Shown: piece by piece, positions 1 to 39,178 of the stretch
Numbering within the stretch: position 1 is the stretch's first letter
Layout of the letters: each line of letters begins with the position of its first letter
From: Guillardia theta CCMP2712
Taxonomy: Eukaryota; Protista; Cryptophyta
DNA length: 39,178 nucleotides
Direction of reading: 5' to 3'
Assembly: GCF_000315625.1 (NCBI RefSeq)
Contig: NW_005434671.1
Span: 776,878-816,055, forward strand
Program-made: the position numbers and the translations under genes
The notes under the pieces: generated by a model
Told to the model about the DNA's origin: nothing
What the model saw: the letters and a program-made list of their open reading frames with translations, nothing else
Database searches by the model: none

Positions 1-125
1 CCTCCTCCCCTCCCCCTCCTCCTCCCCTCCCCTCCCCTCCCCTCCCCTCCCCCTCCTCCTCCCCTCCCCCTCCTCCTCCCCTCCCCTCCCCTCCCCTCTC
101 CTCTCCTCCATATCTCCTCCCCTCT
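1..125. repeat. (CCCCT/CCT)n pyrimidine low-complexity tract, intronic in the ankyrin-AAA gene
   Basis: Directly visible; lies beyond the minus-strand GT donor at ~236 that follows the exon IFQGNPGTGKTTVARLMGKMFK. Confidence 0.85.
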
Positions 126-236
126 CCTCTCCTCCATCATTTCCTGAATTCTCCCTTACTCTCCTGCTTCTCTCCTCTCCGCTCCTGCACCTGCTCCTCC
201 TGCTCCACTTCATTCCCTTCCTTCTCCAACCTCACC

Positions 237-3200
237 TTAAACATCTTCCCCATCAGACGAGCTACAGTTGTCTTGCCTGTCCCTGGGTTCCCTTGGAAGA
301 TCTTGGGAGGAGGAACGAGCCGTCAGGAGCATCCCTCTCCTCTCCTCAGCTCACCATGTGCAACGAGGATGCGCCGTCTGCGGGCAGCCCGAGGCTCCTC
401 CTCTCCGCAGCGATGGTGACCTTCGCTCGCAGGCTCCGGAAGATCTGCTTGACCTAGCAGGAGCAGTCAGAGAGGGTCTTCCTTCCCCTCCCTTCCCTCC
501 CTCCCTCCCTCCCCTCCTCCCCGCACCTCGACCACTCCCACAATCTCATCCAGCTGCTTCAGGATGTCCTCGAGCCCCCCTGGGCTCAACCCCCCGTTGT
601 CGCTCGTCGACCCCTCCTCGCTCCCGTCTGCTCCTCCTGCTGAGGACGAGGTTGGGAAGTCCTTCTCCACCAGCGTCAGGAGCGAGTCCATCGAGCTTGT
701 CCCGCTGTCTGCCACCCGATCTGTCTGCCGGGACAGAACTTTGTCCAGCAGGTTCCTGACCGCCCTGCGCCAGTCTGAGGAGGGAGGGAGGGAGGGAGGG
801 AGGGAGGGAGGAAGGGAAGGGAGGGAAGGGAGGGAGACAGAGGCAGGGAGGGAGGGAGGGAGGGAGGGAGACAGAGGCAGAGAAAGGTGAGAGCGAGGGG
901 TGAAAGAGAAGGAGGAAGGGACGGGGGAACGGAGGGACGGAAGGAGAGTAGGGAGGGACGAGGGCGCCACCTTGCGTTGCCCTTGCTTGCGACGCTTCGG
1001 GGGATGCAGGAAGTTATCAGCTCCACCAGCTTCTCCTCCTCCACCGCCACGTGCAGCTTCCTCGCCCGCGCCATGACGCGGAAGATCTGCGCCATCTCGC
1101 TGTAGCTGTAGTTGGGGAACTCGAAGGAGAGGGGAAAGCGCGACTCCAGCCCGGAGTTGCTGCGCATGAAGTCCGCCATCTCCCTGGTGTAGCTGCAGCC
1201 AGTGTCAGGATGCGAGAAGAAGTTCGTTGGGGCAAGTGCGGAGGTAGGAGGAGGAGAAGGAGGAGCAGGAGCAGGAGATGGAGCAGGAGCAGTGGGAATC
1301 AGGAAGCATCCAAGGACGAGCGGGGAGGGGAAGGAGGTGGAAGGAGAGGAGGAGGAGCGGACCCAGCCATGATGACCACGAGCCTCTTGCGGTTGTTCTC
1401 CATCTCGGAGACGAGGGTGTCCACCACCTGCACGCCATTGAGCACAGCAGCGCAGCCGGAGGGCCGCCGACACCTCCTGCCCGAAGCTGTCTTTGCCCTC
1501 CTCGTGCTTCAGCGAGTACGCCTCGTCGATGAAGAGCACCCCCCCCAGCGCCTCCTTCACCTTGGCAGCCGTCCGAGCTGGTCCAACGTCAGGCAGCAAG
1601 GCTACTCCCTCCCTTCTTCACCTGCGCTCTGCCCGCTGTATTCGGCCACCAGGTCCTTCCTACAGACTTCAACCAGGTGGCCCTGCGAGGAATGGATTGA
1701 TGATGCCGTTCTCCTGCCCCCTCCTCCTTCCTCCCTCCCCTTCTTCACCTCTCCTCCTCCTTCATCCCTCCCTCCTTTCTCCTTTCGTTCACCTTCTCCA
1801 CCTCCTCCCTCCCTCCTCCTTCCGCCTCTGCCTCCTCACTCTTCACCTTCTCAAGGATCCCCATATGCCGGAGGATCTTCGCGACTGCACGAGCCATCGA
1901 CGTCTTGCCAGTCCCTGCTGCTCCCAGGAAGAGCATGTTCAAGTTCTGCTCATTCTGAAAGCCGAACCTAAAAGCAACAGAGTGACCGACGGATGAAAAC
2001 CAGAATTTCAAAGGCATCGTGCGAGAGAACGGAGGAGCGGGGTGAGAGAGGAGAGGGAGAGGGAGAGGGAGAGGGAGAGGGAGAGGGAGAGGGGAGAAGG
2101 AAAGAGGACAAAGGAAAGAGGGGGACGGACGGGAAGAGGAAGGGATCGGAGTGAGGCAGCAAGGAGGCAGGAGACGGGGAGGGAGCGGGCACAAATCATC
2201 CAAATCACGACTCACTTTGCTCGGCGCTGGTCCACCGCAACCTTCCTGCACAAGGATCGCAGCATGTTCTTCATGCCCTCCATCCCTATGATCCCCTCGA
2301 GCTGCTTCTCCATGTACTCCTTAAAGTCCGGAGGGCTCTGACCCCCCGAGTCCGAGTCCTCTGCCTCCCCGTTGTCCCTGACCTCTCCCGCGGGCCTCAG
2401 GGGATCCGGGTTCACCCGCCCGTTTCGTCTCTGACGCTCGTTCCTCCTGTCGTCGTCAGGTTGCCCGCCCCCCTCCCCCCGCCGGATCGCGGGAGGCTTG
2501 CCAGCTTTCTTCTTCCTGTTGTCGTCCAGCGGCACCCAGATGCCTCTGCCGGCGTCCCTGTCGGGCTCCTTGCCTATCTTGATCTTGTCGAGGTTCTTCC
2601 TCATGTTGTTGTAGGCTTCATCCCTCCTCGCCTTGGCCTCGATCTCTTGCGTCTCCAACTTCTCAAACGTCAGCATGATCTCCGTGCCCTCTGGCTCCAG
2701 CTCTGCATCCACCGCCTGCCGAGCTTTCCTAACCTCCAGGGCAGCAGCAGCAGCCTGCTGTCCCTTCTCGACCGCGTAGTCATGCGCGTTCCTCCCTTGA
2801 TCGTCCCTCGTCTCCAGGCAAGCCCCGGCCGACAAGAGGATGCGAATGATCTCCAGATGCCCCCCGACCGCTGCGAAGTGCAGAGGGCTCTTCCCCGCCG
2901 AGTTCTGCTGGTTCACTCGGGTCTGGTACTGCAGCAGCAGCTTCACCAGCTCCACATTCCCAGAGAGCGCTGCAAGGTGCAATGGGGTAGACTTGCACAC
3001 CTGCGACCAGGTCAACCATGCCCGGCAGCATCTGTTGACAGCACCTTTGCCTGCCCGTGGGCATTCGCTCTGCCTATCTCGAGCAGAGCTCTGACGCACT
3101 CAAGGCTGCATGAAGGACAAGCATCAGGGGAAGCCAACAACTCCTCCATGCATGGCTGTACCTGCCCTGGAAACATGCCACATGCAACAACGTCAAACCG

Positions 3201-3357
3201 GCACCATTAAAGGCTGCAACCACATTGCTGACCTCGCCTCCAAGCTCCCTGCCATAATTGTAAACTAGCAGCATTTGTGCTTGCTTGCCCACCTCAATCT
3301 ACTCGCTAGTCTCCGATGATCATTCTTTTTCACTGCTTCGTACGCTTGCTGGTCCAT
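237..3357 (-). CDS. Ankyrin-repeat protein with tandem CbbX/SpoVK-family AAA+ ATPase domains (multi-exon; continues off the left edge)
   Basis: Spliced from ATG 3357: MDQQAYEAVKKNDHRRL..GLTLLHVACFQGSLECVRALL..STPLHLAALSGNVELVKLLL..SPLHFAAVGGHLEIIRILL (ankyrins). AAA1: LEGIIGMEGMK, Walker A GAAGTGKT (~1905-1930), GHLVEVCRKDLVAEYSGQS, Walker B GGVLFIDEAYSL, VVIMAGY, SNSGLESRF, GNARAVRNL. AAA2: LDEIVGVVEVK..LHMIFQGNPGTGKTTVAR (~240-560). Extra 5' exons cannot be excluded. Confidence 0.88.
779..960. repeat. (GGGA)n purine microsatellite in intron
   Basis: Directly visible tandem GGGA units between exons of the AAA gene. Confidence 0.85.
2046..2098. repeat. (GAGAGG)n hexamer microsatellite in intron
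   Basis: Directly visible tandem units. Confidence 0.85.
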
Positions 3358-3789
3358 GAGGATTCAAGGGTTGATATCCCTGTTCAAACGTCAAGGATTA
3401 CATCACGGCACAAGCACTAGTGCTCATATTAATTCATCGCATCAGCGAGATGCCTTGCTCTCATCGTCATGTTCTCCCTCCACATAAAAATCCCTTCCAA
3501 TCTGATGCTCCATGTTGCTCCTTCCACTCTCTCGAAGCTTCCTTTGCTCTCGTCTGCCATGCTCCCCTCTTCTCACTGGATCGACGAGGGATGTGGCTGG
3601 CGATCCTGACCTCTCATCTACACAACATTCCAAGTCTTCGCGCCATGCTCGTCATCTCTGCACAGAAACCAAAGCAACCTGAATGTGAGCAACTGAAACC
3701 AGCAGTCTCTTGTCATCGGCCACATCCCCGCGCACTCCCAAGTTCCTAGAGTGTCCCTCATCCCCCTACTCATCCCCACCGTGTGCTGA

Positions 3790-3930
3790 GTTTCCGGGCC
3801 TCATCCGGGCCGGGCCCAACTGTGATCCAGTACTGGTAGCCTAGTAGTACTAGCAGTACTAGGCTGACTCTCGATAGGACCAAGGTCCTAGAGGAGCTAG
3901 GTGCCACTCTAAAAGAGTCGGGCCGCCTCG
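3790..3930. promoter_or_regulatory. Palindrome-rich CCGG/AGTACT island in divergent promoter region
   Basis: CCGGGCCGGGCCC, CCAGTACTGG palindrome, AGCCTAGTA..TACTAGGCT and TAGGACC-AA-GGTCCTA hairpins, lying between divergent starts at 3357(-) and 4174(+). The regulatory role is inferred from position. Confidence 0.4.
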
Positions 3931-4173
3931 CTAAAAGTTGAAAATTATCTTTTGGTTTGGTACCTGTTTGCGATATTTTTATACCTTTCAGCCCCAACAG
4001 TACTAAAGTTCACTACTGGAACTGGAGATTACTATAGAGATAATAAAGGTGAGCCGTTACTGATCCCGTATCAGTAGTACCACCCAAGAAATGAGTATAA
4101 TTGATAGTACAACTAATGATCCAAGCTTTTACTGGCCTGACCGTGTTCTCCCCCCTGGCGTCCATGCATAGCA

Positions 4174-5427
4174 ATGGTGCAGGTGCCGCCGTTGCGCTAC
4201 GTGTGCACCCCATCATGCACGACCCTGCGGAGAAAAAGAAGAGTGTCTACAGCAGCCTCCTCCTCGTTGCCCAGCACCAGTTCTTCCCCAAGAGCGCCCA
4301 TCGTGTTCGAATACAGCCTGGGGTCCCCGAAACCCTCCTGGAAGACACTCTCCTTTAGGTCATCTCCGCCCACCAGCCCGAAAAAGAGCACAACAAACGC
4401 CCCAAAGTTTCTCAACTTGAAGACTGCATCGGTAGAGTCGAGGAGAGTTGAGTCTGTCGTCAGTGGAGAGCTTTCCGAGTGGAGCTATGAAGTTCCGAAT
4501 GAGCTCGTTGTGAACCTGTTTGGGATCAGGTACAGTGAGGAGGAGGAGAGATACATTCGCGTTGAAGACGAATTAGCGAGGACCTCGCAGGAAGCAGTGA
4601 ACTATCTCATTCAGAAGTATTTGTCCGCACAGCGGTCTTCTAGGAGGGTTAGCATCGAGAGAAGCAAACTTGGAATGTCTGGTGGAAGGCGGGATAGAAA
4701 TTCCTTGAACGATCTGGAGAGATTGCATGATGGAGCTATAGACGCACTGCTAAGGGGGAGAAGGAAGTCCTGTGATGATACCAGTCCGATCTCGGCATAC
4801 AGAGATCAAATGGAAGAAGAGAACCTCTGTTATGTGAAAACTCCCTTCATATACCTTGGCCAGGATCCAGTCGATGACAACATCTTTTACTTCGAGCAAG
4901 ACAACAGTTTAGATCCGAGCAGAGAACAACGTGTCAGATGGCGCTTAAAAGGCATCAGGGATAAGGAGTGGATCAGCGCAGCGCCAAGGCCGTATGGTCC
5001 CTCTCGATCATGGGGTGGAGCATGGGGTGGGAACAGATCGCTCTTTTCTAATTTCAAGGACCTCAATCAGCCAGGAGTCATAGAGTACGTGGGCGGAGAG
5101 GTCAGACCGAAAGATGTCTTTCTTCTCAACGTCGTCCACAACATCAAGGCTGCTGAGCTTCCGACCATAGAGTTCTCAAGGAGATTGGCGTGCAGCAGAT
5201 CTGTTCTCTCGGAAAGCAGCACCACCTCGTTTGGAAATCACCCCATCACCTCACACAAGCGTACCATCTTTCGGCCGGTCAGCAAGCAGAGCTCTAAGAG
5301 CACCTACGCAGCCATCCAAGACGTGCAGGTCGGTCTTCCTCTGACCGGATACCCCGGGTGGAGAAACAGACATAGCACCAGTCCGATGAAGCTCACGCCG
5401 ATGACGTCCACGAGCCAAGACTTTTAG
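4174..5427 (+). CDS. Hypothetical protein, 417 aa, apparently intronless, Ser-rich termini
   Basis: Long uninterrupted ATG-TAG ORF with normal amino-acid composition in the centre; no family motif recognised. Confidence 0.7.
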   Translation: MVQVPPLRYVCTPSCTTLRRKRRVSTAASSSLPSTSSSPRAPIVFEYSLGSPKPSWKTLSFRSSPPTSPKKSTTNAPKFLNLKTASVESRRVESVVSGELSEWSYEVPNELVVNLFGIRYSEEEERYIRVEDELARTSQEAVNYLIQKYLSAQRSSRRVSIERSKLGMSGGRRDRNSLNDLERLHDGAIDALLRGRRKSCDDTSPISAYRDQMEEENLCYVKTPFIYLGQDPVDDNIFYFEQDNSLDPSREQRVRWRLKGIRDKEWISAAPRPYGPSRSWGGAWGGNRSLFSNFKDLNQPGVIEYVGGEVRPKDVFLLNVVHNIKAAELPTIEFSRRLACSRSVLSESSTTSFGNHPITSHKRTIFRPVSKQSSKSTYAAIQDVQVGLPLTGYPGWRNRHSTSPMKLTPMTSTSQDF

Positions 5428-5604
5428 CAATAAGATCTTGTTGAATCAAAAGAAAAGAGCACTATTTACAGATGAAAACTTACAGGACAAACAGCTTGCT
5501 CCTGCTCTAGCAGTGCAGCCGCTGGAGAGAGGCAGGCGTGACCATACCTCTGTCAAACTTCCATGGTCCATGCATACTGGCCCGTTGCTCAGTGACCTGT
5601 CCCA

Positions 5605-6654
5605 TCACTGTACAGGCACACACTGTTGACCCTGCCTAGTATATCCCTCGTCGCAGACACACTGTTCGGAGTGCTTGCTCTCTGGTGCAGAGCTGGAGTG
5701 AGCTGGACAGCTGACGCACACAGAGAACGTATCGTCTGCCCAAGTGTTGATCGGGCAGGGAGTGCAGGATCGTTGGAAGCGCATGCCGCCAGAGTCGGGT
5801 ACATACTTATCTGTCCTGACAAACCCTGCAATGCAGCGACAATCGAAAGGACTGGTGCTGTTCGCTTGCGACCTTGCATTAGCGTCGCAGGCTGTACATG
5901 TCGATGTATGCCCTTCCTCTGAGTAGGTGTTGGATTGACAAGTGCTGCAATCGTTGTCGACGCTCGCCCCACCTGCACAGCCGTTGTTGCTTGTCTTGCC
6001 GGCTGGACATACAGTGCATCCTTGACAAGCAGTTTGCCCATCGGTGGAATATGTTCCTGTTGGACAATCTTCACAGCGAGCCATCTCCAAGCTACTTCTG
6101 TATTTTCCTGCTGGGCAGAGAGTGCAATTCACGCCTTCTGAATTGTATTGGAATCCCGTATTGCACGCAAACGTGCAGTCATTAGAGTCAAGGCCTCCAG
6201 GTGCGTGATATACACTGTTTTCGGGTATTTGATTGCTGCAAGGAGAACAAAATGTATCTGTGGAAGCATTGCAGGAATGAGGATAAAATCCAATTATGCA
6301 AGAGCTTATGTCTTCGTGTGGAGTACATGGTTTGCAGTTATCATTTCCCAACCAATCCTTGAAGTAGCCATGCGAGCAAGCGGTGCACTGACTGTAAGAA
6401 GGTCCTCCCGCAGATCCCTCATAACCAACATTGCACAAGCACGTAGATGAGCCTGGCATTGACCATTCGCCAACATAGCAATCCAGACAGGGAAAAGGAT
6501 CAGGGACTTCAGTCGACTCTTGCCATTTATATTTGCCAGCAGGACAAAGTGCGCATGACAAGTCAGGTGAAGAGAACATGCCAGGACGGCATGCAGTTGA
6601 CGCCATCGCCTCCAGCATCACCAGCATCAACGCCATCTTTGCTTGACTCGCCAT
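5605..6654 (-). CDS. Secreted cysteine-rich repeat protein (GCC2/GCC3, ephrin-receptor-like and TNFR-like repeats), 349 aa
   Basis: Signal-peptide-like start MASQAKMALMLVMLEAMASTA, then repeats CALCPAGKYK, CTACSHGYFK, CTLCPAGKYR, CEDCPTGTYS, CTPCPINTW, CVSCPAHS and CxCxxGY/F motifs; no TM segment; intronless. Confidence 0.85.
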   Translation of the reverse strand: MASQAKMALMLVMLEAMASTACRPGMFSSPDLSCALCPAGKYKWQESTEVPDPFPCLDCYVGEWSMPGSSTCLCNVGYEGSAGGPSYSQCTACSHGYFKDWLGNDNCKPCTPHEDISSCIIGFYPHSCNASTDTFCSPCSNQIPENSVYHAPGGLDSNDCTFACNTGFQYNSEGVNCTLCPAGKYRSSLEMARCEDCPTGTYSTDGQTACQGCTVCPAGKTSNNGCAGGASVDNDCSTCQSNTYSEEGHTSTCTACDANARSQANSTSPFDCRCIAGFVRTDKYVPDSGGMRFQRSCTPCPINTWADDTFSVCVSCPAHSSSAPESKHSEQCVCDEGYTRQGQQCVPVQ

Positions 6655-6769
6655 GTCAAACGACGTGGGAGACTGGAGCTCTCGCCGCCCACCACCCCCC
6701 GAACAGTGCTTCTGACTACCCCTCCTCTTGACCCTTCTCCCCTCCTTGCACTTGACTAGGCCCATCAAC

Positions 6770-6975
6770 GGGTCTCTTATCCAGCACCCCCTGCTCCCAC
6801 CCCTCTCTGCCTAGTTCAGAACCCCTCGAGCAGGGGATACCCCATTGAAGATAAAATCACCCCCTCATTTAACATGAAAGTACCCCCGATACGACCAGAA
6901 CTATCCTTGCTCTTCGGTTGTCACCCCTCGATGTTTCCACCCCTACCCTACCCGACAATCGGGTCATTGGGTTAA
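6770..6975. promoter_or_regulatory. Short bidirectional promoter region rich in ACCCC motifs
   Basis: About 325 bp separate the divergent ATGs at 6654(-) and 6980(+); repeated CACCCC/TACCC motifs are visible. Function is inferred. Confidence 0.4.
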
Positions 6976-6979
6976 CGGA

Positions 6980-9900
6980 ATGGCGGGGCGGGTGACATTG
7001 TTGGTGGTGGCCGTGATGGTGGCGATGGCGGGAGAGGCAGAGGGCAAGGCGGGAGACTTAGTAAGAAGCTCCGACTTCAGGCGAGAAGGGTGGACCATGT
7101 CCGGAGACAACGGAGGGGGAGGGATGGAGGTAGATACGCGGCAAAACCTTGTCCGTGCGAGCGATGATGGAGATAGAAGCTGGTACTTTGAAACGCCGCG
7201 GGGATGGCTGGAGGGAGACAAGGCAATCATTTACAATGGGACCCTGGAGGTCTTCCTGCAAACCATTTCGTGGACAGGCAGCTACAAGGAGGATTATGAC
7301 GTGGTGCTTGTGGCCAGTCGGAAGAGTCTGTCCTTAGGGTTGAAAGGCATGAAAAAGGACGGTGAAACATCAAAGAATTACATTGTGCAGCTAAACGAGA
7401 AGTCGGGATGGATGTTTTACAGGAAAGGTAGATCAAGTAAGGTCGTGCCCAACGTCACTGCACAAGACTTTATCTTCTGCCTGAACAACCTGGTGGGAAT
7501 ACAGATCCGAGGCGGTTACTACGCTGGCTCAGAACAAGCACAGCTGAGATCGTTGAAAGTAACGCAGGGGTACATGGCAGGTGATGAGAACAGTAAACCA
7601 GACATCATGTCATCTCTTTGGCTGGGCTCTCGGACCTGTGAAAGTTCTGAGAGATTCGAGATTACGTTCAACAATCCTGGGCTGCCTTGCCATAAGTGGG
7701 AAGAAATTACCAGCGGAGTGCTACAAGCCGTGGACTCTTCTTCTCCGTACCAAGTCTTCAAGCTCGATCCTCTCTCCTCCTCAAATCGCCAGGATTATTA
7801 CGTCGGCCGAAGTTTGAATATCACGGGCGGGCCCGGTCATGGGCATTCAGGCACAGTTGTGCACTACGTGGGAAAGTTGGACTGGGAGGTCAGCAGCGGG
7901 GTGACGAGCGTAGAGATCGTCAATCCTGGTGAAGGCTGCCAGACGCGGGGATACTTGTCAGCCTACGGTGGTGGTGGGAGCGGATTCGAGGCTTCCTTTG
8001 ATGTAAGTTGTGTCTCTCTGCACTACGTTGTGCGCCGAACTGACCTTGTTGTCGTGAAGGTGTTGTACAGCATTCCCGAGGTTGAGATATTCAATGGAGG
8101 CATCGGTTGCTCTGGAACGCTACAGAACTTTGGGTTGGAGATAAGACAGGGTCAGATAACTAACGTGACGGTCATGAACTCTGGAGGTACAGCTTACATC
8201 ACAGGAAGTGCCATCGCCGTCTGTGAGCCTCCGTGTACTGGCAGCGGATTCGCTGGGACTTGCTATGCAAGCGGTGGCAACGTCTATCAAGTCGTGATCC
8301 AGCAGGGTGGGAACGCGTACAGCGCAGGGCATCCGCCAGTCTTGAAGTGTCCGGAGGGCAGGTTGACAGCGGTGGGGTCTGAAGGAGGCTACGGTTTCGA
8401 GGCATTCATCGGGACTACCTCTGGAGCGATCACTCACGTGCTCGTCAAAGACGGAGGGTCGGGGTACAGCGGGAGCATCTCCCTGGTCCCCGAGGTCTAC
8501 ACAACGTGCGTCAGCTTCGACCTGCGGCCGGTGCCGTCCGGCCACATGAGCTCGGTCTCGGTGATCAAGAGCGGCAGCGGATACTCGAGCCTGCCTCGGA
8601 TCACCATCAGTCTGGGTGGCGGAGCTGAGACCGGGGCTGGCTGTCGGAATTTCGACCTCAGGGCCCACGTGGGGGACCACACTGCTGGGATCCTGTCGAG
8701 GGTGAGCGCGAAGTCGTTGGTGTTGGGTATGTGGGCAAGCGAAGTGGACGGATACTACGAAGGTGAGGCACTTGCTGGAATTCTCGCGCGATCCTGACGA
8801 GAGTCTGACACTTGCTTCCCCTCGTTGCAGGCATGACGATCGTGATCACGAGTGGAAACGCCAAGGGGTTGATAGCGAGCATCCTGCAGTACACAGCAGC
8901 GACGAAGGAGGTGGTCCTTGCCAGCTCGCTGTCAACTCTCCCAGCTATAGGAGATACATACGGGATCACGCCTACTCCACTGCACGTCATGAAGAATGAC
9001 GCGTTGGGGATCGACCTTGGCAGGTCTCTCGGAGGACAAGTGGCTTCAGCGCTGTCTTGCAGCTGCCCTGCCAGCTCTCAAACTCACTCCAGCAACTTCA
9101 TCTGCTCAAACTCTTCCTCGTGTGCGCGGGGATTGTGTGTCTGCTCCGTGACTTTGGATTCAACGGCCCCTGCACAGGATGAAATCCTCACAGGGGAGAC
9201 GATTTACTTCACAAGCGCCTCCTTTGCGAACTCTGGAAAGGTGTGACGATGAGGAAGACAGTGGGCTTGAGTAGTGTTTGGTGTGACTTGGCTTGCAGTC
9301 TGCTCAGATCGTCGCTTATGATGGAGCTAACCGACGTGCAACTCTTGCTGTGTCAGGGTCTGCACATCAAGACTTCCGCAACCAACTCGGTGAGCGGTCG
9401 CGTCGGAGACGCAGCGGCAGGATGACGGCATGATGCAGGAAATACCGACGAGATTGCAGCAGGAGCATCATACCTCACTTCCTACACCCACGTGGCCAAA
9501 GTAGCAAATGGCAACTTCAACCTTCTCCAGGCGGGAAAGAGGTTGCATGCTGGGAGGTTAGTTTCTACGAGGACACTCATTGTACTTGTTTTCAGCACTT
9601 ACTCGATCATGATGGACGATCAGTCGGCTCGGGTGGATGCGGCGCTGGCAGGTGCGTCACACAGATGTCCTGGGTCGATCGTGATATGGATTCGGCAGGG
9701 AGGAACTACTTCTGCGACCAGCTTGTCGGCGACAACCCCCCTGCTCCATGGATCCGGCTGCCGTTCGAGAAGACATTCTCGTTCCGCTCGGTACCGCACA
9801 TATCCAGGTAGCCGCATTCTGCTTTGCATCAGGCCGCCGCGGTTCTCATCAGACCGCCTTGCAGCGTCGCCACGTTGACGATAGCAGCGGAGGGACGGGG

Positions 9901-11332
9901 CTTTGACGACCTACTGTGGAAGGGGAACAACCTGACTCTGATGGGACCCAACGTGACCTGCCGTCTCCTCCTGGTCTGTTCCTCTCACCCTCTTGCTGCA
10001 GAACGAGTTCTTGGGGACTGTGTTTGAGGACGGGGAGTTCGAGAAGAATGCGCAGAGGGGAGGGCCGATCTCGGACAGCATCACCATCTCCCAGGAGAAG
10101 ATGCTGGAGATGACGGCAGACCGCGAGTTCAACTTCAAGCTCAAAAGCCAGCCGGTGAGCCTTCCTCGATCCTGCTAAAGATTCAGTTGCTGACTGCGAA
10201 GCTTCAAGGGGAGGGATGGGGAGATCCGCTTCCGCTACATGAAGCTTTCCTTCGCCCCCTCCACATTCTTCTCCTCCAAGTTCGCTACCGACGAGTTCTT
10301 CTACAGTGAGGCAGACACCACCGTCGCCCAGTATAAGGAGCTCAACGTAACGTTCCAGCTGCCTCAGAAGGCCCAGCAGGCGCCCACGAGCGACGGGGTC
10401 TTGTCCCTCATCGTAGATGGCTACCTGGAGGAAGGCTTCCTAACCCTCTCCTACAACAATACGGTGAAGAAGCTCTTCGACGGGTGGGTGTGGGGGCAGG
10501 GGGTGAGGAGGTACGCCCTTTCGGAGCCTGCAGACATCGGTGTCCAGTGCGACAACTCCAACTTCTGCAGCCCCAACTCCTTCGTGGACGTCAGGCAGAC
10601 CCGCTCGCCCCGCCACACAACAGCAGTGCGCATCGACCGACAGGACCTGCTGAGCATGTCCAGCGACCGCCAGGCGAATTTCATCTTCCGCGTGCTCAAC
10701 ACTCCTCGGGCGAAGCTCAGCCCGGTCATGCTCTCCTACTCTCTTCTCAGCTGCTACCTGCGCACCCTCACGGCCAGGGACGGTCAGATCTTCGGGGCCC
10801 GTCTCAGTCGCCCCTCCCAGTCTCTCATCGAGTTCCCAGGAGCCTTCCCAGCTGCGGCAGCAGACGGCTTCCTGTGGCTCCATGCAGAGATCCAGTACCA
10901 TGTGCAGCACGTGCGGGATACGCAGGGGCTGCCGGATCAAGCTCCGAGGGTCCTCAGAACCTCGACGGGAGCGTTCTACGAGGAAGCGCTCAACGACGTG
11001 AGGGACCCCCGAGGAGACTTGCCGGCAGAGGCCCACAACCTTCCCTTCCTCTCCGCCATCAGCGTGCATGCCGGTAAGAGAGGCATAAGGGGCGGGGGGA
11101 GGAGGAGGAGCTGACGGGCCTGGCAGGGGACATGGGGGAGAAGATTGGCCTCCTCTTCAACGATGACTACGCCCAGTACGACTCCAGCAAGGGCTTCGTG
11201 GACAACGTGCGGGTCCCCAAGAGGATCCTGGACCAGCTAATGCAGTCAAAGTCGCTCTCCTTCACCCTGGTGGTTCCGCCAGGCATAGGAGGCGTGCGAG
11301 TATTCACGGCAGTGATTGCGTATGCGATATGA
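6980..11332 (+). CDS. Large secreted protein: signal peptide, laminin IV/B-like domain, Gly-rich beta repeats (GSGY-type), C-terminal repeated domain (multi-exon)
   Basis: MAGRVTLLVVAVMVAMAGEAEG signal. Laminin IV/B-like segment FRREGWT..WYFETPRGWLEGDKAIIYNGTL..DVVL..YIVQLNEKSGW..TAQDFIFCLNNLVGIQIRGGY. GT-AG introns (e.g. 8763-8830, 9241-9298) join the ORFs; last exon ends TGA 11332. Some internal junctions were not resolved. Confidence 0.8.
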
Positions 11333-11382
11333 TCAGGGAAAGTAAGAGAAGCAGCAGCAGCACTTCACACACTCGCTTCGTT

Positions 11383-12369
11383 TCATGTAGTCCGAGGGAT
11401 CAGGTGTTGGAACTTCTCCCACCTCTCAGGCACAAACCTGTCCTCCTCCTCGTCCGACTCCACGCTTGTATGATGGCTTCCTCCTCCTCCTCCTTCTCCT
11501 CCTCCTCCTCCTATGTCAAAGGAGTGGCCGAGCTCGCTGTCCTCATCCACCGACCCCATGTTCTGAATCACCTTCGTCACAAGCTTCGCTTGCTTCAGCA
11601 GCTTCACACTGTTCCTCTGCGGTATCCAGGCATAGAGAGCCTCCTCGTCGTCTTCCACCTCCTCCCTTTTGCTTCCAGGAGGTGTGAGGAAACCTTCATG
11701 CTTCCCTTCCTCAACCTCCACCGGTTCCTCTTCCTCCTTCGAGCAGCTCGCCTCTTGTTCTGGTTCGACGGAAGCAGGAGGAGGCGCGTGTGGTGGAGGC
11801 AGCACCTCTGTCGTTGTTTTCCTCGTTCCCCCTGCAAGAAAACGTCAGCAGGAAACAACTTCGCTCCTCCCCTCACCTCGAGCCACGGGTTTCCCTTTCC
11901 TCTCCTTGAGCACCTGCATTGCTGCTGCCGTCACTCGCCGCGGCGGCCATTCCTCCTTCTCCTCCTGCTGCTGCCGCAGCGCGTGGATCAGCTTCCAGCT
12001 GCTCGAGGTCAGCAAGGCTCCTAGCAGGCGACCGTTGACTCACCTGGCCTCGTCGAGCCTCGAGAACTCATCATGGCCCGGTAGCCTCGGCATGCACTCA
12101 GCCTGTCCCCCCTCCTCCCTCCTCCTCTTCTCCTCCTCCCTCTTCCCCGTGGCTGGCTGGATCACCGGCCCATACCATCCCGATTGCCCAGAGCAGACTT
12201 TCTGTGCGCTCGTTTGCTCCCCGAATGCCCAGGATACTATCGTGTCCTTGACGCTCTCGATCTTCACCCGCCAAACCTCGCTCTCTGGCGGTTCGTCTTC
12301 GCTCACCATGGTGGGCACATGGGCTTCTGCCTTGCTGAAGGGCTCGAGGAGAGAGGAGAGGTTCCACAT
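11383..12369 (-). CDS. Hypothetical multi-exon protein, acidic/low-complexity
   Basis: ORFs 12040-12369 and 11383-11805 are linked by GT-AG introns (donors ~12044 and ~11877); no family motif; start and frame uncertain. Confidence 0.5.
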
Positions 12370-12997
12370 CCTCGGCTGGAGGGTGGAGAAAGGAAAGAGT
12401 GAGAGGGTTCGAAGAGCACAGAAGGAGGTATGAGGGGGAGGGAGGAGGTTGGAGAGGAGGAGAGAAGAAGTAGCAAGAAGAGTGGAAGAGGAAGACAGGA
12501 GGAAGGAAGAAGACAGGAGGACGCGAGAGGAGCGACGGGGTGCTAGGAGGGTGTAAGGGCTGGTGTGCAGGTGAGGGGGCAGGCAGGCGTGTAGGTCCAG
12601 AACGGAAATTGACCGACGGTAAGGGGAGACTAACTTTTAATCAGGGGAAAACGAAATGCGAAAATCAGAGAAGAGAACGAACGAGATCACAAGGGAACAG
12701 TTACAAGCACAGCAAGGTTGCACAACAAGTTTAAGAGCAGCCAGTGACTGTTGTGCTACAAGTTGTCAGAAAGCTTGTACCACAGTCTGAAAGAACACAT
12801 TCTGGATCCCAGTTGAAGGGATGTATTCTACTGAAGGTAAAGGTGATATGATGAGAACATTCAAGTGATGGGTAGACGACGACGACTTTCTATGGACAGG
12901 AAGGAGCAAATGCCTTGTAGCATGCTGTATACATGATAGCAAGAACTGCAAACATGACTAGATTGCAACATGGTAGCAGATTGCTTCGTACTGGCAC

Positions 12998-14406
12998 TCA
13001 GTCTCCTCGCTCCCTCCGCATCCAGTCCATGATGAGTGAGTGCGCTACGGCTGCTCGTCCGGGGATGCTCAACTTGTGTGCGGAAAGCCCGCTCTCGATG
13101 TCCTCCCGCGAGAACCATTTCACTGACACGAAGATTCAAATGTGAGAGCTGGGGAGGGCGAGAGTGGGAGGAGGAGGAGGAGGAGGAGGAGGAGGAGGAG
13201 GGTGGGGGGGGATTGGGGTGGTGGTCGTGTTCGTGGTGGTGGTGGTGGTGGTGGTGGAGGAGGAGGAGGAGGACTCACCGTCGTCCATCTCGTTCTCGTC
13301 GACGTCGATCGCTGGAAGTTTCCCGTCCGCAACCTCCATGGCCCTCGCAGTGAAAGCGATCATGAGCGATCGCTGCCGGCATGTCAGCAAGGGACAGGCC
13401 ACGTCACCACAAGCGGCTCTACCGGGAACGGCCAACTCTGACTGGAGAAGAAGCGGATCGACTGAGGGTCGACCCTCACGCCCGACTCTTCCCACACCTC
13501 TCGCACCACCGTTTCCTCAAGGCTCTCCCCTACCTCGGTGAAGCCTGCCAGCACGCTGTACCTCCCTGTTGGCCAGACTGCCTTCCTCCCGAGCAGCGCA
13601 TGCTTGCCACAGGAGCTGCTTACCAGGACGATGACTGAGGGATCGATCCGAGGGTAGAACCCGCTCTTGCACTCCGAGCATCGACGCATGCTTCCAGCCT
13701 TGTCTGGTCGAACTTTTCCGCTGCCACAGTTCGAGCAGAAGGAGACGCTTCGATGCCAAACTGAGAGGCCGCGGGCTGTGGCTAACAAGCCAGCATCCTC
13801 GTCTCTCTCAAGAAGGCCCCCAGCTGTTCTCAGCTGCTCGAAGTAGCTACCTTCGGGTGCCGCGATGCCCTCCGGCTCCAGGGTGCTCACGTCCAAGGCG
13901 AAGTAGCGGATGTTCTCCAGATCGCCAATGTACATCTTGACAACATCATCGTTCATGGCGAGAGACTTCACGTCCCCGAAGTTCAAGAAGACGGGCTCAA
14001 AGAAGTCTTCGATCTCACTTTGCTTCCTGAAGAGGTTCTTTCCTCTCCAGACGAGGATAAAGCGTGAATTCGGCTCCATCATGGAGTTTCTGAAGCTCTC
14101 TTCGTCAGACAATCTCTCACGAGATTCTCTCTGAAGAGAGGGGCACGAATAGTAATTCGGCCACACTGGCTGTGCCGAGGGCGCATGGCTGAGTTTCCTT
14201 GCAGTGGGTTCGAATGTGGAACGCTTCTCGCGGTAATCTTCGAAATTGTAGCCTGCATCTTTCATCGACATCTGACGGATAGATGGCATGCTATCACGTG
14301 TCATCACTCTAAACGCCGGCGAGTAGATAGAAAACGATAGTGCCTGCTGTAGCCAACCCACCGCCAGCGCATGCCCATACAGAGTTCCAAGAATCCGCTT
14401 GGACAT
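12998..14406 (-). CDS. nudC: NADH pyrophosphatase, NudC/NUDT12-13-type Nudix hydrolase, probably plastid-targeted
   Basis: Zn ribbon FCSNCG..RCSEC..FYPRIDP; Nudix box GFTEVGESLEETVVREVWEESGV; SQSWPFP signature. Spliced tail RSLMIAFTA..IDVDENEMDD/VKWFSREDI..SIPGRAAVAHSLIMDW..TGA at 12998-13000. Confidence 0.92.
13165..13272. repeat. (GGA)n/(GGT)n trinucleotide tracts in the last Nudix intron
   Basis: Directly visible. Confidence 0.85.
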
Positions 14407-14956
14407 GTTTGCGGGCCCTCAAACTCACGAGGTAGTGGGGGAAGGCTTGTCCTCCTGTGATCTGACAGGGATTCGATGCCTCTGCTCTTCCTCCCCTTCT
14501 CCTCTTCCTCTCTGCTCTCCTCCCCTTCTTCTCTCCCTCTCTTCCTTCCCCCCTCCTGCCCTCCCTTTCTTCCCTCTCGTACAGCACCCTGCGAGCTCCT
14601 TGGGAGCCGGAAAAGTGATATACATAATTCTATATAATTATTGATGATTATATATATTCTGTGACCGTTATAAAAGACAGAAACACCTTCAGTTATATTT
14701 GACGTTACGAATACTGAATTGGGCCGTTTCATTTTCCGTTGCTGCTGCCGAAGGATGTTTCCTCTCCATGCAGTGGGGCAGGGCACGGGAGCGGGGGAGG
14801 GGAAGAGAGGGCGGAGAGAGGGAGCATGAAGACCTTCAGAGCACCCTACATGTGCAGACAAGTCTTTGATGCAGCTGAGAGGAGAAAGAGGTTTGCCCCC
14901 GTAGCAGGAGAACTGCCCTTGTAAACCAGAGCTAAGGCTTCCCCCTGCGGGCAGCC

Positions 14957-16822
14957 ATGGATGTGATACATGCCGTGCAGCAATATGTCTCGAGGATGAC
15001 AGAAGGGGTCGGAGGGATGAAGGCTCTGCTTCTGGATAAAGAGACTACAGCCATTGTAAGCATGGTCATCAGCAGGTCACAGGTACTCGAAAAAGAGGTG
15101 TTCCTTTTCCAGCGCCTCGATGCCGGCGGGAGGGGACGAATGCTGCACCTGAAAGCATTGGTGTTCCTGCGGCCAACCCGAGAGAACATCGAACTTCTGG
15201 CAAAGGAACTTTTGCAGCCCATGTTCGGAGAATACCACCTGTTCTTCAGCAACGTGTTGAGCAACGATGCCGTCAGGACGCTTGCACAGGCTGACACCTA
15301 CGAGGTGGTGAAGCAAGTGCGCGAGCTGTATGCGGACTTTTACTCGCTTTCGCCCTCATGCTTTTCTCTGAACCTCCCCCCGAATTCGGCATTGTCGACT
15401 CCCCTCGCGGACAGAACGCGGGATGGTATCTTTGCGCTCCTCCTCGCGCTGAAGAAGAAGCCGGCGATTCGCTACCAGGCATCCTCTCGTGATGCCGAGC
15501 ACATTGCTGCCTTGCTGAGCCAGCACCTGGATCAGCAGCAGGATACGCTGGATTTCGGGAGGAATGAAGACATGCCGCCATTACTGCTGATTCTTGACCG
15601 AACCGACGATCCGTTGACCCCTTTGCTGAATCAGTGGACGTACCAGGCGATGGTGCATGAACTCCTGGGGATTCGCAATAACCTGGTTGAAGTACCGCGA
15701 GCTGCTGGCAGTGATGCAGATCCAACCAGCATTGTGCTCTCTGCGGTCAGCGATGATTTCTTCAAGGAAAATATGCACACAGATTACGGCGCGATGAATG
15801 ACGCTGTGCAAGCGAAGCTTGAGGAGTTGAAGAGGAATAATCCTCAGTTCGCTCAAATGTGGCAGGGAAACAATGCTAAACTTGGAACAATCGCTGAGAT
15901 GCAGCGAATAATAGAGAAATACCCTGAGATGAGCAAGATGAAAGACAATATCAGCAAGCACGTGAATCTCCTGCATACTCTAGCGAAAATGGTGGATCAA
16001 TATAATCTTCTCGAAGTGTCGGAGATTGAACAGCAGCTTGCAGCAGTTCAAGATCATAAATCGGCTCACAAGCAAGTCATGGAAATGCTGGGAAACAGCA
16101 ACGTACGTCAAATTGACAAGCTACGGCTAGTGCTGCTGTATGCTCTGAGATACCAGAAGGAGGGTGGCGAGAAGGGATACATTCAGCAGCTGGCAAGGAT
16201 GTTGCCAGCCGAGAAAGTAGCAGGTGCTTACATATCGCAAGGTGGCGCAGAGGAGTTGATGCCCACGTACCAAAAGTTTCCGGAGATTCTCCTCCGGGAG
16301 TGCGGAGCAGGCGCTCGAACGCCGCAATCGGATCTCTTCAACCGCGGGGTCAACGCTGTGGTGTCCCAGGGGTTCAAAAGCATCACAAACAACGCAGGCT
16401 CGGACAACGCATACATGCTGCATCAGCCTCTACTTGAGAAGATCCTGAAATCAGTGGAGAAAGGAAGACTTCCGGAGGACAAGTACCCTTTTCGTCCGTG
16501 CTCAACGTACAAGGAGGCAGTAGACGCCATGCGAGCCTTCAAACGAGGGCCTTCGGAGCTCATTGTGTACATCGTTGGAGGTGAGATGCAACTTAGTTCA
16601 CATTCACCGTTGATATGTTTGCAGGAGCCACCTACGCTGAATCTCGTGTGGTTTCCAAGTTCAACGACGAGAACAGGTTGTCACTGTTTACTTCGATCCA
16701 CAGAAATCTGAGCTGCCTGTAGGCACTGTCGCGTCATCTTGGGAGGCTCCTGCTTCCTCAGCACACATTCGTTCCTCGAGAGCATCGCTGCGAGGGCTGC
16801 TTCAACTCTTCCGCATCAGTGA
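14957..16822 (+). CDS. VPS45: Vacuolar protein sorting-associated protein 45 (Sec1/Munc18 family)
   Basis: MDVIHAVQQYVSRM..GMKALLLDKETTAIVSMV..EVFLF..HLKALVFLRPTRENI..EYHLFFSN..LLILDRTDDPLTPLLNQWTYQAMVHELLGI..SKHV..LRLVLLYALRY. Terminal exons GGATYAES..RVILGGSCFLSTHSFL end at TGA 16820-16822. Confidence 0.95.
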
Positions 16823-16949
16823 GTAGCCGGCTGTGGGAACGACGTGTACATTACACAGATTCTCTCCTACTCTTTTCCACCTTAGGAGTAGAATAATGAA
16901 ATCTTTGCAAGCATATCAATCATCACCTCAGCCTGACTCTTGGCCGCAC

Positions 16950-17030
16950 TGTACTACCGCCGGGCCGGGCGCTGCCGCCCCCGGCCCGCCGGGCCGGACG
17001 GCCGGGACCGGGCCGGCCGGGCTGACTGGC
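16950..17030. promoter_or_regulatory. CCGG/GGCC-dense island upstream of the sulfotransferase-GT gene
   Basis: GTACTACCGCCGGGCCGGGC..CCGGCCCGCCGGGCCGGACGGCCGGGACCGGGCCGGCCGGG; same vocabulary as the islands at 3790, 25980 and 35450. Confidence 0.4.
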
Positions 17031-17236
17031 TCATAACAAGGCAGGTGGAGTTTGTGGAGCGTACGACAGCGAAAAATGGGCAGCGAGAGGAGGTGGAAGG
17101 AGGAGGGCGGGTTGAGGGGATAGAGGAGGGAGAGAAAGAGATGCGATCTAGACAGCCGATCGATGATGATGATGATGATGAGCGTCCGAGATGAGGGATA
17201 AGAAATGTTGACATGGCAACGAGGAGGAGCTGAAAA

Positions 17237-20200
17237 ATGTGGAGCATGCATGTACTAATGGCTTATCGGGATCACTGGTCCGGAGAGGCTGAAGAAACGA
17301 GGAGAACAAGATCTCCATCGGTGATCACATGCATTCTGATCTTGAACATGTTGGCGCAAGCGGGAACAGCAGACAGCTCCGATGGATTGTGCTCTTTCGA
17401 GCAGAGGATCGACGGGATGCACTGTGATGGCCTGAAGATCGACGGAAGCATTTTGACATCTCGCGCTTGCACTGAATCATGCTGTATGGACAAGGACTGT
17501 CAGATCTGGCAGTATCACTCGGAAAAGGGCTGCTGGAAAGGAAGTCAGGCAGCTCCTGCTTGCACAGCCAGTGACGAGCGATGGCTCGGGGAGAAGGTTC
17601 GAAACCGAGTACCCCCTCAGCGACCGTCAGGGGAGTCCAGCCGAATATTGCAATGGCGACGGCGGAAAGGGATTGTAAAGAATTGCTGTCCTGGAAGATG
17701 GTGCTGCCCCGGGGGATCTGGGTGCTGTCCTCCTCGCATGCTTGCGATCGCGAACTCCGAGCAATTCGCTGCTATGGATTTGACTGCCCGTTCTAAACCT
17801 TTTCAAGAAAGCATTACGCTCTTAGCAGAAGAGGTCCAAGAGGGTTTGATTCGTTTTTGTATCGCTTTCGATGTCTTCATCAAGCCTTTGCATACCACCA
17901 TTCGAGTAGACAAGCAAAGTAAAATCATGGCTCTGGTGAAATCGTCATGCCGTGAGTTAGATCGGATCAGGGGCCAGGAGAATAATTCAAACTGCTTCCA
18001 AGAGATTGTATACGACATTGTTCAAAGTGGTGTAGATTACTTCTTGAACGCGTCATATCCTGGTATTCTATTCGCTCATGGCCTTGAGAGCGATGCTGCA
18101 GTGGACCGGTGCAGCGCTACTAGACTCACTGTTTCTTCATGGAATCAGGTCAATTCTTTCAACGTGAGCAGATGTCGTCCGTCACACCATAATGCATTTC
18201 GCTGGTTGACGACTAGAGGTTACGACATCATCACGATGGCTTCACGTCATTCAAGGGGACAGGCAAGGGAATCTTTAACGATTCCCCAAACTGAAGACTT
18301 GATGCAGGTGGTTGTTAGCGATCAATATCGATTCATCTTCATCCAAGTGCCCAAGGCAGCTTCAACAACTGTGCGAGTTTTGCTTTGGAATTACGGGGGG
18401 AAAGATGCTGAGGTGAGAAAATTCTATATATTTTCACAGTTGTAACCCATCCCAACATTTCAGACTTATGACAAACTCCCTCTGCACAAGAAACTTACAT
18501 ATTTCACCTTCGCCTTTGTGCGTGATCCTGTTAGCCGCTTCATCTCTGCATATGATGAGGTCAAGTTGGAATGGACATTATCCCAAGCTCACTTGTTTTG
18601 GCAGATTTGCCTGAAACTTCATGACTCTTGCTCTTTCTACGACAGGATATCGTCTAAAGGGCTAAAAGCATTTCTCAACTACACAATTCAAAATCCATGC
18701 TGGGATGAGCATGTATGCGAGCAAATGTCGTTCTTGCAAGGCTTTTTACGAATCGATATGATTGCTGATATCTCGAATCTTTCAACGGTATACATTTGCA
18801 AGTTCTGTCTCTGCTTCGTCGTGACCTTCGTCTCAGGCATTGACTTACATCTCATCCCGGCTTGGTTTTGAGCCTCCAGTCTCGCCCGATATGATTGAAA
18901 AGAAGAATGAAGGCTTTTCCTTCGCTCATCAGTCACCAGATGAAAAGACAGCTCGCAAGATCCGATCGCTTTTCAGCTCCGATTATGAATGTTTGAATTT
19001 TTCAACTGGAGTGAGTGAAGTGCAAAATTCGGATGGGTCCTGTGATGAAGACGCAGACTACAATGAACATCTTGTGCCCTATGCTCATTTCTGGAATGAG
19101 GGGGAGTATTATTTCCACTCGGCGACGGAAGATAACAGTGAATTCATCAAATCCCTTACCGAGTCCTTGGAATCAGTCATTTCCTCACAAAGTTTCTCTG
19201 CCAACGATTCAAGGGTAGCAACACTACCCACGCTAGAGTCAAGAATTCCTGATGTTGGGCAAGATCCTTGCATCTCTGAAAGCCGGGGAAGTTTGGCAGC
19301 TTCTGTTGAGTTGGTCAGCAGCTGTGTCAACCACTTTTTTTCGAGAAGTGTTACGGCCTTGCAAGACAGATCGGATTGCAAGAAACTTTCTGAACCCTAC
19401 ACAAGCATTATTCCTCCTCGAATTTGGCGCCTTTTTTCGATGAAATCAATTTGTAACTGTAATTCTACAGAGCTTACGAACGGATGCCGGCAGGCGAGGG
19501 AGAGAATTGTTGACGAAGTTTCTTCGTCTTCGCTGTGGTTACATGATTGGTCGGTTAGAGCAATCCTGCTATCAAAGCTCTGGAGCCCCGAGGTCAGCTT
19601 AGAGAAAAATGTGAAGAGGAGAAGCAGCCATCTTCCTCCTGGATTCGTGCTGCTAGTTATTCCTCGTTGCCACGGAAACCTGACTGAAGACACAAAGCGT
19701 CAACCTTTGTTTGTCGTCACAAAGGAGCAACGGATCGAAGAAAGGCTCCCACCGGCACTCCCTGCGGCTTGTTACACGTCTGTTGAGGTAACAGCCAATA
19801 CAACGGGCAATACTACAGACGAAGTGACTGACTCCTTTCCAGCATGCCAAGAGGGACTTGCTACGCGAGAGAATCGAATGTTCGCTTTGCTTAAGCGTGG
19901 CTCACGTTCGTCTCCTCCGCTTTATGCTCATCGCCCAGCAGGTGCGAGTAAAGGTGTCAGAATTCTTGTCATTGTGACTTGCAGGCTCGAGAAAATTCTG
20001 CAGAAGGAGGGAGACTTGATACCGCGATCGTTGTCAGCGAGGACACAGAGATTTTGAGGATAGTCAGTGAAAAATCGATGTGTTTTCTGTTTGTTTGCTA
20101 ACAGTATTTCATCAAGATCGATACCGAGGAGATGAGCTCCATGTTTCCTACTTGGCATTTGAGAAGATATAGGACATATGACGAGGAGACAGAAGAGGAG

Positions 20201-21924
20201 CAAGTTAAAGAAGAGGATGCTCTGATGCAAATTGCTGCAGCTTTTACTCTGAGTTTACGTGCATCGCACATGGTTCAACTCTTCTCTTCTGCTCGGTGAT
20301 GATTTAAACCTACTTCTTTGCAGGTTGGATCGCTATCGTCACACTTCTTCAACATTCTTTGCGACTTCTTCATCGGAAATCATTTCGAGAGATTTCTCAA
20401 GAACGGAAATACGAACATTTCGATGCCATATTTCGCCCTTTCTAAGCTATGGTCAGCTGATGTACAGCTTGGATCCGGACCCGCGGGATTTCTCGGAGCG
20501 AACATCCCTCTCTCCAGCTCAAGTACCAAATCAAGCACTACCCAGACGGAAACTTGGGAAGGCACAGCAAGAGGCGAAGAAGGAAATTTGAGGCAGCATA
20601 AGAAAGGCAAATCGCCATGCCCGGGGAACCGCTTCTCTGTTGACGAGTGGGGAGACTGCAAGGCAGACATAACCTCAACTTCTTCCTATCTCCCTTCTCC
20701 TCAAGGTCCCACCTATCTCTACGCCCGCTGTGCCCGCTGACACTTTCCTTCCTAGTACTCCAATATGCAAAGGCGGAAGCGTCAGCAGGAGATGAACTTG
20801 CTGCCCACCTTCAACATTCGCTCCATTCATTGCAGTTCTCAAGACAGAACTGTGATCGAGCTCGCCCGGCACGATATCCCAACCATGGCGCAGCAGCAAC
20901 TTTCAACTACCTCGTCATTCAGCTAATCCGTGGCCTGCAGGAGCAACGTCCTGTCGTGCTACAGGGCAAGTGGATCTACGGAGGGTGTGCTGAAGGGGAT
21001 CTCAGCTGCGTCCTCGACCCCTTCACAGTCTGCGAGACGGGCGCTAGCGCAGTCGGGGGATACTCGATGGGTCCGGACATGAGCGGCAAGTACGGAGGAG
21101 CCTATCCTCAGCGTTTGGAGGAGGCAGACCCTAACTACGTTCCCCCGATCTACGCACGGGAGGGGAAGGGAAACTTCTGGTTTGTAAGCATCCTGACGGG
21201 GTTCGTCCTCAACGTAAGGCCCCGCGTGTCTCAACGTGTGGAGGAGGAGCTCCAGCGGCTCGGACTCTCTTCGTCCTTCGTCGGGGTCCAGGTCTGACTT
21301 CCTTTGCTCCTTGCATCCTCTTTGACAGAGGAGCCTCAGATCAGACGAGGAGATGCTTGCGGGCAGACGCGGCCGTGCCTGGAGCTCTCGATCTACGTCG
21401 AGGCAATCCAGGAGCTGGCAGGGCGATACGACTTGAAGAGCGTCTACCTCGCCACTGACGACCCGAATGCTGTTGTTGAGGTGACGGACATGATCGGAGG
21501 AACAAGACTGATGAACCTGCAGCTCGAAGGCGCGGTCGCTCCCCTTGGACTCCACGTGGTCTCGCAGATGATGGATCGAAGCTTCACCTCCTCCAACACT
21601 GTCGCTTGTGCTCACCTCGCCAACGAGGGGGTGCGAACGCTGAGCATGCAGGCCGAGCTCGGCTGCGAGTGGATTGAGGACAAACTGCTCCGAGCAGACC
21701 CTGACAGGAAAGACGATCATGCCATGGCGGTGATGGTCGACGTCGAGATTCTCGCCCGCTCCTCGGCTTTCGTCGGCACCTTCACCTCCGCCCTGAGCCG
21801 CGTGGCCTTGCAGCTCTCGTTTGCTCGCACGCAACAGTTGAAGCCCTTCATAAGCCTCGACATCCCCTGGTGCTGGGCTGGTTTCCACCTCATTCCAGTG
21901 CCATGGGGGACATACGGATGCTGA
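17237..21924 (+). CDS. Multidomain glycan-modifying protein: PAN/Apple-like Cys domain, Sulfotransfer_2-family sulfotransferase, degenerate GT23-like domain, GT23 (FUT8/NodZ-like) alpha-fucosyltransferase domain
   Basis: ACTESCCMDKDCQIWQY..GCWKG (PAN-like). PAPS-binding motifs FIFIQVPKAASTTVR and FTFAFVRDPVSRFISAY. C-terminal GT23 motifs LQFSRQNCDRAR, FVGVQ/IRRGDAC, VYLATDDP, VDVEILARSSAFVGTFTSALSR. Exons can be joined in frame by GT-AG introns; the single-gene model is my inference. Confidence 0.75.
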
Positions 21925-21933
21925 GGAGCAGCA

Positions 21934-22002
21934 GCAGGGGCAGGGGCAGGAGCAGGGGCAGGGGCAGGGGCAGGGGCAGGGGCAGGGGCAGGGGCAGGGC
22001 AG
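21934..22002. repeat. (GGGGCA)n hexamer tandem repeat
   Basis: Directly visible, about 10 units, immediately after stop codon 21924. Confidence 0.9.
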
Positions 22003-22111
22003 TCGAAGGTAACGGAAAGGAGTGCAAGGATAGAAGGAGGGGAACAGAGGAAAAATGGACGTACGACAAGGGGAGATAAACGACTTTCCAGTACGATGTT
22101 TCAGAAGGATC

Positions 22112-25100
22112 CTACTCTTTGAATCCACCATGGAATTCTTGCAGAACTGACTCAAGGAGCCTCTGCTGGCCTTGCAGCCCAGAATCCTGCGATTCTCAGT
22201 CACCATTCCTAACTCTCCACCACCACCAACTCCTCCTCCACCTCCTCCTCCACCACCAACTCCTCCTCCACCACCTGTTCCTCAGAACCACTACCACTAC
22301 CACCATTAACAACAACAATGGCGGCGGCGGCGGCGGCGGCGGCAGCAGCAATAGTTTCCCTCTACCTCATAGAGACGAATGGCCTCGGAAAACTGCCCGT
22401 TTGACTCCAACAGCAGCCCAGCTAGGACGGGGTCATCCGCTGAGCCAGACCCCTTGAGGCTCCTCAACACAGCCTGCACGTGAAGTCACTACAGTCCCCA
22501 GGACACTCCCAGCAGACCGCAAAGTCTCCATCCCAGAGGGGCTTTAGCGTCATCCTATCCCTCTCCTCCTCCCACACTCCTCCTTCCATCCCCTGCCGAC
22601 ACCCGTCAGTGCTTTGCTTCAGCCCCGCTCCAAGCTTCACGACCTCCGCCGCTCCTTCTTTGAGCCTTTCTGCCATGCGCGCCTGCGAGATGAAGGCAGA
22701 TTGTTTGTCATCGTCATCGTAAATCGTCATCGTCATCGTCAAAAATGAACATCATCATCAATTTTATCAACATCATCGTCATCGTCGTCGTCGTCATCAT
22801 CATCATCATCATCATCATCATTATCGTTGTTGTAGTCGCTGTCGTCGTTATGATCATCAAGACTCATCACACCTGCAGCTGCTCGTTCCCCTCCTGTCCT
22901 GCCCAGAAGTACAAGGTCTCCGTGAGCTGCTCGTCCTTCGTCTGCGTCTACGTCAACGAGGAAAGTCTTCCCTCTATCGTATATACAACCTCTCGCACAA
23001 TCTCTTCGCAGCTCTCCCACTCGCCCTGCAAGATATTCACGTCCTCCCCCCCCCCCCCCTCCGCTCCTCCTCCTTGCAGTAAACCTGACTCAAACTCAGG
23101 AAGAATTTTCTGCGGAGCGCGTCCGAGCAGAGCATTCTCAACCCTCGCTCATCTTATTGGCTGTCATTTCGGAGTGAGAAAAGCTTTTCATCAACCTCCT
23201 TCTTCAGCCATCGTTGCGATCTCTCGGATTACAGCTCGCCGAGAACTCTCCGCCTTCTCCTCTATCGCAGGGTAACCAACAAGTTGACACCTCCCCTCCA
23301 GCAACCTCGTAGCAGAAAGTTCACAATCAAACTCGCGCAAGTTTGTCTCTGCCTTCCTCCTGCAGGCCAATCAAGGTGGGGGAGGGGAGATCGAGGTGAG
23401 GAGGATAGACGAAGAGGAGATCATGGTAGATTTAGGAGCAGCAGGAGCAGCAGGAGCAGGGGCAGGAGCAGAGCACCCTCACCTTCACTACAACGCATGA
23501 TTCGAATTGCGTTTTCGACTTCACCAGCTCTGATCCACGACGCGCAGATTTCCTGCCACCAAAGAGCGAAAGGTTCAGACGAGAAACCCAAAGGAGAGAG
23601 CAAATCAGCAGCACGAGTGAAGCATGACCACGAGCGAGCTCGATAAGGAAATCAACAACATGAACAGCAAACATCAGGCACATATTTAACGTTCTGGCAA
23701 GCAAGGAGGGAAGTGGGGGAGGGAGGCAGCAGCAGCAGGACATCAACAAACGAGCTTGACGTCGCTGCTCGTACCTGCAGTCCTATCCGTCCGAACGCTA
23801 ACTGGGTGCAAAGTCAGCTCCTCCTCGCTCTCACTTCGTCCTCACCTTTCCCAAGTCGATGCTCATCCGCCCACAGAGCCTTCCAGCCAGCACAACCACC
23901 AGCTCCTGCTCCTCCTGTGAGCAGCAGGACAGGCGCTCCGAGGGCAGATCTGACCTCTGACGTCCCTTCCTCTTCCACGTTGTCCAGCCAGGCGTCCTTG
24001 CCTTCCCCCGGCAGATCCTGCCAACCCTTCAGGCGAATGCTCCTGCCCTGCCTTGGTCTCACCGACAGCAGCCACTTGAGGGGGCTTTCAGTGCTCCTCA
24101 TCGTTGCAAACAGCTGACTGCGAGTCTCTCCCTCCAGCAGCAGATCGAACTCGTGCTGCTAAGCGTCAGGTAGAGCAGGCGGAAACCAGCAAGTTGCCTG
24201 ATAGCTGCCATCGCTCTGGATGGTAAGAGACTGCAAGGCGAGGTCGAGGAAACGGATCTGCAAACCATCATTTCAGCTCCTCCTCCTCTGCAACCACCAA
24301 CTCCTCCTCCTCCTCCTATACCCCCTCCTCCCCTCCACCCCTTCCTCCTTCTCCTGCTCCTGCTCATCTCTCCTCCTCCTCCTCCTCCTCCTGTCTTTTC
24401 GCACCTTGCCCTCCCGGATCAGCACAGTAACAAGACCTCCCGAGGGGTGGAAAGAAGCAGCCAAGGCAGGGGAGGGCAGTTGAGCCTGCATGGGAAGGAA
24501 CTCACACTAGACATCCTGAACCCCTTCCCCCTTCCCCCCCCCCNNNNNNNNNNNNNNNNNNNNNNNNNNNNNNNNNNNNNNNNNNNNNNNNNNNNNNNNN
24601 NNNNNNNNNNNNNNNNNNNNNNNNNNNNNNNNNNNNNNNNNNNAAAAAAAAAAAAAAAAAAATAATAAAGAAAGAAAAAAAAAAAAAAAAATTAAAACAT
24701 AATAAGATACAAATACTACTACCTACCCTACCCCCTACCCCCTCCCCCACCCCCCCTCCCCTTGCTCGCTCCACAGCAACACGAGCAAGAATCAATCAAT
24801 CGGTAACAGACAGCCATGTGCACGTTCGCATCACGATCTTCTCGCGCCCCTCTCGTCCTCACTGCAAGTACCTTCCTCAGAGCCCTAGAGCTCCGCAAGT
24901 CGATCAGATGAAAGCAAGCCTGCCCAAACCCTCACTGCCAACGCGGGTGCGGCTCCCCTCACGTCTTCCGTCATGATCGCGTACAAGTTGGAATCGCTCG
25001 CACATCCGGCTCCACCCGTCACCTGCATGCTCCGAGCTCAGCGACGCGAGCGTTTGGATTGCCAACCACAGAGGGTCGCACCTTGGCATCGAAAGTGATG

Positions 25101-25939
25101 GACGCCCGTTGACCCTCGAGACACTCCTTGCTGTGCGGGTCCAAGAGGAGCATCTGAACATGCGAGTCACTGATAGGATAGAGACAACACATGCTTTACC
25201 TGTGAAGTCACCGTCCTCTGTCCGCTGTCTGTTCCAACAGCTCTCAGGGCCCGAGGTTTGCGGGGCAGCCAATCGACCGACAGCAGGTGCTCCGAGGACA
25301 GGCAGCTTACACGCTCAACCTTGGCCGACAACTTCACAGGTCTAGCAAGTCGCTCAGGTCACAAGATCACCTGATGGTCGTGCGTCGGGAAACACATGTG
25401 AACGGAGTTTGAAGAAGTCAGTGCGATCAAGTCTTCGTCCATGTTGGCTGATGCTGTGTCGACGGACAGAGGGAGTTTTACGCGCATGGCAGCGACTTCC
25501 CCACGCGTTATGCGGGTGTCGACGAGGAGGAGGTGCGGTGATTCCATGCACAGGAGGAGACGACCTCCTGCCAGGCATGCCGAACGAACTTCGTCGAGGC
25601 TCTCCCGTTGGATCTGAAAGCTGCGATATGCAGCCTCGGAGGCTGCATTGAGCAACTCGACATGACCATCCTTGTGTAAGATGCTGCACAACAATCAAGT
25701 AAGGAACGAGTCTACTCAAACAGACAGAGAGCGAGTTCTTCCTACATTGTTCTGCCCCGGTCGTCAACAAAGACGCGCTGCCCCTGTTCCTGCGTTGAAT
25801 TCGATGATCTTCTCCTGTTGCTGCTCGATGTCCGATACTCCTCGTCCCTTGTTCTTCGTGTTCTCTCTACCCCGTCCCCCCACTCCTCCTCCTCCGTCGC
25901 CCCCAACGCCGCTCGTCGCAGTCTCTTGACCCACAGCAT
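22112..25939 (-). CDS. Hypothetical multi-exon protein (possibly two genes), spanning the assembly gap
   Basis: Coding-like exons flanked by GT/AG: ILHKDGHVELLNAASE..DEVRSACLAGGRLLLC (25359-25694), QHEFDLLLEGETRSQLF (~24050-24160), SAFISQARMAERLKEG (~22500-22705), DSGLQGQQRLLESVLQEFHGGFKE* (stop 22112). No family recognised. Confidence 0.5.
22708..22850. repeat. (ATC/GTC)n trinucleotide repeat, intronic
   Basis: Directly visible. Confidence 0.8.
24544..24643. other. Assembly gap (100 N) flanked by poly-C and poly-A low-quality sequence
   Basis: Run of N in the sequence. Confidence 0.99.
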
Positions 25940-25980
25940 TGCGACGACTCAAGCAGTCCCTCATCCCCTCCTTGTCCCTT

Positions 25981-26100
25981 ATCCGGGCCCGCCCCGCGGC
26001 CGGCAGGTCTAACACAGTACTGACCCGGGCCGCCGACCGGGCCCCCTTCAAGTTCGCCAGCCGCGATTCCGGGAGGGCCCGGGCCGCGGGCGGGCTGCTA
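25981..26100. promoter_or_regulatory. CCGG/GGGCCC/AGTACT island upstream of a minus-strand gene
   Basis: CCGGGCCCGCCCCGCGGCCGG..CAGTACTGACCCGGGCCGCCGACCGGGCCC..GGGCCCGGGCCGCGG. Confidence 0.4.
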
Positions 26101-26749
26101 CCTCCGAACAAGCTTCTGATACAAAGTGAAGTCGATCTTCAAATCAGCGCCGCATGAAAGTGATTTAGAGCATCAAATGCTCTCTTGAGCTCCGATGAAG
26201 AGCATCCTGAAGAATTCAAGATCTCAAGCTCTAGCTCCGATGATCGTTATCCTGAAGATTTTTTGTGCTGGCGGAACGACATCCTGGATGGCGTTCCGAA
26301 GTTGAGCGTGTTGTTAGCACGCAGGTTCGGCTGAGGGCTTTGTAGTTCATCCCACCTTGGATAGAATGCAAAAACATTTCTTGATCGATTTTCCCCTGAT
26401 CGATTTTCCCTCGATCGATCATTACTTGGACGCTGCGTGTGACTTGGGGAATCCCTTCTAGAAGCAGGTTGTAGAAGCAGCTCCATTTCATCATATGGAG
26501 GTGCTCGTTGGTTTCATTTCATTTGCAGCCACCCAAACTCTGAACTCCAAGTTCAGTTTCTTGTCACTTCTAGGTGTGCTGCCCTTCCTTTAGTTCCTGA
26601 ACATGGTCAAAGTGATGCTGACAAGTTTCGAGCAGAATAGATGATACAATACAGGTATTCAGTCAAACAATCCATCTAGAATTTTCGAATTCCTCATTAA
26701 AAATGTCATCGATTCCATTTGAATTTCATTACAAGTCAGTCTCTACAAT

Positions 26750-27231
26750 TTATGTTGTATTCATGATGTTGGGGTCCTGTATCACGATTAGGAGATAGTC
26801 CTTATCAGGTGCTACCATGATTTCATGCTTTTTCGATCGCACTCGGAGAAACGTCAGGTCGTTCTGCGATCAAGTCAGTTTTCGAGTGGCTCAATGACTG
26901 GTTGTCATCCATCAACAGGGGATCGTTGGGAAGTACAGCAAGGGAAATTAGCAAGGACGCGCATCTAGGATCAGCTACAGGGCACATGGACCATCCAAGT
27001 GGGCCCAAGGGTCCCTCGCGTCTCCTCACAGCGACAGAATACCTGCGGGTCGAGTTCTCGGACAGCACTCCTTGCCTTGCTTGAAAGCTGGGTGATCAAA
27101 CTCGCGTACTGCACAGTGACGGACTGGTCGAAGGTTGATCTGATGGGAATGCCGTCCTGGTTCACGATCACCACCCCCTGCACCCCCTTGTGCCCCTGAA
27201 GCCGCCGCAGCGTCTCCTCCACCTCATTCAT
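26750..27231 (-). CDS. DYNLRB: Dynein light chain roadblock-type (LC7), 100 aa, two exons (27231-27043, 26863-26750)
   Basis: [75 protein letters not shown]; GT-AG intron 27042-26864. Confidence 0.96.
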
Positions 27232-29140
27232 TGCTCTCAACGCTTGTCTACCACCCCCACCCCCACATTACAGTGCAGTTGGAACCCCCGACTTCTACCA
27301 CCCCCACCAACAGTTTTATCGATAACTGTACCGGTATGAGAAAACGGTTATATGTTAACGGTCGGCAGAAGTAAAAGAAGATACTACCAGAAGAGCTACC
27401 GGAGTCCATAATGGGAGCGACAAAGCAGCAGCGTGAGGCAGTCAGACATGCCGACTAGACAGGGAGAGGGAGAGGAACTTCGGAGGGAGAGGGAAAGGGG
27501 TGGGGGGAGAGGGAGGAAGGGGGAGGCACGGAACCAGAGGAGGGAGAGGAGAGAGCGGAGAAGAGGAAAGAGATCGAGCAGAGACATAGTAGGATAGAAG
27601 CGAAGATTAGGGCATACACCTAAGTTAGACGCGACGCATGTTCAGTTAGGCCGATATACGACTCGGAGACAAGCCTTGGAGGAAAGGAAGGAGCGAGGGA
27701 GCGAAAGCAGAAGAAGTCGCAAGATTGAATTGAACTTGTCGAGTTCTTCAGAATGTCAAGTACTTTGTTGGGCAACTTTTGCCTTCTCCTTGCATCCCAT
27801 GATAAATCCTTCAGAGTGTGCAATCATGCACAAGGTTTGAAGAAAATACGTTCAGTCAGATAGAATGAATTCAGGTAGTGCGAGAAAGGCATCTCGCCAG
27901 AGAGGAGGAAACTGCAAAGTGGAAGAAAGAAGACAAGGAGGTATAAGAACAGAGCGAGCAGCAGGCGGAAATTTAGAAAATCAGTGACTTCAACCCGTGA
28001 GTGTCACAACGATGAATGGAAAAACCGAGATAGAGAGACAGAGGGACAGAGAGATAGAGAGAAAGGAAAAGAAACACAGTGAGGGAGTGAGACAGAACGA
28101 AGCAGAGAGAGGGAGGAAAGGGAAGAGACAAATCAGATTCACGTCTGATGTCACCTGAGCAGCATTCCTTACGCACCGAGCGCGATGATATCAAGACGGG
28201 CGATCAACTTCGACATCGCGGACGAGGAGGACTACGTCGAAGAGATGTTGTTTCTGCTGCTGTTGCTCCAGCGTTCGTTCCCTCTTACATCGTGATGCAG
28301 AAGAGACGAGTCGCTCAAGACTGGGGAGCAGGCACCTGGTGAGCAGCCCCTGACGGCTCGTCTGTCTCCGAACAGCTTCTCACCCTCCGTTTCTTGCCAG
28401 CGTACCAGCGGGTTTATCCTAACGGGTCCATCGAGAGCAACGACTTCGAGCAGAGGTCCGAGAAGAGCGCGTCGGTGAGCCGTCTTATGGCGAGCGATTG
28501 AGGCTGCTGACGAGATCGTACAAGATGAGCGAGAAGTCTGTGGAGTATGAAGGAGAGAAGGCGATGGATGGCAAGGACAAGAGCAAGGTAGAGTGCGTGG
28601 TACAGTGAGGCGCTGGCTAGAAGATGCTGAAGGAAGGAGGTAGCGAATAAAGTTAGAACGTACGATGCTCTCTCTCTCTCTCTCAGCCATGCAAGTTGTG
28701 TGCATGGAACATGGAGCTGATGGTTTCATTGTTGTCTAGTGACCCTCGTAGCCTACCTTAGCTCATCTGCTTTCATTTCACCTGCTCTCATTGAAAAACT
28801 TCAACTTTACCTCCACCTCCTTCCCCTCTTTCCCCTCCTCCTCCTCCTCCTCCTCCTCCTTCCCCTCCTCTGCCGCCTCATCTCTCATCGTCGTCCCCTT
28901 CAGTAACTTCTTCTTCTCTTGACCCCGCCCATGCCTGCTGTACTCGCCTCTCTCCTCCCGACAGGCCTATCCATTTTATTTTCGTGTTTTCTTTCTTTAT
29001 ATTTACTGTTTTCGGTATTTTTTTCCTGCCATCAAATTTGACGCGGTTGCAACGGCCATCAACCCGACGACCTCCATGGAGACGTTGCGGGAGGCTGGCA
29101 GGGGAGCCGACCAGAAGAGGAGGAGGAGCCTGCGAGAGAG

Positions 29141-32100
29141 ATGAAGAAGGCGAGGGACATGGACTCGCTGCATGACGAGACGCCTCGGGCGGCCGCGCAC
29201 TTGACCCAGCATGAAGGGGTCCATGCGTCGCTCGAGACCGGCTGGGGAGGCGATGAGAGCGTGACGAGCACGAGGAGGATACACAGCATGGTGGAGGCGA
29301 GGGACTACAACAGGAGGGTGAAGCTGCAGATACAGAAGGAGCGAGCGGAGGAAGCCCTGCATGTGACGGCAGTCAAGATTCAATCCATGTGGCGAATGTT
29401 CTCGTGCTACAAGAGCTTGCTGCTGGCCAAGGTGAGGAAGCGGCGGGAAGAGAAGCGCGCACGAGCTTGCACCATGATACAGAAGGTCTTCCGCGGGCAT
29501 CAGGCGCGCAACAACGTCGGGCTGGGGGTCATCATCGAGTTCAGGAAGAAGCAAAACAGTGCTGCTGCCCTCGTGCAGTCCGTGTTCCGTGGGCACGTTG
29601 CAAGGATGTACGCTGACGTCCTCCGGCAGCGTCGAGACTCGGACCTGGACCTTGCTCGGTCCAAGAGGGCGCAGGCGCTCATTCGAGGGGCAAGGACGAG
29701 GAGCCGCGTGTGGATGGTGTGGAACTTCCTGCGGCACAAGGTGAGCACGATCGAGAGGTTCTGCAAGCAGCGGTTCCAGCCATGGCAGCGCGAGCAGGTG
29801 GAGCTGCTGAACGACAACCTGAACAAGGTGGTGAGGATACAGGCGCTGGCGAGGAGGTACCTGGCGTACAAGAGGGCAAGGGAGATGAGGAGCGCAAAGA
29901 GACACTTCCTTGCTGTGGGGCAGGGGATGGTGTTGTTCTTGGTCATGATGACCCTCCTCCTCTCCTTCACCATCAACGAGCGATCCAACGGAGCCTTCAG
30001 TGACTTCTCCTCGGCCCTCGTCCGCAGCTTCACCGGTAGCTCCCCCCAGCAGCTCAGCCTTCCTCTTGCTGCAGTCCGCAACCCCGCGGGGCTGTGGAGG
30101 TGGTTGAACAGAACCCTCCTGGTCTGCAGCTTCCTGGAACGAACTCGGTCGTGTGACGTCCAAGTCAGGAACGAGAGGAACTGCACAAGCAGCCTGAGCT
30201 TCGAGCACGCGATCCCAGCCATCATCGTGTCCTCCGTGGCTGCGGGGCAGAAGCGATCCAAACGTTACCGACATGGCACCTGGCCGCTGTCAGGCAACAC
30301 GACGGCCATGGTGAGCAGCTCGCCGTACAGCGCAAGCAACAGCGACAAGTCAAAGTACGGGAGCGTATACCTCCCCTTCCAGTTCGACCCTGCCGCCTCC
30401 TTCGGGGCCTTACAAGGCTTTTTGTCACAGTACCATAGCGGCTTCTTCCAGCTCGACGATCCTCTCCTGGGCAACTCGTCATTCCTTGACTGCGGAGTGC
30501 CGCTCGTTGGAGGGATCTGCCGCTACCAGACGGGGAGGTGGCTGGACTCCAGCACACGAGCTCTCGTCCTCGGCTTCGCCGTGGCGAGCCCCAGCATGAA
30601 CGCGCTGATGACCGTGCGGCTCCTGGTGGAGATGGACGTAGGAGGAGGCATCATGCCCTCCCTTCATACCTCATCCAGCCGCCTGCAGGTGAGAGCACCA
30701 GCACGTCCTCTCCCTTCCTTGTCACCTCACTGCCCTGCAGGTCTATGGAGGCAGCCCGAAGCCCTGGGACGGAGCGTGGGACGTGGGGGTGAGGATATTC
30801 CCGGAGATCTTGTTCCTGCTCTTTGGAGCATGTTACGTTGTCTCCATCCTCCTCCGCTCCTGCTTCTTCATCTCCTTCAGGCCCGGGTCTTTCTTCTCCA
30901 TCGACAAGTTGGAGATCCGCCGCCCCAGGGATTCGCTGAGGATCTTGAGCTTGCAGCCGTTGAAGAGCCTCGACAACTTCCTCACGTTCCTCCTCTTCCT
31001 TGCAACATTCCTCTGGCTGCTGCTGCAACTCGCCGCTCAGGTCATGAGCTCGCAGATCGTTGCCGGGACGCGGAGCTGGTCGACCAGCACTGTTGTTGGA
31101 GTGGCAGACTTTGCCTTCGCCCAGGGTCTTGTGAACCTTCACGGCTGGGGAGATGCAATGATCGCCATAGTCGCTATGCTCATGTGGCACAGGCTTCTCT
31201 TCTCCTACATCTCCACCATCCGACGGTTCCGCACCAGCATCCTCTCTGTCCGCCGCCTTGTCGTCCCTCTCGCTGCTCTGCTGATCACTGGCGGGGCCAT
31301 GACCCTGGGACTGGCACACGTCGCGCACTTGTCCTTCGGTCGCAACATTAAGGGATTCGAGACCATCGACTCCTGCTTGCTCCGCTTGGTGCAGACGCTG
31401 GTGGCTGTGATGGAGGAGGACGAGCCCGGCAGGATGCCTGCTGCGGTCGGAGGATACGGCAGGACCAGCAGTCTGGCACAGGGACAGAGCGGAGTCTTCA
31501 TGGCCGTCGTCTTCCTGCTTGCCCTCTGCTTCCTTGGAGTGACCTGCGCCGTCGTCATCGTTGCGTACACGGAGGAAGAGGAGATGACGACGGGGATACG
31601 TAACTTTAACTTGAGGGAAGGAGGAAGTGTCCGGTGACTGGCTTGTGCAGTGAACCGTCCTTGGCTCTATGAGGGCACGATCCGCACAGCCATCTACTCC
31701 GACTGGGAGCTTCCTCCTCTGAGTGAAGTGAGGCATGCGGTGGTGGAGGCCTTCAGGAGCAGAGTGGAGGAGCAAGTGCAGCTGAAGAAGGTGAGCAAAC
31801 ATCCTCCCCTGCAGTGCACGGCGCTCCCCTCACACTCGCGATGCTCCAGGCGGCGATCCAAGCTCGCGTCCTCTCGCACATCCGAGCAGATTCGCTGCGA
31901 GTGGCGGACGTGGTGAGAGGAGGAAGGGAGATAGTCGTTCCTGCATGGAAGCTGATCTGTGTCGTCAGAACTCGTTCAAGTGGGCTCTGGAGGTCGACAA
32001 GACAAAGGATCTTGATCGCAAGACCGCCAAGGTCGGCGGTCACCTTCACCTCCTGAGTGCTGACGACTACCAATGGCAGTATTTGATGAAAACCTCAAGA

Positions 32101-32353
32101 GTTCTGGCGCATCAGACAAGAGATTACGACAGACGCATCAATCAGATGGAGTCTCTCTTCTTGCTGACCAGCTTTCGCCTCCACGAGCTGATTGAGCACT
32201 TCGTCAAGCTTGTGAGTATCGACCTGCCATGCACTGCCCACCTTGTGAGATGCTTGAGAGCAGGACTTTCCTCGTCGCAGATTTCATTGGCCGCAGGCAA
32301 GGTTGTCAAGTGATGAGATAGACAAAGCCAAACGGTACGAAGAACCATTCTGA
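29141..32353 (+). CDS. Polycystin-2/TRPP (PKD channel)-like membrane protein with N-terminal IQ calmodulin-binding motifs (multi-exon; additional 5' exons probably lie in 27400-29100)
   Basis: IQ motifs IQSMWRM, IQKVFRGHQAR, VQSVFRGHVAR, AQALIRG, IQALARRY. TM1 GMVLFLVMMTLLLSF. Polycystin-domain motifs GLWRWLNRTL and WLDSSTRALVLGFAVASPSMNALMTVRLLVEMDVGGGIMPS. Further hydrophobic helices and pore-region AHLSFGRNIKGFETIDSCLLRL in the exon ~30741-31600. End at 32313 or 32353 depending on last intron. Confidence 0.75.
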
Positions 32354-32745
32354 AAGGGTCTTAAAGTTCTAAGGTGTCCTCTGATGTGTTGGCAGTTTGT
32401 TACAAAGGCAAACAGAAGAAAAAGGAAAGAAGATGATTAAAATTCCATCAAAGATGCTAGGCGCTATTGAAAAACAATGTGATACTTTGAAGAAGGTACA
32501 CACGAAAACGGGTGCTTGTGACTTACACGATTTGTTCAGGTCATGCACGAAATAAATGGGATGGTAAAAGATACAAACTCAGAAGAAACAGAAACCCCGA
32601 GGTCTGATGCAGTAGGATAAGCAGCGAAAGGAGAGCCATGACGTCTATCGTATGCACAAACAATTTTGTGTACAGAAAGAGAAAACGAAGATGGTTCAGC
32701 GATCTTCACATTTATTCGAAGGAACCGAGCTAACCATATCTGCAT

Positions 32746-34322
32746 CTACATGACCTCAGATATAGTCGTCGAAGGAGCTTCGGGTGCTTTGTCAGCTGCG
32801 GGAGCAGCAGGAAGAGGGTCAGCACGCTTTTCAGACTGCTTGGAAGGCATGAAACGAGAACCATAGGGCACCCTCAACATCATGCACTCCTGTGACAAGC
32901 GAGTCAGTTTGAACATGGAACAGCCACGTCATCACCTGATGGGTCAGAAGCCTGCCCTCGTTCTGGGATCGTGTAACGCTGGATGGCTGGGGTCTGCTGG
33001 ACAAGGTGTTGGCGGATGCAGTAGAAGTGACAGAGTTTGAGTTGGCTGCTGGTTTCTTCGAGCTCGCAGCAGGTTGACTTGTGGGCTTCGACACCAATGG
33101 TGTGGGCTTGGATGCTGTCTGCGTTGGCTTAGGGGCCGCGGGAGCAGGTTTCGCTGCCGCGGGAGCAGGTTTCGCTGCAGCGGGAGCAGGCTTAGGGGCC
33201 GCGGGAGCAGGTTTCGCTGGAGCTGTTTGAGTCTTGGCTGGAGGCTTCGCTGTGGTTGTGGGTTGATGTTGCGAAGAGCTCTTGCCCACAGTCCATACGG
33301 ATCCGAATGGTACTCCGTACATCTGACATTCGGCAGGGCTCAACTGCCTTGTCGTCTCCTTCTTTTCATCGGCCTGAGTGTTGAGGGAAGCTCCTGATGT
33401 CTGTTGAAAGGACGATCAAACCACTAGAAGCTAGCCGGGAACAGACTTGCTCGCACTCACCTCGATAGATTTCTGGGTGATCTTGTTTGCTTCTACAGCA
33501 GAGACGTCTCGTGTAAGCTCAGCCGTGTGGGTGGACGTGCTTCCATCCTCGCCCACTCTCTTGGTCGTGATGGTGACCATCGATCCGTTAGGCCCTGCAC
33601 GATGTTCAGTCATGCTCCACTTTTCTCTTCAGTTAGTTACCAGCCAACGGTTTGTATGCCTCAGTCGCAGGCAAACCTTCGATTGATGTCTCATCAATCT
33701 TGACGATGACATCTCCAATGGCGAGCACGGTTCCAGCTGCTGAAGTATTCTCCTTGATGTCTGTGATGATCAACTCGCCATCTTTCCCGGGCCAGAGCAT
33801 CAGGCCAACAGTGCTCTTCTCTTCATCCAAAGAGGGAACCTGTACAGTTATACTATCAGGCAGAGTGCGGAGATTTAAAGGAATGTTAAGAGTACTATCG
33901 ACCTGCGTTTTCACCGATGGAGCAACAGGGGTAGACGCGTACAAGGAAGTGCCGGTCCCAGGAGTATACCATGTATTCGAAGTAGGCAAGTTCGGAATGG
34001 ACGCATAGATTGACGTAGCTGCAGGGGCTGCCGAGGTAGACATTAGCATGCAGGTTTCGAACTCCTCCACCAACCATTCTGCTTCTTCGCGGCAGTCGTC
34101 CCACCCTTTGCTGGAACTGTGCGCCCTGGAAAGAATCAGGCTCGTGAAGATTCGCGGCAACGTTATCACCTGGCATGTACATGGGCTGGCCCATAGGTGG
34201 CTGTACATAATTTAGCTATAGACATTGAAATGCAATGGAGCAACCTGCCCGTACGAAGGGATAGGAGCAGGATAAAACTGCATTCCTCCCGCTCCATAGC
34301 CATAACTCATATAGACCGCCAT
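32746..34322 (-). CDS. PDZ-domain protein with Pro/Ala/Lys-rich linker and duplicated C-terminal motif (multi-exon)
   Basis: PDZ-like STVGLMLWPGKDGELIITDIKENTSAAGTVLAIGDVIVKIDETSIEG..AG/PNGSMVTITTKR; PAPAAAK repeats; start MAVYMSYGYGAGGMQFYPAP at 34322; stop TAG 32746-32748. Confidence 0.72.
33128..33220 (-). repeat. 21-bp coding tandem repeat (KPAPAAA/KPAPAAP, about 4 copies)
   Basis: GCGGGAGCAGG core recurring every 21 bp. Confidence 0.85.
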
Positions 34323-35449
34323 GGATGCTAGCCTGGGATCCTACGAATTCCTGCAATCAGTGTGAGTACATACCCAAACGTGATCTCGAACTGCAAATTC
34401 ACTTGATCATCCACCAATCTACACTCTATCTAGGACTTCACGCGCTGAATCAATCTATCAGCATTCAGATTCAATGCATTCTGATGGAAAGTTTGACAAC
34501 TTGGCTGTCAAAACACAATTGAAATTGTCTAACTGTTTGCAAATCGTTCCAAGCTAATTTACGATCTGAAATCCTCGCAACGCTTGCGCGGATCATGGAA
34601 CAGGACAGTCAAGATTCGACTGATCCTGAAAGTTCGGGAATTCCTAAGAATTTCTAGCACAAACCATTATACTGTCCACAGTTTCATCAATGATCTTGTC
34701 ATCATATGGTCTTACAACTGTGTTGTCAACACCAACTCCTCTCAGTTGATCCAACATGTCGGAATCGCGCGTTCTTTCTGTCTCACATCATCACATCTCA
34801 ACCTTGCAAGGGAATAAGAGTCTGTAAGCGCATTGCCCTCAGTCCTCAAACGCTCCTGCTCTCTGCTCCCAGCTCTTTCAGCGCCCTTCATCCTACTTCG
34901 AAGCCATGAGTGGCGGCGGACTGCGAAGGAACCCCTACCCAGGGGTCCCCAGAGTGAAATGAGGGGTGGGATGACCAGAGATGTATGGGGTGGTAGGGGT
35001 GGTGGGTAGTATTGAGAGGAGCCGTAGGGGTTCCAAGGGTACAGTCATAAATCCTGAAAACGAAAGTTAAAATGGAGGATCTTGTGAAAATGCAGGAAAT
35101 TACTGTTGAATATTTGAAATTTTTCCAAGAATGTTTGAGTATTCGAGGGAAGATTCCATCGGCTTGCCAAGGCTGCACCTCATCGCTGGTCAACAAGAGT
35201 AGAGATGGGCTGCGGGTGGGGGGGGGTGGTACAAAGTTGAGGAGGGAGGGGCAAAGGAGTGTTGCTGCGAGGGGTGGAGGGTACGACCGAAAGTAGAATG
35301 GAGGGGTAGTGGTAGTGGAAGGGGGGGTGAAAAGGAGCTTGGAAGTACTTGCCAGAGCGTATCAGGGTGGGTCCTTCTGAGAGGAGTGACGGTTACGGGT
35401 GTAGTAGGGGAGGAAGGGAGAAGGAGGGGTCATCATTCGATTAGAAGGG

Positions 35450-36200
35450 GGTGAGGGGGGCAGAACTCCGACGTCCGGTAGCAACCAGAAGGTTGCCACG
35501 ACGGGGGGGTCCTCGGTGAGTCACCGCAGGCCGACGTAATGAGACCGGGGGTACTACCGGTTGTACTCCGGCCCCCCCGGGGCAACTGCCAAAGTCGACC
35601 GTCTGAACTTCAGCCCTGTCACGGGTCCTCAGCAGACGGTCCGTTCTAGTCCCCCTCTGGCAACCTCCTTCGCCTTCAGTGACCGGGTGGACCCTCCGGC
35701 CGAGTGATTGGCCACGGATCGGACCGTGCACGGTGCCGGGCCCAGTGTAACCTTCCAAAGAGTTGAACAGACCGTACACTGCGGACTGAAAAACTTTACT
35801 CAAAGTTAAGTTAAAAATAAATTTTATATACGGGCGGCCCGGGGGTCAAGTCACCGAGTGTACGGTCGGAATTTACTAAGTCAAGTTACTTCAACCGCTC
35901 CGAGATCAGCCCCGGTGACTCCGTACTCAGGGCCGTACTGAGAGTCGGACACGGGCCCGGCCGGCGGCGGCGGGCGGCCCGGCCCGATCGGACCGGCCCC
36001 GCCGGTAGTGGACCGGGTTCCGAACGTCAATGATAGCCCGGGGACTGGGAACAGCCTCCGGCCCGCTCAGCGGCTGCTGACATATCCCGAAGTTCCTACT
36101 CCGAGCGGCCCACGTGACGAGGCCCGGCGGCCGCGCGGTCCGAGTCCGACTCCGGGTCCGATCGAGTCGGTAAGGCTCGGCCCGGACTATATCCTGTGAC
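35450..36200. promoter_or_regulatory. Large non-coding CCGG/GGCC/GTAC/GACT palindrome-rich island between divergent genes
   Basis: Dense short palindromes (CGGTGA-G-TCACCG, ACCGTGCACGGT, GGCCCGGCCGG), AT-rich core at ~35790-35830, G-rich left flank; no credible ORF. Confidence 0.45.
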
Positions 36201-36588
36201 ACTCAATGTTTCTACCTTGACCCTTTTAGGTCACTCACCCCCCTGATATTTCACCCCTTGTATTCCCCTCGGAACACAGGGATATAGCTGGTAGGGGTGG
36301 TGCTCCACGGGGGTCGGGTATATATTTAGTCTCAGCCCTTAGAGGGGCATTTACAGGGAGGGTGCGGACAGCCAGTATGCGTACGCGGGCTCCGGAGAAT
36401 GACGAGGTATGAGGAGGAGGAGAGGACAAGGAGAGGAGGAGAAGATAGGAGAAAAGGAATAAGGGGAAAAGAAAGAACTGAGGGGAGAGAAGAGTTCAGA
36501 TGTTGGGAATCAGCAGGAAAGTTGAGGAGGAAGAGCAGTAAAATTGCAGCTAGCAGCCGAGCCGAGCAGACACGAACAGTACAGTGCG

Positions 36589-39178
36589 ATGAAGAGGATA
36601 TGTCGTTTCAAAGTTAGAGAAGAAGATGGAATGAGAACTTTAGTGCAGAACGAGCTGACAAAAGGAATGGAAACTGCGATGAGGTTGAAAGAGCTGAAAA
36701 ACGAACGGAAGCATCGGTTCAGGAAGTCGTAAAATGCTTGTGAATTCTGCCAGTATGTTGTTGGAGGTGAAGAGATGGACATCGAGAAAAAGGAGCTGCA
36801 GCAATGCTAATGATGTCGGATGCCCTGGTTGCAGGACTACAATGACGGCGGAGCATATCCTGAATTTCATGTCGACCAATATCCTTATGGCATCGGTCGT
36901 CCGATGCCCCTGGTAAACATGGGCAGCACGGTGGGCGGCTATGAGATCACTGGATGTTTTTTCAGGTTCCTCTCACCTTCATCTGTGGGTTTCTTGGCTC
37001 GGGCAAGACAACCATGCTAAAGCATGTGGTAATGTTCGAAAACCTGTGCCCATGATCAGCTCTGTGATGGTTGTCTGTGCTATCAGCTCGAAAACCAGGA
37101 GGGAAAGCGTGTGGGAGTTATTGTGAACGACGTGGCGGAAGTCAACATCGATGCCAAGCTGATTTCGAAGAAGCAAATGAGTGATGAGGACGAGACCTAC
37201 TCCGACACGGTCGAGCTTGAGAACGGCTGCGCGTGCTGTACGGCAGGGGGAGGTGTGTCTTGGCAGAAGCTAAAGGATGGGGATTGAATGTCTCTTCAGA
37301 TCTGATGGACAGCATCCTGAAACTCATAAGGTTGTCGATTCGTCGTGAGATCAGGTCTGTTCCTGCATCTCTCTATATTCCTCCTTTGCGATCTCCTGCC
37401 TTGGCTCCTTTTGGCCCCCCTATGCTGAATTCTGGTCGTCAGCTACGACAGGATTGTCGTTGAGATGAGTGGAGTTTCTGAACCCAAGAATCTGAGAGAG
37501 GAGTTCTTAGAAGCACAAGATGCGCACCAGGTCAGTTAGAGCCTCCTCCTCCTCCCCTCTCAGACCCAGCTTCTACTTCAGCTTGGCCAAAGTTCATCCT
37601 TGTTGTCATTGATGCCACTGTCTTTCTCCTGATTCCCTGGCTCCTGCTACTGTCCCATCTTTGTTGCTGATGCTGGTTGTGGTACAGGTGTTCAAGTACG
37701 TCGAGCTGCAGACGATGCTGACAGTCGTCGACGCCTCTCACTTCCTTGAGCTTTACATCTCCAAGGAGGTGCTCGACGATGCCTCAGGCACGGCCGCTGA
37801 TCCTGTTCCACCAGGATATCCAGCAGAGGCCCGAGCTTGTGATGAAGAACGACCCCAGTGGAGAACAGCACATCGACAGCACGAGGAGGATTGTGGACCT
37901 GCTGGTTGAGATGGTGCGTGACCTGCAACGGCCTTGACCCGTCGACCTGATGTTCGCTGCGTCCTCTTCCCTCCTGCCTCTCCCGTCTCTGGCAGATCGA
38001 GTGCGCGGACTTCCTGATCCTGAACAAGTGCGACCGAGTCTCGTCGAGCCGCATGGAGAATGTGAAGAGCGCCGTGAGGAGGAGAGGAGGCTAAGTTGGT
38101 GAACCCTGCTGCAGCTGTCGGAGATCGTCTCCAACTTCAACCCGACCGCCTCCGTCGTCACCTGCTCGTGGGGCAAGGTGAGTTCGGAAGCAACCATGTA
38201 GGATGTGACAGGATTCGCCATGGCAGGTCCCTTTAGATGTCGTGCTGGGCGCGCCCAAGGGGAAGGGAGTCTGCAAGGTTGACGACGAAGATGACATCCG
38301 AAGAGCCGTGAAGGCAGCGAGACAAGCACAAGGCTCAAGGAAGCAGCAGACGTGAGGCGAAGGAGGAGGTGGTGGCGGTGGTGGCGGTGGTGGTAGTTGG
38401 AGGCAGGACGAGGAACTTGCGGTTGTTGTTGTGGAGGAGGAGGAAGAGGAGCAGGATGAAGATGAGGTGGTGTTTGAAGGGGATGACCACAAAGGCAGCA
38501 AAAGAGCAAGGGAGGACACGTCTGCTGAGACTTTCCCATCTCCCTTCGGACATGTCTCCTTCAATCAAAGTGATCAGATTGCGTTCTTTGCTCAATCCAG
38601 ATACTGACGCTGTCCGCTCTCGCTCTCCTCCTCTCCTCCTCCATTCCTTCCCTCCCCCCCGCTCCCATTTTCTCTTTAACCCATCTTCCTTCTTTGCCTC
38701 CTGCCTTCGTCCATCTTCGACTGAGCAGAGGGTCCAGAGGCTGCCCCTTCTCAGGTTGAGCAAGGAGCTGCGCAGGACCCGAATTTCTCGGGAAAGCTAA
38801 AACCTCGACAACAGACGAGGTAGGAATATGAAGTCACGCTGTCTCGCTCGAGCTCGTTTCTCCCTCCTCTTTTCCTCTCCCCCCTCCCCTCCTCCTCTAG
38901 TTCCTCGCACCCATTCCCTCCCTCTCCTCCTTGCTCATTGTCCTGCCCTGCCAGTGTGGCGAAGCGTTTCGGAATCTCCACGTTTGTGTACTCTCGTCGT
39001 CGACCATTCCATCCGCAGCGGCTCATGGAGCTGATCAAGCTGCTGCCCGTCAAGGTTCCTCCCTCCTCTCGCGCCTCCCCTACCGACTTTTCACGCAGGT
39101 TGACTCCGAAGGCAACGTCGTCGACAACTGGAAGCTGACCGGTTAGTCCCGATTCCCACCGCCTCCTCCTCATGGGGG
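36589..39178 (+). CDS. cobW: COG0523/CobW-family (G3E) P-loop GTPase, putative zinc/cobalt metallochaperone (multi-exon; runs off right edge)
   Basis: VPLTFICGFLGSGKTTMLKHV/LEN..VGVIVNDVAEVNIDA..VELENGCACCT (GCxCC), YDRIVVEMSGVSEP, TVVDAS, IECADFLILNKCD, FNPTA, CobW_C-type FGISTFVYSRRRPFHPQRL. Start codon uncertain (36589 or 36820). Confidence 0.92.

Follow-up and report, generated by a model that had tools for sequence, protein, structure and literature searches.

The question raised by this locus is whether repeats of phage tail or baseplate type are part of a secreted, intron-containing protein of a eukaryote and, if so, how they came to be there. The locus lies in a 39,178-nt stretch of the Guillardia theta CCMP2712 genome (contig NW_005434671.1, positions 776,878 to 816,055), referred to here as the window; all coordinates below are those of the window and all features are on its plus strand. 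An earlier reading made from the letters alone (the sequence-only reading) had placed two interleaved repeat types, A and B, behind a laminin-IV domain and proposed that a structural module of phages or bacteria had been domesticated and fused to it.

Gene structure and domain architecture

The region from 6980 to 11332 was modeled by homology as one gene of 11 exons encoding a 1,273-aa product. The exons are at 6980-8002, 8060-8762, 8831-9240, 9299-9389, 9439-9556, 9596-9651, 9699-9807, 9865-9952, 10002-10154, 10209-11073, and 11127-11332, the last of which includes the stop codon. The spliced coding sequence is 3,822 nt with its sole stop at the end, all 10 introns are GT-AG and 39 to 68 nt in length, and the product is collinear over its full length with the homologues P0009 (1,294 aa) and P0011 (1,300 aa). 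Intron 1 (8003-8059; 57 nt, GTAAGT...GAAG) is in frame and free of stops, and the unspliced open reading frame runs straight through it. The transcript-derived protein P0001 of Hanusia phi reads SFDVLYSIPEV at this point, without the 19 residues that 8003-8059 could encode. The Hanusia phi transcript, with 84% identity to the window protein, represents an expressed orthologue. No RNA reads were found at the locus in one raw run of the species, approximately 6% of which was sampled, and the assembled contigs from other runs, which either were short, low in depth, and unspliced or derived from DNA, were uninformative on splicing or expression.

Among the nearest neighbors scanned were genes for Sec1, a NUDIX protein, and a Cys-rich receptor-like protein with Ephrin_rec_like domains. 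Full-length homologues from environmental sequences have the same architecture and are found on eukaryote-type contigs beside other cellular genes. The introns, the neighbors, the Hanusia phi transcript, and these environmental homologues show that the gene is cellular and belongs to the nuclear genome of a cryptophyte.

The order of domains is a signal peptide, Laminin_B, the repeats B1-A1 to A6-B2-B3, and a conserved C-terminal region. A predicted signal peptide occupies residues 1-22 (MAGRVTLLVVAVMVAMAGEAEG; 6980-7045); the protein has no other hydrophobic segment, and cleavage is presumed; homologues have comparable N termini followed by a conserved GD[LV]. The residue after the probable cleavage site is nonaromatic, which we take to distinguish it from the bipartite signals of cryptophytes. 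Judged by these features of its sequence, the 1,273-aa protein is probably secreted and soluble. Laminin_B (laminin domain IV; residues 71-197, 7190-7570) matched Pfam PF00052 at 33.1 bits against a cutoff of 22.4 (E value of 6.1e-8, profile positions 3-123 of 136). The description of the locus as a eukaryotic laminin-IV gene with introns and a predicted signal peptide was borne out. Laminin_B was also found in P0004 and is present in precomputed annotations of P0001 to P0003, P0007, and P0158 to P0160. It was the only domain above threshold when all exon translations were scanned against Pfam, with weak KOW-like matches beyond it.

A Cys-rich linker with seven cysteines, read from the translation, occupies residues 650-682 (9052-9150) and is also present in P0009 but not in P0011. 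Residues 800-1273 (9648-11329, exons 6 to 11) form a conserved C-terminal region of approximately 470 aa that aligns to P0009, P0011, and P0007 at 32 to 49% identity and returned no match in Pfam, PHROG, PDB sequences, or the Atlas.

The A- and B-type repeats and their relatives

All of the repeat peptides listed in the sequence-only reading lie on one reading path of the plus strand. Where five or more A copies had been counted, there are six: A1 (residues 306-341, 7895-8002), A2 (342-373, 8060-8155), A3 (374-415, 8156-8281), A4 (416-464, 8282-8428), A5 (465-503, 8429-8545), and A6 (504-545, 8546-8671). Each has approximately 32 to 49 aa and three strands, arranged as ItxVxV, a GxGY turn, PxVxI, a Gly-rich loop, and GFxAxF, and GxGY and Pro are conserved at equivalent positions from unit to unit. 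The GGGGSGFEA-type segments, previously taken for spacers linking the units, are instead the third strand of each unit. Strands of A1 were predicted at residues 305-318, 324-329, and 337 onward, and A3 is a Cys variant (C..PC.G.G..G.C). No repetition across the units was found at the DNA level, and they are therefore old duplicates.

Using an HMM made from phage and bacterial A units only, four of the six units were matched, three of them with E values below 0.01 (A1, 1.3e-4; A5, 1.7e-3; A6, 7.5e-8) and A3 weakly at 0.12. Individual units scored a modest 4 to 20 bits in a sequence rich in G, S, and T, but the real maximum of 20.1 bits exceeded the 14.0 bits reached by the best of 2,000 composition-preserving shuffles of residues 260-735. 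A strict phage-only HMM detected between zero and two units per member of the cryptophyte family.

The B unit is approximately 59 aa long (DxYYxG-IxItsGxGxGQ-xIxxYxGxTkxAtV-W..P..tS.Y.I). An HMM made solely from three unrelated proteins, P0022, P0085, and P0112, matched the window protein at precisely the three sites at which B copies had been reported. B1 (residues 266-298, SSSNRQDYYVGRSLNITGGPGHGHSGTVVHYVG; 7775-7873) is the N-terminal half of a unit, covering HMM positions 4-36 of 59 (E value of 1.8e-10). B2 (residues 567-622, 8735-8970), split by the intron at 8763-8830, is complete, with positions 5-59 of 59 matched at 3e-10 and 55 columns aligned position by position; the weak KOW-like Pfam matches (E values of 0.005 and 0.077) fall here. 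B3 (residues 684-728, 9154-9346), split by the intron at 9241-9298, is diverged and matched positions 1-43 weakly (4e-4), and equivalent matches were obtained in P0009, P0011, P0158, P0160, and P0161. The real B score over residues 260-735 was 61.3 bits, compared with a maximum of 7.4 bits in 2,000 composition-preserving shuffles.

The proposed resemblance of the A repeats to structural proteins of T4-like cyanophages was supported in several ways. PHROG matches with E values down to 5e-7 fell within residues 390-554, and the A-type repeat is embedded, without a name, in PHROGs 701, 19630, 460, 708, and others. By tblastn, residues 58-189 of exon 2 matched a 6,396-aa virion protein of cyanophage S-RIM8 whose gene lies beside baseplate wedge genes. 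An exhaustive profile search of 1.84 billion representatives returned 130 matches at E values of ≤1e-3; across the database, with the HMMER bias correction on, phage proteins were matched by the family profile with E values between 3.8e-21 and 1e-6. The best of these (P0015, 3.8e-21) adjoins tape-measure and tail genes; another (P0019, 9.6e-14) has both Pfam Baseplate_wedge PF23786 (1.3e-12) and similarity to 19 PHROGs of tail, baseplate, or virion proteins; and the 6,405-aa "baseplate wedge initiator" of cyanophage S-RIM50 was matched at 4.9e-7. At E values of ≤1e-3 the phage and bacterial matches are many and diverse, with 10 to 40 units each, and the named eukaryotic ones are all from Guillardia or Hanusia. 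When a full-length homologue and the family alignment were used as queries in word-filtered searches, the only new members among the matches listed were metagenomic ones of the family. Cellular proteins of bacteria carry A units just as phage proteins do, an example being P0033, which sits in a bacterial metagenome-assembled genome (MAG), and domestication from a phage is one possible reading among others.

The B units have a more scattered distribution. The consensus proposed in the sequence-only reading recurs almost literally in the tandem units of P0022, a metagenomic protein from a prophage-like tail region, and of P0085, and tandem units are also present in a post-tape-measure protein of Microcystis phage Mae-JY22 (XAI95665.1). 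Its attribution to T4-like myoviruses and cyanophages was upheld only in part: no B units were found in T4-like cyanophages, and Caulobacter phage Cr30, which is T4-like, and the jumbo phage Ochrobactrum phage vB_OspM_OC gave only weak matches, to their baseplate proteins. Within the data set, A and B units are interleaved in eukaryote-type proteins only. A units also occur in three other Guillardia theta proteins (EKX55501.1, EKX38598.1, and EKX51703.1), and the single fusion event that had been suggested is therefore not upheld. No model of either repeat is present in Pfam or NCBIfam, and in the literature no description of the repeats or of the protein was found, the only related work being that on the fibers of polinton-like viruses (PLVs).

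The AlphaFold (AF2) model of the repeat block is all-beta (pLDDT of 85, mostly above 90 across A2 to A6; pTM of 0.66) and was built on a 148-row alignment, a single-sequence prediction having given a pLDDT of 37. A model-to-model Foldseek comparison with BFVD returned 35 matches at E values of ≤1e-3, with probabilities of up to 1.00, nearly all to baseplate, neck, hub, tail, or structural proteins of T4-like cyanophages. The TM-scores to the phage models were low (0.14 to 0.33), as expected of long rods, and the match is thus a local one. As both sides are predicted and the TM-scores are low, a local fold shared by the cryptophyte and phage A units is supported rather than proven. An ESM Atlas shape search placed Uroviricota clusters on top, and a Phage_sheath cluster of the Atlas was matched at a TM-score of 0.37. 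The PDB gave nothing for the repeat block by sequence, nothing by Foldseek at E values of ≤1e-3, and Z scores of ≤2.6 in a second search; the best fold match, to domain I of T4 gp18 (3fo8_D, 99-187), had a Z score of 6.3 (root mean square deviation of 2.8 Å over 74 residues), where values below 8 are common for unrelated pairs. A match of P0019 to OAA lectin in the PDB (0.035) and noise matches of P0022 were taken as chance. No solved structure was matched convincingly.

Since the external HMMs, the shuffles, and the PHROG and BFVD matches agree, the claim of homology to phage-type repeats stands for both types, with strong support for A and more sporadic support for B.

Origin and role of the repeats

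The explanation that we favor as a probable one is that the locus encodes a secreted, all-beta, modular protein of cryptophytes whose phage- or bacterial-type repeats were acquired long ago and that has a stalk, matrix, or adhesive role. In the model, the strands of the A units continue over the unit boundaries, which would produce an elongated beta rod, and the B units are small domains of approximately 59 aa. Both are homologous to uncatalogued repeats found as decorations on the tail, baseplate, neck, and fiber proteins of tailed phages, and A also to those of surface lipoproteins of bacteria. Most probably, the gene pool of bacteria or phages was the ancient source from which the cryptophyte lineage gained them, and domain shuffling then re-used them in several secreted adhesin-like proteins, with cysteines stabilizing some copies. 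We infer an extracellular function as a stalk, matrix, or adhesive protein as the likeliest, in which the repeat rod would space and present Laminin_B and the C-terminal parts or would itself bind surface glycans. The role in the periplast, in an extrusome, or as a prey adhesin that had been put forward for the protein is speculation, and the searches made turned up no demonstrated binding or structural function of these repeats in any organism.

A broader proposal is advanced tentatively, as one that may well prove wrong: that the two repeat families were captured early in cryptophytes and became a cell-surface toolkit, in which shuffling combined them with domains of the Laminin_B, PA14, FG-GAP, TIG, and Filamin types to build secreted coat or adhesion proteins, possibly of the surface periplast or for the binding of bacteria.

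Transfer from bacteria or phages is a plausible origin of the repeats; units of approximately 40 aa carry too little signal for a transfer to be rooted by unit-level phylogeny. The alternative is an ancient and widespread extracellular beta repeat, lacking a Pfam model, that cryptophytes obtained vertically or from another eukaryote and that phages and bacteria obtained independently or from eukaryotes, with no domestication involved. It would account for A units being common to cellular bacteria, phages, and eukaryotes, for the several unrelated cryptophyte architectures that carry them, and for the high divergence of the cryptophyte units from all prokaryotic ones, as seen with the phage-only HMM. 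However, a repeat of this kind is difficult to reconcile with only 130 matches among 1.84 billion representatives, with named eukaryotes confined to Guillardia and Hanusia, or with diverse phage and bacterial matches of 10 to 40 units each and 35 significant ones in the viral structure library, and we consider it unlikely.

That the likeness to phages is compositional, reflecting a Gly/Ser/Thr-rich sequence, or convergent, rather than homologous, appears very unlikely. The modest scores of single A units, the low TM-scores, and the weak PDB matches are what it would predict, but none of the 2,000 composition-matched shuffles reached the real scores of either repeat, E values fell to 3.8e-21 database-wide after bias correction, the B motif aligned across 55 columns, and the best BFVD matches had a Foldseek probability of 1.00, with GxGY and Pro in register.

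Cryptophyte genomes contain many PLVs, with fibers that combine phage-type modules (PMC12220804), and the repeats are of the kind seen in tails or baseplates; an integrated viral element, such as a PLV or a giant-virus insert, could thus be imagined to encode a viral fiber here. Against this are the 10 spliceosomal introns and the secretory signal peptide, the Sec1, NUDIX, and Cys-rich receptor-like genes among the nearest neighbors scanned, the lack of any Laminin_G_3, Peptidase_S74, collagen, or adenovirus-fiber domain, and the retention of the architecture in Hanusia and on environmental eukaryotic contigs with different cellular neighbors, which together leave this explanation a scant chance. 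Contamination of the assembly by bacterial or phage DNA, to which repeats typical of these sources might point, is refuted by the gene structure, as the protein is recovered only after 10 GT-AG introns are spliced out, and the eukaryotic flanking genes and expressed Hanusia phi orthologue also speak against it, making its probability negligible.

The window protein is a real, uncatalogued case of building blocks shared between phages, bacteria, and a eukaryote. Two widespread repeat families are defined, neither of which has a Pfam or NCBIfam entry or a solved structure: baseplates of marine T4-like cyanophages and surface proteins of bacteria are rich in A units, and B units are found in phage tail-tip proteins. 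Both are part of a conserved, predicted secreted protein family of cryptophytes, and A units are present in other adhesin-like giants of Guillardia. If the favored origin, from prokaryotes or their phages to cryptophytes, is correct, the family would illustrate cleanly how surface modules of phages or bacteria have become part of eukaryotic extracellular proteins; if the toolkit proposal holds, it would be a rare re-use of virion tail-decoration modules as parts of a eukaryotic extracellular matrix. The finding reveals no new mechanism. It offers a handle on the proteins that make up the cell surface of cryptophytes, about which very little is known, and a tractable eukaryotic homologue could help to reveal the role of the repeats on phage baseplates.

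Comparison with known systems

The gp7-like giants of T4-like cyanophages (S-RIM8 YP_007518170.1, 6,396 aa; S-RIM50 YP_009302175.1, 6,405 aa) have tandem A units of approximately 40 aa in common with the window protein, with the pattern ItxVxV-GxGY-PxVxI-GGGGxGAxAxA shared by sequence and by local structure. Related baseplate wedge, hub, neck, and tail-fiber PHROGs with A units are 701, 19630, 460, 708, 2885, and 5342. The cyanophage giants begin with an N-terminal Baseplate_wedge domain followed by 10 to 40 regular, Cys-free units and have no signal peptide, introns, Laminin_B, or detectable B units, whereas the window protein has six irregular units (32 to 49 aa), partly stabilized by cysteines, and in a Pfam scan lacked Baseplate_wedge PF23786 (T4 gp7-like). 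The B proteins of phages and prophages are made of the same unit of approximately 59 aa (aSxvDDYYnGxxIxItSGtGaGQxRtIxdYvGaTkvAtV..W...Pd.tSxY.I), in tandem, highly regular, and located after tail genes. The window protein has three diverged copies, including a truncated one, that are dispersed and interspersed with A units. Bacterial lipoprotein-like surface proteins (approximately 1,000 aa, 8 to 14 A units) likewise have an N-terminal signal that is followed by A units in tandem, an example being P0033 (MAG GCA_964514385.1), which adjoins a gene for an OMP beta-barrel. Their genes are cellular and prokaryotic, their units are regular and Cys-free, and the remaining domains of the window protein are missing from them.

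With domain IV of laminin and perlecan, the window protein shares Laminin_B above the curated Pfam threshold, but it has no EGF repeats, LN, LG, or coiled coil, and its architecture is unrelated to that of metazoan basement-membrane proteins. Closer to hand, A units are shared with three large and presumably extracellular proteins of Guillardia theta, EKX55501.1 (4,588 aa; six PA14 domains, FG-GAP, and Filamin), EKX51703.1 (PA14 and Filamin), and EKX38598.1 (IPT/TIG), and with the environmental TIG family P0047/P0163, in which P0047 also has one B unit. In all of these the partner domains differ, and neither Laminin_B nor the C-terminal region of the window family is present. The fibers of cryptophyte PLVs, which use Laminin_G_3, collagen, adenovirus-fiber, and Peptidase_S74 modules, are likewise a case of phage-type fiber modules in cryptophyte genomes (PMC12220804); they lie in viral elements, whereas the window gene is cellular, intron-rich, and composed of different modules.

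Gene structure and cellular setting

The repeats lie in a single plus-strand gene (6980-11332) whose long ORF, at 6980-8797, has a hydrophobic, signal-like N terminus and encodes a Laminin_B domain (PF00052, residues 71-197), with an E value of 6.1e-8 and a score of 33.1 bits where the cut-off is 22.4. The nearest named relative, the transcript-derived Hanusia phi orthologue P0001, shares 84% identity with it across the whole 594-aa query. P0001 is without 19 residues of the raw ORF, indicating an in-frame 57-nt GT-AG intron at 8003-8059; this intron is stop-free, and a naive ORF reading gains 19 spurious residues. The gene model combined GT/AG sites with tblastn alignments of three full-length environmental homologues, P0009 (1294 aa), P0011 (1300 aa), and P0007 (1464 aa). 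It comprises 11 exons and ten plus-strand introns of 39 to 68 nt, all GT-AG (8003-8059, 8763-8830, 9241-9298, 9390-9438, 9557-9595, 9652-9698, 9808-9864, 9953-10001, 10155-10208, and 11074-11126), the shortest of which, 39 nt at 9557-9595, is placed by homology only. The resulting CDS of 3822 nt has one stop, which is terminal, and its product, 1273 aa long, aligns collinearly with P0009 and P0011 over the whole length, signal peptide to C terminus. As the N-terminal segment is the sole hydrophobic one, the product would be a soluble, secreted protein. The C-terminal 470 residues are conserved across the family and had no match in Pfam, the PHROGs, the PDB, or the ESM Atlas.

The neighboring genes are eukaryotic, encoding a Sec1 family protein, a NUDIX/NADH pyrophosphatase, and a Cys-rich Ephrin_rec_like protein. 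The last of these, a divergently oriented minus-strand ORF at 5605-6768 with Ephrin_rec_like and TNFR-like repeats (E value of 6e-10), likely also encodes a protein that is secreted or at the surface. Immediately upstream of the NUDIX gene, at 13036-13541, overlapping ORFs on both strands with long homopolymer runs (poly-E, poly-G, poly-W, poly-R, poly-T, and poly-P) reflect a low-complexity DNA tract. Homologues of the gene were found on eukaryote-type contigs beside other cellular genes, namely, an SBNO helicase gene or a choline transporter gene with PDZ/PH genes. The ten introns, the cellular neighbors, the expressed Hanusia orthologue, and these homologues with their different surroundings argue against an integrated viral element, as they do against assembly contamination.

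One MAG protein, MGB1594974.1, annotated as a "laminin B domain-containing protein" of a Promethearchaeia archaeon, falls in the 90%-identity cluster of family member P0002. Other copies in this cluster (loci L007 and L008) are on eukaryote-type contigs with the choline transporter and PDZ/PH genes, and MGB1594974.1 probably represents DNA of a eukaryotic alga that was assigned to an Asgard archaeal MAG during binning.

Repeat units and their relatives

All peptides listed in the sequence-only reading as copies of two repeat types were found on the spliced, plus-strand reading path. The repeat block (7775-9346) encodes, in residues of the spliced product, B1 (266-298), six A units (306-545), B2 (567-622), a Cys-rich linker, and B3 (684-728). 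For an independent test of the repeats, unit HMMs were built solely from proteins unrelated to the window. The B HMM, from 11 units of P0022 (metagenomic), P0085, and P0112, matched the product at exactly the three B sites: B1 (1.8e-10, N-terminal half only), B2 (3e-10, full length), and B3 (4e-4, diverged). The A HMM, for which 81 phage and bacterial units were used, matched A1 (1.3e-4), A5 (1.7e-3), and A6 (7.5e-8), with A3 matched weakly. When residues 260-735 were shuffled 2000 times with their composition preserved, no shuffle scored as high as the real sequence. The repeat observation is confirmed. The "GGGGSGFEA" stretches, previously read as spacers between units, instead belong to the A unit itself, forming its Gly-rich loop and third strand just as in the phage "GGGGSGATATA". 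No DNA-level repetition was found; the duplications are therefore old.

The Cys pattern of A3 (C..PC.G.G..G.C) is invariant in the family and also marks many short environmental matches. Several environmental members (P0007, P0158, P0159, P0160, and P0162) carry a second A block inside the conserved C-terminal region (e.g., P0160 1137-1321), which is absent from the window protein, P0009, and P0011.

Neither Pfam nor NCBIfam has a model for the A or B repeat. The A repeat is included in the PHROGs, the repeat block matching phrog_460 at 5e-7, virion structural PHROGs 19630, 701, and 6005 at 3e-5 to 7e-4, and baseplate wedge and tail-fiber PHROGs weakly. With tblastn against 50,697 phage genomes, matches were obtained only in S-RIM8-type T4-like Synechococcus phages (E value of 7e-4, 30% identity), in a 6396-aa "virion structural protein" encoded directly after the baseplate wedge genes. 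A family profile was run exhaustively with HMMER against 1.84 billion representatives, and only 130 proteins reached an E value of ≤1e-3. The top 10 or so belong to the family itself (Laminin_B and then repeats), followed by multirepeat giants such as P0015 (3120 aa, 3.8e-21), whose gene closely follows a tape-measure gene and tail genes. Also matched were P0019 (9.6e-14), which has a Pfam Baseplate_wedge domain, 14 regular A units, and matches to 19 tail/baseplate/virion PHROGs; the 6405-aa "baseplate wedge initiator" of cyanophage S-RIM50; and lipoprotein-like proteins of approximately 1000 aa, e.g., P0033, whose gene adjoins ECF sigma factor and OMP beta-barrel genes in a bacterial MAG. The proposed likeness of the A repeats to phage and cyanophage structural proteins is therefore borne out by PHROG, tblastn, and HMMER matches.

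Tandem, near-perfect B units are present in P0022 (six copies), in a prophage-like setting of integrase, holin, and M23 peptidase genes, and in P0085 (three copies). B units are rare among sequenced phages. In Microcystis phage Mae-JY22 they occur (1e-8 to 2e-10) in a protein encoded two genes past the tape measure, and Ochrobactrum phage vB_OspM_OC (8e-4) and Caulobacter phage Cr30 (5e-3), the latter T4-like, showed weak matches in their baseplate proteins. For the B repeat, the proposed link to phage tail and baseplate proteins thus stood, whereas its attribution to T4-like cyanophages did not, as the searches of sequenced phages found none there. Overall, the proposed homology to phage-type repeats holds.

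Predicted structure of the repeat rod

Residues 255-577 of P0001 (numbered as in the window protein) were modeled with AlphaFold2 on an alignment whose 148 rows were family members and repeat segments, giving an all-beta model of 18 strands (pLDDT 85, pTM 0.66). Several strands, 12 to 17 residues long, cross unit boundaries, and the block is accordingly modeled as an elongated beta rod and not as a string of separate beads. Foldseek found no match in the PDB at an E value of ≤1e-3. Against the viral BFVD it gave 35 matches at the same threshold, almost all from Synechococcus/Prochlorococcus myophages or uncultured Caudovirales, annotated as baseplate wedge subunit/initiator, baseplate hub and lysozyme, neck protein, structural protein, or tail-fiber-like; the low TM-scores (0.14 to 0.33) are to be expected when long rods match locally. 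A shape search of the ESM Atlas ranked Uroviricota clusters first, including Baseplate_wedge and Phage_sheath clusters.

The best hit of a Foldseek-independent PDB search, T4 sheath gp18 domain I (3fo8_D; Z of 6.3, rmsd of 2.8 Å over 74 residues), is below a trustworthy level, and a second PDB structure search with the model returned nothing further. This domain is surface exposed and, with the Phage_sheath cluster, provides a lead, although one too weak for a claim, to the fold from which the A units arose.

Origin, spread, and function of the units

A units are not confined to this gene in Guillardia theta CCMP2712, being present also in the paralogous repeat proteins EKX55501.1 (six PA14 domains, FG-GAP, and Filamin), EKX51703.1 (PA14 and Filamin), and EKX38598.1 (IPT/TIG). 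The environmental TIG family P0047/P0163, on eukaryote-type contigs, has both A units and a B unit, so the combination is not unique to the Laminin_B family; within this data set, the pairing of A with B was limited to these eukaryote-type proteins. P0047/P0163 is approximately 1630 aa with an IPT/TIG domain, and its locus L010 (7682-12736) adjoins spermine synthase and ankyrin genes.

The evidence best supports a modular extracellular protein, secreted and all-beta, whose central rod is made of two repeat families common to phage tail/baseplate and bacterial surface proteins. The secretion signal, the A-unit partners in G. theta (PA14, FG-GAP, TIG, and Filamin), and the annotation of phage carriers as tail, baseplate, or neck proteins suggest that it may serve as a stalk, matrix, or adhesin. 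Carriers among phages and bacteria are many and diverse, whereas the named eukaryotic carriers among the matches are in Guillardia and Hanusia only; the repeats are therefore more likely to have been acquired from the gene pool of prokaryotes or phages. The interpretation in the sequence-only reading is partly supported: the homology stands, and domestication from a phage is plausible. The similarity of family units to every prokaryotic unit is low, and any such acquisition would be old, the units then having presumably spread by domain shuffling. The protein represents a new domain architecture from two uncatalogued repeat families, within the known phenomenon of secreted eukaryotic proteins with prokaryote- or phage-type modules. 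Cryptophyte polinton-like viruses also carry phage-like fiber proteins (PMC12220804), but the modules of these fibers, e.g., Laminin_G_3 and Peptidase_S74, differ from those of the window protein.
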